NCBI GenBank assembly: GCA_030647265.1
Contig: JAUSJM010000034.1
Coordinates: 1 to 58,016, forward strand
Direction of reading: 5' to 3'
From: a bacterium
Lineage (GTDB): Bacteria > Patescibacteriota > Microgenomatia > Daviesbacterales > UBA10151
DNA length: 58,016 bases
Below are positions 1-58,016 of the stretch, piece after piece. The notes under the pieces are model-generated. The model worked only from the letters and a program-made list of their open reading frames with translations, was not told the DNA's origin and did no database searches. Numbering within the stretch: the stretch's first letter is position 1; each line of letters starts with the position of its first letter. A program made the position numbers and the translations under genes.

Positions 1-23
1 GATTGAAAATGTAATTTAGCCTC

Positions 24-52
24 TTGCATTATTGGGTCAAATATTGTATATT
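24..52 (+). promoter_or_regulatory. candidate sigma70-type promoter for tuf (TTGCAT-N17-TATATT)
   Basis: ttgcat at 24-29, a 17-nt spacer, tatatt at 47-52. The leader has a small hairpin ccagct/agctgg at 60-75. Confidence 0.4.
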
Positions 53-97
53 TTCCTTACCAGCTGAGTAGCTGGCTTATTTTGCTTAAAAACTAAT

Positions 98-1282
98 ATG
101 GCAGACGCTAAAAAATACGAAAGAACAAAACCGCACGTTAATATTGGCACCATGGGTCATGTGGATCACGGTAAAACCACTTTAACCGCCGCTATCATGA
201 CTGTTTTGGCTGGCAAGGGGCTGGCCCAGAAATCTTCTGTTGATGAGATTGACAACGCTCCTGAGGAAAAAGCTCGTGGTATTACTATTAATATTTCCCA
301 CCGAGAATATGAGACAGAGAAAAGGCACTATGCCCACATTGATATGCCGGGTCACGCCGACTATATCAAAAACATGATTACCGGTGCTGCTCAAACAGAC
401 GGAGCAATTTTGGTAGTGTCTGCTCCTGATGGACCCATGCCTCAAACCCGGGAGCACATCCTTTTGGCCCGTCAGGTAGGAGTACCGGCAGTTGTAGTTT
501 ACCTGAATAAAACCGATCAGGTCTCTGATCCGGAGCTTTTGGATTTGGTGGAAGAGGAAGTAAGAGATCTTTTAAAGAAATACCAGTATGATCCTAACTC
601 CCCTATCATCAGAGGTTCAGCCTTGAAGGCTTTGAGTGGTGATCCTGAGGCTGTTAAATCTATCGAAGAGCTGATGAAAGCGGTTGACGAGTGGATTCCT
701 ACTCCTACCCGGGATATTGATAAGCCCTTCCTGATGGCTGTAGAGGATGTTTTCTCTATTAAGGGCCGGGGAACAGTGGTGACGGGAAGAATTGAGAGAG
801 GAAAAGTTAAGGTCAACGAAGAAATTGAAATTATAGGAATCAGACCAACAAAGAAAAGCGTTGTGACTGGAATAGAAATGTTTCATAAAATGCTTGATGA
901 AGGTCAAGCCGGAGATAATGCCGGGATACTTCTTCGCGGTATTGAAAAAGATGATGTGGAGCGCGGTCAGGTGTTGGCTAAACCCGGCTCTATCACTCCT
1001 CACGCTGAATTTGAAGCGGAAGTTTATGTTCTTTCTAAAGAAGAGGGCGGAAGACACACTCCGTTCTTTAAAGGTTACAGACCACAATTCTATATCAGAA
1101 CCACTGACGTGACCGGCGAAGTAATCTTGCCGGAAGGTGTAGAGATGGTGATGCCTGGTGATACCACCAAGATGACAGCTAAGCTTATTACTCCGGTAGC
1201 TATGGAAGAGGGTTTAAGGTTTGCTGTCAGAGAAGGTGGAAAGACAGTGGGAGCTGGGGTAATCACGAAGATTATTAAGTAA
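98..1282 (+). CDS. tuf: translation elongation factor Tu
   Basis: 394-aa ORF with [11 protein letters not shown]-loop, DMPGHADY and NKTD GTPase motifs. Sits directly upstream of rpsJ. Confidence 0.97.
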
Positions 1283-1307
1283 CTAAGAGATAGTTTAGGG
1301 TATTAAG

Positions 1308-1330
1308 AGGGGGCTAAAAGGCCCTTTTTT
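1308..1330 (+). terminator. weak terminator-like element after tuf
   Basis: Short GC stem gggc/gccc (1311-1314 / 1321-1324) followed by a T6 run. Confidence 0.3.
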
Positions 1331-1388
1331 CATGAGGTTGTGGTAGAATATAGCACATTAACAGTAGGAAAAAGTATTTTTAAAAAAT

Positions 1389-1700
1389 ATGGCTAAAGGA
1401 CGTATTCGCGTAAAACTTAAAAGTTATGATCATCGGGTACTCGATAGCACTATCGAGCAGCTTTTGGATACTGCTTTACGTACCGGTGCCAAAATTGTTG
1501 GCCCGATCCCTCTTCCTACTAAAACAGAAAAATTTACTGTTATCCGAGGTACTTCTTCTAACGCTAAAAATTCCCAGGAAGCTTTTGAACTAAAAACCCA
1601 CAAGAGACTGGTAGAAATCGTTGAACCAACAGATAAGACTATTGATAGCCTTATGCATTTGGAATTACCGGCAGGAGTAGACATTGAGATAAAGACGTAA
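1389..1700 (+). CDS. rpsJ: 30S ribosomal protein uS10
   Basis: 103-aa ORF with the uS10-type N-terminus RIRVKLKSYDHRVLD. Lies directly after tuf. Confidence 0.95.
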   Translation: MAKGRIRVKLKSYDHRVLDSTIEQLLDTALRTGAKIVGPIPLPTKTEKFTVIRGTSSNAKNSQEAFELKTHKRLVEIVEPTDKTIDSLMHLELPAGVDIEIKT

Positions 1701-1752
1701 ATAGACTTTGGGGATTTCCCGATAGTCTTTTCTTTTTGCTTTGCAAAAACGT

Positions 1753-1818
1753 AAAACTATTGATTCCTTAATGCACTTGGAACTCCCCGCCGGAGTTGAC
1801 ATCGAAGTCAAGATGTAG
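1753..1818 (+). pseudogene. orphan duplicate of the last 21 codons plus stop of an rpsJ gene
   Basis: Encodes KTIDSLMHLELPAGVDIEVKM*, against KTIDSLMHLELPAGVDIEIKT* for the intact gene at 1635-1700. There is no upstream rpsJ-like reading frame. Confidence 0.8.
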
Positions 1819-2112
1819 GATTCTCCCCTACGAAATGTTCTAGTAACCGTTGATCGCTTGCCAGCAAGATTAGCAATAAGTGAGTGGGCATTTCCAAAAC
1901 TTGCTTACCTTGAGCATCCTTGAGAATAAAAGCAAAATTACGGTCCGATAGCATCTGGAGACTTTTTCTTAATAATAGTGCCTGACGGGTGATTTCGCTT
2001 ATACTCTATTAGTTTTTATAGCCTCTGTCCTAAGAGATTCCTGAAGTTCTGGTTCCAAGTCAATTGTTATTCTTATTCTTTTAGATGTGTTGTCAAGGCG
2101 TTCTCCAGACAT
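1808..2112 (-). pseudogene. frameshifted ribbon-helix-helix (CopG/Arc-type) antitoxin-like gene
   Basis: Hand translation gives ATG 2112, MSGERLDNTSKRIRITIDLEPELQESLRTEAIKTNRV*, stop at 1999. It continues in another frame as SISEITRQALLLRKSLQ... down to 1808. Joined, the pieces form a typical RHH strand-helix-helix. An AGGGGGA Shine-Dalgarno lies upstream. Confidence 0.45.
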
Positions 2113-2177
2113 TCCCCCTATTATAGGGTACAAATACGATTTGTCAACTTTCGTTTTTGAGGCTAGGGATTTTTAGC

Positions 2178-2206
2178 TTGACACATTAAAGGTGTAAGGC
2201 TAAATA
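2178..2206 (+). promoter_or_regulatory. candidate promoter TTGACA-N17-TAAATA inside the rpsJ-rplC insert
   Basis: ttgaca at 2178-2183, a 17-nt spacer, taaata at 2201-2206. It faces the DUF4258-like/DUF2283 pair. Confidence 0.4.
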
Positions 2207-2229
2207 TTGTCCTATGCTATCATAAAGAT

Positions 2230-2397
2230 GTGAGAATTCTTTTGACACTTCATGTTCATGAGAAGCTTCAGGAGAAGGATGCGAAGCTACTAAAAATTAC
2301 CAAGAAGAAGATCCTGGCAGTTCTCTCACATCCTGATAAGATTAATCGGACTAATTATCCAGCAGAGAAAGGAAGATATGAAAGTAAAGTATTTTGA
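2230..2397 (+). CDS. short DUF4258-like toxin candidate (GTG start, 55 aa, possibly truncated)
   Basis: Hand translation: VRILLTLHVHEKLQEKDAKLLKITKKKILAVLSHPDKINRTNYPAEKGRYESKVF*. It shows the H..EKL...I....IL.VL..PD pattern and overlaps the DUF2283 start by 20 nt. Absent from the ORF track. Confidence 0.3.
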   Translation: MRILLTLHVHEKLQEKDAKLLKITKKKILAVLSHPDKINRTNYPAEKGRYESKVF

Positions 2398-2626
2398 AGA
2401 CGCTGATTTGTTAAGCTTTCGTATTAGTAATGAGCCATACAAGTACGCTCGTCAGTTTGATGATGTCATTATTCACTACAGTGCAAAAAAGGAACCGGTT
2501 TTAATTGAGGTGATTGACGCGGCGAAGTTCCTCAAAAAGACTACCCACCTGTTACCTAAAAAGGTCCAGGCTAAAATTTGGCCTGGGAGAGTTTCCACCC
2601 CAGTTGCTCACCAAATTAAGCGTTGA
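2378..2626 (+). CDS. DUF2283-family small protein (usual partner of DUF4258)
   Basis: 82-aa ORF. The N-terminus MKVKYFEDADLLSFRIS resembles the DUF2283 consensus (MKI.YD.EADALYI.L). Confidence 0.55.
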   Translation: MKVKYFEDADLLSFRISNEPYKYARQFDDVIIHYSAKKEPVLIEVIDAAKFLKKTTHLLPKKVQAKIWPGRVSTPVAHQIKR

Positions 2627-2720
2627 TATCTTTCTCTTGCAATCTAGCTTCAAGCTATGCTACAATCCGGATACACCATGGAGTGGAAATAGAATAAAAA
2701 CAATTTTTCAGTAAATTGTG

Positions 2721-2755
2721 CGTCCTGAGCGAGTGTAAACGAGTCTAAGGATACG
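2721..2755. repeat. CCTGAGC...AAGGA hairpin-repeat copy (variant)
   Basis: cgtcctgagcgagtgtaaacgagtctaaggatacg. It shares the CCTGAG / CGA..AAGGA ends with the copies at 2781-2815, 14619-14663, 30427-30446 and 51440-51457. Confidence 0.5.
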
Positions 2756-2780
2756 ACAATTGAAGGTGTGCACAATTGCT

Positions 2781-2820
2781 GAGTGAGACCCTGAGCAAAG
2801 TCGAAGGGCTCACTCTTTTT
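2781..2820 (+). terminator. intrinsic-terminator-like hairpin (also a copy of the CCTGAGC..GAAGGG repeat)
   Basis: gagtgagaccct (2781-2792) pairs with agggctcactc (2805-2815): 11 bp with one bulge and a 12-nt loop gagcaaagtcga. It is followed by T5 and then T6. It ends 15 nt before the rplC ATG. Confidence 0.6.
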
Positions 2821-2834
2821 AATGGCTTTTTTAT

Positions 2835-3626
2835 ATGATTAATACTTTATTGGGAATAAAAAAGAATATGACATCTACCTATGATGCCCGGGGCAGAAGG
2901 GTGGGAGCTACTGTAGTGGAAGTTATGCCTAATTTTGTGACCCAGGTAAAGACTGCTGACAGCAAAGATGGCTATGAGGCAGTGCAATTAGGGCTAGGAA
3001 GCAAAAAATCTGTCCGAAAACCTCAACTAGGTCATCTTAAAAAAGCCGGAGTAGATCAAAAAGTAAGATGGCTTAGAGAAGTAAGAGAAGATATGGCAGA
3101 TGTCAAATTAGGAGACTCAGTTGAAGTCTCCTCTGTTTTTTCTAAGGGTGACGCTGTCAAAGTGACTGGTATATCCAAGGGTCGGGGTTTTCAGGGAGGA
3201 GTCAGACGTTATGGTTTTGCAGGAGGTCCTAAAACTCACGGCCAGTCAGACAGGCACCGGGCTCCCGGTTCCATTGGTTCCGGCACTACCCCGGGGAGAG
3301 TTTTAAAAGGTAAAAGGATGGCCGGGCATATGGGAGCAGCTACGGTTTCCGTCCGAGGTTTAGAGGTGGTAGAGGTAGACAAAAGTAAAAATTTGTTAAT
3401 TATTAAGGGAGGAATCCCCGGAGCTACCGGTTCCTTGGTCAGTATTTCTAAACTGGGAAGAATTAAAGGTTATACTCCCCCTCCGGAAGAGAAACCAGAG
3501 GAGGAAGAGGAATCTGAGGAGAAAAAGGTAGAGGCAGGTGCTAGCGAGGCAGAAGGACAAACTGCAATTGAAGCAGAAGCAGCAGAAACACCAGAAGTAA
3601 AGGAGGGAGCAGAAAATGCCGGTTAA
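2835..3626 (+). CDS. rplC: 50S ribosomal protein uL3 with an acidic C-terminal tail
   Basis: 263 aa with the uL3 core (KGRGFQGGVRRYGF, GHMG). The last ~50 aa are an E/A-rich extension. Confidence 0.95.
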   Translation: MINTLLGIKKNMTSTYDARGRRVGATVVEVMPNFVTQVKTADSKDGYEAVQLGLGSKKSVRKPQLGHLKKAGVDQKVRWLREVREDMADVKLGDSVEVSSVFSKGDAVKVTGISKGRGFQGGVRRYGFAGGPKTHGQSDRHRAPGSIGSGTTPGRVLKGKRMAGHMGAATVSVRGLEVVEVDKSKNLLIIKGGIPGATGSLVSISKLGRIKGYTPPPEEKPEEEEESEEKKVEAGASEAEGQTAIEAEAAETPEVKEGAENAG

Positions 3627-4386
3627 AAAGTCTCCGCCAAAGGCGGATCAGCCTGTGGCTGAAAAAGTAAAAGAAACAAAAACTAAAAAAGTGACTGCTA
3701 AGGTAGCTAGGCCAAGAAGTGTAGCAGTAGGTTTGTCTGTCCCTGTGTACAGCCTGGAGGGCAAGGAAAGCGGAACCTTAAGCCTACCTAAAGAAATTTT
3801 TGGGGGAGCTGTTAATAAGGTTCTCCTGTCCCAGGCCTTAAGGGTTTATATGAATAACCAAAAGACCCATTTTGCCCATACCAAGACCCGTTCTGAGGTT
3901 AAAGTTTCCACCAGAAAAATTTACCGCCAGAAAGGTACAGGAGGAGCCAGACACGGAGCCAGATCAGCTCCGATTTTTGTGGGCGGAGGAGTGGCTTTGG
4001 GACCGAAGTTTAGAAAAGTGATCTTGGATTTGCCCAAAAAGATGAAACAAAAGGCATTACTGGCAGCCCTTTCTTCCAAGGTGCAGGCCAAAGAAGCAGT
4101 AGGGATAGAAGGTTTAGATAAAGCTTCCGGAAAAACCAGCCAGATGCAAAAATTAATGAAGGGGCTCTCTAAAAATGGTGCTTTTTTAGCAAAAAGTAAC
4201 GCTCTGCTGGCTTTGGGAGAAAAAAATGATCAGGTTGTCCGGGCTGCCAGGAATTTACCGGGCTTAGATATTTTACCAGTAGAGCAGCTGAATGCTTTGG
4301 AGGTTATGTCACATCAAACTTTGATCTTAACTAAGGAAGCAGTAGTAAAACTTTCCACTAAAGTTCAAGGAGAGGTAAAATCATGA
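3616..4386 (+). CDS. rplD: 50S ribosomal protein uL4 with a basic N-terminal extension
   Basis: 256 aa with the uL4 core (RQKGTGGARHG). It has a ~40-aa K-rich N-terminus and overlaps rplC by 11 nt. Confidence 0.93.
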   Translation: MPVKKSPPKADQPVAEKVKETKTKKVTAKVARPRSVAVGLSVPVYSLEGKESGTLSLPKEIFGGAVNKVLLSQALRVYMNNQKTHFAHTKTRSEVKVSTRKIYRQKGTGGARHGARSAPIFVGGGVALGPKFRKVILDLPKKMKQKALLAALSSKVQAKEAVGIEGLDKASGKTSQMQKLMKGLSKNGAFLAKSNALLALGEKNDQVVRAARNLPGLDILPVEQLNALEVMSHQTLILTKEAVVKLSTKVQGEVKS

Positions 4387-4766
4387 ATATCATCTTAAGA
4401 AAAGCCATTATTTCCGAGAAAGCGATGAAGCAGGCAGGACAAAATCTTTATACTTTTTTGGTAAGCTCTAAGGCCCGGAAGCCGGAGATTGCCAAAGCGG
4501 TTAAGGAAAAGTTCGGAGTAGAGGTCGTGGCAGTAAAAACAGTAAACTTTAAAGAGGGAAGCAAAATGCAGCGGACCAGGAGAAAGTATTTTTCTGTCCC
4601 GGGCTACAAAAAAGCTTTGGTAGCCTTAAAAGATGGACAAAAAATCGCCCTCTTTGAAGCTGAGGCAGCTACGGAACAGGAAGTTGAGCCCAAAGAGGAA
4701 GTCAGAGAAAAAAAGAGCTTGCTTAGAGGTACTAAGGTAAAGATCGAGAAAGGAGGAAAGAAGTAA
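4383..4766 (+). CDS. rplW: 50S ribosomal protein uL23
   Basis: 127 aa with an ATGA overlap onto rplD. Position in the cluster and the uL23 core fit; the C-terminal tail is E/K-rich. Confidence 0.92.
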   Translation: MNIILRKAIISEKAMKQAGQNLYTFLVSSKARKPEIAKAVKEKFGVEVVAVKTVNFKEGSKMQRTRRKYFSVPGYKKALVALKDGQKIALFEAEAATEQEVEPKEEVREKKSLLRGTKVKIEKGGKK

Positions 4767-4767
4767 G

Positions 4768-5586
4768 ATGGCTTTAATGCAGTACAAAGAAAAAACACCT
4801 AGCCGCCGCTTTGCTTCTAAAATGGGCAAACCGGAGAAAAATGAGAACGCTCCCAAGGGGTTGTGGAAGATTTTAGTAAAACACAGCGGTCGTTCTAAGG
4901 GTCGGGTGACAGTGCGCCATCAAGGTGGCAGGCACAAAAGGTACTACCGGGAGATTGATTTTAAACGCAATAAATTTGGGGTGGAAGGTGTTGTTGCTGC
5001 TTTGGAATACGATCCCAACCGCAATGTCGGCATTGCCCTTATAAAATACTCTGATGGGGAATATCGTTATATCCTGGCTCCCCAAGGTCTGAAGGTGGGA
5101 GACAAGGTGGAAGCCGGAGAAAAGGTAGAGATTAGGACGGGCAATGCCATGAGGCTAAAAAGCCTGCCGGTTGGCACGATGGTCCATAATGTGGAGTTGG
5201 TGCCGGGAAAGGGTGGACAGCTGGGAAGAAGTGCTGGAATCTCTTTGGCTTTACAAGCCAAGCAAGCTCCTTTCGCTCACTTGAAAATGCCTTCCGGAGA
5301 GATTAGAATGGTTCCTTTGCAGGCCTTGGCCACCGTAGGGATTTTAGGAAATGAGGACTGGAAGCATATTAACTTTGGTAAAGCAGGAAGAAAAAGACAT
5401 ATGGGAATAAGGCCAACAGTCAGAGGGACTGCTCAAGAACCAAGTTCTCATCCTCATGGTGGTGGTGAAGGAAGATCTGGAGTAGGAAGAAAGAAACCGA
5501 TGACAAAGTACGGCAGACCGGCTGTAGGCAAGACCAGGAAGAAAGGAAAGCAGTCCGGTAGGTATATTATAAAGAGGAGAAAGTAA
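4768..5586 (+). CDS. rplB: 50S ribosomal protein uL2
   Basis: 272 aa with GGRHKRYYR and HPHGGGEGR motifs. Confidence 0.97.
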
Positions 5587-5611
5587 ATATTTTATTTACG
5601 CAAGAAAAAAT

Positions 5612-5896
5612 ATGAGTAGAAGTTTAAAAAAAGGACCATATATTGATGTCAAGTTGATGAAAAAGATCATGGCCCAAAAGTCAGAGGGTCAAAAGAGTGC
5701 TATTAAAACCTGGGCCAGGGCATCACAAATTGCCCCGGAGTTTGTGGGTCATACTTTTATGATCCATAACGGTAAAATTTTTATTTCGGTTTATATAACA
5801 GAGGCCATGGTAGGTCATAGGTTGGGAGAGTTTTCTCCCACGAGAACTTTTAAAGGCCACGGTAAGATGACGGAAAAGTCTACAGCAAAGACATAA
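5612..5896 (+). CDS. rpsS: 30S ribosomal protein uS19
   Basis: 94 aa with SLKKGPYID and HNGK motifs. Confidence 0.96.
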
Positions 5897-5903
5897 AAAG
5901 AAT

Positions 5904-6266
5904 ATGGAAGTAATGACAATACAAAAATATATACATACCTCGCCGAGAAAGCTCAGACTGGTAGCGGATATGGTCAGAAAGATGAAACCTTCCCGGGCTT
6001 TGGTAACTTTACAGTTTGCTAATAAGGCTGCAGCTTTGCCTTTGAAAAAAGCTTTACAGACGGTGTTGGCTGATGCTGAACAAAAAAAGCTTCAGCAGGA
6101 AACGTTGGCTTTTAAAGTTTTGGAGATTAATGAGGGACCAAAGCTTGCCCGTTACCATGCCGGTACCAAGGGACGGGCCAACCCTTATAGACGGAAGATG
6201 AGCCATATCAAAATCGTCTTGACAGACGATTCAAAAGTCTCCGCGATAAAGAAAGGGGAAAAGTAA
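5904..6266 (+). CDS. rplV: 50S ribosomal protein uL22
   Basis: 120 aa with SPRKLRLVADMVR. The start could instead be ATG 5913. Confidence 0.93.
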   Translation: MEVMTIQKYIHTSPRKLRLVADMVRKMKPSRALVTLQFANKAAALPLKKALQTVLADAEQKKLQQETLAFKVLEINEGPKLARYHAGTKGRANPYRRKMSHIKIVLTDDSKVSAIKKGEK

Positions 6267-6910
6267 TGGGACAAAAGATACATCCAATTGGTTTTAGAAT
6301 GGGAGAAACGGCAACCTGGGAGTCTAGGTGGTTTGGCGACAAAAAAAAATACCGTCAGTTTGTAGTGGAAGATATTAAAATTCGGGAGCTTTTGATGAAA
6401 AAGCTTAAAGGAGCAGGTGTGACAAAGGTGGAAATTGAAAGAGCCAGCAACCGTTTAAAGGTCTTAATCTTTGTGGCCCGCCCGGGAGTGTTAATCGGAC
6501 GAGGAGGTACGGGTCTCTCGGAGCTAAAAAAGTTCCTCATGCAAGAGCTGAATATTAAAGAAGAAAGCGCTTTGGAAATTGCTCCCATGGATATAAAAGC
6601 CCCCGATTTATCAGCCTACTTGGTAGCCCAAAGTGCTGCTGAGCAGCTGATCAAAAGGCTGCCGGCCCAAAGGGTGATGAACCAGATTCTTGATCGGGTC
6701 ATGAGAGCTGGAGCCAAAGGAGTGAGAATTGTTTTAGCAGGAAGAATCGGAGGAGCAGAGATTGCCCGCCGGGAGTGGAAAGCCACAGGCACTATGCCGC
6801 TTCATACCATCCGCCAGGATATTGATTTTGCCTCAGTTCCGGCTTTGACTAAATCGGGATATGTGGGAGTAAAAGTGTGGATTAACCGTGGTGAGGCAAT
6901 AGAAAGTTAA
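6266..6910 (+). CDS. rpsC: 30S ribosomal protein uS3
   Basis: 214 aa with the [11 protein letters not shown]-terminus and a KH domain. Confidence 0.96.
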
Positions 6911-6914
6911 AAAT

Positions 6915-7331
6915 ATGGCATTACTTGTACCAAAAAGAGTTAAACATCGAAAAACATTCCGCGGTAAACGGGGCGGTTTGGCTACCCGCGGCAATACCCT
7001 CTCTTTCGGAAGTTTTGGTTTGAAAGCCATGGAGAGCGGTTGGATCTCCTCCCGGCAGCTGGAAGCAGCCAGGCGGGCGATTACCCACTTTACCGCCCGG
7101 GGAGGAAGATTATGGATTCGGATCTTTCCCGATAAACCGGTAACTAAGCATCCAGCTGAGGCCAGAATGGGTTCCGGGAAGGGTGATGTTATAGGGTATG
7201 TCGCAGTGGTTAAACCCGGATCAATTATTTTTGAGATGGGAGCTGTTCCCTCCCAGACTGCAGTTGAAGCTTTAAGACTGGCAGCCCATAAACTGCCCTT
7301 ACAAACAAGATTTGTCACTAAAGAAAGTTAA
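6915..7331 (+). CDS. rplP: 50S ribosomal protein uL16
   Basis: 138 aa with PKRVKHRK and RMGSGKG. Confidence 0.96.
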
Positions 7332-7343
7332 AAGGAGAAAAAG

Positions 7344-7565
7344 ATGAAGAAAAACGATTTGGCAGAAATAAAAAAGATTGATCAAGCCTCTTTAAAAGAG
7401 AGGGTTAAAAAGTTACAAAAAGAGATTTTGGATTTGCTCTTTGATAAGGGAATGGGTAAAATATCAAACTCAAAGCAAATTAAAAATAAAAGAAGGGATT
7501 TGGCCCAGATGATGACAATTTTAAGACAAAAACAACTGATTGCAGAGCTGGAGGCAAAGAAATGA
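7344..7565 (+). CDS. rpmC: 50S ribosomal protein uL29
   Basis: 73-aa helical ORF between rplP and rpsQ. Confidence 0.9.
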   Translation: MKKNDLAEIKKIDQASLKERVKKLQKEILDLLFDKGMGKISNSKQIKNKRRDLAQMMTILRQKQLIAELEAKK

Positions 7566-8005
7566 TAAAAGAAAAAGGAAAACAACAAAAAACTTTAAGC
7601 CATCTTCTTCGGGGAAGGGTTGTTTCTGCCAAGTTACCGCAAACTGTCACGGTGTTGGTGGAAAGAACTAAAGTTCATCCGATTTACGGAAAGTCCTATA
7701 GAAGGAGCAAAAAATATTTGGCCCACACTACCCTGTCTTTAACAGAGGGGGATTTAGTGGAGATGATTAAATGTAAGCCTATTTCTAAAAACAAGCACTT
7801 CCTGGTCTTAAAGATGGTTGGTAAGGATATTGAAGCTGTAGTAACAGAACAGTTAAAAGAAGAGGCAGCCAAGGAGATTGCCGAGGCTATGCCAGTAGAG
7901 AAGACTGAGGAGACTTCAGTCATCAGTAATCAGACAGAGGAGAAAGTAGTAAAAGATCAAGAAAAGAGAAAGCCCAAACAAAGAAAGGAGAAGTCTAAAA
8001 GCTAA
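7562..8005 (+). CDS. rpsQ: 30S ribosomal protein uS17 with a long K/E-rich C-terminal tail
   Basis: 147 aa with the uS17 core (RGRVVSAKLPQTVTVLVER...HPIYGK). About 60 extra residues at the C-terminus; ATGA overlap with rpmC. Confidence 0.93.
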   Translation: MIKEKGKQQKTLSHLLRGRVVSAKLPQTVTVLVERTKVHPIYGKSYRRSKKYLAHTTLSLTEGDLVEMIKCKPISKNKHFLVLKMVGKDIEAVVTEQLKEEAAKEIAEAMPVEKTEETSVISNQTEEKVVKDQEKRKPKQRKEKSKS

Positions 8006-8030
8006 CAGCTGAAGACTGATAACTGATTTT

Positions 8031-8399
8031 ATGGTTCAACACAGGACGATGTTAAAAGTGGCAGATAACAGTGGAGCAAAAATCTTGCAGGTGATTCAGC
8101 CGTTAGGCGGATCCGGTAAGAGAAAGGCTACTTTGGGGGAGACAATGGTGGCAGTGGTAAAAGGTGCTATTCCCAACGGTCAGGTAAAAGACTCAGAAAT
8201 AGTGAGGGTGGTACTAGTGAGAGCTAGAAAAGAGATCAGACGAGCAGATGGTTCCTATATTAAGGATGATGAAAATGCCGGAGCGGTTATCGAAAAAGAC
8301 GGAAACTTAAGGCCCACAAGACTTTTTGGACCGATTGCCCGGGAGGTTAGAGAAAGGGGTTTTACTAAAATTGCCTCTTTGGCTCCGGAAGTATGGTAA
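8031..8399 (+). CDS. rplN: 50S ribosomal protein uL14
   Basis: 122 aa with the ADNSGAK motif. Confidence 0.97.
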   Translation: MVQHRTMLKVADNSGAKILQVIQPLGGSGKRKATLGETMVAVVKGAIPNGQVKDSEIVRVVLVRARKEIRRADGSYIKDDENAGAVIEKDGNLRPTRLFGPIAREVRERGFTKIASLAPEVW

Positions 8400-8414
8400 G
8401 GAGGATTTAAAAAC

Positions 8415-8723
8415 ATGAAAATTAAAAAGAATGACACTGTAAAAGTATTATTAGGCAAAGATCAAGGTAAAACCGGAAAAGTGCTACGTGTTTTAGGGAA
8501 GGAAGACAAAGTTTTAGTGGAAGGGGTCAATATTTCTAAACGACATGTCGGGAAAAAGGGCCAAACAGAAGGGGGAATTATAGATTTGGTAAAACCTCTG
8601 AATATCAGTAATGTGGCTTTGGTTTGTCCGAGTTGTAAAAAGCCCACCCGGGTAGGCTATAAATTAAATGGTCAAAGTAAAGTCAGAGTTTGTAAAAAAT
8701 GCCAAGAGGAGATTAAAGCATGA
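8415..8723 (+). CDS. rplX: 50S ribosomal protein uL24
   Basis: 102 aa with a KOW motif ([20 protein letters not shown]). Confidence 0.95.
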
Positions 8724-9268
8724 ACAGATTAAGAGAAAAATATCAAAAAGAGATACTTCCTAAACTAAAAGAGGAGTTTGGTGCTAAAAATAATCTGGCA
8801 GTGCCAAAAGTTTCTAAAGTGGTGGTAAATGTGGGTATGGGTGATGCCAAGGATAACCAGCAGGCAGCAGAAAAAGTGGTGGCAGACTTAGCTGCTTTGG
8901 CGGGACAAAAACCGGTTATTATGAAGGCCAAAAAATCCATTTCCGGATTTAAACTGGCGAAAGGGCAGCCGGTAGGAGCGATGGTAACGCTGCGGGGAGA
9001 AAGGATGTATCAGTTTTTAGACAAGCTGTTTAGCATAGTTTTGCCTAAAGTAAGAGACTTTAGAGGTATTGCCGACACCTCTTTTGACTTGCGCGGTAAC
9101 TTTACTTTAGGGCTTAAGGAACAAGCTATTTTCCCGGAAATAGGTTTTCAAAGTTCTTCTCCTTCGGTTAAAATAAGAGGCTTGGAAATTTCCATTGTGG
9201 GCACGGCCCGAAACCGGGAAGAAGGACGAAGATTATTGGAACTTTTAGGAATGCCCTTTAAAAAATAA
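8720..9268 (+). CDS. rplE: 50S ribosomal protein uL5
   Basis: 182 aa; uL5 core and cluster position fit. ATGA overlap with rplX. Confidence 0.96.
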
Positions 9269-9274
9269 ACAACT

Positions 9275-9454
9275 ATGGCTAAAAAAAGTAACGTTGTGAA
9301 GAAAAAAGAAAAATATGCGGTGCGCTACCACAGCCGCTGTTTGCGATGTGGCAAGACACGCTTTGTTTTTCGAAGATTTGGTTTGTGCAGAATTTGTTTT
9401 AGGGAGTTAGCCCACTTGGGCCAACTGCCGGGAGTAAAAAAGTCCAGCTGGTAA
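9275..9454 (+). CDS. rpsN: 30S ribosomal protein uS14, zinc-binding short type
   Basis: Hand translation: [59 protein letters not shown] (59 aa). It has CxxC...CxxC. Below the ORF-track cutoff. Confidence 0.93.
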
Positions 9455-9458
9455 AAAT

Positions 9459-9854
9459 ATGGATAAAGTAGGAGACTTACTGATTAGAATAAAAAATGCC
9501 TATATGGCTTCCAGGAAGGAGACAGTTGCTCCTTACTCTAAACTGAGTTTGGCGATCTGTCAGCTTTTGGTAAAGGAAGGCTACCTGGAAAAATGTGAAG
9601 CCAAAGAGAGACAGATTAAAATATTCTTAAAATATGAAAACGATAAGACTAAAACTACCGGTAAAGCTCCGGCCTTGACTGATGTAAAAAGAGTATCTAA
9701 GCCGGGCCGCCGGGTTTATCAGGGAAATAAGCTTTTACCGAGAGTTTATAACGGTTTAGGGATAGCTATCATCTCCACTCCCAAAGGGGTGATGAGTGAT
9801 AAGCAAGCCAGAAAGGAGAAGGTAGGCGGAGAAGTCATGGCCTTCGTCTGGTAA
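9459..9854 (+). CDS. rpsH: 30S ribosomal protein uS8
   Basis: 131 aa with the DLLIRIKNA N-terminus, in the expected cluster position. Confidence 0.96.
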   Translation: MDKVGDLLIRIKNAYMASRKETVAPYSKLSLAICQLLVKEGYLEKCEAKERQIKIFLKYENDKTKTTGKAPALTDVKRVSKPGRRVYQGNKLLPRVYNGLGIAIISTPKGVMSDKQARKEKVGGEVMAFVW

Positions 9855-9858
9855 AGAT

Positions 9859-10413
9859 ATGAGCAGAGTAGGTAATAATCCCATTGCAGTTCCTCAAACA
9901 GTAAATGTGGAGATTGAGGGGCAAAAAGTAGCTGTCAAAGGGCCTTTAGGGGAGTTGTCTTTACACTGCCAACCCCAACTGAAGGTCGTTTTAGAGGATT
10001 CACAAATTATAGTGAAACGGAAGAAAGAAGATGCTTTTTCCCGTTCCCTGCACGGACTGACCAGGTCTTTAATTGCCAATATGGTCCAGGGAGTGGAAAA
10101 GGGTTGGGAGAAAAAACTGGAGCTTATAGGGGTAGGTTACAGGGCACAATTAAACGGAGAAAAACTAGTATTAAATGTCGGCTTTTCCCATCCTGTGGAG
10201 GTAGCAGCTCCGGAAGGCATCCGTTTTGCAGTGGCAGATAACACTAAGATCACTGTTTCCGGAATTGATAAAAGTTTAGTGGGGCAGGTTGCTGCCACCA
10301 TCAGAAAGGTCAGACCGCCTGAGCCTTACCAGGGCAAAGGAATCCGTTATGTTGGAGAATACGTTCGCCGTAAAGCGGGAAAAGCCGGTAAGGTAGGAGC
10401 AGGGGCAAAGTAA
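9859..10413 (+). CDS. rplF: 50S ribosomal protein uL6
   Basis: 184 aa with the SRVGNNPI N-terminus. Confidence 0.96.
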
Positions 10414-10426
10414 TCAAGGAGAAACA

Positions 10427-10765
10427 ATGAAGTTAAATTTAAGACAGAAAAGGCATTTTAAAATAAGAAAGCATTTAACTGGCACTGCCTCTTGTCCCAG
10501 GCTGGCGGTTTTCCGTTCCAGCCAGCATATCTATGCCCAAATTATTGATGATAGCAAAGGTAAGACCCTGCTTTCCGGTTCTGATTTGAAATTAGATAAA
10601 AAGGGTGCAAAAATTGAAGTAGCTTTTGAGGTAGGTAAGAAACTGGGCCAGGAAGCCCTGAAAAAGGGTATTAAAGAGGTAGTTTTTGACAGAGGCGGAT
10701 TCTTATATCATGGAAGAGTAGCCAAAGTTGCCGAAGGTGCCAGGGAGGGAGGACTGAAATTTTAA
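10427..10765 (+). CDS. rplR: 50S ribosomal protein uL18
   Basis: 112 aa with [18 protein letters not shown] and [11 protein letters not shown]. Confidence 0.96.
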
Positions 10766-11298
10766 TGAATCTTGATAATTTACGTAACCAGTCAGAATAT
10801 TTTGAAAAAGTAGTCCAGGTCAACCGTGTTTCCAAAAAGACCAAAGGAGGAGATAAAAGATCTCTCTCAGTACTAGTGGTTTCAGGTGATAAAAGAGGAC
10901 GGGTGGGGGTAGGACTGGGAAAAGCCTCAGATGTCCAGTCGGCAGTGAGAAAGGCCACAACTTATGCTCAAAGACATATGATTACAGTACCTTTGAAAGA
11001 CAATCACACCATTCCCCATGCTATTGTTTTAAAACACGGGGCAGCTAGGGTAATGCTCAAACCTGCACCTGTGGGAACAGGAATTATCGCCGGAGGAGCA
11101 GTGCGGGTAGTGGTGGAGGCAGCAGGCATTTCCGATATTGTTTCTAAAATTTTAGGAACCAATAACCGGGCTTCCAATGTTTATGCTACCTTAGAAGCTT
11201 TAAGCAGGCTAAAGAAAATTAACCATGAAGCTGAAAAACCTACTGAAAAGGAAGAAAATAAATCCAAAAAGAAGGAGAAGAAAGATGAAGCTGCATAA
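10765..11298 (+). CDS. rpsE: 30S ribosomal protein uS5 with a K/E-rich tail
   Basis: 177 aa with VNRVSKKTKGG and GTGIIAGGAVR. Confidence 0.96.
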   Translation: MNLDNLRNQSEYFEKVVQVNRVSKKTKGGDKRSLSVLVVSGDKRGRVGVGLGKASDVQSAVRKATTYAQRHMITVPLKDNHTIPHAIVLKHGAARVMLKPAPVGTGIIAGGAVRVVVEAAGISDIVSKILGTNNRASNVYATLEALSRLKKINHEAEKPTEKEENKSKKKEKKDEAA

Positions 11299-11725
11299 GC
11301 TGTTAAAGGTAACGGGGAAAACAAAAAAAAGACTGGGACGGGGTTTAGGATCGGGGAAAGGTAAAACTGCTACTCGGGGAACCAAGGGCCAGAAAGCTCG
11401 GGAGAAGGTGGCAATAGGGTTTATCGGGGGCACCCTGCCTTTATACAAAAAGATCCCTTATCGCCGTGGTTTAGGTAATCCTAAACGGAGTCGAAAGATG
11501 GTTCCTCTGCCTCTTGCCAAGCTTGGCGGTTTTAAATCTCAATCCAGTATTGATTTGCAGGCTTTGATTGAAAAGGGGCTGGTTGGTGAAAAAGAAGCCC
11601 GCTTTAGGGGGGTAAAGGTTGTTAATGGCGGAGAAATAACTGTGGCCTTAAAGGTTAATCTTCCTGTGACTACTGCCGCCGCTTTAAAGATTGTCAAAGC
11701 AGGAGGAACAATTATCCGTGGCTAG
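11285..11725 (+). CDS. rplO: 50S ribosomal protein uL15
   Basis: [39 protein letters not shown] is the canonical uL15 N-terminus. I prefer ATG 11285 over the track's 11225, which lies inside rpsE. Confidence 0.92.
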
Positions 11726-13004
11726 CCTACTTGCTCCGCTTTTAGGGGCTTTCAAGATTCCCGACTTACGCCGCAAAATTATTATCACCGCCGTAGTTAT
11801 TGTAATTTACCGCATCGCCGCCCATATTCCTGTAGGAGGAGTTGATTTAGCCGCTTTAAAATCTCTTTTCGAAAGTAACCAATTTTTAGGGCTGCTGGAT
11901 ATTTTTTCCGGCGGTACTTTAGGAAACTTTTCTATTATATCTTTGGGGTTAAATCCTTACATCAATGCCTCCATTATTATGCAGCTTTTAACGATGGTTT
12001 TCCCCTCCCTGGAAGCCCTTTCTAAAGAAGGGGAATTTGGGAGGCAGAAAATTAACCAATATACAAGATATCTGACAGTTCCTTTGGCTGTTCTGCAATC
12101 AGTGGGAATGTTTACTCTCTTGAAAAACCAGGGCATTGTTCCTCAGGCTATTCCCCTTAGTATCCTGGCTATTATTGTTGCTATGACAGCGGGGACGATC
12201 TTTGCCATGTGGTTGGGAGAGTTGATTACTGAGTATGGAGTAGGCAACGGTATCTCTTTGCTTATCTTTGCCGGCATTGTAGCTCAGGCGCCGGTCGCTT
12301 TTACCCAGACCATCTCTATTGCCGATCAACAGCAGATATTAAACTTATTGCTTTTTGGCGCCCTGGGTTTAGCTATTACTGCGGGTATCGTCTTTATAAA
12401 CGAAGGCAGGAGGCAGATTATGGTCCAGTATGCCCGGAGATTTCTGGGAGGCAGGGAGGTGGGAGGATCGTCTACTTACTTACCACTCCGAGTTAATCAA
12501 GCAGGGGTAATACCTATAATCTTTGCCGTTTCTTTGGTACTTATTCCCTCCTTTGCCGGTCAATATTTGTCTTCGGTAAACCAACCGATGCTGCAGTCAG
12601 TAGGCCGATGGTTTTTGACTTACTTTACGGTTAACTCCTGGGCCTATAATCTAACCTACTTTATCTTGGTTATCGGTTTTACCTACTTTTACACGGCGGT
12701 GGTTTTTAATCCCGGTAAAATTTCCGAAGAGATTAAAAAATCCGGAGCTTTTATTCCCGGTATTAGGCCGGGGACAGCCACTGCTGCATATTTAAACTAT
12801 ATTTTGCTCCGAATTACCTTGGCAGGGGCGGTCTTTTTGGGCTTAGTGGCCATCTTGCCTTCCATTGTTTCCCAGATGACGGGGGTTACCACTCTAGCTA
12901 TCGGAGGCACCGGGCTATTGATTGTGGTCTCAGTTATTTTAGATACCGCCAAACAGTTTGAGAGCAGATTGGTGGAAAGAAATTACGAGAGGTTTTTAAC
13001 TTAA
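11718..13004 (+). CDS. secY: preprotein translocase subunit SecY
   Basis: Polytopic membrane ORF between rplO and adk. I prefer GTG 11718, which follows AGGAGG (11701-11706), over the track's TTG 11691. Confidence 0.93.
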
Positions 13005-13005
13005 G

Positions 13006-13542
13006 GTGAAGGTCATGATTACCGGTCCGCAAGGATCAGGAAAAACCACCCAAGCAAAAGCTTTAGCCAAAAAGTTAGGACTGTGTTTGATAGAGGTGGG
13101 TGCTATGCTGCGGGAGAGAGTTAAAAAGGGCGATCCTTGGAGTCTGGAGGTCAGGAAAACCTTAGACGAGGGGCAGCTGATGGACGATCAGCTGGTTTCC
13201 CGTTTAGTGAAAAAAAGGATTTCTGAGAGTGATTGCCAGCAGGGATTTGTCAGTGACGGCTACCCCCGGACTTTCTCTCAACATCTGGAATGCGATGCAG
13301 GATTTGATAAAGTCTTATATTTAAAAATTTCCGACGAGGAAGCGATAAAAAGACTGCTAAAAAGAGGCCGGGAAGATGACAACCTGCCGGCGATTGAAAA
13401 AAGATTAACTTGGTATCACGAGGAGACGAAACCACTTTTGGATTATTACCAGGACTTAGGGATTTTGGTGACTATCAACGGCGAGCGACCCATAAAGGAG
13501 GTAGCAAAAGAGATCGAAGGGTATTTTAAGGACCAACCATGA
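13006..13542 (+). CDS. adk: adenylate kinase (short form)
   Basis: 178 aa with a GTG start and the P-loop GPQGSGKTTQ. Confidence 0.88.
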   Translation: MKVMITGPQGSGKTTQAKALAKKLGLCLIEVGAMLRERVKKGDPWSLEVRKTLDEGQLMDDQLVSRLVKKRISESDCQQGFVSDGYPRTFSQHLECDAGFDKVLYLKISDEEAIKRLLKRGREDDNLPAIEKRLTWYHEETKPLLDYYQDLGILVTINGERPIKEVAKEIEGYFKDQP

Positions 13543-14309
13543 AGGGGATGATCAGAAGCCAGAAGGAGTTGGAACTGATGAAGCAAAGCGGAAAGATCAC
13601 CGCTTTGGCTTTAAAGAAAGCTATAGAAAGTGCTCGCCCTGGTATTTCTTTGCTGGAGGTAGAACAGGTAGCAGAGGAGGAGATTAAAAAACTGGGGGCG
13701 GAGCCATCTTTTAGGAGTGTGCCTGGTTATCATTGGACAACCTGTCTGACAGTCAATGATGAAGTGGTTCATGGCCTGCCCCGGGATATAAAGCTACGGG
13801 TAGGAGATGTTTTAGGTATAGATGTGGGAGCACTTTTTAAAGGCTGGCATACAGATTCTGCTTGGTCGGTACTGGTGGGAGGGGGTTTAGATAAGGGGTT
13901 GGCAGAGAAAAAGAGGTTTTTGCAAGTTGGGGAAGATGTTTTATGGAAAGCTATCTCTCAAGCGGTAGAAGGAAAAAGAGTAGGTGATATTTCAGCTACT
14001 ATTCAGCAGGGGATAGAAAGGCAGGGATATTCGGTGGTTAGAAGCTATGCCGGGCATGGAGTAGGCAGATATGGCCATGAGGAGCCGGAGATACCGGAGT
14101 ACGGCAGTTTCGGTAGAGGGTTGCTTTTGAAGGCAGGGATGACTTTGGCTGTCGAGGTAATTTATGCTTCCGGTAGGGGTGAGGTTTTTGAGACGGGGGA
14201 TGGTTGGACAGTAGCTACCAGGGACAGAAGCCTGGGAGGGCTTTTTGAGATGACGGTTATTGTAGGTAAGAACAAACCGGAGGTTCTGACTGATTGGAGA
14301 AACTCATAG
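13539..14309 (+). CDS. map: methionine aminopeptidase type I
   Basis: 256-aa MetAP fold (GIDVGA..., AGHGVG, ...EVI). ATGA overlap with adk. Confidence 0.92.
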   Translation: MKGMIRSQKELELMKQSGKITALALKKAIESARPGISLLEVEQVAEEEIKKLGAEPSFRSVPGYHWTTCLTVNDEVVHGLPRDIKLRVGDVLGIDVGALFKGWHTDSAWSVLVGGGLDKGLAEKKRFLQVGEDVLWKAISQAVEGKRVGDISATIQQGIERQGYSVVRSYAGHGVGRYGHEEPEIPEYGSFGRGLLLKAGMTLAVEVIYASGRGEVFETGDGWTVATRDRSLGGLFEMTVIVGKNKPEVLTDWRNS

Positions 14310-14365
14310 TAGTGTTGCCTTTTGAATCTAGGTTTGGTAAAATTATTCACTGTGCCTAAAAAATC

Positions 14366-14620
14366 ATGGATGATCAGAGTTTAAACAAAGATGTTATTGA
14401 GGTAGAAGGAAAAGTACTGGAAGTGTTGCCCAACACTATGTTCCGGGTGGAGATTGATAAATCTGAGGTTCCGGAACTTTTAGGGAGGGTGATTTTAGCT
14501 CATATTTCCGGTAAAATGCGCATGCACTATATCAGGCTGCTAACAGGAGACAGGGTCAAACTGGAGATGAGTCCGAAGTATGATATAGACAAAGGAAGAA
14601 TTACTTTTAGATTAAGGTGA
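14366..14620 (+). CDS. infA: translation initiation factor IF-1
   Basis: 84-aa S1-like ORF with [20 protein letters not shown]. Confidence 0.93.
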
Positions 14621-14663
14621 CGCTTTGCGTCATCCTGAGGAGCCATTAAGGCGACGAAGGATC
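14619..14663. repeat. CCTGAGG...CGAAGGA hairpin-repeat copy between infA and rpmJ
   Basis: gacgctttgcgtcatcctgaggagccattaaggcgacgaaggatc. It contains the gacgc/gcgtc mini-hairpin and atcct...aggat ends. Confidence 0.5.
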
Positions 14664-14675
14664 TAGAAAGAATAT

Positions 14676-14792
14676 ATGAAAGTGCAAGCTAGTATAAAAA
14701 CAAGGTGTAAGTTTTGTAAAATAGTAAAACGGGAAGGCATTTTATATGTCATCTGTCCCCGTGATCCAAGACATAAACAAAGACAAGGATAA
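14676..14792 (+). CDS. rpmJ: 50S ribosomal protein bL36
   Basis: Hand translation: [38 protein letters not shown] (38 aa). Below the ORF-track cutoff. Confidence 0.95.
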
Positions 14793-14796
14793 AAAT

Positions 14797-15246
14797 ATGG
14801 AAATATTACAAATGTTACAGAATTTTCAGCAAGGTCCGAAAGATCCGATGGAATTTGGAGCAAGCTGTTTAAAGTCGGCAGAAAGACGGGTAAGAAGTGG
14901 TTGGAATAACAATATATCAATTGTTTTCGCGGATAGAAGTGGGATGCCTCAATTAACAGTTCCGATGATAGATAATAAAGATAATGTTTTAGATTTTACT
15001 GAGGCGGAAGTAGATCAATTAGTAGGAGAGAGGTGGTTACTAGGAGAGCATGGAGAGATTGAGGGCAGATGGGTAGTTTGTGACGGGGGGAGAAAGAAGC
15101 GTGTGTTAGAGTATAATGGTTCTTCGAAAGGTGATTTTTCTTGGATTTTAAGGAAATACACTTTAGATAATAATTCTCTGCTTGCAAGTATTGTCTCAAG
15201 CGTAAGGCTTGAATGGGTAATGATAAGGAGTGGATTATACGCATAA
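14797..15246 (+). CDS. hypothetical protein inserted between rpmJ and rpsM
   Basis: Track ORF is 14746-15246. I prefer ATG 14797 (MEILQMLQNF...), 4 nt after the rpmJ stop with AAGGAT upstream. It ends 3 nt before rpsM. No recognisable domain. Confidence 0.6.
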   Translation: MEILQMLQNFQQGPKDPMEFGASCLKSAERRVRSGWNNNISIVFADRSGMPQLTVPMIDNKDNVLDFTEAEVDQLVGERWLLGEHGEIEGRWVVCDGGRKKRVLEYNGSSKGDFSWILRKYTLDNNSLLASIVSSVRLEWVMIRSGLYA

Positions 15247-15249
15247 AAT

Positions 15250-15642
15250 ATGGCGAGAATTGCAGGAGTAAACCTACCGGATCAAAAAAGAGTGGATATC
15301 GGACTAACTTATATCTTTGGTATAGGACGGTCAAACGTGGTTCAGGTGTTAGAGACAGCTAAGGTAGAAGCTTCCAAAAAGGTCAAAGATTTAACGGAAG
15401 AGGAAATTGGAAGATTGCAGAAAGCGTTGGACCAGTTTAGAGTGGAAGGAGATTTAAGACAGTTTATCAGCCAAAATATCAGAAGACTGGAAGATATCGG
15501 TTCTTATCGGGGGCTAAGGCACAGGAGGGGCTTACCGGTAAGGGGCCAAAGGACCAGGTCCAATTCCAGGACCAGGAAAGGTAAAAGAAAGACGGTTGGT
15601 ACAGTAAGGAAGGAAATTGTAACCAAGGTGGGAAGCAAATAA
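15250..15642 (+). CDS. rpsM: 30S ribosomal protein uS13
   Basis: 130 aa with the [11 protein letters not shown]-terminus. Confidence 0.97.
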
Positions 15643-15643
15643 T

Positions 15644-16045
15644 ATGGCTAAAAAACAGACAATAAAAACCAGAGCAGTAAAAAAGAGTGCCCCGAAGCAG
15701 GTTTTTGCGGGAAGAGTTTATGTTACTGCCACCTTTAATAACACTTTAGTGACTTTAACCGATAACCAAGGTAACTCTTTAGCCTGGGGTTCTGCCGGAG
15801 CCTCCGGTTTTAAGGGAGCCAGAAAAGCTACCCCCTTTGCTGCTATCACTGCAGTGGAGAGTGTTGTCAGTAAAGGAAAAGAGTTGGGAATGAACTCTGT
15901 TGAGGTTTACATTAAAGGACCGGGGCCGGGAAGAGATGCTGCCATCAGAGCTTTGAGAAGTGCCGGTTTAAATATCACCATGATTGCCGATGTCACCCCG
16001 ATTCCCTATAACGGGCCAAGGGCTAAGAAAAAGAGGAGAGTTTAA
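15644..16045 (+). CDS. rpsK: 30S ribosomal protein uS11
   Basis: 133 aa with the uS11 core (FNNTLVTLTD, GFKGARKATPFAA). Confidence 0.97.
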   Translation: MAKKQTIKTRAVKKSAPKQVFAGRVYVTATFNNTLVTLTDNQGNSLAWGSAGASGFKGARKATPFAAITAVESVVSKGKELGMNSVEVYIKGPGPGRDAAIRALRSAGLNITMIADVTPIPYNGPRAKKKRRV

Positions 16046-16046
16046 A

Positions 16047-16652
16047 GTGGCAAGATACACCGGACCGAAAAGAAGATTAAGCAGAAGAGAAGGTACTGCC
16101 CTTTTTGCCAAGGATTTGGCTTATTTGGAAAGAAAAGGGGCTGTTCCCCCCGGACAACACGGAACAGGTAGAGCCCGCCGGAAGGTTTCTGAGTACGGTA
16201 TTCAACTTAGAGAAAAACAAAAAGCAAAAAGAATTTACGGACTTTTAGAAAGGCAGTTTGCCAAGTATTACCAAATTGCCAGTAGGAAGCGCGGTAATAC
16301 CGGCCAGGCACTCCTTGAGCTTTTAGAAACCCGTTTGGATAATGTAGTTTACCGCTTAGGTTTTACCACTTCAAGGGCTTCAGCCAGACAGATGGTTTCC
16401 CACGGGCATATCAAGATAGACGGCAAAAAAGTGAATATTCCCTCCTTTCAAGTTAAACCGGGAATAACTGTTGCTATTTTAGATAAAATGTTGGATAATA
16501 CTCAGGTTAAAAAGAGTTTGGAAGAGAGTCAAACCTTGCCAGAGTGGCTTCAGAGGAAGGCTACAGTGGGCAAGGTTTTACGAGTACCCACCAGAGATGA
16601 GATGGAGCCGGGGATTAACGAGCAGATGATTGTGGAATACTACAGCAGATAA
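16047..16652 (+). CDS. rpsD: 30S ribosomal protein uS4
   Basis: GTG 16047 gives (M)ARYTGPKRRLSRREG, the canonical uS4 start. The track's 15984 start lies inside rpsK. Confidence 0.95.
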   Translation: MARYTGPKRRLSRREGTALFAKDLAYLERKGAVPPGQHGTGRARRKVSEYGIQLREKQKAKRIYGLLERQFAKYYQIASRKRGNTGQALLELLETRLDNVVYRLGFTTSRASARQMVSHGHIKIDGKKVNIPSFQVKPGITVAILDKMLDNTQVKKSLEESQTLPEWLQRKATVGKVLRVPTRDEMEPGINEQMIVEYYSR

Positions 16653-16659
16653 ATAGAGA

Positions 16660-17571
16660 ATGATTAACTTTAAAATTACAAAACAAGATGAAAATGACAA
16701 ATCGGGCTCTTTCGTCATTGAGCCTTTAGAGAGAGGATTTGGTCATACCGTGGGTAACTGTTTAAGACGGGTGCTTCTGACCAACCTGGAAGGAGCAGCT
16801 ATTATTTCTATTAAGCTTGACGGAGTGGCTCATCCTTTTTCTACCATCTCCGGTATTTCTGAAGATGTTATGCAAATAATCCTCAACCTGAAAAAAGTAA
16901 GGTTAAAGGTCTTTTCCGATAACCCTGTAAGGTTGGTGCTGAAAGCTTCCGGTAAAGGTGATATCAGAGCTCGGGATATTGATGCTTTGGGAGGCGGAGA
17001 GATTATTAACCCCGATTTACATATTGCTTCTTTGACCTCTCCTTCCGCCAAGTTTAATCTGGAGATGATGGCAGATAAAGGAGTGGGTTATGTCGGAGCT
17101 GATGAGAAGAAAACTTCCGAGATTGGTGTCATTCCCATTGATTCCATCTATACTCCGGTGACTTCTGTAACTTACAAGGTGGAAGCAACCCGTGTTGGCC
17201 GAAGTACTAACTTTGATAAGTTGACCATTAGTATCACCACAGATGGTACCATTACTCCGGAAGAGGCTTTAATGTCCAGCGCCAAGTCCCTAAGCTCCTA
17301 TTTTAAACAGCTTTACGAACCGGTTTTTGATGGCGAAGAGGGTATACCGGTAGCTGCTGTTTCTGATGATACCTTAAAGATGAGTGTAGAAGAGTTAGAT
17401 CTGCCGGTTCGAATTACCAATGCTTTGAAAGCAGTGGAGATTGACAGTGTAGGACAGCTTATTAGCACTCCCAAAGTGGTACTTTTAAAGACCAAGAACC
17501 TGGGAGTACAATCTCTCGGTTTAATTTCTCAAAAGCTTACAGAAAGGGGCTTGAGTTTAAGTGAGGCATAG
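16660..17571 (+). CDS. rpoA: DNA-directed RNA polymerase subunit alpha
   Basis: 303 aa with an N-terminal dimerisation domain and an alpha-CTD (LDLPVRITNALK). Confidence 0.95.
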   Translation: MINFKITKQDENDKSGSFVIEPLERGFGHTVGNCLRRVLLTNLEGAAIISIKLDGVAHPFSTISGISEDVMQIILNLKKVRLKVFSDNPVRLVLKASGKGDIRARDIDALGGGEIINPDLHIASLTSPSAKFNLEMMADKGVGYVGADEKKTSEIGVIPIDSIYTPVTSVTYKVEATRVGRSTNFDKLTISITTDGTITPEEALMSSAKSLSSYFKQLYEPVFDGEEGIPVAAVSDDTLKMSVEELDLPVRITNALKAVEIDSVGQLISTPKVVLLKTKNLGVQSLGLISQKLTERGLSLSEA

Positions 17572-18094
17572 AGTTTATGGTAAACACCTTGGACGCGATA
17601 AAGATGAACGAAGGTCTCTTTTTAGGGGCTTAGTCCGCGAACTCTTCATCCACGAAAGTATAGTCACCACCCAAGCCAAAGCCAAAGCTATAAAAGGCTT
17701 GGTAGACCGTTTAATTAGCAAGAGCAGGAAAGATGATTTGACTTCCAAACATCTGGCTGGAGAGTTTTTGTCTTCAAAAGAAATTACTAAGAAGCTTCTG
17801 GAAGAGATTGCTCCCCGTTATAAAGAAAGAACCTCCGGTTTTACCAATTTGGTGAAGTTAGGGCAAAGGGCTGGAGACGGGGCCATGCTGGTCAAGATGA
17901 GCTTGGTCCAGGAAGACAAGAAAAAGTTATTAGCTGTCAGTCGCTCGCCTCGCTTCGGCGAAGCGGGTCAGTCGTCAGATACTAGTCAATCGGTTGTCGG
18001 TGAGTCTGTAACAGAGGAACAGAAAACTGATAAACCAAAACCTAAAAATCGAAAACCGAAAACAGGTAATAAGAAAGCAAAGGGGAAGAAATAA
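17561..18094 (+). CDS. rplQ: 50S ribosomal protein bL17 with a ~60-aa low-complexity tail
   Basis: 177 aa with a GTG start and the bL17 core ([23 protein letters not shown]). The tail contains a cgcttcggcgaagcg palindrome and a K/P-rich end. Confidence 0.94.
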
Positions 18095-18096
18095 TT

Positions 18097-18525
18097 ATGT
18101 CTACTAACAGGTTATCTATCAAAGAGATACGAAGAGAGTGGCATTTAGTGGATGCTAAAAATAAAGTGCTGGGAAGATTGGCTACCGAGGTGGCTACCAT
18201 CCTGATGGGAAAAAATAAACCTAACTTTGTGCCTTACTTAGACACAGGGGATAGTGTGGTGGTTATTAATGCCGAAAAGGTGGCAGTGACCGGTAAAAAA
18301 GAAAAGCAAAAAGTGTACACCCGCCATTCAGGTTATCCTGGAGGATTAAAGCAAGCAACCTTAGATAAAGTGCGGGCTGCTAAACCGGAAGAGGTTGTTT
18401 TTCATGCGGTAAAAGGGATGGTGCCGAAAACTAAACTTGGCAGGCAGATGATAAAAAAGTTACATGTATATGCCGGTTTAGAACACCCATTTAAAAACCG
18501 ATTAAAGGAGCAGGATGGCAAATAG
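18097..18525 (+). CDS. rplM: 50S ribosomal protein uL13
   Basis: 142 aa with [15 protein letters not shown]. Confidence 0.96.
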
Positions 18526-18916
18526 TAACAAACTCAGCCAAAGCGTAGGTAGAAGGAAAGAGTCTGTGGCCAGAGTCAGGCTGATTGAAGGTAATGGACA
18601 GATTATAATAAACAGCAAGCCAGCTGCCGAGGTTTTTCCGGGGATTATCTGGCAGAAAACCTACCAAAGGCCTTTTGAACTGACTAAAACCATCGGTAAG
18701 TACACTGCTACAGTCAAGGTGACAGGTGGGGGGACCTCCTCTCAACTTGGAGCTATTACCCATGGGATTTCCAGGTCTCTGGCCCAAATCTCTCCTGAGT
18801 TCAGATCCCAATTAAAAAAATATGGCTTTTTAACCCGGGATGCCCGAGTCAAAGAGAGAAGAAAGTACGGTTTAGCCCACAAAGCCAGGGCTAAGAAGCA
18901 ATCTCCAAAACGTTAA
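18515..18916 (+). CDS. rpsI: 30S ribosomal protein uS9
   Basis: 133 aa with [10 protein letters not shown] and a C-terminal ...KKQSPKR. Confidence 0.96.
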
Positions 18917-18974
18917 GGTTTTCTCCCATCTTGACACAACTTTTTTACATGTATTACCCTAAATGTAGGAGGTG

Positions 18975-19013
18975 ATGGCTGTGGCTAAGAAAAAAGGTAA
19001 GAAGAAGAAATAA
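18975..19013 (+). other. 12-codon Lys-rich mini-ORF behind a strong Shine-Dalgarno
   Basis: taggaggtg precedes atg gct gtg gct aag aaa aaa ggt aag aag aag aaa taa (MAVAKKKGKKKK*). It could instead start at GTG 18981, 8 nt after AGGAGG. Confidence 0.3.
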
Positions 19014-19071
19014 AATTGTAAGCTGTATTAATGACAAAGTATAAACCCTGGAATATAATTCGAGGAGAAAC

Positions 19072-19269
19072 ATGAAACCGAAGAAGCTTTATAGGAGCCA
19101 GAAAGACAGGGTTATTACCGGGGTTTTTGGTGGACTGGGAGATTATTTTAATGTTGATGCCAATATTTTAAGATTGGCCTGGATTTTAATAACTGCTTTT
19201 ACCGGTTTTATCCCCGGGATTATAGCCTATATTTTAGCGGTTATTATTATTCCCCTGAGCGAGAAATAA
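19072..19269 (+). CDS. PspC-domain small membrane protein
   Basis: 65 aa with LYRSQKDRVITGVFGGLGDYFNVDANILRLAW followed by a TM helix. Confidence 0.75.
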   Translation: MKPKKLYRSQKDRVITGVFGGLGDYFNVDANILRLAWILITAFTGFIPGIIAYILAVIIIPLSEK

Positions 19270-19363
19270 ATCTTACCAATCCCTTACCCTACAATTCAGC
19301 CAACTTCCTCTGGTGGTGTTAAGCGCGCATAGCTGTCTCCGATATAAGGAGATTTTACCTCTA

Positions 19364-19444
19364 GTTGATGATTATATTGAAAAACCTTTTGAACTAGATG
19401 ATTTTATAGAAAGAGTTTGTCGGGTTATCAAAAGACCAAAATAA
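19364..19444 (+). pseudogene. remnant of a response-regulator receiver-domain C-terminus
   Basis: Hand translation: VDDYIEKPFELDDFIERVCRVIKRPK*, matching the (G)ADDYI.KPF receiver motif. There is no start codon, and an in-frame stop lies ~40 codons upstream. Confidence 0.5.
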
Positions 19445-19630
19445 ATTAAAAAGAAGTCTTATAATCTTTTTGGGTTTTCCCCTCAAACTTGATAGTAATG
19501 TAAGGACCGTTTTGAGAGGCCCTGATGATGAGTATCTCCTTGATAAAATGAGGCAAAAAAGAGTTTACCACCTTCAGTCAACAAGGTCCAGTTCATGGTG
19601 TAGAATCCTATGGTGTAAAACGTAGGTTTT

Positions 19631-19653
19631 TATCTAACCTCGGGGGTTAGATA
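19631..19653 (-). terminator. 9-bp hairpin 3 nt downstream of the GDE-like gene stop
   Basis: tatctaacc / ggttagata with a 5-nt loop. There is no clear U-tract on the minus strand, so function is uncertain. Confidence 0.35.
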
Positions 19654-19655
19654 TA

Positions 19656-20936
19656 CTAGATTGCCAGATCTAAGATTGAGGCAGCGGACCAGGCTTGGGT
19701 GTGGCAGCTGACCTGGCCGGAGGGAGAGCAATATTCGCTATATCCTGAATCAGTTTTATTGTAGAGCTCAATGGAACAGCCAAAATGACGGATGGGTAAA
19801 AGGGAAGCCTCTTTTAACTTTTTGGCTTCTTTCTTAAAGCCAAAGTTTTCTAAGCCTTCCACAACTAAACCGTTGAGCACGGGCCAAAAGCTGCCGTTAT
19901 GGTAAGAGTCGGGGTTAGGATTAAAGGTGGGAGAAAAGGAACTCATGGTACGGATTCCTGCTCCCTCAACAAATAAATCCGGCAAAAAACCCCGGGTGAC
20001 AAAATCTGCCAGGATTTTTTCCTCAATAATGGAAACGGTTTTTCCAAGGTCCCGGTCTGATGCCCAAAGGCATAGTAAGGGGTTAGCAGTAATAGTGGGA
20101 ATTTGTTGCTTTTGGCCGTCCAAAGCCTGGGCTGCAAAATAAAACCCTTGGTCTTGAAGAAGAAACTTCTTATTAAAGGTCTGCTTCATACCTTCCGCAA
20201 AGGAAGCCAGCTTTTGGGCAAACCGGGGTGATTGGTTTTGGTAAAATTTGGCCCACAAGGTTAAAGACATCCAAGCAAAGGCTTGTACCTCTACCGGAGC
20301 AATGGGATATTGAGGCAGTAGTCCTTGAGGGGTGAGGATAGATTGGTGAGAATCAGTCCAGGATTGGACACTTAACCCTCCAAATTGCCTGGTAGGGGGA
20401 AAATCATATTCCAATAAAAAGTCTTTATCCGGGTCGCCAAAGCTTATAATCCAGTTAAGACCTGCTTCTACCGAAGGTAAAACATTAATTAAAAACTCGT
20501 TGTCAGAAATTGCTTGCCAATATCTATAGAGAGCGATAAGGGATAAAGGGGTGGAGTCCAGGGAGTCGTAGTTTCTCATTGTCCCGTCAGGATAAATAAA
20601 CCACGGTTTTTGAAGGGGGTTTTGGGGGGCTGTTAAATGGGAATGGTTATCTTTTCGAAACTCGTGGATAAACTTCCCCGGTTGTTCCCCACTTTCCAGG
20701 TTAAATTCTTTCCCTTGGAGTAATATTAGGTTAAGCAGAGCTTTATGACAGGTCTCAAGGAGATATGGGAGAGGTTTGCGGGAATGGGCTCGGAGGATCT
20801 TTAAGATGGTAATAGCGCTATCTCTCCCAAAAACGCAACCAAAAGCCTCTTCCCGAGCAGAAGCATAAATGCCTTCCTCTGTAGAAAGATTAAGGATTGA
20901 TTGATAGGCTAACTGATACAGATCGTCAGTATTCAT
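19656..20936 (-). CDS. amylo-alpha-1,6-glucosidase / glycogen-debranching-enzyme C-terminal-domain (GDE_C-like) protein
   Basis: 426 aa with FGRDSAITIL and YHNGSFWPVLNG, typical of the (alpha/alpha)6 GDE_C family. Confidence 0.6.
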   Translation of the reverse strand: MNTDDLYQLAYQSILNLSTEEGIYASAREEAFGCVFGRDSAITILKILRAHSRKPLPYLLETCHKALLNLILLQGKEFNLESGEQPGKFIHEFRKDNHSHLTAPQNPLQKPWFIYPDGTMRNYDSLDSTPLSLIALYRYWQAISDNEFLINVLPSVEAGLNWIISFGDPDKDFLLEYDFPPTRQFGGLSVQSWTDSHQSILTPQGLLPQYPIAPVEVQAFAWMSLTLWAKFYQNQSPRFAQKLASFAEGMKQTFNKKFLLQDQGFYFAAQALDGQKQQIPTITANPLLCLWASDRDLGKTVSIIEEKILADFVTRGFLPDLFVEGAGIRTMSSFSPTFNPNPDSYHNGSFWPVLNGLVVEGLENFGFKKEAKKLKEASLLPIRHFGCSIELYNKTDSGYSEYCSPSGQVSCHTQAWSAASILDLAI

Positions 20937-21054
20937 GGGCAGAATCTAACCTTTTTAAAATGCCTACTTCGCTAGCGAAGCGAGTAAACAACCACGAAGT
21001 TTAGCAGAAAGAAAGGATATTACAAGGGGTAAAAAAGAGGTCGGTAAGATTATA

Positions 21055-22152
21055 TTAAGAGTGAGAGGAAGTATAAACTGAGGATGTAAGATGGGAAAGT
21101 CCATTATTGTGTGGAAGTTTGACCCGACGCATATGAAGAAGTTTTCTGTAAACCTCCTCATAGCCATCAGCCATTCTTTGAGCAGAAAAGTTTTTTAGGG
21201 CGTGCTGACGACAAACTTGACGATCTATTTGGTGAATTTTTTCCACTGCCTCAATTATTCCTTCCACATCATCAACCACAAAGCCGGTTTTCCCATCAGC
21301 TACAACTTCCGGGACAGAGCCTTTGTTTATCGCTACTACCGGACAACCGCAAGTCATAGCTTCTATCATAGTAAGACCAAAAGGCTCTTTCCAAGTAATG
21401 GGGTGAAGTAGACACAAAGCTTTACTCATTAGTTTGTTTCTTTCTTTCTCATTGACTTCTCCGACCCAGCGGATTTGTTCGGAAAGCTGAGGACCAACAT
21501 ATTCCTGAAAGTATTGCATATCAACGCTTTCCAGTTTGGCAGCCATAATTAAGGGTAAATTTAAATTTTGAGCCACTTCGATAGCCAAATGAGTTCCCTT
21601 TTCCATGGAAATCCTTCCCACAAACAAAAGATAGCCTTCATTCTCATCTGAAAAAGGATAATGATCCATCTTCAGACCGTTATAAACGTTACCGATGTAG
21701 TTAAGGTGAGGTGCGGACTCCGCTTGAGCGTGGGAGATGCTGACCAAAGGTACGTTTTTTAAGGCTTCAAAAATACGCCTATTCTCCGGGTTAAAGGCTC
21801 CATGAAGAGTCATCACTGTGGGAGTAGTAGCGATGTTAGTGGTAGGGAGGCTGAGGTGTCCTACATGATCATGAATAATATCAAATTCATCTTGCCTTGA
21901 ATAAGTCAGACCAATATTTAACATGGTAAAAACATTGGCTCCGTAGATATCTTTAAGCTTGGCTTCTCGTAAAGCTTTAGGATAGACTGAGACCAACTGA
22001 GCCGAGGTTTGAGAATCTCCGCTGGCAAAAAGGGTGACCTCATGCCCTCTTTTCACTAACTCCTCTGTTAAGTTCCAAACCACCCTTTCTGTACCCCCAT
22101 ACTTTTTAGGAGGGACGGACTCGATGATGGGAGCAAGTTGGGCGATTTTCAT
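21055..22152 (-). CDS. GT4-family glycosyltransferase
   Basis: 365 aa with an N-terminal YGGTERVV...GHEVTLF and a C-terminal EPFGLTMIEAMTCGCPVVA. Confidence 0.75.
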   Translation of the reverse strand: MKIAQLAPIIESVPPKKYGGTERVVWNLTEELVKRGHEVTLFASGDSQTSAQLVSVYPKALREAKLKDIYGANVFTMLNIGLTYSRQDEFDIIHDHVGHLSLPTTNIATTPTVMTLHGAFNPENRRIFEALKNVPLVSISHAQAESAPHLNYIGNVYNGLKMDHYPFSDENEGYLLFVGRISMEKGTHLAIEVAQNLNLPLIMAAKLESVDMQYFQEYVGPQLSEQIRWVGEVNEKERNKLMSKALCLLHPITWKEPFGLTMIEAMTCGCPVVAINKGSVPEVVADGKTGFVVDDVEGIIEAVEKIHQIDRQVCRQHALKNFSAQRMADGYEEVYRKLLHMRRVKLPHNNGLSHLTSSVYTSSHS

Positions 22153-22240
22153 CTTGTGTCTTCAAGGAGGAGACTTGAAAATGATAGCTTACAAAGTTGT
22201 GAGTTTGGCCAAAAAAAAGCAAGAAATAAGCAAGAGTTTT

Positions 22241-22843
22241 TTAAACCAGGCTCAGCTGTTCCGCTTTGGGTTGGGAAGCTTTGTCCAATATTTGGGGAAT
22301 GACTTTAAAATCTTCCTTTAGCTGGGTCATGATAGCTGAAGCTCTGAGGGCTGCTGCAGGATGGTACATGGGGATAACGGTAACCTCTTTCCCTTTCCAG
22401 TAAGCAGTTTTGATCTTCCCGTGGACTTGGGAGATTTTGACTCCCGGTAAAAATTTACCCATGGAAAATCTTCCCAGGGTCACAATAACTTTGGGGTTAA
22501 TGATAGTGATCTCTTTATCTACATAGGGGGCAAAAGCAGCGATCTCTTGTGGCTCGGGGTCGCGGTTTTCCGGAGGCCGGAAACGGACAACGTTGGAAAT
22601 ATAAACATCTTCCCTTATAAAGCCGATGCTTTGGATAAGTTCATCTAAAAGTTTTCCGGCTTGCCCTACAAAGGGCCTGCCTTTTTGGTCTTCCCAATAG
22701 CCCGGGGCTTCTCCCAGAAAATAGATGGGAGCATCAGAGTTGCCTTCCCCAAACACCAACTGGATAGCACCTTCTCTTAAGGGAAGGCTTTTATCCTCTT
22801 CCATTTGTTTTTTTAACTCTAGAAGCTGTGTCTTTTTATCCAT
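22241..22843 (-). CDS. uracil-DNA glycosylase family 4
   Basis: 200 aa with GEGNSDAPIYFLGEAPG and GRPFVGQAGKLL. Confidence 0.8.
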   Translation of the reverse strand: MDKKTQLLELKKQMEEDKSLPLREGAIQLVFGEGNSDAPIYFLGEAPGYWEDQKGRPFVGQAGKLLDELIQSIGFIREDVYISNVVRFRPPENRDPEPQEIAAFAPYVDKEITIINPKVIVTLGRFSMGKFLPGVKISQVHGKIKTAYWKGKEVTVIPMYHPAAALRASAIMTQLKEDFKVIPQILDKASQPKAEQLSLV

Positions 22844-22907
22844 GAAGTTATTCTAACATATGATTTAGATTACAGTTTCTCAAAGAGGGACTGGATATAA
22901 TAAGTTC

Positions 22908-23108
22908 ATGGCAGAATATGAAGAAAGGAGTGGGAGCTATGGAAAAAGGCCTCTCTGGCAGTGGATTTTAATTTATGTTGTCATAGCCATCATCGTTTAT
23001 GGTCTGATCTATTACTTCTTCTTGGGCAAAAGAGGTAGTTCTACTTCCGCTCCTCAAACTCCCACTACTCAATCTCCAAGTGGTGGTTCTGGTGGGTTGG
23101 GATACTAA
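22908..23108 (+). CDS. small single-pass membrane protein, function unknown
   Basis: 66 aa with one TM helix (WQWILIYVVIAIIVYGLIYYFFL) and an S/T/G/P-rich tail. Confidence 0.4.
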   Translation: MAEYEERSGSYGKRPLWQWILIYVVIAIIVYGLIYYFFLGKRGSSTSAPQTPTTQSPSGGSGGLGY

Positions 23109-23119
23109 TCCAGGGTGGT

Positions 23120-23680
23120 TTAAGAAAGTTTAAAGGCACCTTTTCTTAAGAGGATAACTTCATGGTTTTGGATTTTAATGAGGGTTGAGGGTTGGCCAGT
23201 TAACTTCTCTCCATCTAAGTAAAAATCAACACTATCACTAAAATAATTTTTAGCTTCCTCTAAAGTTCTGGCTGGAGGCTCTCCTTTTGGATTGGCTGAA
23301 GGAGCAACCAAAGGGCCTATTTGTTGTAAAAGCTCTAAAAGTTTTTGATCCTTAGGTAATCTAAAAGCCAAACTATTGGTGCCTCGATGAAGATAGGTAA
23401 ACTTTTCACCCGAGCAGGGGAGAATCACACTAACAGGATTGGGCCAGATCTTTTTAAGAAATTTTTGAGTTTTTTCATCAAGCTGGATTTTAAATAACTT
23501 TAAATCATCCAAGGAAGAGATGAGGATAATAAAAGATTTGTTTTCAGATCTGTCTTTAAGTTGATTGATTCTTTCTACAGTTTCTTTATTTAAAGCACTG
23601 CCTACTAATCCATAAAGAGTATCAGTGGGTATTACTCCCACCTTCCCACCTTTCAAAAGATGGATAATATCCTGCTTCAT
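23120..23680 (-). CDS. tsaC: L-threonylcarbamoyladenylate synthase (YrdC/TsaC/Sua5 domain)
   Basis: 186 aa with VIPTDTLYGLVG and SANPKGEPPA. Confidence 0.8.
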   Translation of the reverse strand: MKQDIIHLLKGGKVGVIPTDTLYGLVGSALNKETVERINQLKDRSENKSFIILISSLDDLKLFKIQLDEKTQKFLKKIWPNPVSVILPCSGEKFTYLHRGTNSLAFRLPKDQKLLELLQQIGPLVAPSANPKGEPPARTLEEAKNYFSDSVDFYLDGEKLTGQPSTLIKIQNHEVILLRKGAFKLS

Positions 23681-23955
23681 AAGATATTAAATTCAGTATA
23701 ATTCCTTACCTTAGCTGGGGAAGTATCTACTTTGCTGACTTGAGAAAGGGGTGGTCCTTTTTGACACCACCTGAGAAATTCTTCCAAAGCTTCAGGGTTT
23801 CCTTCTGCTTCAATATGAACAGAACCATTAGGTAAATTTTTGACTAAACCCTTAATGCTCAACTTATCAGCCTGATCTTTAGCTGAGCCTCTGAACCACA
23901 CTCCCTGAACCTGACCGGAAATAGTAATATTTAGGTGTTTAACCATCGAGGCCAC
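23677..23955 (-). CDS. acyP: acylphosphatase
   Basis: 92 aa with GQVQGVWFRGS and the ...GSVHIEAEG pattern. Confidence 0.8.
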   Translation of the reverse strand: MASMVKHLNITISGQVQGVWFRGSAKDQADKLSIKGLVKNLPNGSVHIEAEGNPEALEEFLRWCQKGPPLSQVSKVDTSPAKVRNYTEFNIL

Positions 23956-24827
23956 CCTATTTGTTTAAAAATTTTTCTAAAACGGAAGTGGTGCAGAAAC
24001 TCCTGGGAAAAAAGATAGAAAAAGCCAGCATAAAGGATTCCTGCTACTACATCAATGACATAGTGTTCTCCCAAATAAACAATGGAAAACCACACTGCTA
24101 AAACATAAGGCAGGAAAAATAGAGCTTTTCTTTTAAAGGTTTTCAGGGCAAAAAAGAAGATGAGGAGGGGGTAGGCAGCATGAAGCGAGGGAAGAGCAGC
24201 AATAGGGTTGGGATTAAGGTTTTGGTAAGCGGTAAGAATTTTAGAGCTGCTAAAAAGAACAGGTAGGGTAAAGTCCATAATTTTGCTCACTCCCACCAAA
24301 TATCCTTCTTTTACCGCTACCCAAGGTGGAGCAGTGGGAAAAAGGAGATAGGTAATCCAGGCGGCATAGGAAAGAAGAGACAGGGCTGTGACAAACTCCC
24401 GGAAAGAACGCTTGTTGTTTATCCACAGCAAAAATCCGAAGGCCAAAAAGAGAACAAAGTGCATAAAATAAACAAAGGTTGCCAGGAAATCATACCAGGA
24501 AAGGGATTCGGGGTGGTAAAGGTGTTGTTGTAAAAAGACAGTGGGGAGGGCGCCAAAAAGCAGCTGGTCTACACGGATTTGACTATAGCTGATCTGGGAA
24601 GTCAGATTAGGCACAAACCATCTTAAGAAATCGTAAGAGATGATGATAAAAAGAAAAGGGGCCCAGTCAAGGATAAAATTGCGGGTTTTTTTAACCAGCA
24701 ACCCTCCAAATAAAATGACAAAAAAGTACCGGCCGGGAGAGATAGCTACTCCCTGACCAACTAAAAGGAGGGTGGTCACAATCATGTAAATGATAAACAG
24801 GGAGAAGATAAAAAAACGGTGTTTCAA
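23931..24827 (-). CDS. PAP2-superfamily integral membrane protein
   Basis: 298-aa polytopic ORF with C-terminal PSLHAAY ... GEHYVIDVVAG motifs. Confidence 0.5.
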   Translation of the reverse strand: MKHRFFIFSLFIIYMIVTTLLLVGQGVAISPGRYFFVILFGGLLVKKTRNFILDWAPFLFIIISYDFLRWFVPNLTSQISYSQIRVDQLLFGALPTVFLQQHLYHPESLSWYDFLATFVYFMHFVLFLAFGFLLWINNKRSFREFVTALSLLSYAAWITYLLFPTAPPWVAVKEGYLVGVSKIMDFTLPVLFSSSKILTAYQNLNPNPIAALPSLHAAYPLLIFFFALKTFKRKALFFLPYVLAVWFSIVYLGEHYVIDVVAGILYAGFFYLFSQEFLHHFRFRKIFKQIGWPRWLNT

Positions 24828-24870
24828 GCTGAAAATATCTTACCAGTTTTTGGCCACACGTTCAACGAGG

Positions 24871-27480
24871 TTAGGCTAGCTTCAGGTGTCTTTGATGGTT
24901 ATTGATTTCTTTGAGCAGATCAAAGAAAGCTAAAAAGAGGAATGTTATTGCTAAGCTGGTAATCCAAGCTGTCAGATGAAGAGGTTGGGTTTTAAAGATC
25001 AGATTCAAAGGAGAATAGATGATCAAGAAAGTGGCGAGAATGGAGATAATGGAGGCATATGCAAGATAGCGATTAATAAAAGGAGAGCGGGTGAGAACTT
25101 GATATCTAAAAGAGCGGAAGTTGAAAGCGTTACCAATCTCCAATAAAATTAGAGTGAGTAGTGCCACGGTTTGGGCTGTTTCGTGAGAGTAGTGAAAAAT
25201 ATTAAAAACTAAAAAGTAACTGGCTAGAGTCAAAAAGGCCATAATTATTCCGGTGAAGATGGTAGTTCTAAGAAGTAATGGATCAAGAATAGCTGATTTT
25301 TTACGTGGTTTTTGTAACATAATGTCTTTTGATGGCTTATTGAAAGCGTGCGTAATAGCCGGTAAGTCGTCCGTGACCAGATTCATAAAAAGGATTTGTA
25401 ATGCCAAAAGTATCGGGACTTTCCAGCCTAAAAGAGGGGCAAGAATGACTCCTAAAAAGAGGATGGTAAGTTCAGCGAAGTTACAGGATAGTTGATAGCT
25501 TACAAATTTTCTGATGTTGTTAAAGACGGTTCGACCCTCCTTGATAGCTTCGACAATAGTGATAAAATTGTCATCTTTTAGAGTTAGGTCGGCTACAGAC
25601 CTTGCAACATCGGTGCCGTTTTTACCCATAGCTATCCCGATTTGGGCCTCCTTTAATGCTGGAGCATCGTTGACCCCATCTCCGGTCATAGTTACTACCT
25701 CTCCCATCTCTTTTAAAACTTTAACAATACGCAGTTTGTGTTCCGGCCTAACTCGGGCAAAGATTGTTACAGAAGAAATGACTTTGGCCATCTCCTCGTC
25801 GGTTATCTTATCCAGATCACTTCCTTCTAAGATTTCTCCTTCTAGACCAATTTCGGAAGCTATAGCTAACGCTGTTTCCCGATGGTCGCCGGTGATCATT
25901 TTAACTTTTATTCCTGCTTGGTAGGCAACCTTGATTGCTTCTGCTACCCCTTCGCGGGGCGGGTCATCAATGCCAACCAGACCCAAAAATGTCAGATTCT
26001 CTTCCGAGTAGTTTCGTTGAGAGGTAGTATTGGTATAAGACAGAGCGAGAGTACGGAAGGAATCTTTTGTCATCTGGCTGTTAACTTTAAGGATTTTTTC
26101 TTTTTCTTCCTGGCTTAAATTGCATTTTGCGAGTATTACTTCCGGGGCCCCTTTAGCAAAGATAAATTCTTCTTTACCTAAACTGCCTAAAACTGACATC
26201 ATCTTTCTCTCAGAGCTAAAAGGAGTTTCTTCTTGGCGGACAAAATCTAAATCTTCACGGAAAATTCCCGCCTTTGCTGCTAGAATCAGCAAAGAACTTT
26301 CAGTGGGAGTGCCAAGAGTGTGATACTCTTCATCTTCGCCGGTTCTTTCGATATAAGCATCGTTACATGAAACTGCTGCTCTAAAAAGCATTTGCAGCCC
26401 TTTTTCCTGAGAGACATCTATTTTTTGGCCGTTACTTGAAAAATCTCCTTTTGCCTCATATCCTGCTCCATCTACATCAAAGAGAGTGTTGTCAGAGAAA
26501 ATTTTTTTAACAGTCATCTCACCTCGAGTTAGTGTTCCGGTTTTATCGGTACAAATAATAGTTGTTTCACCCAAAGTCTCAATAATGGACATTCTGTTGA
26601 CGATAGCGTTTTTAGAAGCCATACGACTTACTCCAATAGCTAAGGTAGTGGTTAACACTACCGGTAAGCCTTCCGGAAAAGCAGAAACTGTCAGAGCAAT
26701 AACTAGGATCAGAATAGGAGTCAAAGTTTCCCAAGAGATAGCTGTGGTTTGAAAAAGCATCAATACTCCGGTAAGCAGGGAGATGGCAATGGCAGCGATT
26801 ACCATATAGCGGGCGATAGCATTTACCTTCCGTTGTAAAGGCAGCTCTTTTTCAGTTTTGGAGATGAGGTTGACGATCTGTCCAAAACGGGTGTTCATTC
26901 CGGTGTGTAGAATTTGGGCTTGGCACTTTCCTGCTACCACATAGGTGCCCATATATATGAAGTTATCTTCTTTTGCTTCTTCCAAGTTTTTTGAAGCAGT
27001 TTTTCTAATCTCTTTAGACTCTCCGGTTAGAATAGACTCGTTAATCCTTAGATTTTTTTCTTGTAAGATAAGACAGTCGGCGGGGATATGTTCTCCGGTT
27101 CGTAAAATAAGGATGTCTCCGGGAACAAGATCCCGAGAGGGAACCTCCTTCTCTTTGCTATCACGGATAACGATAGAGGTGGGAGTGATCATTTTCTTTA
27201 AAGCTTGGATTGCTTTTTCCGCCCGGTATTCTTGAATAAAGGTGATCCCGATAACCATTAAAATCACCAGAGAAATGGTGTAAGCGGTTAATGTTTCTCC
27301 CACTAAAAAGGAGATAAGGATAGCAAAAGAAAGAAGATAGAGGATATAATTACCCCGAAGCTGTTTTATTATCAACTTCAAAGGGTTGGCAGTATTAGTT
27401 TCTTTAATTTCGTTATACCCCCACTGTTTTAATCTAGTTTGAATGTCTTTTGAGGGTAAACCCAAAACCTTTGTTTCCAT
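24871..27480 (-). CDS. cation-transporting P-type ATPase (type II-like)
   Basis: 869 aa with TGES, PEGLP, CTDKTGTLT and TGDGVNDAPALK. Confidence 0.92.
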   Translation of the reverse strand: METKVLGLPSKDIQTRLKQWGYNEIKETNTANPLKLIIKQLRGNYILYLLSFAILISFLVGETLTAYTISLVILMVIGITFIQEYRAEKAIQALKKMITPTSIVIRDSKEKEVPSRDLVPGDILILRTGEHIPADCLILQEKNLRINESILTGESKEIRKTASKNLEEAKEDNFIYMGTYVVAGKCQAQILHTGMNTRFGQIVNLISKTEKELPLQRKVNAIARYMVIAAIAISLLTGVLMLFQTTAISWETLTPILILVIALTVSAFPEGLPVVLTTTLAIGVSRMASKNAIVNRMSIIETLGETTIICTDKTGTLTRGEMTVKKIFSDNTLFDVDGAGYEAKGDFSSNGQKIDVSQEKGLQMLFRAAVSCNDAYIERTGEDEEYHTLGTPTESSLLILAAKAGIFREDLDFVRQEETPFSSERKMMSVLGSLGKEEFIFAKGAPEVILAKCNLSQEEKEKILKVNSQMTKDSFRTLALSYTNTTSQRNYSEENLTFLGLVGIDDPPREGVAEAIKVAYQAGIKVKMITGDHRETALAIASEIGLEGEILEGSDLDKITDEEMAKVISSVTIFARVRPEHKLRIVKVLKEMGEVVTMTGDGVNDAPALKEAQIGIAMGKNGTDVARSVADLTLKDDNFITIVEAIKEGRTVFNNIRKFVSYQLSCNFAELTILFLGVILAPLLGWKVPILLALQILFMNLVTDDLPAITHAFNKPSKDIMLQKPRKKSAILDPLLLRTTIFTGIIMAFLTLASYFLVFNIFHYSHETAQTVALLTLILLEIGNAFNFRSFRYQVLTRSPFINRYLAYASIISILATFLIIYSPLNLIFKTQPLHLTAWITSLAITFLFLAFFDLLKEINNHQRHLKLA

Positions 27481-27584
27481 AATAGTTTTAAAGTTACCTT
27501 TAACTATAGCAGATCTAAGTTTCCTGAAGAAAAAACTTCATTCTCTAGATTTCGCCGGTAAGTTATTAATGTTAATATTAAATT

Positions 27585-29996
27585 ATGCCGCCTAATTTTA
27601 TCCGCCATTTTGAAGAGCTGGGAATGAAAGATGTTCCGGAGGCGGGAGGCAAAAATGCCTCCTTGGGAGAAATGATTCGTAACCTTGCTCCCCAAGGGGT
27701 GAAGATCCCCGGAGGGTATGTAGTCACCGCCTTTGCCTACCGCTATTTCCTGGCCCAAACTGGTTTAAAAGATTTTATTAAGCAGACTCTTGAAGGATTA
27801 AAAACTACCAACCTGGACGATTTAAAACTTCGGGCGGAGATTGTCCGGGAGAAGATTAAACACACCGAGTTTCCTGCTGAATTGAGAGAGGCTATTATTT
27901 TTGCCCATCAGGAAGCAGAGAAAAAGTATGGCCCCCATTCCGACTTTGCGGTGCGCTCTTCCGCTACTGCCGAAGATTTACCTGATGCCTCTTTTGCAGG
28001 AGAGCATGAAACATATCTTAATATCAGAGGGGTAGATGCTACTTTAAAAGCTATCAGAAGATGTATGGCCTCTCTTTTTACAGAGAGAGCTATCTCCTAC
28101 CGGGTAGATAAAGGTTTTGATCACTTTGAGATAGCTTTATCGGTAGGGGTAGAAAAGATGGTCCGCTCTGATTTAGGCTGTTCCGGGGTAATGTTTACTT
28201 TGGATACGGAGAGCGGTTTTCCGGGGGTGGTAGTCATTAACGGTTCCTGGGGTTTGGGGGAGTTGATTGTTCAAGGAGAGGTCACTCCGGATGAATTTTT
28301 GGTGTTTAAGGAATCTTTCGGCGGACATAATAAAAAGTGTTTTTATAAACCGATCATTGATAAAAAGTTGGGAGTAAAAAATCAGAAGATGGTTTATTCC
28401 GATAAAAGACCTACCAAGATTATTGCCACCACGGAAAAAGAACGCCAGAGTTTTATTTTAGATGATACGGAGGTAATGATGCTCTCTTTATGGGGGATGA
28501 AGATTGAGGAACACTACTCAAAAAAGATTGGCAGGTGGACACCAATGGATATCGAGTGGGCCAAAGACGGAAGAACAGGGGAGCTATTTATTGTTCAGGC
28601 CCGTCCGGAAACTGTCCACTCTACCCGTGATTTTTCCAAAATTTATGAGTATGTTCGCTTAGAGGATGGGAAGAGGTTGGTTTCAGGCATATCAGTGGGT
28701 ATTAAGATCGCTATCGGGAAAGCTAGGGTAATCTTAGATCCTTCCGGTATCAATAAATTTAAGAAAGGAGAAGTGCTAGTGACCAGGATGACTGATCCGG
28801 ATTGGGAACCGATTATGAAAATGGCCTCGGCTATTATTACTGATCAAGGAGGCAGAACTTCCCATGCGGCGATTGTTTCCCGGGAGCTGGGGATTCCCTG
28901 TGTGGTGGGTAGTATTGAAGGGACTACTAAGATTAAGACGGGAGAGATGGTAACAGTGGATACTTCAGGAAGTGAGGGTTTAGTTTTTGAAGGATTTTTG
29001 AAATTTAAATTAGTTGAACATGATGTTAAAAAACTTCCCCGTACTAAAACCAAGATTATGTTAAATATCGCTACTCCCGATACAGCTTTTGAAAAGTCGT
29101 TTATTCCTTCTGACGGAGTGGGACTGGCCCGGGAAGAGTTTATTATTGCTTCCAATATCGGTATTCATCCCCTGGCAATGGTAAATTTTTCAAAACTTCC
29201 CGAGCCGCTGCAAAAACAAATTAACCGCAAGACTTTAGGCTTTGAGGATAAGGTACAGTTTTATATTGATAAATTGGCCTTTGGTATTGCTAAAATAGCA
29301 GCGGCTTTTTATCCCAAAGAGGTGATTGTCCGTTTTTCAGATTTTAAAACTAACGAGTATCGTACATTACTGGGTGGAGAACTATATGAACCGAAAGAAG
29401 AAAATCCCATGATTGGTTTTAGAGGTGCTTCCCGTTATTATCACCCTGATTTTGCTCCCGCTTTTGCCCTGGAGGTAAAAGCGATTAAAAAAGTAAGGGA
29501 AGAGATGGGACTCACTAACCTTTTAGTAATGGTGCCTTTTTGTCGGACGGTGGAAGAAGGGAAAAAGGTGATAAAAGTTATGGAAGAACATGGTTTGGTA
29601 AGAGATCCTGAGACCAACTCAGGACTACGGGTTTATGTGATGTGTGAGATTCCCGCTAATGTCATTTTAGCTGATGAGTTTTTAGAGGTTTTTGATGGGA
29701 TGAGTATTGGCAGCAACGATCTCACCCAACTGGCTTTAGGCATTGACCGGGATGGAAATGAGAAGATAAAAGGTATCAGCAATGAAAATGATCAAGCTGT
29801 TAAAAAGTTAATTTCTGAAGTAATAAAAGTTTGTAAGTCTAAAGGAAAATATATCGGTATCTGTGGTCAAGCACCTTCCGATTATCCTGAATTTGCCCAA
29901 TTTTTAGTAACTTTAGGAATTGATAGCATATCTTTAAATCCTGACACTGCTATTAAAACGAGACTCCGAATTTACGAACAAGAGCAGAAGAGATGA
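27585..29996 (+). CDS. ppsA: phosphoenolpyruvate synthase (pyruvate, water dikinase)
   Basis: 803 aa with GGKNASLGEM and the swivel His region GGRTSHAAIVSRELGIPCVVG. The C-terminus is a PEP-utilising barrel (GSNDLTQ). Confidence 0.9.
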   Translation: MPPNFIRHFEELGMKDVPEAGGKNASLGEMIRNLAPQGVKIPGGYVVTAFAYRYFLAQTGLKDFIKQTLEGLKTTNLDDLKLRAEIVREKIKHTEFPAELREAIIFAHQEAEKKYGPHSDFAVRSSATAEDLPDASFAGEHETYLNIRGVDATLKAIRRCMASLFTERAISYRVDKGFDHFEIALSVGVEKMVRSDLGCSGVMFTLDTESGFPGVVVINGSWGLGELIVQGEVTPDEFLVFKESFGGHNKKCFYKPIIDKKLGVKNQKMVYSDKRPTKIIATTEKERQSFILDDTEVMMLSLWGMKIEEHYSKKIGRWTPMDIEWAKDGRTGELFIVQARPETVHSTRDFSKIYEYVRLEDGKRLVSGISVGIKIAIGKARVILDPSGINKFKKGEVLVTRMTDPDWEPIMKMASAIITDQGGRTSHAAIVSRELGIPCVVGSIEGTTKIKTGEMVTVDTSGSEGLVFEGFLKFKLVEHDVKKLPRTKTKIMLNIATPDTAFEKSFIPSDGVGLAREEFIIASNIGIHPLAMVNFSKLPEPLQKQINRKTLGFEDKVQFYIDKLAFGIAKIAAAFYPKEVIVRFSDFKTNEYRTLLGGELYEPKEENPMIGFRGASRYYHPDFAPAFALEVKAIKKVREEMGLTNLLVMVPFCRTVEEGKKVIKVMEEHGLVRDPETNSGLRVYVMCEIPANVILADEFLEVFDGMSIGSNDLTQLALGIDRDGNEKIKGISNENDQAVKKLISEVIKVCKSKGKYIGICGQAPSDYPEFAQFLVTLGIDSISLNPDTAIKTRLRIYEQEQKR

Positions 29997-31192
29997 AGAT
30001 TTCCGATATTAACCTTCGTATTATTTCTGATTCCCGAGGTGAGGATACTTTGGAAGCAGAGATGTTTTCCGGGGAGGAAAAGGTAGTAACTTCTGTTCCT
30101 TCTGGTAAAAGTAAGGGCAGTGGTGAAGCTGTAGTCTTACCTCCTCATCTGGTTCTTCATAAACTCGAGTGGATCAAATCAAGGGTTTGTAACAGGGAAT
30201 TTTCCACACTTGGGGAGTTTGATGATCTTCTTTTAACTTTGGATGGGACTGCCGATAAATCCAGTTTAGGGGGAAATTTAATGTTGGTTTTAAGTATGGC
30301 CTTTACCAAGCTTTTGGCTAAAAAGGGAAGGCTAGAAACTTTTGAGCTGATAGCCAAGCTTTCCAGAACAACTTTAGGAAAATTTCCCCTTTGTTTTTAT
30401 AACTTGATAGAAGGTGGGGTTCATGTCCCTTCGACTTCGCTCAGGGCAAGTTTGCCCTTTCAAGAATACCTCTATATTCCTCAAACCAACTCTCCCAAAG
30501 AGAGTTTAGAGATGGTGCAAAAGGTTATTAAATTGTTGGGAGAAAAAATTCATACTAGGCATGGGAAACAGGAGATGGGAGACGAAGGAGGATATGCTCT
30601 GTCAGGAGAAGACTCTTTATTAGGTCTGATGTTACTTGAGGAAACACAGGAAGAGCTGGGAATGAAGCATAAAATAGGTTTAGATATAGCTGCTTCTACT
30701 TTTTTTTCACAGGGTAAGTATAAGATGGAAGGAAAGATGGTAGATAATAACTATCTGGGGGAGTTGTATCAAGGGATAGTTGAAGATTTTCCACTATTTT
30801 CTATAGAAGATCCTTTTGCTGAAGAGGATTGGCAGGGGTTTGAAGAAATTACTAAAAAGCTAGGAGATAAAATTTGGATTGTGGGTGATGATTTAACTAC
30901 CACAAATCCTAGGAGAATTAGAGAAGCTTATGAGAAACAAGCTATTAATGCTGTCATTGTTAAACCTACTCAAATAGGAACTGTCTCAGAAACAATTCAG
31001 GCAGCACTTTTAGCTAAAAGCTATGGTTGGAAAATCATTGTTTCTCACCGTGGCAGAGAAACAATGGATACCTTTATTGCTGATTTGGCAGTAGGACTAG
31101 GGGCAGACGGTTTTAAATCAGGCTCTCCTACTCAAAAGACAAGACTGGTAAAATATCAGAGGTTAGTAGAAATAGAAAGGAGTTTAAAATAA
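29993..31192 (+). CDS. eno: divergent enolase
   Basis: 399 aa with SDSRGEDTLE, GDEGGYA, IEDPFAEEDW..VGDDLTTTN and SHRGRETMDTFIADLAV...KSGSP..TRLVKYQRLVEIE. ATGA overlap with ppsA. Confidence 0.75.
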   Translation: MKISDINLRIISDSRGEDTLEAEMFSGEEKVVTSVPSGKSKGSGEAVVLPPHLVLHKLEWIKSRVCNREFSTLGEFDDLLLTLDGTADKSSLGGNLMLVLSMAFTKLLAKKGRLETFELIAKLSRTTLGKFPLCFYNLIEGGVHVPSTSLRASLPFQEYLYIPQTNSPKESLEMVQKVIKLLGEKIHTRHGKQEMGDEGGYALSGEDSLLGLMLLEETQEELGMKHKIGLDIAASTFFSQGKYKMEGKMVDNNYLGELYQGIVEDFPLFSIEDPFAEEDWQGFEEITKKLGDKIWIVGDDLTTTNPRRIREAYEKQAINAVIVKPTQIGTVSETIQAALLAKSYGWKIIVSHRGRETMDTFIADLAVGLGADGFKSGSPTQKTRLVKYQRLVEIERSLK

Positions 31193-31827
31193 TGGCTTAT
31201 TTGGCTTTAGTAAGACATGGGGAATCAGCTTGGAATGCCCAAGGAATTTGGACCGGGATTACTAATGTGGAGTTGGATGAGGAGGGCAAAGAAAATTCCC
31301 GGAAGGTTGGTGAAGTTTTAAAGGGGATGGATTTTACTGTAGCCTTTACATCCAAGCTTAGAAGAGCAGAAGAAACTTTAACAGAGATCTTAAAAGTTTT
31401 AGGAAAAACTGATTTGCCTATTATAGAAGATGCTGCTTTAAATGAAAGGGATTACGGATCTTTAACCGGAAAAAATAAATGGGAAGTAGAAAAAGAGTAT
31501 GGGGAGGAACAATTTGAGAGTTGGAGAAGAGGCTGGGATGAACCGGTACCGGGAGGAGAAACTTTAAAGGATGTTTATGGGAGGGTAGTTCCTTTTTATA
31601 AAAATCAAATTCTTCTGGAACTTTTGGCAGGGAAAAATGTTTTAGTGGTAGCCCATGGTAACTCTTTAAGGGCTTTAATTAAATATCTGGATGATATTTC
31701 TGATGAAGGGGTGACTCATTTAGAAGTTCACCCTGATGAGATCTTTATTTATGAAATAGATAAAAATGGAAAAATTATAAAAAAAGAGATAAAAAAAGTA
31801 GATCTAATGGAATCCTCCAAGTATTAA
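31192..31827 (+). CDS. gpmA: 2,3-bisphosphoglycerate-dependent phosphoglycerate mutase
   Basis: 211 aa with LVRHGESAWN and HGNSLRAL. TAATG overlap with eno. Confidence 0.85.
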   Translation: MAYLALVRHGESAWNAQGIWTGITNVELDEEGKENSRKVGEVLKGMDFTVAFTSKLRRAEETLTEILKVLGKTDLPIIEDAALNERDYGSLTGKNKWEVEKEYGEEQFESWRRGWDEPVPGGETLKDVYGRVVPFYKNQILLELLAGKNVLVVAHGNSLRALIKYLDDISDEGVTHLEVHPDEIFIYEIDKNGKIIKKEIKKVDLMESSKY

Positions 31828-31831
31828 CTTC

Positions 31832-33838
31832 CTAAGCTGCTAATTGGTATGTAAAAAGAGGAGATAGTTGCCCATGATTAGCAGTTTCACCTTGTTCCCC
31901 AGAAGGAACAAACCATCCTTGAGGTCCTTGGTATGGATGAGTGTGAGTAAAATGGTTTGTAACTTTAGCGAGATCTTCTCTTGTAATATTGTAATTAATA
32001 TCAACAGAATGAGTTGACGAGATGGTTACTAAGTTATTTTTCAGCCATTCCTCTATGTTAGTAATGCCCCAATGAGGATCTTGGGCCAGATCGTTTCTAA
32101 TAAAGTTTTCCACATCTTCCCTTAAATCTTCTCTTACTACTACAAGGAACGGTTCTTGAGTTAAATTGACAGCAAAACCAGGGGTTTGGGGATTGTTATG
32201 AGAGTATTTTTTATCAAACAAGTGCCATCCATCTTGACTCATAAATTGAGATTGGGTAAATAAAGAACCTTTATTAAATGCCAAAGTAACACCTTGAAAA
32301 TACATATAAGGACTATTTTCTGAAAAACATACTTGATGAGCTTCTTGATCAGGAGGCTTCTTATATATAGCTTTAGCTATCTTTTCATATTCGCTCTTGC
32401 TAACCCTTTTTGTGTGTCCCCATGCATCTGTCATAATTACGTAATCCTTGCCCACCTTTACTAAACCGCTGCTAAAAACCGCTTCTCCATAATTATCTAT
32501 CTGGTATTGCTTAGAAGCCAAGACCTTTCTTCTTAGAATAGATTTAATAACGTCAATTGGTCCTGAATGAAAAAGAAGATCTTGAGAAGTAGCTAACTCA
32601 GTATCTAATTTTTCTTGATTGGTGCCAATGATATCGATGCTCGCCATTTTTTGAACTGCTGCTGAAAGCCAGGAATGTTGACCTTGCGGATTTAATTCTC
32701 GGATCTTTTCTGCTAACTTTGCAGCTAAGTCAAGATATTCCTGAGATAGAGACGCGCCTTGTAAAACATCTGCTGGCTCTCCAGGGTTTTTTATAGGTAG
32801 ACTACTTTCTGAAATATTATCAGCTAGTTTGCAGACTCTATCTGTCACTAGATCTCGATATTGTTTAATATGGTTCATATAACCATCGACAGTGCCTAAG
32901 AATCTCCGATTGCTATCTTCATGTAGATGTTGGGTAATTTCTACTTCTCTAATCCAATTCTCTCCATCTAGATAACCTGTCATAAAGGAGGAGGGATGTG
33001 TTGGAGTTAATGATGCTTTATAAGTTTTAAACCATTCTTGGCATTTTGATAAATAGTAAGTATATGAAGCGCTTTGTCTAGCAAGTCCTTTCGAGGTGTC
33101 AAAAAAAGAGGATAAGGCATTTGCTACTATTGTTGCTCGTTCAGCTTCTGGTGCACTTAAAGCCTCATGCAGTACCTGCATTCCAGAAACACTATAATTT
33201 GGTTTAAAACTGGGATCCCTAAAACCGAGATTAAGAAGATCACCAACCCTTTCACTAAGTAACTGATTCATCCTTGCCATAAACACCTCTTTTCCCTGCA
33301 AGTAATCCTTGGAGGGTACTAAAGTTTTAACTCTTTTAACTAAACCCCTAATTCCTGGTGCATGACCAAACTTCTGGACTTCTTCTTCTGTGAACCTTCC
33401 TTCCGTATATGGAGTTTGAGTGAATGGATTAGGGGTATTTCTCAATTCAGGGGCGTCTTGACCTTTAGTAAGTTTATTATAAGCCTTTTGTAGAAGCCTA
33501 ACCTCTCTTTTTACAACCTCAACTAGTTTATCTTGTTTTTCCTTATCTTCAGGACTTACATTCTCAGCTAGTCGGTGAACCTCGTCTTTGTCTACTTGTT
33601 TGTTCTGAGCTGAAGCAGTAACTTTTATCACACCATCAACGATAGTCTCAATTACTTGGCCGTTTGCTCTTGCAGCTTTGTAGGTGTCTTTAATTACATA
33701 TCTTGATTTTTCAGGGAATTGATCTATCTGAGGTCGTTGAGAGTGTCCGACTATTTCTTTATTTTCCTGCTTCCTGTCGACTTCTCGATTTTTCTGGCCA
33801 TCAGTATGATCTTCCCCGGCGTCAGTAAACTCTTGCAT
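31832..33838 (-). CDS. large orphan protein (668 aa), no recognisable domain, no signal peptide or TM
   Basis: Long uninterrupted ORF convergent with gpmA (4-nt gap) and 59 nt downstream of the ldhA-like gene. No motif I can assign. Confidence 0.6.
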   Translation of the reverse strand: MQEFTDAGEDHTDGQKNREVDRKQENKEIVGHSQRPQIDQFPEKSRYVIKDTYKAARANGQVIETIVDGVIKVTASAQNKQVDKDEVHRLAENVSPEDKEKQDKLVEVVKREVRLLQKAYNKLTKGQDAPELRNTPNPFTQTPYTEGRFTEEEVQKFGHAPGIRGLVKRVKTLVPSKDYLQGKEVFMARMNQLLSERVGDLLNLGFRDPSFKPNYSVSGMQVLHEALSAPEAERATIVANALSSFFDTSKGLARQSASYTYYLSKCQEWFKTYKASLTPTHPSSFMTGYLDGENWIREVEITQHLHEDSNRRFLGTVDGYMNHIKQYRDLVTDRVCKLADNISESSLPIKNPGEPADVLQGASLSQEYLDLAAKLAEKIRELNPQGQHSWLSAAVQKMASIDIIGTNQEKLDTELATSQDLLFHSGPIDVIKSILRRKVLASKQYQIDNYGEAVFSSGLVKVGKDYVIMTDAWGHTKRVSKSEYEKIAKAIYKKPPDQEAHQVCFSENSPYMYFQGVTLAFNKGSLFTQSQFMSQDGWHLFDKKYSHNNPQTPGFAVNLTQEPFLVVVREDLREDVENFIRNDLAQDPHWGITNIEEWLKNNLVTISSTHSVDINYNITREDLAKVTNHFTHTHPYQGPQGWFVPSGEQGETANHGQLSPLFTYQLAA

Positions 33839-33897
33839 GACTTTAATATAACATTTCTGGATTAAAGAGTGGCTTTATCTCAACGAAGAGTTGAAGA

Positions 33898-34917
33898 TTA
33901 ATCTTTATTGACAATATTCTCAGGTTTTCCTTCTAGGAAGGAGTTAATATTTTTAACAGTAGTCTCCATGATGGAAAACTCTGCTTCCTTGGTATAAAAG
34001 GCCATGTGGGGGGTAATCAGTACTTGAGGTTGATTAATTAAGATATGGGTTTCTAAAACATTCTTTAAATCTTTTGACTTTAATTTCTTTTTAGATAATA
34101 ACTCTGCTTCTTCTTTTAACTCCCCCTCCTCCTCTAAAACATCCAGGGCTGCCCCAGCTAAATGTTCCTGGGTTAAGGCTTGGAAAAGAGCTTCAGTTTC
34201 TACTACAGCTCCCCGGGCAGTGTTAATAAGTAGACTGCCTTTTTTCATCAAGAAGATATTATCCCGATTAATCAGATGATGGGTCTCTTTCATGTAAGGC
34301 ACATGAAGAGTAACAATGTCAGCAGTTTTTAACAATTCCTCCAAAGAAACATAAGAAAAACTTAAGGTTTTAGAAAGCTCTTCATTGGGGTAAGCATCAC
34401 AAGCTACAACATTCATCTGGAAGCCTTGAGCTATCTTAATAACATTAGCCCCAATCTTGCCTGTCCCTACTACTCCTAAAGTCTTGCCGTTTAAATCAAA
34501 ACCCCGAAGGCCTTCAAAATCAAAATCACAACCGACCTTTAACCTGTTAATTCCCTGATAAATTTTTCGGGAGAGATTCAAGATTAAACCAAAGGCAAAT
34601 TCAGCCACAGTGTGGGAACCATAAGCTGGAACGTTAGCCACTGGAATTTTTTTATCTTTGGCAGCTTTAAGGTCAATGTTATCAAAACCGGTAGATCTGG
34701 CAACAATAAGTTTTAGATTAGGGAAGTGGTTGATAACTTTGGGGGTGACAGCGCAATCTACAAAAACTGAGATAACATCAAAATCTGATTTTTCCGGTAA
34801 AGAGTCTTCGGTGATGGGTTCCGGGAAAAAAGTCAGCTCATGATCAGCAAGACCTTTAGAAAAGTAGCTTTCCTTTTCTGCTTCCTCTACCCCGAAAAAG
34901 GCAATTTTCATATTCAT
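33898..34917 (-). CDS. D-isomer-specific 2-hydroxyacid dehydrogenase (D-lactate dehydrogenase-like)
   Basis: GVVGTGKIGANV Rossmann motif and ...TPHMAFYT. I prefer the MNMKIAFFG start (34917) over the track's 34956. Confidence 0.8.
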   Translation of the reverse strand: MNMKIAFFGVEEAEKESYFSKGLADHELTFFPEPITEDSLPEKSDFDVISVFVDCAVTPKVINHFPNLKLIVARSTGFDNIDLKAAKDKKIPVANVPAYGSHTVAEFAFGLILNLSRKIYQGINRLKVGCDFDFEGLRGFDLNGKTLGVVGTGKIGANVIKIAQGFQMNVVACDAYPNEELSKTLSFSYVSLEELLKTADIVTLHVPYMKETHHLINRDNIFLMKKGSLLINTARGAVVETEALFQALTQEHLAGAALDVLEEEGELKEEAELLSKKKLKSKDLKNVLETHILINQPQVLITPHMAFYTKEAEFSIMETTVKNINSFLEGKPENIVNKD

Positions 34918-34989
34918 ATTAATTCCATTATGCCCTAATTGTTTAGTAATAGGCAAGATGGTTTGAAAATTAATTTAAGGAACAGTAGA

Positions 34990-35573
34990 ATGGGGGAGAT
35001 GAAAAAGGAAGAACTTACTATTACGCCGGAGAAGGTAGCAGAGATTGTAGCTCAGGCTTCATATGATCTTTGGAAGGATGAAGAATTTAGGAAGATGGTA
35101 AATTTTGAAACTCTCTCCCAAACAGAACAGGATAGAATTTTTAATGAGCTGGAGGTAACCCTTTTGGGGCTGGTATTTTTACAAGCAGAACAACAACCAC
35201 TACTTTTGGATACCCAGAAAAAAGTGATAGATGCTTTTTAAAAATTTTAGAAAATTTAAATGTAGAAGAAAAATTTATAAAAGAATGGAAATTACTAATC
35301 AAACTTCGTTTGAAAGAATATAAAGGTGATTTTTTAATAGCTTTAAAAGAAGCAAAATCTTGGAAAGATTTAAATGATGGTCAAGAGATAAAAGTGATTT
35401 GGGCGAGAGTGGAAACTTTGACTATCGATTCCCTAAGACATATCAGAGGAGGAAAAATAGAAAAGGATGATCCCCTGTGGGTATACCTTAGAAAATGGTT
35501 AACCCTGATGGAGGTAGTCTCTACCAAAGCTTTACAACAATCCCTAAGTAAAATCAAAGTAGGAGTCTGCTAA
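34990..35573 (+). pseudogene. hypothetical gene split by a frameshift at a T5A5 run (track ORFs 34939-35241 and 35310-35573)
   Basis: Frame 1 ends ...KKVIDAF* at 35241. The frame starting at 35238 reads LKILENLNVEEKFIKEWKLLIKLRLKEYKGDF... straight into the second ORF. Confidence 0.5.
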
Positions 35574-35620
35574 ATATATCTTGCCAATTCCTAAACTTAA
35601 GATAGAATATATCTATCTTT

Positions 35621-36526
35621 ATGAAGAAAATTGTAGTGCCCCAGAACATGTCTTTTTACCCAGATCAAATTGAGAGATTAAAGTCCTTAGGAGAAACAAC
35701 CATTTATAATGATATGCCGACCCCGGAGGAATGGTTTGAGCGTTGTAAAGATGCTGACATAATCTGTACAGGTGAGGTAGGTATGGAAACAAGAGGTTAT
35801 GAATTAAGAAACAAATACTTTTCTCTTCCCATGGTGGGAACAGGGTGGTTAGATTTGCCGAGACTTAAGGAAGGTGGGAACTCTCTTTCCAATAGTCCTG
35901 GATGTAACAAAGAGGCTGTTTCAGAATGGATTATAGGCATGATGATTTATATGCTCAGACAATTTGACAGGCTTATCGGGGTAACCAATAAGAGTAAGCA
36001 AGAAGTATTTAAAAGATCTCCAGGTTTAGCAGGTAAAAATGTGACTGTTTTAGGGAAAGGAAATATTGGTTCTAGGGTTGGAGAAATATGTAAAGTTATG
36101 GGGATGGATGTTACCTATTTTCAAAGAGGTGATGATTTATTGGAAAAGACTAAAGATGCTGATGTAGTAGTAAGTTGCCTTAAGGTAGAGCCTTCTACAA
36201 AAAACTTACTTGATAAAAAATTCTTCAATTCACTAAAAAAGGGATCATATTTTATAATTATTACTGCTTCTTCAATTTATGATATTGATGCAATGTTTGA
36301 GGCTTTAGATAAGGAAATATTAGCAGGGGTGGCAGATGATTCAGCTGGAATGCCTGTAGCAGAGGCGGATAATCCCTACTATTTAAAATTAATAAGTCAC
36401 CCTAAAGTTGTAGCAACTCCTCATATTGCTTTTAACACTGATGCTACATCCAGAAAAGCTAATGATATTATGATAGACAATGTCGGAAACTGGATTAAAG
36501 GTAAGCCTTCAAATATTGTTATTTAA
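35621..36526 (+). CDS. 2-hydroxyacid dehydrogenase family protein (second paralog)
   Basis: 301 aa with the GKNVTVLGKGNIGSRVG NAD motif and ATPHIAFNT. Confidence 0.6.
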   Translation: MKKIVVPQNMSFYPDQIERLKSLGETTIYNDMPTPEEWFERCKDADIICTGEVGMETRGYELRNKYFSLPMVGTGWLDLPRLKEGGNSLSNSPGCNKEAVSEWIIGMMIYMLRQFDRLIGVTNKSKQEVFKRSPGLAGKNVTVLGKGNIGSRVGEICKVMGMDVTYFQRGDDLLEKTKDADVVVSCLKVEPSTKNLLDKKFFNSLKKGSYFIIITASSIYDIDAMFEALDKEILAGVADDSAGMPVAEADNPYYLKLISHPKVVATPHIAFNTDATSRKANDIMIDNVGNWIKGKPSNIVI

Positions 36527-36636
36527 AAATTTTTATTAAAAATCAGGTGTTTTTAGGAACGCCACATCGGATGTGGCAAGTGTAGAAAATTAAAAATTAC
36601 AAAATCATTACACAGGTGATGTATAATATGGTTATT

Positions 36637-36876
36637 ATGAAACAGAAGGTTCTTCAATATGATGCTGTTTTTGAAAAAGAAGAGGATGGAGGTTATTCTG
36701 TTTGGGTACCTGATCTACCCGGGTGTTGTTCCCAAGGGGATAGTCTGGAAGAATCAATAGAAAATATCAAGGAGGCTATTGAACTGTATTTGGAGGATGC
36801 TGATCAGGAACAGCTGGAGCAAGGCAGTTCCCATAAAGACCGGTATTTTATCCCCGTTGAAGTGGCCAGTCCGTAA
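36637..36876 (+). CDS. hicB: HicB-family antitoxin
   Basis: YDAVFEKEEDGGYSVWVPDLPGCCSQGDSLEESIENIKEAIELYLED is the UPF0150/HicB N-terminal fold. I prefer ATG 36637; the track starts at GTG 36616. Confidence 0.75.
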   Translation: MKQKVLQYDAVFEKEEDGGYSVWVPDLPGCCSQGDSLEESIENIKEAIELYLEDADQEQLEQGSSHKDRYFIPVEVASP

Positions 36877-36885
36877 ACGTAAGAC

Positions 36886-37119
36886 ATGTCTAATGTCCCT
36901 CAAGTCAGCGGTCAAGAATTAATTAAAGCTCTAGTAAAAATCGGATTCTCTGTGGTTCGTCAGAAGGGAAGCCATACTAGACTGGTCAAAATAAAAGAAA
37001 ATGGCTTCAAGCAACTAGTTACAGTACCTAATCATAAAATCATACGTAAAGGAACTTTACTGAACGGAGTTTTAAAAGCAATTAATCTACCATTGGAAGA
37101 TTTTAAAAAGCTACTTTAA
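36886..37119 (+). CDS. hicA: HicA-family mRNA interferase toxin
   Basis: 77 aa with VSGQELIKALVKIGFSVVRQKGSHTRL. Confidence 0.8.
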   Translation: MSNVPQVSGQELIKALVKIGFSVVRQKGSHTRLVKIKENGFKQLVTVPNHKIIRKGTLLNGVLKAINLPLEDFKKLL

Positions 37120-37147
37120 TAATAGACGTTTTTAATTTCTTAACTAA

Positions 37148-38122
37148 TTAGATAACGCAATCTTCCAGGGCTACAATACTTTTATTGGTAGCATCTAACT
37201 CAAATTCTATTCCCATTGGCCAGGTATAATTTTTTACCAGATGGCCTAACTCATTAACTTGAAGAATAGGAAAATTTTTGTCTTTAGTAATCTCTAAAAC
37301 GATATCTCCTATTTCTCGATAAAATTTTTCATCGTTTTGTATGTCAGGAAAATATCCCAAAATCAAACCGTTGATACGGTTAAAAATGCCCATCAATTTT
37401 AAGTATTGTAACCTCATGTGAATAGTGTGTGACCCCTCCATACTTTCTAGGAAAAGGATCTTACCTTCTAGATTATTTAAATATTTGGCTCCAATAAGTG
37501 CCATGAGTATTTCTAAATACCCACCTATGAGCTTTCCTTTTGCTTGGCCTTGCCGGATAGTTTTCCATCCATCCGGTATTTTCTTCCCATTATCGTTTAT
37601 TAAATTGCCTAACGGATGAAATTCTGCCTTGCCTTCAACTAAGCATTTCCACATCTGTTCATCAAATTTTTTAGTGTCTTTTTGAATCCCAAATCCATAA
37701 ATTAAATCTGGACCATAAAAAGTGATAAGTCCTGTTTTATCAGTAGTAGGTGCCAGCAGTGTAGTACCATCACTCATACCGATAAATATCTTGGGATTAT
37801 TTTTTATTAACTCAAAATCCAAAAGTGGTAAAACTTCATTGGCAGTCTCTCCACCAATTGACATCAAAACGGCCTTCACTTCTGGATCCCGAAACATATC
37901 ATGCAAATCTTCAGCTCTTTGTTCAGGAGTGGCAGCAGAGTAAAAATATTTTCCTTGGGAGTGTTTTCCAAGTTTGTAATTAAACCCAAACTGTTTTAGT
38001 TTTTCTAGCCCTTTATAAAAACCCTCTGTTTGTTCGCTCTCTATGTTAATTGATTGAGAAGGGGAAATAATGCCAATTGTATCTCCCTTATTTAATCTCG
38101 AGGGTTTAATCACTTTATACAT
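37148..38122 (-). CDS. ldcA: LD-carboxypeptidase (peptidase S66)
   Basis: 324 aa with GDTIGIISPS, GMSDGTTLL (Ser nucleophile context) and ELGH near the C-terminus. Confidence 0.8.
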   Translation of the reverse strand: MYKVIKPSRLNKGDTIGIISPSQSINIESEQTEGFYKGLEKLKQFGFNYKLGKHSQGKYFYSAATPEQRAEDLHDMFRDPEVKAVLMSIGGETANEVLPLLDFELIKNNPKIFIGMSDGTTLLAPTTDKTGLITFYGPDLIYGFGIQKDTKKFDEQMWKCLVEGKAEFHPLGNLINDNGKKIPDGWKTIRQGQAKGKLIGGYLEILMALIGAKYLNNLEGKILFLESMEGSHTIHMRLQYLKLMGIFNRINGLILGYFPDIQNDEKFYREIGDIVLEITKDKNFPILQVNELGHLVKNYTWPMGIEFELDATNKSIVALEDCVI

Positions 38123-38195
38123 AACCTAAAAGATTGTATCAAAATTACATTAAACATCCTAGGGAAATATAAAAACCGATGTTGAAGTTGTTTGG

Positions 38196-38318
38196 TTACA
38201 TTTTTACTACCTCAGTAGAAGGTAAGACCACATTTTGATTTTGGGAAGCTTGGGCAAAAACAAGACTGGGAAAAAGAAGAGTTAGAGTAAAAATAATAAG
38301 CCAAAAAACCTTTCTCAC
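38196..38318 (-). CDS. possible 40-aa secreted peptide (GTG start)
   Basis: Hand translation: (M)RKVFWLIIFTLTLLFPSLVFAQASQNQNVVLPSTEVVKM*. The N-terminus is signal-peptide-like. Lies just upstream of ldcA on the same strand. Confidence 0.2.
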   Translation of the reverse strand: MRKVFWLIIFTLTLLFPSLVFAQASQNQNVVLPSTEVVKM

Positions 38319-38427
38319 TTCAAGATCATATTATCTGGAAAAAATAATAAAAGTAAATGAGAAGAAAGAAAAGAAAAGGTAATAGATCTTTTGGAAAATA
38401 TTTAAAAAGAAGAGTACAATAAGCACC

Positions 38428-39003
38428 ATGAATGATGATGTAACTATAATTCCACCTGCTCCTGTTTCTGATAACAACAGCAGTATTACTCCTATAACTT
38501 CCAATACCACTCAGCATGAGATGGAAATTATTACTGTCAATGAAGTAACAGCAGGAAACCGCCGTCAGGCAGAAGCGACCCTCAGAGCTTTGGCGGAGGC
38601 AGGTTTGGATCTAGAGCTGGCAGCTAAAGGTTTAGAAGAAGGTCATGGAAATACTGTTAATAAGATGATCACTAACCAAAGATTTATTGATATGGAAAAT
38701 AAGGTAGGAGGTATGGCAGTCTCCCAAAATTCGGTGGCTGCCTGGCAGCTGGAAGCCAAAAAAGTTTTAGGGTCAGGAAATGTTCAGTCAGAAAACACTG
38801 GTAACCCTGGATTATTAATTTATCAGGGAGTGGGGACTGAGATAGAAAAGATGGAAGATTTAAGAGAAGAGATTGGTAGCAGGAGAATTAAGATGGTGGT
38901 AGTTATGGGAACCAAAGTAGCAGGGGAGATAGAAGCTTCTAAAGAAGATCCAAGCTTACCCTCTGCAAGTTCAAGTGGTAAAATACTAAGTTACGGGGAT
39001 TAG
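38428..39003 (+). CDS. hypothetical protein (191 aa)
   Basis: ORF with no recognisable domain. Its last 10 nt overlap tRNA-Pro. Confidence 0.4.
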   Translation: MNDDVTIIPPAPVSDNNSSITPITSNTTQHEMEIITVNEVTAGNRRQAEATLRALAEAGLDLELAAKGLEEGHGNTVNKMITNQRFIDMENKVGGMAVSQNSVAAWQLEAKKVLGSGNVQSENTGNPGLLIYQGVGTEIEKMEDLREEIGSRRIKMVVVMGTKVAGEIEASKEDPSLPSASSSGKILSYGD

Positions 39004-39065
39004 TTCATCGGCAGAACGCCGGGCTGGGGGTCCGGATGTAGGGAGTTCAATTCTCCCATCCCCGA
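38994..39065 (+). tRNA. tRNA-Pro (anticodon GGG)
   Basis: Hand-folded cloverleaf: acceptor cggggat/atccccg, D arm gttc-atcggca-gaac, anticodon arm ccggg-ctgggGg-tccgg (U33, GGG, G37). Variable loop atgta, T arm gggag-ttcaatt-ctccc, discriminator A. CCA is not encoded. Confidence 0.85.
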
Positions 39066-39067
39066 CA

Positions 39068-39295
39068 GATCGAGAATTGGTGAAAGATGCTATCCGTCTT
39101 TATGTTGAGAGTTTACAAAAACATAAAGAACATATCCCTCAAGAAGAAAACTCCCTCATTAGCTCAGTGGATATAGACCTGCCACAGCTTTATGCCTAAG
39201 ACTTACAAACTCATCTAAAAGAGATTCCCAAGGGGACTTTGACTGCCATATTAAGAGAGTCTGGAGTTTCCCAAGACGAGTTTAAAAAAGCCTGA
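39068..39295 (+). pseudogene. toxin-antitoxin gene remnants immediately 3' of tRNA-Pro
   Basis: One frame reads DRELVKDAIRLYVESLQKHKEHIPQEENSLISSVDIDLPQLYA* (RHH/antitoxin-like C-terminus). It then reads DLQTHLKEIPKGTLTAILRESGVSQDEFKKA* (HicA-like C-terminus). There is no proper start. Confidence 0.4.
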
Positions 39296-39339
39296 TTTAT
39301 AAGGCAAACTTTTACTCCCTACTCTTCTGGCTTTGTACC

Positions 39340-39353
39340 TATGTATCCATACA
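39340..39353 (+). promoter_or_regulatory. inverted-repeat motif TATGTATCCATACA upstream of recA
   Basis: Exact 14-mer also present at 44206-44219. Here it lies between TTGTAC (39333-39338) and TAGAAT (39355-39360). Confidence 0.5.
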
Positions 39354-39379
39354 CTAGAATTTAAGATCAAAGTGGGGGC

Positions 39380-39407
39380 TTGACATAGTTTCGGGTTTTG
39401 TTAATAT
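39380..39407 (+). promoter_or_regulatory. candidate recA promoter TTGACA-N16-TAATAT
   Basis: ttgaca at 39380-39385 and taatat at 39402-39407. This predicts a start site at or near ATG 39415. Confidence 0.4.
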
Positions 39408-40509
39408 GAAACATATGCCACAAGATAACGGTGATGCCAAAAAAATTGCCATTTTAACTGCCATGCAACAGATCCAAAAGCAGTATGGCACGGGTTCAAT
39501 TATGAGGTTGGGTGAGCGGGTCGAGAAGATGTCTATTGATATTATTTCCACGGGTTCGATTGCTTTGGATTTGGCTCTGGGTGTAGGTGGACTTCCTAAA
39601 GGGAGAATTATTGAAATTTACGGTCCTGAAGCTTCTGGTAAAACAACAGTAGCTTTACATGTCATTGCCCAGGCTCAGAAAAAAGGCGGGGTAGCAGCTT
39701 TTATCGATGCCGAACATGCTTTAGATCCCCAAAGGGCTCAAAAGTTAGGAGTAAACTTGGATGACCTGTTAATTTCCCAGCCAGATACCGGAGAGCAGGC
39801 CCTGGAAATTGCTGAAACTTTAATCCGTTCCGGAGGTATTGATGTGATTGTTATTGACTCAGTAGCAGCCTTGGTTCCCAAAGCGGAGATTGAAGGTGAA
39901 ATGGGTGATTCTATGATGGGTGTTCAGGCCAGACTAATGTCTCAGGCTCTTCGAAAACTTACCGGAGCTATTTCCAATACTAACACCATCGCTATTTTTA
40001 CTAATCAGCTGAGGCAAAAGATTGGGGTGATGTTTGGCAATCCGGAAGTAACTACTGGAGGTATGGCCTTAAAGTTTTACTCTTCGGTTCGTTTGGATAT
40101 CAGAAAGATTGAAAATATAAAATCCGGTGATGTGGTAATAGGGTCCAGGCATCGGGTAAAGGTAGTGAAAAATAAGGTCGCTCCCCCATTTAGGATTGCT
40201 GAATTTGATATGGATTTTGATGGCATCTCTCATGAGGGAGAGCTTTTGGATGTTGGTATAGAGCTGGGGATATTAACCAAATCCGGAGCTTTTATTAAAT
40301 GGGAAGAAAAATTATTAGGTCAAGGGAGACAAGCAGTAATTATTACCTTGAAAGAAGACAAAAAACTGGCTGAAAAATTAGAAAAAGATATCAGAGAAAG
40401 ATGGGGTAAACAGGCATCAGGTAAGGATATAGTAGTAGGAAAAGAAGAACAGGAAGAAGCTATGCCTGCCGGCAGACAGGAAGCAGGTTTAGTAGAAGAA
40501 GCAGTCTAA
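39406..40509 (+). CDS. recA: recombinase RecA
   Basis: 367 aa with GPEASGKTT Walker A and IVIDSVAAL. The start could be ATG 39415. The C-terminal tail is extended. Confidence 0.96.
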
Positions 40510-40517
40510 CTTTTTGG

Positions 40518-41180
40518 ATGCCCAAAATTACCTCAGTAGAACCTCAGAAAAAGAACCCTAGAAGATTTAATGTTTTTTTAGATGGATTATTTGCTTTTGG
40601 AGCAGATGAAGATTTAATAGTAAATTACCGTCTTATCCCGGGAAAAATAATCGAACAAAAAGATCTGGAAAAACTGCTTTTTGAATCAGAAGTGGGGAAG
40701 CTCATGGAGCGAATGTACGGGCTTTTTTCTATGAGAGCTCGTTCTGAGAAAGAGGTTAGAAATTATTTAAGGAATTTATCCTTTAAAAGAAAAATAAAAG
40801 ATAAGGAAGAAATTTCTCAGTTGGTGATTGATCTTTTGGTGGAGAGGTTAAAGCAAAAGGGGATGATAAATGATTTGGAATTTGCTAAAGCTTGGGTAGA
40901 AGGAAGAAGAAAAAGCAAACAAAAGGGGGTAAGAGCTTTAGAGATGGAACTTTTTCAAAAGGGAATTAACAGAGAAATAATTGAAGAAGTCGTCAGTCAT
41001 CAGCCGTCAGCTGTCAGCGAAGAAGAGTTAGCAAAACTTGCTCTAGAAAAAAAGATGAGGTCTTGGAAAAACTTGGAAGGTTGGGAATTAAAGAAAAAAG
41101 CTACAGAATTTCTTTTAAGAAAGGGTTTCGATTATTCAGTGGTAAAAACTGTAGTTGAAAATATTCTAAAAACAGGGTAA
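40518..41180 (+). CDS. recX: RecA regulator RecX
   Basis: 220 aa directly after recA, with the RecX-type helical repeat pattern. Confidence 0.8.
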   Translation: MPKITSVEPQKKNPRRFNVFLDGLFAFGADEDLIVNYRLIPGKIIEQKDLEKLLFESEVGKLMERMYGLFSMRARSEKEVRNYLRNLSFKRKIKDKEEISQLVIDLLVERLKQKGMINDLEFAKAWVEGRRKSKQKGVRALEMELFQKGINREIIEEVVSHQPSAVSEEELAKLALEKKMRSWKNLEGWELKKKATEFLLRKGFDYSVVKTVVENILKTG

Positions 41181-41305
41181 ACTACTATCAAAGTTTAGGA
41201 AACTTGAGGAAAAAGTGATGGTTCAAGCAGCTTTTGTAGTTACCAAAACAGCTTACCTTCAAAAGCTCTCATAGAGGGTCTCTTTTCCTTTTCCTAAAAA
41301 ATTTT

Positions 41306-42646
41306 ATGCAAAAAACATTTGGACCTGGCAGTTCTGTGCCTTCTTCTGATCCTGTCTCTTCAGGAGATTTTGGCAAACAGGAGGCAGAGTTGGCAAAGAG
41401 GGAAGGTATTTTGGAGGAAAGAGAAAGACTTCTGGCTGAGAAGCTCACCGCTGTTGATCAGAGGTTGGGGGAAGTGGAAAAAATCCGCAAAGATTTAGTT
41501 GCTAAGTTAGAAAAATCTGCCGGACTTCCTCAAGAAGAAGCCAAAAAGCTGCTTTTGGAAAATATTGAAAAAGAGTTAGCTTCAGAAATTTCCAAAAGAA
41601 TTAAAGAAGCAGAAGAAGAGATCAAGGTTGAATCTGATGAAAGAGCTCGTTCTATCCTGGCAGAAGCGATGCTTCATGGGGTAACAGATTATGTGGCTGA
41701 ATTTACCACCTCTCAAGTAAAACTTCCTGATGAAGAGATGAAAGGAAGGATTATCGGTAAAGAAGGCCGCAACATCCGGGCTTTTGAAAACGCTACCGGG
41801 GTGGATGTATTGATGGATGAAACACCGGGAGTGTTAATTTTGTCTTCTTTTGATGCTGTCAGACGAGAAATTGCCCATATCGCTTTAGAGAGACTTATGC
41901 AGGATGGGAGGATTCAGCCGGAAAGGATTGAAGAGATTGTTAAAAGAACCCAAGAGGAGGTAGAAAAGATCATGTTTCAGGCAGGGGAGGCTTTGGCTCA
42001 CGAAGTGGGGGTTTATAACTTACCCCGGGAACTGATCTCTTTACTGGGCCGTTTTAAATACCGTTATTCTTATGGCCAAAACATGATCCAGCATACCCTG
42101 GAAGAGACAAAAATTGGCGTTGCTTTAGCTAAAATGCTGGGGGCCAATGTCAATATTGTCAGACTGGGCTGTCTTTTACATGATATCGGTAAGGTAGTTG
42201 ATCAAGACGATGAAGGAACACATGTGGAAAAAGGTGTCAGTGTGGCTAAAAAATATGGTTTGCCGGAAGAGGTTATAAATTGTATCGCTGAACACCATGA
42301 GGAAAAGCCTTTTTCTGCCGTAGAATCAATTATTTGTTATATCGCTGACGCTATCTCGGGAGCCAGACCCGGTGCCAGACGGGAAGATATTGAAGGATAT
42401 ATAAAGCGGATTGAGGATATTGAAAAGATTGCTACGTCCTATGAAGGGGTGGAAAAAGCCTTTGCCGTTTCGGCAGGACGGGAAGTAAGAGTGGTAGTTT
42501 TCCCGGAAAAAGTTTCCGATGAGGAATTACCTAAACTTACCCATGACATTGCTCAAAGGATCTCCAAAGAGGTGATGGTTCCGGGCCAGGTAAAAGTTAC
42601 AGCTATCAGAGAAGTCAGAGCTATGGATTACGCCATGACATCCTAA
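41306..42646 (+). CDS. rny: ribonuclease Y (no N-terminal membrane anchor in this ORF)
   Basis: 446 aa with a coiled-coil, a KH domain (GRIIGKEGRNIRAFE) and an HD domain (LLHDIGK). Confidence 0.88.
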   Translation: MQKTFGPGSSVPSSDPVSSGDFGKQEAELAKREGILEERERLLAEKLTAVDQRLGEVEKIRKDLVAKLEKSAGLPQEEAKKLLLENIEKELASEISKRIKEAEEEIKVESDERARSILAEAMLHGVTDYVAEFTTSQVKLPDEEMKGRIIGKEGRNIRAFENATGVDVLMDETPGVLILSSFDAVRREIAHIALERLMQDGRIQPERIEEIVKRTQEEVEKIMFQAGEALAHEVGVYNLPRELISLLGRFKYRYSYGQNMIQHTLEETKIGVALAKMLGANVNIVRLGCLLHDIGKVVDQDDEGTHVEKGVSVAKKYGLPEEVINCIAEHHEEKPFSAVESIICYIADAISGARPGARREDIEGYIKRIEDIEKIATSYEGVEKAFAVSAGREVRVVVFPEKVSDEELPKLTHDIAQRISKEVMVPGQVKVTAIREVRAMDYAMTS

Positions 42647-43830
42647 TATTTTATTCTCCAAGCCAGGAAATAGTTTAAGAGCAATAAAAAAACTCCTCCT
42701 AAAAAGACATGGGAGAGAATAATTGCTCCGGTAATATTAAAGTTAGCCAGGCCAGCAGGGTTTTTAATGTTTAATCCCAACATGAGGTAAATAATCGCTA
42801 TAGTCAGGAAAAAGATAGGAGAGAGTTTAGTTTTATAAAACAGATAAGTGGTAGTTATCAGGGGGAAAAGAACGATGGTGAAATGGTGCTGCCAGGCAAA
42901 GGTAGAAAAGATAAGGGTGTATAAAATACCGATATTCCAAAGAATAATTTGTGAGGTGAGATCTTGAGAGTTGATCTTTCGCTGAAAATAGATAAAAACC
43001 AGCAAAGCAAAGGACAAAAGAAGGGTGGAGAATATTCTGATAGAGGTAAGAGGTAAAGAAAATCTTAAAAAAACAGCCGTAAGTGATTGGTTATAGTAGA
43101 CAGGGTCATAAAGGTTAAAATAACGGGGGATAACTGCCCAGTAATGTAAGAAAAGGTCAGGACCAAAAACCAAGAGGGTAACAGCTCCCAAGGTTAATAA
43201 ACAAACAGCAATTCCTAATAAAATTTTTATCCTTTTTTCCAGCAGAAAGAGGAATAAGAAAAAGAGGGGGGTGATCTTAAAGATGATACCCAGAGATAGA
43301 AGAAAAGCTGCTGGTAACTCTTTTTTCTTTTGGAGAAGATAGAAACTTGTAGATAAAAAGAAAAAGAGAAAATTATTAACTTCCCCCGAGCCTAAATTAA
43401 ATCTGAAGGGAAAAAACACCAGGACTCCTGATAGATAGAATATCCAAAGAAGTCTGTTGTCTGAAATATTAAGAGCTTTAAATAAAAAGTATGAACCAAT
43501 AAGAAAGGATATTAAGGACAGCAGAAACCAGGCTATCTGACTCATTTCCAGGGGTAGTAATGGGAGTAGGGAAAAGACCAATAAAGAAGGAGGGGGAGTA
43601 TGAAAATCAGAAATCTCTTTTTTGGAATAAGGATTTAGCCCAACTGACACTTGCTTTCCTGCTTGGTAGAGCACTGTAAAATCCAAAGCTGGCTTTTGTA
43701 AGACTTTTAAGTTACTGAAAGTAAACTGCCAAGTTAATAATAAAAAAAGAGGTAGGAGTAACCAGAAGAGCTTAGGATTAGAAAGAAGGGCTTGGAGCTT
43801 CATCTGCTTTACAAGCATAAGAAAAAGCAT
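42643..43830 (-). CDS. polytopic membrane protein, DUF2029/GT87-like glycosyltransferase
   Basis: 395 aa with ~10 TM segments and an LDFTVLYQAGKQVSVGLNPYS loop typical of the DUF2029 family. Confidence 0.45.
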   Translation of the reverse strand: MLFLMLVKQMKLQALLSNPKLFWLLLPLFLLLTWQFTFSNLKVLQKPALDFTVLYQAGKQVSVGLNPYSKKEISDFHTPPPSLLVFSLLPLLPLEMSQIAWFLLSLISFLIGSYFLFKALNISDNRLLWIFYLSGVLVFFPFRFNLGSGEVNNFLFFFLSTSFYLLQKKKELPAAFLLSLGIIFKITPLFFLFLFLLEKRIKILLGIAVCLLTLGAVTLLVFGPDLFLHYWAVIPRYFNLYDPVYYNQSLTAVFLRFSLPLTSIRIFSTLLLSFALLVFIYFQRKINSQDLTSQIILWNIGILYTLIFSTFAWQHHFTIVLFPLITTTYLFYKTKLSPIFFLTIAIIYLMLGLNIKNPAGLANFNITGAIILSHVFLGGVFLLLLNYFLAWRIKY

Positions 43831-43873
43831 AGTACTTTACAACTGGACAGCTATCTGATAGATTACATCTAGG

Positions 43874-44146
43874 ATGACAAAGAACGAATTAATTGAGAAG
43901 GTAGCAAAAAAATCTTATCTTACCAAGAGGGCCACTACTGAGGCAGTAAATAATACCTTTGGTTTTATTGAAGATGCTTTGACAAGAGGAGAGAAAGTGG
44001 TGGTTTCCGGTTTTGGGACCTTTTTAATTCGCTCTCGGGCTGCCAGGAGGGGTAGAAACCCCCAAACAGGGCAGACTATTCAAATCCCTCAGAAAAAACT
44101 CCCCGGTTTTACTGCCGGAAAAACCCTCAAAAGAAAAGTTAGATAG
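43874..44146 (+). CDS. hup: HU-family DNA-binding protein
   Basis: 90 aa with GFGTFLIRSRAARRGRNPQTGQTIQIP. Confidence 0.92.
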   Translation: MTKNELIEKVAKKSYLTKRATTEAVNNTFGFIEDALTRGEKVVVSGFGTFLIRSRAARRGRNPQTGQTIQIPQKKLPGFTAGKTLKRKVR

Positions 44147-44205
44147 TATTTTTCCTTTTCCCTGGCTATTTTTGCTACTTGACTCCTCTACCCTTTTAAA
44201 GTTAG

Positions 44206-44219
44206 TATGTATCCATACA
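44206..44219 (+). promoter_or_regulatory. inverted-repeat motif TATGTATCCATACA upstream of the TrpR-like gene
   Basis: Identical to 39340-39353. It overlaps a TAGTAT -10-like hexamer (44203-44208), 18 nt after TTGACT (44179-44184). Confidence 0.5.
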
Positions 44220-44258
44220 GGAAGAATTTAGAGTTCTCGTCCAAAGGACGATGGACCT

Positions 44259-44570
44259 TTGGCCCAAAAAGTCAAAATGAGCAAGCCTAAAACCAACTCT
44301 GCTGTTAATATCCCTGACCACCTTATCAGAGAGCTTCTTACCCCATCAGAACTTCGAATGTTACAAAACCGTTGGAAAATAATGAACCTTTTAGAGGAAG
44401 GTCTGACTATTAGGGGGATAGCTGAAGAGGTGAAGGTGGGAACAGATACAGTGGTAAGGGTAGCCCGGATGACAGAAAGAAAAACAGTCAGGGAAGCTCT
44501 AAATAAGAATTTGAATTCAAAGAGGACTATCAAATCCAAAACCCCCTGGATTTTCGGTAAGTCAGAGTAG
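44259..44570 (+). CDS. TrpR-related YerC/YecD-family DNA-binding protein
   Basis: 103 aa with LLTPSELRMLQNRWKIMNLLEEGLTIRGIAEEVKVGTDTVVRVAR. The track start is TTG; ATG 44277 is an alternative. Confidence 0.7.
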   Translation: MAQKVKMSKPKTNSAVNIPDHLIRELLTPSELRMLQNRWKIMNLLEEGLTIRGIAEEVKVGTDTVVRVARMTERKTVREALNKNLNSKRTIKSKTPWIFGKSE

Positions 44571-45278
44571 TTATTTAAAAGTAGCAGCCAGTTTTTCCCA
44601 CTGGGCTTTGCGAAGTTTCAGTCTTTCGTCACTATCAATAATTTCTTTTGCTTTTTGCAGGTGTTCTTTGGCTTTTTCTGGGTTGTCCTCACGGAGCATT
44701 TCTACTAAGTGCATATGGTTTCCTGATACCCAAACGTTTTTATTGTAATCGGAAATTTCTGCTGACGTTTCCAGTTCACTCAGAGCACTCTCTGCCCTCT
44801 CAAGTGCAGTTTTATCACCAGTATTGTACTCGGCATGAGCCAAATGGAATTTAAAATCAGCTATAATAGCTGGTCTCTCAGGAACACGGTGAACAACGGG
44901 AGGATTATTGATAATATTATCAAGAGCTTCTCTAAAAGAGTTTGTGGCGTTTTGATGTTCTCCAAGAATTTCCTGAAGTTTGCCGAGATTAAATAAAGGA
45001 ATAGCCAGAGCAGTTTTATCACCACTTTCCTGGGCAATATCTACAGAGGCCATGGCAGTATACTTAGCAAGGATTAGGTAGGCTTTGTTTTCTGTTTGCT
45101 CATATAAATGACGAAGAGTAATGACACGGCCAGCAAGTGCTTCTGCGAAACCAAGAAGATCGTTCTCTTTTTGATAGGAAACCATCGCCCTCTCAGATAG
45201 CTCTAATGACTTGGTAAAATCTCCAGCTTCTCTGGCTTGCTCAGATTGGCCATGTAGTTGTCTTGCTTCTAGTTCCAC
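44571..45278 (-). CDS. TPR-like helical repeat protein, function unknown
   Basis: 235-aa all-helical repeat ORF. Its stop abuts the stop of the TrpR-like gene. Confidence 0.5.
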   Translation of the reverse strand: MELEARQLHGQSEQAREAGDFTKSLELSERAMVSYQKENDLLGFAEALAGRVITLRHLYEQTENKAYLILAKYTAMASVDIAQESGDKTALAIPLFNLGKLQEILGEHQNATNSFREALDNIINNPPVVHRVPERPAIIADFKFHLAHAEYNTGDKTALERAESALSELETSAEISDYNKNVWVSGNHMHLVEMLREDNPEKAKEHLQKAKEIIDSDERLKLRKAQWEKLAATFK

Positions 45279-45334
45279 TATGATATTTTAGCAAATTGTG
45301 GCAAGGGTTACAATAATTCGGTAGAATAAAGCCC

Positions 45335-46330
45335 ATGAAAAAGGTTTTGGTGGTTTTGGGACCTACAGCTATCGGAAAAACAGATTTGGCTCTTAAACTG
45401 GCAAAAAAGTTTGATGGGGAGCTAATTTCCTGTGATTCCCGTCAGGTATATCAGGGCTTGGATATTGGGACAGGCAAAATGCCAAGTCAAAATTCAAAAA
45501 TCAAAAGTCAAAGGTACAAGTTAAAAGTTCAAAAGCTTAAAAGTAGATGGGTAATAAATGGGATCAGTATTTGGATGTACGATGTGGCAGATCCTCAGGT
45601 AAGGTATACAGTGGCTGATTATGTAAAAGAGGCAGAAAAGGTTATTGGAAATATTATCAAGAAAGGTAAAATACCTATCATTGTGGGAGGAACTGGTCTT
45701 TACCTGAAAGCTTTACTGGAAGGATTACCGAATCTTTCTATTCCCATGGATTATCAACTAAGAGGGGAGTTAGAGAAGCTGTCTTTAGAGGAGCTGCAGC
45801 AAATAATACAGCTACTCTCCCCTACTGGATGGAAAAAATTAAACGATTCAGACAGAAAAAATCCGCGCCGTCTCCTCCGCTCTATCGAACTTATACTTAT
45901 GAATCCATACATACAATCAATTAAAAATTTAAAATTTAAAATTAAAAATTACAATCTTTTAAAGATTGGGCTTACAGTTCCCCGCCAGGTTTTAAAGCAA
46001 CGGATTAATTTACGTCTGATTTCCAGGATAAACCAAGGATTAATTGAGGAGGGAGAGAGACTCTTAAAAGAAGGAGTAACTTTAAAAAGGATGAGAGAGT
46101 TGGGACTGGAATATGGAATGCTCGCCGAACTTCTCGGCGGTGAGATCAGCCAAAAACAGTTTCTCGAGCAGCTATCAGTAAAAATTTCTCAGTATGCTAA
46201 AAGACAGATGACTTGGTTTAAAAAAGAAAAAGATGTTTTTTGGTTTGATATAACTAAAGGGAATTTTTCTCAGGAAGTAGAAAAGATAATCCAGTCATGG
46301 TATGATCAAGCGGATGACAAGACGGATTGA
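45335..46330 (+). CDS. miaA: tRNA dimethylallyltransferase with two K-rich inserts
   Basis: 331 aa with GPTAIGKT P-loop and CDSRQVYQGLDIGTGK. The inserts are SQNSKIKSQRYKLKVQKLKS (45485-45544) and KNLKFKIKNYN (45923-45955). Confidence 0.85.
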   Translation: MKKVLVVLGPTAIGKTDLALKLAKKFDGELISCDSRQVYQGLDIGTGKMPSQNSKIKSQRYKLKVQKLKSRWVINGISIWMYDVADPQVRYTVADYVKEAEKVIGNIIKKGKIPIIVGGTGLYLKALLEGLPNLSIPMDYQLRGELEKLSLEELQQIIQLLSPTGWKKLNDSDRKNPRRLLRSIELILMNPYIQSIKNLKFKIKNYNLLKIGLTVPRQVLKQRINLRLISRINQGLIEEGERLLKEGVTLKRMRELGLEYGMLAELLGGEISQKQFLEQLSVKISQYAKRQMTWFKKEKDVFWFDITKGNFSQEVEKIIQSWYDQADDKTD

Positions 46331-47288
46331 CATTTCCTGGAAAACCATAATTTTTGTAACAGCCTTTTTTATCCTTCTGTGGATTATTTTTAAGATTTTA
46401 GATATCATCCTCCTCTTTTTTGTAGCCTTTATTTTTATGTCTGCCCTGACTCCAATAATCGAAAGACTTGTAAAATGGAAGGTGCCCAAAAGTTTGGCAG
46501 TGATAGTAGTTGTTTTATCAATCATTTTAGGAATTATAGGGGCTTTGGCTGTAGGTATTACTCCCCTCGTCACCCAAACCAGCAACTTGGGGAGTAAGTT
46601 GTCAGAAACTGTGGCTTTATTTCCTCAGACTTTAAGGCTTGACCAGTCGGTGATTTCTCAGGAGGTCTCCCGGCTTTCCGGACAGGCTGTTTCTATCACA
46701 GTAGATATTTTCAGAAACGTCATCGGTTTTGTCAGTGTCCTGGTGATTACTATCTATCTTCTTTTGGACCGGGAAAAAATTGAAGGTTATGCTACTTCCT
46801 TTTTTGGTCCTCGCCAGGATAGAGCCAAAAAAATACTTAGGATGATCGAGGACAAACTGGGAGACTGGCTGCGGGGACAGCTTGTTTTATCTTTAGCAGT
46901 TGGGGTCATGGTTTATATTGGGTTAGTTGCCTTGGGTTTGGATTATGCTTTGCCTTTGGCCATTATTGCCGGGTTTTTAGAGGTGGTGCCTGTTTTAGGT
47001 CCGATCATCTCTGCTATCCCCGCTATTTTACTGGCATTAACTGTTTCTCCCCTGCTGGCCCTTTTAGTAGCGGGGGTTTATTTTGTTATTCAGGAGTTAG
47101 AAGGACATCTTCTAGTGCCCTTAATAATGAAGAGGGCAGTAGGGCTAAATCCCATTTTAGTTATCCTGGCTATTTCAGTGGGAAGCAGGCTTTTGGGATT
47201 GGGAGGAGCACTACTGGCTGTACCTATTGCGGTAGTAATTCAGCTCATTTTGCAAGAGAGTCTAAAGATTGAAGAAGAGCTCTCCTAA
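46302..47288 (+). CDS. AI-2E family transporter (PerM/UPF0118)
   Basis: 328-aa polytopic ORF with ...LGDWLRGQLVLSL... and GFLEVVPVLGPIISAIPA. It overlaps miaA by 29 nt if the start is 46302. Confidence 0.85.
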   Translation: MIKRMTRRIDISWKTIIFVTAFFILLWIIFKILDIILLFFVAFIFMSALTPIIERLVKWKVPKSLAVIVVVLSIILGIIGALAVGITPLVTQTSNLGSKLSETVALFPQTLRLDQSVISQEVSRLSGQAVSITVDIFRNVIGFVSVLVITIYLLLDREKIEGYATSFFGPRQDRAKKILRMIEDKLGDWLRGQLVLSLAVGVMVYIGLVALGLDYALPLAIIAGFLEVVPVLGPIISAIPAILLALTVSPLLALLVAGVYFVIQELEGHLLVPLIMKRAVGLNPILVILAISVGSRLLGLGGALLAVPIAVVIQLILQESLKIEEELS

Positions 47289-47289
47289 A

Positions 47290-47318
47290 TTTGATTCCAG
47301 GCTAGTGACAGGGTATAA
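47290..47318 (+). promoter_or_regulatory. promoter TTGATT-N17-TATAAT for the RNase P RNA
   Basis: ttgatt at 47290-47295 and tataat at 47313-47318. The P1 stem starts ~7 nt downstream. Confidence 0.6.
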
Positions 47319-47324
47319 TATGCC

Positions 47325-47631
47325 TGCTTAGGAAGCTGGATGATATGCTGAGCCGCAAGGCGAAGTAAGGAAAGTCCAGACAGCACAGAGCAGGGTGCCC
47401 GCCGTAAGGCGAGGACGGGAAAACCGCTAGTTAGAGTAACAGTGACGAACCGAGGTCAAGCTCGGGTGAAACGGACAATCCTCCCCGCTGCAATCCTAGA
47501 TCAGACTGAGCTGCTCGCTCGATAGTCGAAATAAGGAGCGTCCCGGCTAAACCGGGATTGGGATGACTTTAAACATCATTTCAAAGATAGATTTCATCTA
47601 AAACAAAATCTGGCTTACTGGTTTCCTAAGC
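47325..47631 (+). ncRNA. rnpB: RNase P RNA (bacterial type A-like, compact ~307 nt)
   Basis: P4 5' strand GGAAAGTCCAGACAGCACAGAGCAGGGTGCC, plus GGGTGAAACGG. P4 3' strand AAACAAAATCTGGCTTA. P1 pairs cttaggaa (47326-47333) with ttcctaag (47623-47630). Confidence 0.85.
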
Positions 47632-47635
47632 AAAC

Positions 47636-47672
47636 AAAAGGAGCTCACTTTTTGGTGGCTCCTTTTGTTTTT
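47636..47672 (+). terminator. intrinsic terminator after rnpB
   Basis: aaaaggagc(t)cac / gtggctcctttt stem followed by gttttt. Confidence 0.65.
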
Positions 47673-47680
47673 ACGTACAC

Positions 47681-47727
47681 ACCGAAAGAATTATCAAAAA
47701 TGCAGACTTAAATTCTTTCGGTTTTTT
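47681..47727 (+). terminator. second hairpin plus T-run
   Basis: accgaaagaatt (47681-47692) pairs with aattctttcggt (47711-47722). The loop is 18 nt and a T-run follows. Confidence 0.5.
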
Positions 47728-47965
47728 AGATACGGTTTAGGTATCTTGTCCCTCTAAGCTTTAGTCTAGATCAAAAAGCTCTTTGGCAAGTCCTCCAATG
47801 CATTGTATGAACATTTCCAGCATATGATGGGAATTCTTACTTGTCAACTTTTGTGGTATATTCCAGTTATTATCTGATGGAGACAGAGATGCATTGTTTA
47901 CTTCTCCCGGGGTTTGAAGCTAAACAACCCCAGGGGTTGGGAATGCTGGTACTTTAATCTTTAAT

Positions 47966-48532
47966 ATGGAGTCAGAGATAGAATACCACCCAGCAGAAAG
48001 AGAGATATTGCCCAAAGATTTAAGGGAGTTTTTTGTAAGAGCTAGGAGGGCTACTTATGCTGGAAATGCTAAGCCTGTAGATACACCTCTTCTTCCAAGG
48101 GCTAAAGAGCTAGTTTACACTACCGATCCAACCCAAGAACCAAACTCTCCTTATTATTACTATGATTCTTATGATGACAGAGGAGAAAGACCTGGAAATT
48201 TTGCTGGAGCGGAGAGGATAACTAGCCTATTAGAGGGAGGAGATCCAGTTTTAAGATGTCAATATGTTGGAGGATTAACTAATGAAGGGCTTAAATTAGG
48301 TGAGGGAACTATATATGGAAGACTTCAAAGGGTATTAAAAGAGCATGTAGAGAAAGTAAGGTTTGGTAATAAAGTAAAGGTATCATTTGCTGATGATAAA
48401 GGGGATTGGGTTTATGAAGATAAAGGGATGGTAGAGGACTGGGGATGGAGTGGAAGAGAGAGGATTTACCATAAGGGAATTTTAGTTTATGACATTATTT
48501 ATGGTGGGAATTGTTATCTTCGCGGATTTTAA
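47966..48532 (+). CDS. hypothetical protein, DUF5680-like
   Basis: 188 aa. The pattern F..A...TYAG...(Y.D.Y.G...F.G.E)...Y.GG resembles DUF5680. Assignment is from memory only. Confidence 0.35.
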   Translation: MESEIEYHPAEREILPKDLREFFVRARRATYAGNAKPVDTPLLPRAKELVYTTDPTQEPNSPYYYYDSYDDRGERPGNFAGAERITSLLEGGDPVLRCQYVGGLTNEGLKLGEGTIYGRLQRVLKEHVEKVRFGNKVKVSFADDKGDWVYEDKGMVEDWGWSGRERIYHKGILVYDIIYGGNCYLRGF

Positions 48533-48593
48533 TCAGCTCGAATTTTAACTTACTATTTACTATCCTATATTTTTTGCTAAACTCAAGATATAA

Positions 48594-50114
48594 ATGCTTG
48601 CAAAAGTTATTTCTGGGGCTAATGTAGGGTTGGAATCAATAGGGGTGACAGTGGAGGTGGATATTGCTTCCCAAGGACTCCCCTCTTTTACCCTCGTTGG
48701 TTTGGCTGACAGAGCTGTAGAGGAGTCTAGGGAGAGGGTTAGATCTGCTTTAAAAAATAGTGGGGCTGATTTTCCTGCTAAAAGAATTACTGTTAACCTT
48801 GCTCCGGCAGATCTTCCTAAAGAGGGCCCAGCTTTTGATTTACCCATTGCTGTAGGACTACTTTTGGCCTCAGGCCAGCTGGAAAAAGACCTCTCAGATA
48901 CCTTGCTGGTAGGAGAGTTGTCTTTGGATGGAAGTTTAAGATCAACACACGGTGTTTTGTCTTTTACTCTGCTGACTAAAAGTTTAGGTTTGAAAAGAAT
49001 CTTTGTCCCCAAAGAGAATGGAGTGGAAGCAGCAGTAGTAGAAGGGATAGAGGTTTTTGCTTTTGATAATTTACTACAGGTTTTTAAGTTTTTAATAGGC
49101 TCGGAAGAGGTTTTTCCGCAGCCCCTGACTGATTTAAATTTAATAAACCATGTAATTTTTGAATATGACTTTAAAGATATTAAAGGCCAGCAGCAAGCCA
49201 GAAGGGCTTTGGAAATAGCTGCTGCCGGAGGTCACAACGTTATAATGAAAGGTCCGCCGGGAGCAGGAAAGACCCTTTTGGCCCGGGCTTTTCCTTCCAT
49301 CTTGCCTTCCATGAGTAAAGAAGAGGCTCTAGAGGTAACCAAGATTTATTCAGTTTCGGGCAACCTTTCTTCTGACCAGCCGATTATTACTTCCCGGCCC
49401 TTCAGATCTCCCCATCACACTGCCTCTTATGTAGGAATGGTGGGAGGAGGAAATAATATCAAGCCTGGAGAAGTCTCTTTAGCCCACCGGGGAGTACTAT
49501 TTTTAGACGAGCTGCCGGAATTCCCCAGACAAGTACTGGAGGCTTTAAGACAGCCGGTGGAAGACCGAAAGGTCACTATTTCCCGGGCTTCCGGGTCTTT
49601 GTCTTTCCCCTCCCAGTTTACCCTCCTTTGTGCCTTAAACCCCTGTCCTTGTGGTTTTTTGGGAGACCCCAAGAAAAACTGCTGCTGTATGCCGGGGCAA
49701 ATCTCCAGATATAAAAAGAAAGTTTCCGGGCCTCTTTTGGATCGGATAGATATTCATCTGGATGTGCCGGCAGTGGAGGTGGAAAAATTAACCGGTCAGG
49801 AAACTGCGGAAGATTCCCAAGCCATTAAAACTAGGGTGGAAAAAGCCAGGAATATTCAGCAGGAAAGGTTTAAAGGGAGTGGAATTTTGACAAATTCCGA
49901 GATGAGTAATGCCCAGATAAAAACCTGGTGCAGAATTACCCAAGATGCTTTAGATCTTTTAAAGATGGCTATTTCCCAAATGAATCTGTCTGCCAGAGGT
50001 TACCACCGGGTTCTCAAGCTTTCCCGAACCATTGCTGATTTAGCTTCATCAGAAAATATTTTAGCAGAACATGTAGCTGAGGCTTTAACCTATCGGGCCA
50101 GAGAAGAAAACTAG
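48594..50114 (+). CDS. comM: YifB/ComM family Mg-chelatase-like AAA+ ATPase
   Basis: 506 aa with an N-terminal Lon-protease-like domain, GPPGAGKT Walker A, VLFLDELPEF Walker B and a C-terminal helical domain. Confidence 0.9.
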   Translation: MLAKVISGANVGLESIGVTVEVDIASQGLPSFTLVGLADRAVEESRERVRSALKNSGADFPAKRITVNLAPADLPKEGPAFDLPIAVGLLLASGQLEKDLSDTLLVGELSLDGSLRSTHGVLSFTLLTKSLGLKRIFVPKENGVEAAVVEGIEVFAFDNLLQVFKFLIGSEEVFPQPLTDLNLINHVIFEYDFKDIKGQQQARRALEIAAAGGHNVIMKGPPGAGKTLLARAFPSILPSMSKEEALEVTKIYSVSGNLSSDQPIITSRPFRSPHHTASYVGMVGGGNNIKPGEVSLAHRGVLFLDELPEFPRQVLEALRQPVEDRKVTISRASGSLSFPSQFTLLCALNPCPCGFLGDPKKNCCCMPGQISRYKKKVSGPLLDRIDIHLDVPAVEVEKLTGQETAEDSQAIKTRVEKARNIQQERFKGSGILTNSEMSNAQIKTWCRITQDALDLLKMAISQMNLSARGYHRVLKLSRTIADLASSENILAEHVAEALTYRAREEN

Positions 50115-50154
50115 ATTGTGAATTTTTCAGAAAACAAAATACCCTATTTCCCTA

Positions 50155-50185
50155 TTGACGGATACTGCCGGGAAGTCCTTATAAT
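50155..50185 (+). promoter_or_regulatory. candidate promoter TTGACG-N19-TATAAT
   Basis: ttgacg at 50155-50160 and tataat at 50180-50185. The spacer is slightly long. Confidence 0.35.
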
Positions 50186-50194
50186 CGGGTTGGT

Positions 50195-51382
50195 ATGCCA
50201 GAAGGTGAATTAGGTCTTAACTCTTCCCGGTTTGTTAACACCCGTATTTCTCTTGGCGACATTAATGTTCTTCCTCAACCCCGTAAAACTTTCGAAGGAC
50301 TAGATATTTTAGCCCAAGATATTGCCCGCAATGGGCTAGTATATAACCTGTTTGTAGCTCAACAAACAGAGGAAAGTTGTGTGGAATATCTAAATTATAT
50401 CAATAATGTTAGGAAAACAGAGGTTAATGTTGGTGATCTGGTTCATAAAAATGTTGGTAGTAAAAGGATTTATTATCTGTTAATTGATGGCGAAACACGT
50501 TTTCGTGCAATCAAATGGCTTAGAGAAAATGGATGTGCAGAATGTGTAGAAAAACATGGGCCTGGGGGATGCAATTGTTATAGCAGGCATTTCACGGATA
50601 ATTTGGTTGATGCCCGTTTAGCAACAGGCATGTCTCCACAAGAAGCAATTAGGCTCCAATACTCAGCAAATATCCACACTAAAGTTCCACCATATGAAGA
50701 AGCAAGGGACTTATATGAATTTTGGAATGTTCGCCGAAGGATTGATCCTAGGTTATCTAAGGCAGAATTTGCCAGAGAGGTAGGGAGGTCTCCGCAAACA
50801 ATAAGGGACGCCCTTAAATTTTGTCTTTTGCCCGATAATATTCAGGAACTGGTTACAAACAAAAGATTACATTATGGAATTGCTTGCGAGCTTACCCGTT
50901 TGCAGGAGAGCAGTTTGCCAGAAGAAGAGTTACTGATATGGGCAGTTAGGGGGATTATTGGTAGCCAGAAACTTGCAGAGTTTAGACAACGGGTTAGTCA
51001 GTATCTTGAGGAACGAAAAAATGGACAACTCTCGCTGCTTGACCTTTTTGATACTAATTATCAAAGGCAGTTAGAAAGAAGAAATCGCCGTCTAGTGGTA
51101 GGAGAGAAAATGGTAAGGGGGGTACATGAGGTGGCTAGATACTGGAAAATTATCCTTGATAGTATTGGGGTAAAATTAATTGAGGCAGATGTGATTCCCT
51201 TTGATCATATTGATGATACTTACTCACTAGGTAGTCCTCTAAGAGTGTACAGGAAATTTGTGGAATTAGAAGCTGAGGTACTGGCTCTTTTGAGGGGGAG
51301 ACTTCCTTTGCACGTTGTCAAACAAGCTGAGAAAGTTATCCTCCAAACTCAACAAACGCTTAATACTACTTCTCAAAATTAA
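50195..51382 (+). CDS. divergent ParB-like (ParB/Srx N-terminal domain plus HTH) protein with a Cys-rich insert
   Basis: 395 aa with a GxxRxxA box (DGETRFRA). The HTH is SKAEFAREVGRSPQTIRDALKFCLLPDNIQELV...YGIACEL. The insert is CAECVEKHGPGGCNCYSRH. Confidence 0.6.
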   Translation: MPEGELGLNSSRFVNTRISLGDINVLPQPRKTFEGLDILAQDIARNGLVYNLFVAQQTEESCVEYLNYINNVRKTEVNVGDLVHKNVGSKRIYYLLIDGETRFRAIKWLRENGCAECVEKHGPGGCNCYSRHFTDNLVDARLATGMSPQEAIRLQYSANIHTKVPPYEEARDLYEFWNVRRRIDPRLSKAEFAREVGRSPQTIRDALKFCLLPDNIQELVTNKRLHYGIACELTRLQESSLPEEELLIWAVRGIIGSQKLAEFRQRVSQYLEERKNGQLSLLDLFDTNYQRQLERRNRRLVVGEKMVRGVHEVARYWKIILDSIGVKLIEADVIPFDHIDDTYSLGSPLRVYRKFVELEAEVLALLRGRLPLHVVKQAEKVILQTQQTLNTTSQN

Positions 51383-51396
51383 ATTTGTTCAACCTA

Positions 51397-51428
51397 CAAA
51401 AAGCCCCGCTTGAAGCGGGACCTTTTGT
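51397..51428. terminator. bidirectional terminator-like hairpin
   Basis: cccgc-ttgaa-gcggg flanked by acaaaaag and accttttgt. Lies between the convergent ParB-like and DUF5679 genes. Confidence 0.5.
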
Positions 51429-51477
51429 AAATGGTGAAACCCTTCGATAAACTCGGGACACCGATTTTTACTACTCT

Positions 51478-51621
51478 TTAGACTGCAGAACCGATTTTGT
51501 ACATTCCGGTATTGCAAACAGAGCAGCTAGCCTTAACGGCTGCTTTACCATTTTTCATGGTAACATTTTGAGGGTCTTTAGCCTCCTGTTTTTGGCGGCA
51601 TTTTACACAATACATTTGCAT
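51478..51621 (-). CDS. DUF5679-like small zinc-ribbon protein (47 aa)
   Basis: Hand translation: MQMYCVKCRQKQEAKDPQNVTMKNGKAAVKASCSVCNTGMYKIGSAV*. It has CxxC...CxxC and GGAGGTG upstream. Below the ORF-track cutoff. Confidence 0.6.
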   Translation of the reverse strand: MQMYCVKCRQKQEAKDPQNVTMKNGKAAVKASCSVCNTGMYKIGSAV

Positions 51622-51653
51622 CGATCTTCACCTCCTTTCAAAAAAGTTTTGGT

Positions 51654-51926
51654 TTATATTTTTTGTAAACTAAAATACAACACCAGCTGGGCCCCGATAA
51701 TGATTGAAGCAAGGATAGTGGTTTTAAGAAGATCGGACCGTAAGTAGTTGACCTCGGCCGGAGGTTTTACCGCTGCTTCTGTCTTATTCTCGGCAGCGGG
51801 AGCAGTAAAAGTCGCCTTTACTTGAGTAGGGGAAGAGGAGTCTTTTTCTTTACCATAAAGCTGTGATCTAAGAGCTTGGAGTCTTTTTTCAGCTTCAGTT
51901 AACTTTTTGGAACGGGAGTAAGTCAT
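51654..51926 (-). CDS. small C-terminally anchored membrane protein
   Basis: 90 aa with a coiled N-terminus and one C-terminal TM helix. Confidence 0.45.
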   Translation of the reverse strand: MTYSRSKKLTEAEKRLQALRSQLYGKEKDSSSPTQVKATFTAPAAENKTEAAVKPPAEVNYLRSDLLKTTILASIIIGAQLVLYFSLQKI

Positions 51927-52054
51927 GGCTTTTTAAGCTCATTTGAGCCTAACACGATCAGTTGTGCCTGTCAAGCATGACTTATCTTGTGAAGTTTTCC
52001 CTCTCTTCTCGTTGACAAAGCCTAAACTACTTTTGTATAGTGAAAGAGTAATTT

Positions 52055-52492
52055 ATGTATCCAGATGGATTAAACGGAGTCTTTTTGGTTTGGGGGGCGG
52101 TAAGTACTATTTGGATCATTATTTTAACAGTCCTGCTTTGGAAACAGAGCTCCGATTTTAAGAAGCTTTTTCCCAAAGAAGGACAAAATTTTCGGGATAA
52201 GTTAAAAGAGGTTCTATCTGAAGTAGAAGGTTTGGAAGAGTTTAAAGTAAGGTGCTTGGGAAATTTACAAAAAGTGTTCTTGAAAAGGTATAACCCTTAT
52301 CAAGATACAGGAGGAGACCAAAGTTTTTCTTTGGCTCTGTTAAATGGAAGAGGAGACGGGGTAGTGGTGACCAGCCTTCATTCCCGGGCCGGGACCAGGG
52401 TTTTTGCTAAAGGGGTGAAGGAAGGAATGGAGGCTCAGGTGCAGTTCTCTCAGGAAGAAAAAGAGGTTGTCAGACGGGCCATGGGCCAGTAG
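52055..52492 (+). CDS. DUF4446-family protein
   Basis: 145 aa with an N-terminal TM helix and RYNPYQDTGGDQSFSLALLNGRGDGVVVTSLHSR. Confidence 0.6.
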   Translation: MYPDGLNGVFLVWGAVSTIWIIILTVLLWKQSSDFKKLFPKEGQNFRDKLKEVLSEVEGLEEFKVRCLGNLQKVFLKRYNPYQDTGGDQSFSLALLNGRGDGVVVTSLHSRAGTRVFAKGVKEGMEAQVQFSQEEKEVVRRAMGQ

Positions 52493-52504
52493 GAATAATT
52501 TAAG

Positions 52505-53698
52505 ATGCTGAGTGTCTTTAATAATTTAACACTGCTGCAAAAAAGTTTATTAACTTCTATTTTGGCAGTGGTGTCATTTATAACCTTCGCCGGAGCTTCT
52601 TATTCATTTTTTTCCAAAACAGCTGGTACCGGTATTAGCAGCGACCTTACCACCTCTTTGCCTAAAGCAGACGGCATTTTTGTGGAAGATCCCAAGGAAC
52701 CAAAGACGGCAAGCTGCCCTCTGAACGGTGAGATGCACACCAAAAAGGTGGGGGATTTATGGGATGCTAAGTTACCCTTGGCGGTGATGATTGAAAATCA
52801 TACTGAAGCTCGCCCCCAATCCGGTCTCTCTTCGGCTGATGTGGTGTATGAGGCGGTGGCGGAAGGGGGGATCACCCGTTTTATGGCCTTTTTCCTTTGT
52901 AATCCTTCCGATGTTCAGGTAGGACCGGTGAGGTCTGCCCGCACTTACTTTTTAGACTGGCTCTCGGAATACAACGCTTTATATGCCCATGTGGGGGGAG
53001 CAAATTCTCCCGGTCCGGCTAATGCCCTGGGGCAAATTATCAAGTACGGTATTATGGACTTGAATCAGTTTGGTATCGGTTTCCCCACCTTCTGGCGTGA
53101 TTACCAACGCTTAGGTCATCCTGTAGCTACGGAACACACTATGTATTCTACTACTCAAAAGCTTTTGGCAGCGGGAGCAAAAAGAGGTTGGACGGTAACC
53201 TTGGAAGATGGGAAAAAGTGGACAGATGAATTTATTTCCTGGAAATTTAAAGACGATGCTCCCGGCAAGCCCCAACAGGGAAGTGGTATTACACTGGCTG
53301 ACAAAATCAATGTGGAATTTTGGCAGGGATATTCCGGTTACGGAGTGACTTGGAACTATGATGTTACTTGCAACTGTTACAAGAGGCTTAACGGTGGTGC
53401 ACCTCATCTGGATTTGGATAATAATCATCAGCTTGCCGCTAAAAACGTGGTAGTCCAGTTTGAAAGGGAATCCCGGGCCAACGATGGTTACGAAGGTAAT
53501 GTCCATCTGATCTATAAAACTATCGGTGAGGGCAAGGCGCTATTTTTCATCGACGGAAAGGCAATTGAAGGTAAATGGAGTAAAGCTTCCCGAGTGGCTC
53601 GGACAAAGTACACCGACAGTAAGGGGCAGGAAATTGCCTTTGACCGAGGCCGAATTTGGATTCAAACTGTCCCAGAAGGGTCGAATGTAAGTTATTAA
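52505..53698 (+). CDS. DUF3048-domain secreted or anchored protein (YerB-like)
   Basis: 397 aa with an N-terminal TM/signal anchor and PLAVMIENHTEARPQSGLSSADVVYEAVAEGGITRFMAFF. Confidence 0.7.
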   Translation: MLSVFNNLTLLQKSLLTSILAVVSFITFAGASYSFFSKTAGTGISSDLTTSLPKADGIFVEDPKEPKTASCPLNGEMHTKKVGDLWDAKLPLAVMIENHTEARPQSGLSSADVVYEAVAEGGITRFMAFFLCNPSDVQVGPVRSARTYFLDWLSEYNALYAHVGGANSPGPANALGQIIKYGIMDLNQFGIGFPTFWRDYQRLGHPVATEHTMYSTTQKLLAAGAKRGWTVTLEDGKKWTDEFISWKFKDDAPGKPQQGSGITLADKINVEFWQGYSGYGVTWNYDVTCNCYKRLNGGAPHLDLDNNHQLAAKNVVVQFERESRANDGYEGNVHLIYKTIGEGKALFFIDGKAIEGKWSKASRVARTKYTDSKGQEIAFDRGRIWIQTVPEGSNVSY

Positions 53699-53742
53699 GC
53701 TTATTTCTGCCTGGCTTATTTTCTGCCCGGAAAGGAGGGACA

Positions 53743-54327
53743 ATGGAAGAGCTTTTTGTTTCGCGTGTTCGGGTTAAACTTCTTGAACTTTTTTTAACTA
53801 CTCAGGAACCACTGTTGCATGTTAGAGAGATCGTTCGCCGTGTTAAAGAAGAAATTAACGCTGTAAGGAGAGAACTTTTAAGAATGGAAAAGTACGGTTT
53901 AGTCACTTCTGAATGGAGAGCCAACCGCCGCCTGTACCATTTCCGCCGTGACTACATCTTTTATCCGCAGCTTTTGGGGTTGGTGGCAAAATCAACCGGT
54001 TTAGGAGGAGCGATTATTAGAAACCGCGGCCGTTTAGGAAAAATTAAGTACGCCATGATCTCTACCCGTTACGTTCATCACGCCCCGGCAGGAGCGGATG
54101 ATGTTGATTTGTTGGTGGTGGGGCAGATTATTTTGCCCGAGCTGCAGGCACTGGTAGCTGATGAGCAGGCCAAAAGGGAGACTGAGATCAACTACTCTTT
54201 TATGGATGAACCGGAGTTTCAATTTCGGGTTAAAAGACGTGATCCTTTCATCTTGAGAGTGCTTACTCAGCCTAAAATTATGCTTTTGGGTGACGAGGAA
54301 GAGATGCTCAAAGGAGTTGCCATTTAA
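53743..54327 (+). CDS. winged-helix (ArsR-like) regulator with a nucleotidyltransferase-like C-terminal half
   Basis: ATG 53743 follows AAAGGAGGG. Contains VRVKLLELFL...LHVREIVRRV..INAVRRELLRMEKYGLV and DVDLLVVG. Confidence 0.55.
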   Translation: MEELFVSRVRVKLLELFLTTQEPLLHVREIVRRVKEEINAVRRELLRMEKYGLVTSEWRANRRLYHFRRDYIFYPQLLGLVAKSTGLGGAIIRNRGRLGKIKYAMISTRYVHHAPAGADDVDLLVVGQIILPELQALVADEQAKRETEINYSFMDEPEFQFRVKRRDPFILRVLTQPKIMLLGDEEEMLKGVAI

Positions 54328-54332
54328 CCCTC

Positions 54333-55697
54333 ATGAACCGGCGGTTTGTTTTGTGGATCATTATTGTTTTGACGATGCTCTCTTTGTGGGTCAATTTACC
54401 CTCCACCAAAGAGTTTAACTTAAGCCTTTTAAAATCAGGTAAACTTGGGCTCAAAATTTTAGGATATAAGCTGAATTTGGATTTTTTAGCTCCTGCTAAC
54501 ATCAGCGGTAAATTCCCTCTTCATTTAGGTTTGGATTTACAGGGAGGGTCGGAGTTAACCCTGCAAACCGATATGAGCAAGATTAACCCGAGTGACCGGG
54601 ACACGGCTTTAGAGTCCGCCCGGCAGGTTATTGAAAGAAGGGTCAATTTGTACGGGGTTTCCGAAAGCTTGGTTCAGTCTTCCAAACTGGGAGACCGGAG
54701 GCGGATTTTAGTGGAACTTCCGGGGGTTCGGGATGCTTCAGCAGCAGCCAATTTAGTGGGGAAAACCGCCCAGCTGGAATTTCGGGAGATACCTGCTTCT
54801 CCTTCTGCCGAAGCCTCAGCCTCGGCTTTGTCCCAACTTATGGAAGCAAAACCAACGGGCTTGACCGGAGCGGATTTAAAAAAAGCCTCCGTGACTTTCG
54901 GGAGCGGGGGTAAAAACGCCGGGCCGGAAGTATCCATCCAGTTTACCGACCAGGGTGCACAAAAATTCGCCGAGATTACTAGAAAGAACGTCGGTAAACC
55001 GTTGCCTATATTCTTGGACGGAGTGCCGGTTAGTGCGCCTGTAGTGCAACAGGAAATTTTGGGAGGTAGTGCAGTAATTACGGGAAACTTTACTACCTCC
55101 CAGGCAAAGGAGTTGGCGATCCAGCTTAACGCCGGAGCCTTGCCGGTACCGATTGAGATTTTACAACAGCGTTCTATCGGTGCCACTTTAGGCGGAGCCT
55201 CGGTACAAAAAAGCTTAACTGCCGGGGTGATCGGTATAGTGGCGGTGATGATTTTTATGGCCTTCTATTACGGAGTTTACGGCTTACTGGCGGATCTGGC
55301 ACTGCTGATTTACTCTTTACTGGTACTGGCTGTTTTTAGGACGGGGTTGTTTATCATCCCGCCGGTGACTTTAACTTTGGCGGGCATTGCCGGGTTTATC
55401 CTTTCTATCGGTATGGCGGTGGATGCCAATATCCTGACTTTCGAAAGAATTAAAGAGGAACTTCGCTCCGGTAAAAGCGGAAAGCTGGCGCTGGAGCATG
55501 GCTTTAACCGGGCCTGGACTTCCATCCGGGATTCTAACATCTCCTCTTTGATTACTGCCGCCATATTGTATATTTTGGGGACTAATGTAGTGCGGGGATT
55601 TGCTCTGACCTTGGCGATCGGGGTTTTAATTTCCATGTTTTCAGCAATCGTTATCACCAGAACTTTAATGAGACAGTTACCGAGGTTTAAAAAATGA
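54333..55697 (+). CDS. secD: protein-export membrane protein SecD
   Basis: 454 aa with an N-terminal TM helix, a periplasmic domain (LGLDLQGGSELTLQ) and a 5-TM C-terminal RND-like half. Confidence 0.92.
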   Translation: MNRRFVLWIIIVLTMLSLWVNLPSTKEFNLSLLKSGKLGLKILGYKLNLDFLAPANISGKFPLHLGLDLQGGSELTLQTDMSKINPSDRDTALESARQVIERRVNLYGVSESLVQSSKLGDRRRILVELPGVRDASAAANLVGKTAQLEFREIPASPSAEASASALSQLMEAKPTGLTGADLKKASVTFGSGGKNAGPEVSIQFTDQGAQKFAEITRKNVGKPLPIFLDGVPVSAPVVQQEILGGSAVITGNFTTSQAKELAIQLNAGALPVPIEILQQRSIGATLGGASVQKSLTAGVIGIVAVMIFMAFYYGVYGLLADLALLIYSLLVLAVFRTGLFIIPPVTLTLAGIAGFILSIGMAVDANILTFERIKEELRSGKSGKLALEHGFNRAWTSIRDSNISSLITAAILYILGTNVVRGFALTLAIGVLISMFSAIVITRTLMRQLPRFKK

Positions 55698-56569
55698 AGT
55701 TTACATCCAAGAATCCCCATTATGAATACCTTCGAAAAAAATGGTTGGGGAAACATAAAGCTGCTTCTGAAAAGCTGCTGACTAATCACGGTGAATCTTT
55801 GCGCCACTTGGCTTTGGGAAGTTTGGGAGGGTTGGTGCTTCTGACGACCCCCGGGATGGCGGGAGCAATTCCCCAAACACAGACCCTTTCGGCAGACGGT
55901 GTTACCTCACATGAGGATAAAAATGCTTTGCTGGCAGCAGCTTTAAAAGATAAAGTTCCCCAGGATATGAGAAAGCTGACTCCCGAAGAGGAGGGGCAAA
56001 TTGGTGAGATTTTATCCCAGGAGCTGGGGGTGAAAGCGACGGCAGAGATAGGAGGTCTCAGATTAAATAGGTCTTACGGTTTGATCGGCGGAGAACAACA
56101 TTTATACCGTTTTCCGGGGGATAATTTATACCGCCACGCAGACAATGCCTCAGATTGGGCGATGTATGGGTCATCGGGTATTGCTCCGGGTCTGGGGGCC
56201 TGGGGGTATTTTGTTTCTAGTGAAGCATCTTTTACTCCCAAAGATAAGGAAAGGGAACGGTATTATTTGGCGGTCCAGACTTTTTTAGCTCCTGGGTTTG
56301 CGGAAAATGTGGGAAAGTACCGCGATTTTTTCAGGTTTCGTAAGATGGTGGTGGTAAACCCCAAAACCGGTCAATCAGTGGTGGCAGTTATCGGAGATGC
56401 CGGGCCGGCGGAGTGGACGGGAAAACACTTGGGGGGTTCACCCGAGGTGATGCAAGCTGTGGGGTTGGCTTCCGGACCTAGGAAGGGGGCAGTGCTATAT
56501 TTTTTTGTGGACGATCCCCAGGACCAAATTCCCTTGGGACCGATTAGGGTAAGGGGAGGACGAAGCTAA
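55694..56569 (+). CDS. membrane-anchored extracytoplasmic protein with an RlpA-like (double-psi beta-barrel) C-terminal region; inserted between secD and secF
   Basis: 291 aa with a TM at about residues 40-58. KMVVVNPKTGQSVVAVIGDAGPAEW...GGSPEVMQAVGL resembles the RlpA/DPBB V.V.N..NG.SV.V.V.DRGP...DLS..A...LG pattern. ATGA overlap with secD. Confidence 0.4.
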   Translation: MKFTSKNPHYEYLRKKWLGKHKAASEKLLTNHGESLRHLALGSLGGLVLLTTPGMAGAIPQTQTLSADGVTSHEDKNALLAAALKDKVPQDMRKLTPEEEGQIGEILSQELGVKATAEIGGLRLNRSYGLIGGEQHLYRFPGDNLYRHADNASDWAMYGSSGIAPGLGAWGYFVSSEASFTPKDKERERYYLAVQTFLAPGFAENVGKYRDFFRFRKMVVVNPKTGQSVVAVIGDAGPAEWTGKHLGGSPEVMQAVGLASGPRKGAVLYFFVDDPQDQIPLGPIRVRGGRS

Positions 56570-56901
56570 TGGCTCACTTTTATTCACATCTGATCAAAAT
56601 AGAAACATTAGTTTTAAAACTTGAGGTGCTGGGTTTGGAGAACAAACATAACAGGCATTTGACGAGTTTAGTGGATGACACAATCCACCAGGCGGTTCTG
56701 GAAAGAGTTTTGAGTAAGCTTCCTAAGGAAAAACGGAGGGATTTTTTAGTGCTGGTGGCTCAAAATAGAGACACTATGGAAGTGATGACTTTCTTAAATG
56801 GTAAAATTGACAATGTAGAGAAGGAGATTATGGAAGTAGCCGAAGAGGTCATGAAGGAATTTCTGGCCGATATCGAAGAAGCAGAGAGGTTGAAACTATG
56901 A
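56569..56901 (+). CDS. hypothetical cytoplasmic helical protein (110 aa) between secD and secF
   Basis: ORF with a TAATG overlap upstream and an ATGA overlap with secF. No recognisable domain. Confidence 0.5.
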   Translation: MAHFYSHLIKIETLVLKLEVLGLENKHNRHLTSLVDDTIHQAVLERVLSKLPKEKRRDFLVLVAQNRDTMEVMTFLNGKIDNVEKEIMEVAEEVMKEFLADIEEAERLKL

Positions 56902-57785
56902 CTGATTTAATGGGTAAAAAATGGTGGTTTTTTGGAATCTCTCTGCTAGTCATTTTACCGGGACTGATCTCTTTAGTTTTTCATGGATTAAACTTAGGGA
57001 TAGATTTTATCGGGGGAACACTTTTGGAGTACAAATTTGAAAAGAATTTGGATAGAAACACCATAAAACAAACTTTAATCAGTCATGGGGTGGATGTTTC
57101 CAGTATTACTGACTCCGGACCAACAACCTACATTATTAAAACCAAGCCCCTGCCTGCTCCTAGAATTTCCCAAGTTAAAGATCTTTTAGGTCAACAGTTT
57201 GGTAAGGTGGAAGAGATCAGGGTAGAGAGTGTGGGACCGGTCATTGGTTCAGAAACTACCAAGAATGCCTTCATTGCTTTGATTTTGGCTTCCCTGATGA
57301 TTGTGGTTTACCTGGCTTTAGCTTTCAGAAAAGTACCCCGGCCTGCTTCTTCCTGGAGGTTTGGGGTAACAGCGGTGATAGCATTATTACATGATGTCTT
57401 GGTACTGGCAGGGATTTTTTCCATCTTAGGTTATTTTTGGGGGGTGGAGATAGATGTGCTGTTTGTCACAGCCATGCTGACGGTAATAGGTTTTTCCGTA
57501 CACGATACTATTGTGGTGTTTGACAGAATCAGGGAGAATTTGCCCAAACATCTCTCCAGGAAGTTTTCCGAAGTAGCTAATATCTCGGTTACCCAAACCC
57601 TGGCCAGATCTTTAAACACCTCTTTGACGGTAGTTTTTGTATTATTGGCTTTGCTGCTCTTTGGAGGGGAAACCATCAGGTGGTTTGTAGTAGCATTACT
57701 AGTAGGAATTATCTCCGGAACTTATTCCTCCATTTTCAATGCCACAGCCCTGTTGGATTTATGGGAAGAAAGATTAGGCCACTAA
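56898..57785 (+). CDS. secF: protein-export membrane protein SecF
   Basis: 295 aa with GIDFIGGTLLEY and a 5-TM C-terminal half. Confidence 0.92.
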   Translation: MTDLMGKKWWFFGISLLVILPGLISLVFHGLNLGIDFIGGTLLEYKFEKNLDRNTIKQTLISHGVDVSSITDSGPTTYIIKTKPLPAPRISQVKDLLGQQFGKVEEIRVESVGPVIGSETTKNAFIALILASLMIVVYLALAFRKVPRPASSWRFGVTAVIALLHDVLVLAGIFSILGYFWGVEIDVLFVTAMLTVIGFSVHDTIVVFDRIRENLPKHLSRKFSEVANISVTQTLARSLNTSLTVVFVLLALLLFGGETIRWFVVALLVGIISGTYSSIFNATALLDLWEERLGH

Positions 57786-58016
57786 CCTATTTCTTTAATT
57801 CTTTTTAAAAGATAACCCCGATTATTTTTTTCAGCATCTTCTAGGACTTCTTCAAAGAGTTTGTTCAAAACTTTCCCTACCTTTGGACCTGGTTTGATAT
57901 TTAAAACTTTCATCACATCAGTCCCGTTAACTTTTAAATCAGTTACAGAAAAAGGTTTATGTAAAACCTGGGTGATTCTTTCTCTAAACTGTTCAATTAT
58001 ACAGGAAAATGCCCTT
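57782..58016 (-). CDS. C-terminal part of a CCA-adding enzyme / poly(A) polymerase family protein (partial; runs off the window)
   Basis: Hand translation of the minus strand: ...PFSVTDLKVNGTDVMKVLNIKPGPKVGKVLNKLFEEVLEDAEKNNRGYLLKRIKEIG*. This is the typical L.I.G.DLM...I.PGP.IG..L tail. Confidence 0.5.
   Translation of the reverse strand, partial: RAFSCIIEQFRERITQVLHKPFSVTDLKVNGTDVMKVLNIKPGPKVGKVLNKLFEEVLEDAEKNNRGYLLKRIKEIG

What the first reader, a model, noticed from the sequence alone, without database searches (positions are those of the whole stretch)
54333..57785. secD and secF separated by two translationally coupled unknown genes
Seen: four ORFs are chained by overlaps.
- secD stop / X start: ATGA at 55694-55697.
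- X stop / Y start: TAATG at 56567-56571.
- Y stop / secF start: ATGA at 56898-56901.

X (291 aa) has a cytoplasmic N-terminus, one TM helix (about residues 40-58) and an extracytoplasmic domain. The C-terminal part of that domain (KMVVVNPKTGQSVVAVIGDAGPAEW...GGSPEVMQAVGL) resembles RlpA-type double-psi beta-barrel cell-wall-binding or lytic domains. Y (110 aa) is a soluble, acidic, helical protein with no recognisable domain.

Established knowledge: secD and secF are normally adjacent or fused, often preceded by yajC.

Inference: X and Y may be lineage-specific accessory subunits or clients of the SecDF motor, for example coupling export to local wall remodelling. That would be an undescribed SecDF-associated module.
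Basis: partly seen in the sequence, partly recalled or inferred. Interest (0 to 1): 0.65.

Follow-up and report, generated by a model that had tools for sequence, protein, structure and literature searches.

The report
Conserved gene pair splitting secD and secF
Two unknown genes wedged between secD and secF are a conserved gene pair of the Microgenomates (candidate phyla radiation) bacteria, probably a membrane-anchored cell-wall-type protein and its small cytoplasmic partner; only one lineage carries the pair inside the secDF operon, so it is probably not a dedicated part of the SecDF machine.

Summary
secD (54333-55697), X (55694-56569), Y (56569-56901) and secF (56898-57785) are chained by ATGA/TAATG/ATGA overlaps. 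SecD and SecF are bona fide.

X belongs to an unannotated family with no Pfam or NCBIfam match. It has about 3,000 proteins and relatives in at least 568 species genomes. Within Daviesbacteria it is as conserved as SecD and SecF (median 63% vs 64-65% identity).

All Daviesbacteria-type loci with intact flanks keep secD-X-Y-secF. In every other lineage sampled the X-Y pair sits elsewhere, most often gltX-X-Y-ybeY. In Levybacteria it sits next to secA/YfhO or a NAGPA glycosidase. No secD or secF is nearby in any of these.

In six Daviesbacteria genomes the secD|X junction also holds unrelated genes (GIY-YIG, DinB_2, histidine phosphatase), so the slot tolerates insertions.

X has a basic N-terminus, a Gly-rich hydrophobic segment and a conserved domain. 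The AlphaFold model of that domain gives only weak hits, but they are consistently double-psi beta-barrel folds (RlpA, barwin, kiwellin, GH75, p97-N).

Y is a five-helix, DUF5663-like protein. A small downstream ORF co-occurs with a 35-40-residue N-terminal extension of X.

Best reading: a relocated envelope cassette co-expressed with SecDF, not a SecDF subunit. Function is inferred only.

The parts
52012..52041 (+). Promoter-like site (TTGACA-18-TATAGT, 11/12), 14 nt upstream of the DUF4446 gene. Candidate start of a DUF4446-DUF3048-194aa-secD-X-Y-secF transcription unit.
   Evidence: The total number of promoter-like sites is not above the shuffle expectation, so this is a lead only.
52055..52492 (+). 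DUF4446 protein gene, conserved upstream neighbour in Daviesbacteria.
   Evidence: Pfam PF14584, 3e-27. Present in most Daviesbacteria loci.
52505..53698 (+). DUF3048 (N and C domains) protein gene, conserved upstream neighbour.
   Evidence: Pfam PF11258 at 3e-38 and PF17479 at 1e-26. Median 63% identity across 63 loci.
53740..54327 (+). Conserved 195-aa protein of unknown function directly upstream of secD. It is the most conserved gene of the block (median 73% identity).
   Evidence: The only Pfam signal is a sub-threshold winged-helix-like hit (HVO_A0114, E=0.009).
54333..55697 (+). secD (454 aa).
   Evidence: TIGR01129 at 1e-115, plus SecD_1st, SecDF_P1_head and SecD_SecF_C.
55694..56569 (+). 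X (291 aa): founding-type member of an unannotated Microgenomates protein family.
   Evidence: - About 3,026 homologues.
- 246 clusters at 50% identity.
- At least 568 species genomes.
- No Pfam or NCBIfam match for X, and no Pfam match for 46 diverse relatives.
55694..55804 (+). X residues 1-37: conserved, basic, helical N-terminal extension, predicted cytoplasmic.
   Evidence: - pI 10.1 with 9 K/R.
- Invariant M1, F3, P8, E11, L13, W17 in Daviesbacteria.
- Helix 8-42 in the model.
- Its presence co-occurs with a downstream small ORF.
55805..55867 (+). X residues 38-58: Gly/Ala/Leu-rich hydrophobic segment (LALGSLGGLVLLTTPG), either a signal-anchor or an extended signal peptide.
   Evidence: - KD maximum 1.44.
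- G42 and G45 are invariant.
- An equivalent segment is present in most relatives; one relative (P0218) has a Tat-like RRKFLGKAAAAG instead.
55976..56548 (+). X residues 95-285: conserved domain with a double-psi-beta-barrel-like core. Motifs: EQHLYRYPGD, GLGAWGYF, ERYYLAVQTFLAPGF, RKMVVVNPKTGQSVVAVIGDAGPAEWTGKHLGGSPEVM.
   Evidence: - Alignments.
- Model with pLDDT 71.
- Foldseek hits all to DPBB proteins.
- hhalign places VVNPKTGQSVVAVIGDAGP on RlpA's [18 protein letters not shown].
56569..56901 (+). Y (110 aa): small acidic all-helical protein with no hydrophobic segment, distantly DUF5663-like. Obligate downstream partner gene of X.
   Evidence: - (11/67 relatives hit PF18908, best E 5.6e-6).
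- (the Y HMM hits ORFs downstream of X in non-secDF contexts, E 1e-20 to 1e-26).
- (five helices, pLDDT 71).
56898..57785 (+). secF (295 aa).
   Evidence: TIGR00966 at 4e-87; SecD_SecF_C at 5e-58.

Best explanation
X and Y are a two-gene cassette that is conserved across the Microgenomates (CPR/Patescibacteria) independently of SecDF.

X is most likely a type-II (N-in/C-out) membrane-anchored or exported protein. It has three parts:
- a conserved basic cytoplasmic N-terminal helix;
- a Gly-rich hydrophobic segment;
- an outside domain built around a divergent RlpA/barwin-like double-psi beta-barrel.

That domain probably binds or cleaves a cell-envelope glycan, either peptidoglycan or another wall polymer of the cell itself or of a host.

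Y is a small cytoplasmic helical protein. It probably acts on X's cytoplasmic N-terminal extension, either as a private chaperone/targeting factor or as a regulator.

In the Daviesbacteria lineage the cassette was relocated into the interval between secD and secF. There it is co-transcribed and translationally coupled with them. This gives co-expression with the Sec machinery, but the proteins are not dedicated SecDF subunits.

Shown:
- gene structure and overlaps;
- family conservation;
- lineage-specific placement;
- the X-Y pairing.

Inferred:
- topology;
- DPBB fold;
- glycan-directed activity;
- Y-X interaction.
For: **Cassette independent of SecDF**
- Daviesbacteria-type loci L001-L071 all have secD-X-Y-secF where the flanks exist.
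- Levybacteria loci L072-L084 keep X-Y but have no secD/F within 6 kb.
- Eight loci from other Microgenomates show five different neighbourhoods around X-Y, or around X followed by an unrelated small ORF (L086, L087):
  - PMT|X-Y|FtsX;
  - gltX-X-Y-ybeY/DUF3307;
  - rluB-like..X-Y;
  - PA14-X-Y-GSDH;
  - PeptS11..gltX-X-Y.
- In the 80 metagenome loci of distant relatives, the dominant neighbourhood is aspS-PeptS11-358aa-gltX-X'-[small ORF]-ybeY-dnaX-ybaB-ham1. None has a SecD or SecF hit.

**Insertion-tolerant slot**
- Six Daviesbacteria genomes have a 290-996 nt secD|X gap. In five of them the gap holds unrelated ORFs: GIY-YIG, DinB_2, His_Phos_1 and unknowns.

**Strong selection**
- X has a median 63% identity across 67 loci, against 64% for SecD and 65% for SecF.

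**Export**
- The N-terminus is basic and a hydrophobic segment follows.
- One relative has a Tat-type RRKFLGK signal.

**Fold**
- PDB Foldseek hits are all DPBB proteins: p97-N, kiwellin, GH75 V-Csn, loosenin, PA4485, barwin and a designed DPBB.
- BFVD hits include 'Rare lipoprotein A' at 1.5e-3 (probability 0.96), barwin and RlpA-like DPBB.
- hhalign aligns the NPxxGxxVVxxxxDxGP hairpin with the same motif in E. coli RlpA.

**Envelope neighbours in other lineages**
- NAGPA phosphodiester glycosidase lies directly downstream, with overlapping stops.
- YfhO, DUF2079, PMT and Peptidase_S11 are also found nearby.

**Y-X link**
- The X->Y junction is 20 nt or less in 59/64 loci.
- X' followed by a small ORF (n=43): median 306-315 aa, hydrophobic segment at about residue 57-66.
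- X' followed directly by ybeY (n=33): median 273 aa, hydrophobic segment at about residue 18.
Against: - No significant sequence match to any DPBB family. Pfam DPBB_1, 3D and GH75 are not hit, and hhalign probability against RlpA is only 3-9%.
- No PDB Foldseek hit reaches E<=1e-3.
- The model is of medium confidence, and the loop with the putative active site (residues 237-244) has pLDDT below 50.
- In the HMM alignment to GH75 V-Csn, the position of the universally acidic proton donor (E157) is K244 in X (PMC9485262). Classical DPBB glycosidase chemistry is therefore doubtful.
- The top PDB hits include p97-N, a protein-binding DPBB.
- A distant clade of X relatives has no hydrophobic segment and a degenerate GDxGP motif, so the domain need not always be extracytoplasmic or catalytic.
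- The hydrophobic segment (KD 1.44) is below the usual transmembrane cut-off.
- The link between the N-terminal extension and a small downstream ORF could be a single clade-level event rather than functional coupling.
- Two independent Sec-gene neighbourhoods exist (secD/F in Daviesbacteria; secA within 0-2 genes in 3 Levybacteria loci). This leaves some room for a Sec connection.
Confidence: 0.5

Rival explanations
1. X and Y are lineage-specific accessory subunits or dedicated clients of SecDF in Daviesbacteria. One version: X's Gly-rich transmembrane helix docks onto SecDF and its ectodomain loosens the wall at the export site. Another: Y chaperones X to the translocon.
For: - The four-gene order with overlapping stops and starts is universally kept in Daviesbacteria.
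- X is as conserved as SecD and SecF.
- The hydrophobic segment is unusually conserved and rich in small residues (G42 and G45 invariant), as expected for helix-helix packing.
- In three Levybacteria loci X-Y lies 0-2 genes downstream of secA.
Against: - In every non-Daviesbacteria lineage sampled, the same X-Y pair lies away from secD/secF. This covers 13 Levybacteria loci, 8 other Microgenomates loci and 80 metagenome loci.
- The secD|X junction also carries unrelated cytoplasmic genes in some genomes, so position in this operon is not specific.
- X and Y show no similarity to YajC or any other Sec component.
- No interface prediction was possible.
Confidence: 0.12
2. X is not a wall-glycan enzyme. 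It is a transmembrane sensor or adaptor whose DPBB-like domain binds a protein or peptide ligand, as the p97 N-domain does. Y is its cytoplasmic signalling partner, bound to the N-terminal helix in the manner of an anti-sigma factor and its partner.
For: - The best PDB Foldseek hits are p97/Cdc48 N-domains.
- The canonical acidic proton-donor position appears to be Lys.
- The GDxGP Asp is lost in a distant clade.
- The architecture (short cytoplasmic helix, one transmembrane segment, outside domain, adjacent small cytoplasmic protein) resembles signalling pairs.
- Noise-level hits of Y to sigma region 4 and anti-sigma complexes, and to RskA_N and FliA.
Against: - All Y hits are at noise level (E 0.08 to 10).
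- Y has no recognisable DNA-binding domain.
- E188 is invariant, and E251 and H136 are nearly invariant, across the whole family. This looks more like an active or ligand site for a small or polymeric substrate.
- Neighbours in other lineages are envelope-glycan genes.
Confidence: 0.2
3. X and Y are a sporadic or selfish insertion (mobile cargo) with no conserved cellular role.
For: - The secD|X junction does take up foreign genes, including a GIY-YIG nuclease gene.
- X has a higher G+C (0.50) than the window (0.42).
Against: - X and Y are present in every Daviesbacteria locus and across at least 568 species genomes.
- X is under purifying selection equal to SecD/F.
- There are no phage homologues.
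- secD has a similarly raised G+C (0.48), so composition is not a foreign signature.
Confidence: 0.02

Closest known systems
RlpA (rare lipoprotein A): DPBB lytic transglycosylase / septal peptidoglycan protein (Pfam PF03330 DPBB_1 + SPOR; PMC6895207)
   Same: - An envelope-tethered protein with a DPBB-type domain.
- It shares the beta-hairpin motif N-x-x-N/T-G-x-x-V-V-x-x-I-x-D-x-G-P.
- Phage proteins named 'Rare lipoprotein A' and 'RlpA-like DPBB' are among the best structural matches.
- Both lie close to a Peptidase_S11 (dacA-type) gene in many genomes: E. coli rlpA-dacA, and PeptS11-x-gltX-X in Patescibacteria.
   Different: - No significant sequence match to PF03330.
- No lipobox or Cys and no SPOR domain.
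- X is anchored by an N-terminal hydrophobic segment preceded by a conserved cytoplasmic extension.
- A roughly 100-residue conserved N-terminal half (EQHLYRYPGD, GLGAWGYF) and a helical insertion in the barrel have no counterpart in RlpA.
- X has an obligate small cytoplasmic partner gene.
GH75 chitosanase V-Csn (PDB 7TVL-7TVP; PMC9485262)
   Same: - It is the only solved structure picked up by sequence profile (E about 1).
- It is also the longest Foldseek alignment (about 200 columns).
- It shares the GDxGP....G(E/K)..GS stretch and a DPBB core with extra elements.
   Different: - The match is not significant and disappears with the more diverse profile.
- Of the D-D-D-E active site, only the D148 equivalent (D235) is evident.
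- The proton donor E157 aligns with K244.
Membrane-anchored DPBB/3D-domain muralytic proteins of Firmicutes (e.g. B. subtilis YuiC/YabE; from my own knowledge, not tested here)
   Same: An N-terminal membrane anchor plus an extracytoplasmic DPBB domain, in a monoderm-type envelope.
   Different: - No 3D-domain (PF06725) match.
- No cytoplasmic partner protein is known for those proteins.
YajC, the classical small accessory protein encoded with secDF
   Same: It is encoded in the secDF operon and is a single-pass membrane protein.
   Different: - No sequence similarity.
- X is three times larger, with a large outside domain.
- X-Y occurs without secDF in most lineages.
DUF5663 (PF18908), a family of unknown function
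   Same: Y-family members give sub-threshold to weak hits: 11/67 at E<=0.01, best 5.6e-6. The window's Y gives E=0.048.
   Different: The window's Y scores below the gathering threshold (14.7 vs 23.7 bits). DUF5663 itself has no known function and no literature.
Private export chaperones that bind signal peptides of their neighbours (e.g. Tat REMPs TorD/DmsD/NapD; analogy from my own knowledge)
   Same: A small cytoplasmic protein is encoded next to an exported protein with an unusually long, conserved N-terminal region. The partner is absent when the extension is absent.
   Different: No homology. X's signal is not Tat-type except in one relative. The interaction is untested.

Membership tests
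SecD (TIGR01129) / SecF (TIGR00966) | Score above the curated cut-off of the equivalog models, and the SecD/SecF domain set. | tested here: met
   SecD scores 386.8 bits against a cut-off of 244.4. SecF scores 292.3 bits against a cut-off of 160. The Pfam domains are complete.
RlpA-like DPBB (Pfam PF03330 DPBB_1) | Significant match to the family model. | tested here: not met
   No hit for X, or for 46 diverse relatives, at E<=1. hhalign against E. coli RlpA gives probability 3-9%.
RlpA-like DPBB (Pfam PF03330 DPBB_1) | Six-stranded double-psi beta-barrel fold. | tested here: inconclusive
   - AF2 model: pLDDT 71, pTM 0.67.
- All top Foldseek hits are DPBB proteins, but PDB E-values are 0.05 or worse.
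- The best BFVD hits are 6.8e-4 and 1.5e-3.
RlpA-like DPBB (Pfam PF03330 DPBB_1) | Lytic transglycosylase activity on (denuded) glycan strands and a catalytic Asp. | not testable with these tools
   D235 in GDAGP aligns with the Asp of RlpA's NDRGP. Activity needs biochemistry.
RlpA (whole protein) | [quoted passage not shown] | tested here: not met
   X has no Cys and no SPOR match.
GH75 chitosanase | Four conserved acidic active-site residues (D-D-D-E), including the proton donor equivalent to V-Csn E157 (PMC9485262). | tested here: not met
   In the HMM alignment D235 corresponds to D148, but K244 occupies the E157 position. There is no Pfam GH75 hit, and the match is lost with the diverse profile.
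SecDF accessory subunit (YajC-like or new) | Homology to YajC. | tested here: not met
   No YajC hit in Pfam or NCBIfam for X or Y.
SecDF accessory subunit (YajC-like or new) | Gene association with secD/secF that holds across the lineages carrying the genes. | tested here: not met
   The association holds only in Daviesbacteria. It is absent in 13 Levybacteria loci, 8 other Microgenomates loci and 80 metagenome loci.
SecDF accessory subunit (YajC-like or new) | Physical interface with SecD/SecF. | not testable with these tools
   No multimer prediction was available. It needs AlphaFold-Multimer or co-purification.
DUF5663 (PF18908), for Y | Score above the Pfam gathering threshold (23.7 bits). 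| tested here: inconclusive
   The window's Y scores 14.7 bits, E=0.048. Of its relatives, 11/67 hit at E<=0.01, best 5.6e-6. This makes it a distant relative rather than a clear member.

The most novel reading that the evidence does not exclude
In Daviesbacteria the cassette has been recruited into the Sec pathway. X's conserved Gly-rich transmembrane helix would pack against SecDF. Its DPBB ectodomain would open or bind the wall where proteins emerge, or X would be a privileged SecDF client escorted by Y. That would be a Sec-coupled wall-remodelling module with no described precedent.

A weaker version: X-Y is a new, CPR-wide 'membrane DPBB protein plus cytoplasmic partner' system that transmits information or force across the membrane.
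Probability: 0.1. Interest if true: 0.65.

Novelty: new variant of a known kind. Interest (0 to 1): 0.36.

Why it matters
X defines a large protein family with no Pfam or NCBIfam model. It has about 3,000 sequences at 90% clustering and occurs in at least 568 species genomes. In the reduced genomes of Microgenomates/CPR bacteria it is kept as strictly as SecD and SecF, and a small partner gene usually follows it.

CPR envelope biology, meaning wall growth, division and attachment to hosts, is almost uncharacterised. A conserved, probably surface-exposed DPBB protein is a reasonable candidate for a core wall-remodelling or host-contact factor.

The finding also carries a caution. An unusual, tightly coupled gene order (secD-X-Y-secF) can be a lineage-specific relocation into a permissive operon slot rather than evidence of a shared machine.

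Tried and rejected
- **Y sequence search.** The word-indexed homology search with Y alone found only itself. Y homologues had to be collected from the loci by tblastn/HMM.
- **Locus search with the diverse alignment.** It was repeated with a closer set.
- **Y structure with an alignment.** Y was folded as a single sequence, and Foldseek then gave only noise.
- **Profile searches of the PDB.**
  - The Daviesbacteria profile gave a non-significant V-Csn hit.
  - The diverse profile lost it and hit only low-complexity helices.
  - The Y profile gave nothing meaningful.
- **Pfam and NCBIfam.** Pfam on 46 diverse X relatives found no recurrent family, and DUF7246 at E=0.056 was dismissed. NCBIfam found nothing for X.
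- **Phage genomes.** tblastn of X against phage genomes found no match.
- **Literature.** Searches for secD/secF in CPR, DUF5663, Microgenomates+RlpA and Patescibacteria lytic transglycosylases found nothing on this family or arrangement.
- **Second X copy or gltX/ybeY in the window.** None was found.
- **Horizontal transfer from composition.** Considered and rejected, because secD shares X's raised G+C.

Full report
**Observation**

The junctions read ATGA, TAATG and ATGA.

SecD and SecF are unambiguous:
- SecD matches TIGR01129 at 1e-115.
- SecF matches TIGR00966 at 4e-87.
- Both carry the full Pfam domain sets.

SD-like GAGG/GGAGG/GAGAGG motifs lie 8-14 nt before the X, Y and secF starts, inside the preceding genes. 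Translational coupling is therefore plausible. X and Y have no Pfam or NCBIfam assignment. The only signal is a sub-threshold DUF5663 hit for Y (E=0.048).

**Are X and Y real and conserved?**

X has 3,026 homologues at E<=1e-3 in the 5.8-billion-protein set. The top 120 are 64-76% identical (apart from the query itself), all are 'hypothetical', and those with names are mostly Candidatus Daviesbacteria. An exhaustive HMMER scan of 1.84 billion cluster representatives found 246 clusters at 50% identity. A scan of one genome per GTDB species found at least 568 genomes with a relative (capped).

Across 67 Daviesbacteria-type loci, median identity to the window's proteins is:

| Protein | Median identity |
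|---|---|
| X | 63% |
| SecD | 64% |
| SecF | 65% |
| Y | 36% |

Y evolves fast, and the word-based search found only itself. Even so, a 105-119 aa homologue follows X in every Daviesbacteria and Levybacteria locus. This includes L023, where tblastn missed it but translation shows it.

**Context survey: the key result**

All loci with X at 55% identity or more (L001-L071, Daviesbacteria and unnamed close relatives) carry the block DUF4446-DUF3048-195aa-secD-X-Y-secF. The only exceptions are two loci cut by contig ends.

Junction tightness in 64 loci:

| Junction | 20 nt or less (or overlapping) |
|---|---|
| X->Y | 59/64 |
| Y->secF | 59/64 |
| secD->X | 50/64 |

The next lineage, Levybacteria (L072-L084, X 49-54% identical), keeps X-Y adjacent but has no secD or secF within 6 kb. 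There the pair has two kinds of neighbourhood:
- It is preceded by secA and a YfhO-type membrane protein. In L078 they are directly upstream; in L076 and L077 secA is within two genes.
- It sits in DUF2079 ... dinB(-) ... X-Y-NAGPA, where the phosphodiester glycosidase gene overlaps Y's stop.

Eight further Microgenomates loci, reached through a diverse family profile, show these neighbourhoods:
- PMT(-)|X-Y|FtsX-ABC(-)
- gltX-X-Y-DUF3307
- gltX-X-(small ORF)-ybeY-dnaX
- rluB-like..X-Y
- PA14-X-Y-GSDH
- PeptS11..gltX-X-Y

The Y HMM recognises the downstream ORF in six of these eight loci, with E-values from 1e-20 to 1e-26.

A metagenome scan seeded with the most distant clade returned 80 loci. 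Their dominant arrangement is aspS-Peptidase_S11-358aa-gltX-X'-[small ORF]-ybeY-dnaX-ybaB-ham1. None has a SecD or SecF hit.

The conserved unit is therefore X plus a small downstream gene. Placement between secD and secF is a Daviesbacteria-specific relocation. The gltX...ybeY site is the most widespread location and is plausibly the older one (inference).

**The secD|X junction is permissive**

Six Daviesbacteria genomes have 290-996 nt between secD and X. In five of them the gap holds extra ORFs:
- L016: a 165-aa protein.
- L021: a GIY-YIG nuclease-domain protein and a related DinB_2 protein.
- L017: a 322-aa unknown protein.
- L044: a histidine phosphatase.
- L049: a 108-aa unknown protein.

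Unrelated cytoplasmic genes can thus ride in this operon. This weakens any guilt-by-association argument for X/Y.

**Anatomy of X**

- Residues 1-37 are basic (9 K/R, pI 10.1), helical in the model, and conserved. M1, F3, P8, E11, L13 and W17 are invariant in Daviesbacteria.
- Residues 38-58 are a Gly/Ala/Leu-rich hydrophobic stretch with a KD maximum of 1.44. G42 and G45 are invariant.
- The first 15 residues after the stretch carry no K/R (my own count from the translation). By the positive-inside rule this predicts N-in/C-out (inference).
- Most relatives have an equivalent segment. One relative (P0218) has a Tat-type RRKFLGKAAAAG signal instead, which argues that the domain works outside the cytoplasm.
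- A distant clade has no hydrophobic segment at all, and its GDxGP motif is degenerate. It may be a cytoplasmic or non-catalytic offshoot.
- Residues 95-285 form the conserved core. E188 is invariant in 46 diverse sequences. H136, P141, Y191, R216, K217, N222, G237, P238, S249, P250, E251 and D274 are nearly invariant.

**Fold of X**

The AlphaFold2 model (20-sequence alignment) has pLDDT 71 and pTM 0.67. Confidence is low in the loops at residues 162-168 and 237-244.

Against the PDB, Foldseek finds nothing at E<=1e-3. However, the ranked list consists almost entirely of double-psi beta-barrel proteins:
- p97/Cdc48 N-domain
- kiwellin
- the GH75 chitosanase V-Csn (about 200 aligned columns)
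- loosenin
- PA4485
- barwin
- a designed DPBB

Against the viral structure library, the best hits are:
- a Rhodococcus phage protein (6.8e-4, probability 0.98)
- 'Rare lipoprotein A' (1.5e-3, probability 0.96)
- further RlpA-like and barwin entries

At sequence level only one element is recognisable. hhalign aligns YYLAVQTFLAPGF...VVNPKTGQSVVAVIGDAGPA with E. coli RlpA's [35 protein letters not shown], at 3-9% probability.

A Daviesbacteria-only profile aligns the same stretch with V-Csn's GDVGPSSKIGE-GS, at E about 1. In that alignment D235 matches catalytic D148, but the proton donor E157 is K244. The V-Csn paper states that this position is universally acidic in carbohydrate-active DPBB proteins (PMC9485262).

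Membership of RlpA/DPBB_1 or GH75 is not established, and the chemistry, if any, is probably non-canonical. E188 and E251 are better candidates than the classical pair (inference).

**Anatomy of Y**

Y has 110 aa and pI 5.5, with no hydrophobic segment. Single-sequence AlphaFold predicts five helices with pLDDT 71. There is no meaningful structural or PDB-sequence match. Eleven of 67 family members hit Pfam DUF5663, with a best E-value of 5.6e-6. DUF5663 has no known function and no literature.

**A link between Y and X's N-terminus**

Among the distant loci, two groups differ:

| X' is followed by | n | Median length | Hydrophobic segment at |
|---|---|---|---|
| a small ORF (18 Y-like by iterated HMM, 25 diverse acidic helical ORFs) | 43 | 306-315 aa | about residue 57-66 |
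| ybeY directly | 33 | 273 aa | about residue 18 |

The 35-40-residue cytoplasmic extension and the small partner gene therefore come and go together. This fits Y acting on that extension, as a private chaperone/targeting factor or as a regulator. It could also reflect a single clade-level event, and no interaction test was possible.

**Most likely mechanism**

X-Y is an envelope cassette. X would be exported or anchored with its DPBB-like domain outside, where it binds or cuts a wall glycan.

Neighbours in other lineages fit an envelope role. They include the NAGPA glycosidase, YfhO, DUF2079, PMT-type glycosyltransferases and a DacA-type carboxypeptidase. For comparison, E. coli rlpA sits next to dacA.

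Y would work from the cytoplasmic side on X's N-terminus. In Daviesbacteria the pair is simply expressed from the secDF operon. A good promoter-like site lies before the DUF4446 gene at 52012-52041 (not above chance overall).

My estimates:

| Claim | Estimate |
|---|---|
| The cassette is independent of SecDF | 0.95 |
| N-in/C-out topology | 0.75 |
| DPBB fold | 0.7 |
| Glycan-directed function | 0.45 |
| Y-X interaction | 0.4 |
| Genuine SecDF accessory or coupled role | 0.1 |

**Rival explanations**

- The SecDF-accessory model retains some support. This comes from the strict conservation in Daviesbacteria, the conserved small-residue transmembrane segment, and a second Sec neighbourhood (secA) in some Levybacteria. 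With about seven independent contexts, two Sec neighbourhoods are only marginally unexpected (my rough estimate).
- A sensor/adaptor model (p97-N-like protein binding, Y as transducer) fits the missing proton donor, but it rests on noise-level hits.
- A selfish or sporadic insertion is excluded by the conservation data.

**Comparison with known systems and novelty**

X works most like membrane- or lipid-tethered DPBB wall proteins (RlpA; PMC6895207). It fails the membership tests for that family:
- no PF03330 match;
- no lipobox;
- no SPOR domain.

It is not a GH75 enzyme by active-site criteria, and it is unrelated to YajC.

The combination has not been described in the literature I could search. 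It consists of a conserved cytoplasmic extension, a hydrophobic segment, a divergent DPBB-like domain and an obligate small cytoplasmic partner. I rate it a new variant of a known kind. As a SecDF story it is largely explained away. As an uncharacterised core envelope family of CPR bacteria it has moderate interest.

Noticed in passing
L016:5493-5990, L017:4992-5960, L021:294-1120, L044:1437-1982, L049:5668-5994 (Daviesbacteria loci): In several Daviesbacteria genomes the interval between secD and X carries extra, unrelated genes: a GIY-YIG nuclease-domain protein, DinB_2, a histidine phosphatase and unknowns. The junction behaves as an insertion-tolerant slot in the operon.
   Followed up: partly
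window 53740-54327: The 195-aa protein directly upstream of secD is the most conserved gene of the block (median 73% identity across 63 loci). It has no family assignment, only a sub-threshold winged-helix-like hit (HVO_A0114, E=0.009). It always precedes secD in Daviesbacteria.
   Followed up: partly
L093-L172 (metagenome loci); alignment A6: A distant clade of X relatives lacks any hydrophobic segment and has a degenerate GDxGP motif. It still keeps E188, H136, RK..NP and GGSPE, so it may be a cytoplasmic or non-catalytic offshoot of the family.
   Followed up: partly
L093-L172: X relatives that lack the 35-40-residue N-terminal extension also lack the downstream small ORF, and ybeY follows directly. 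Where a small ORF is present it is often not Y-like but another diverse acidic helical protein. The downstream slot seems to hold fast-evolving partners.
   Followed up: yes
L078:949-7169; L083:5974-8381: In Levybacteria, X-Y lies either directly after secA and a YfhO-type membrane protein, or is followed by a NAGPA (phosphodiester glycosidase) gene that overlaps Y's stop.
   Followed up: partly
window 54333-57785: G+C differs within the four-gene chain. secD is 0.48 and X is 0.50, while Y is 0.39 and secF is 0.42 (window 0.42). This probably reflects amino-acid composition (Gly/Ala/Pro-rich conserved proteins) rather than foreign origin.
   Followed up: no
window 56569-56901: The window's Y is an outlier in its own family. 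It is 28-41% identical to the other 66 aligned members, whereas the alignment as a whole has 55% mean column identity.
   Followed up: no
window 11691-13004; 38994-39065: secY (TTG start in the ORF list, Pfam SecY 2e-106) lies elsewhere in the window. There is a single tRNA at 38994-39065. No other Rfam family reaches threshold in the 58 kb.
   Followed up: no
window 31832-33838 (- strand): A 667-aa ORF with no Pfam match at E<=1e-5.
   Followed up: no
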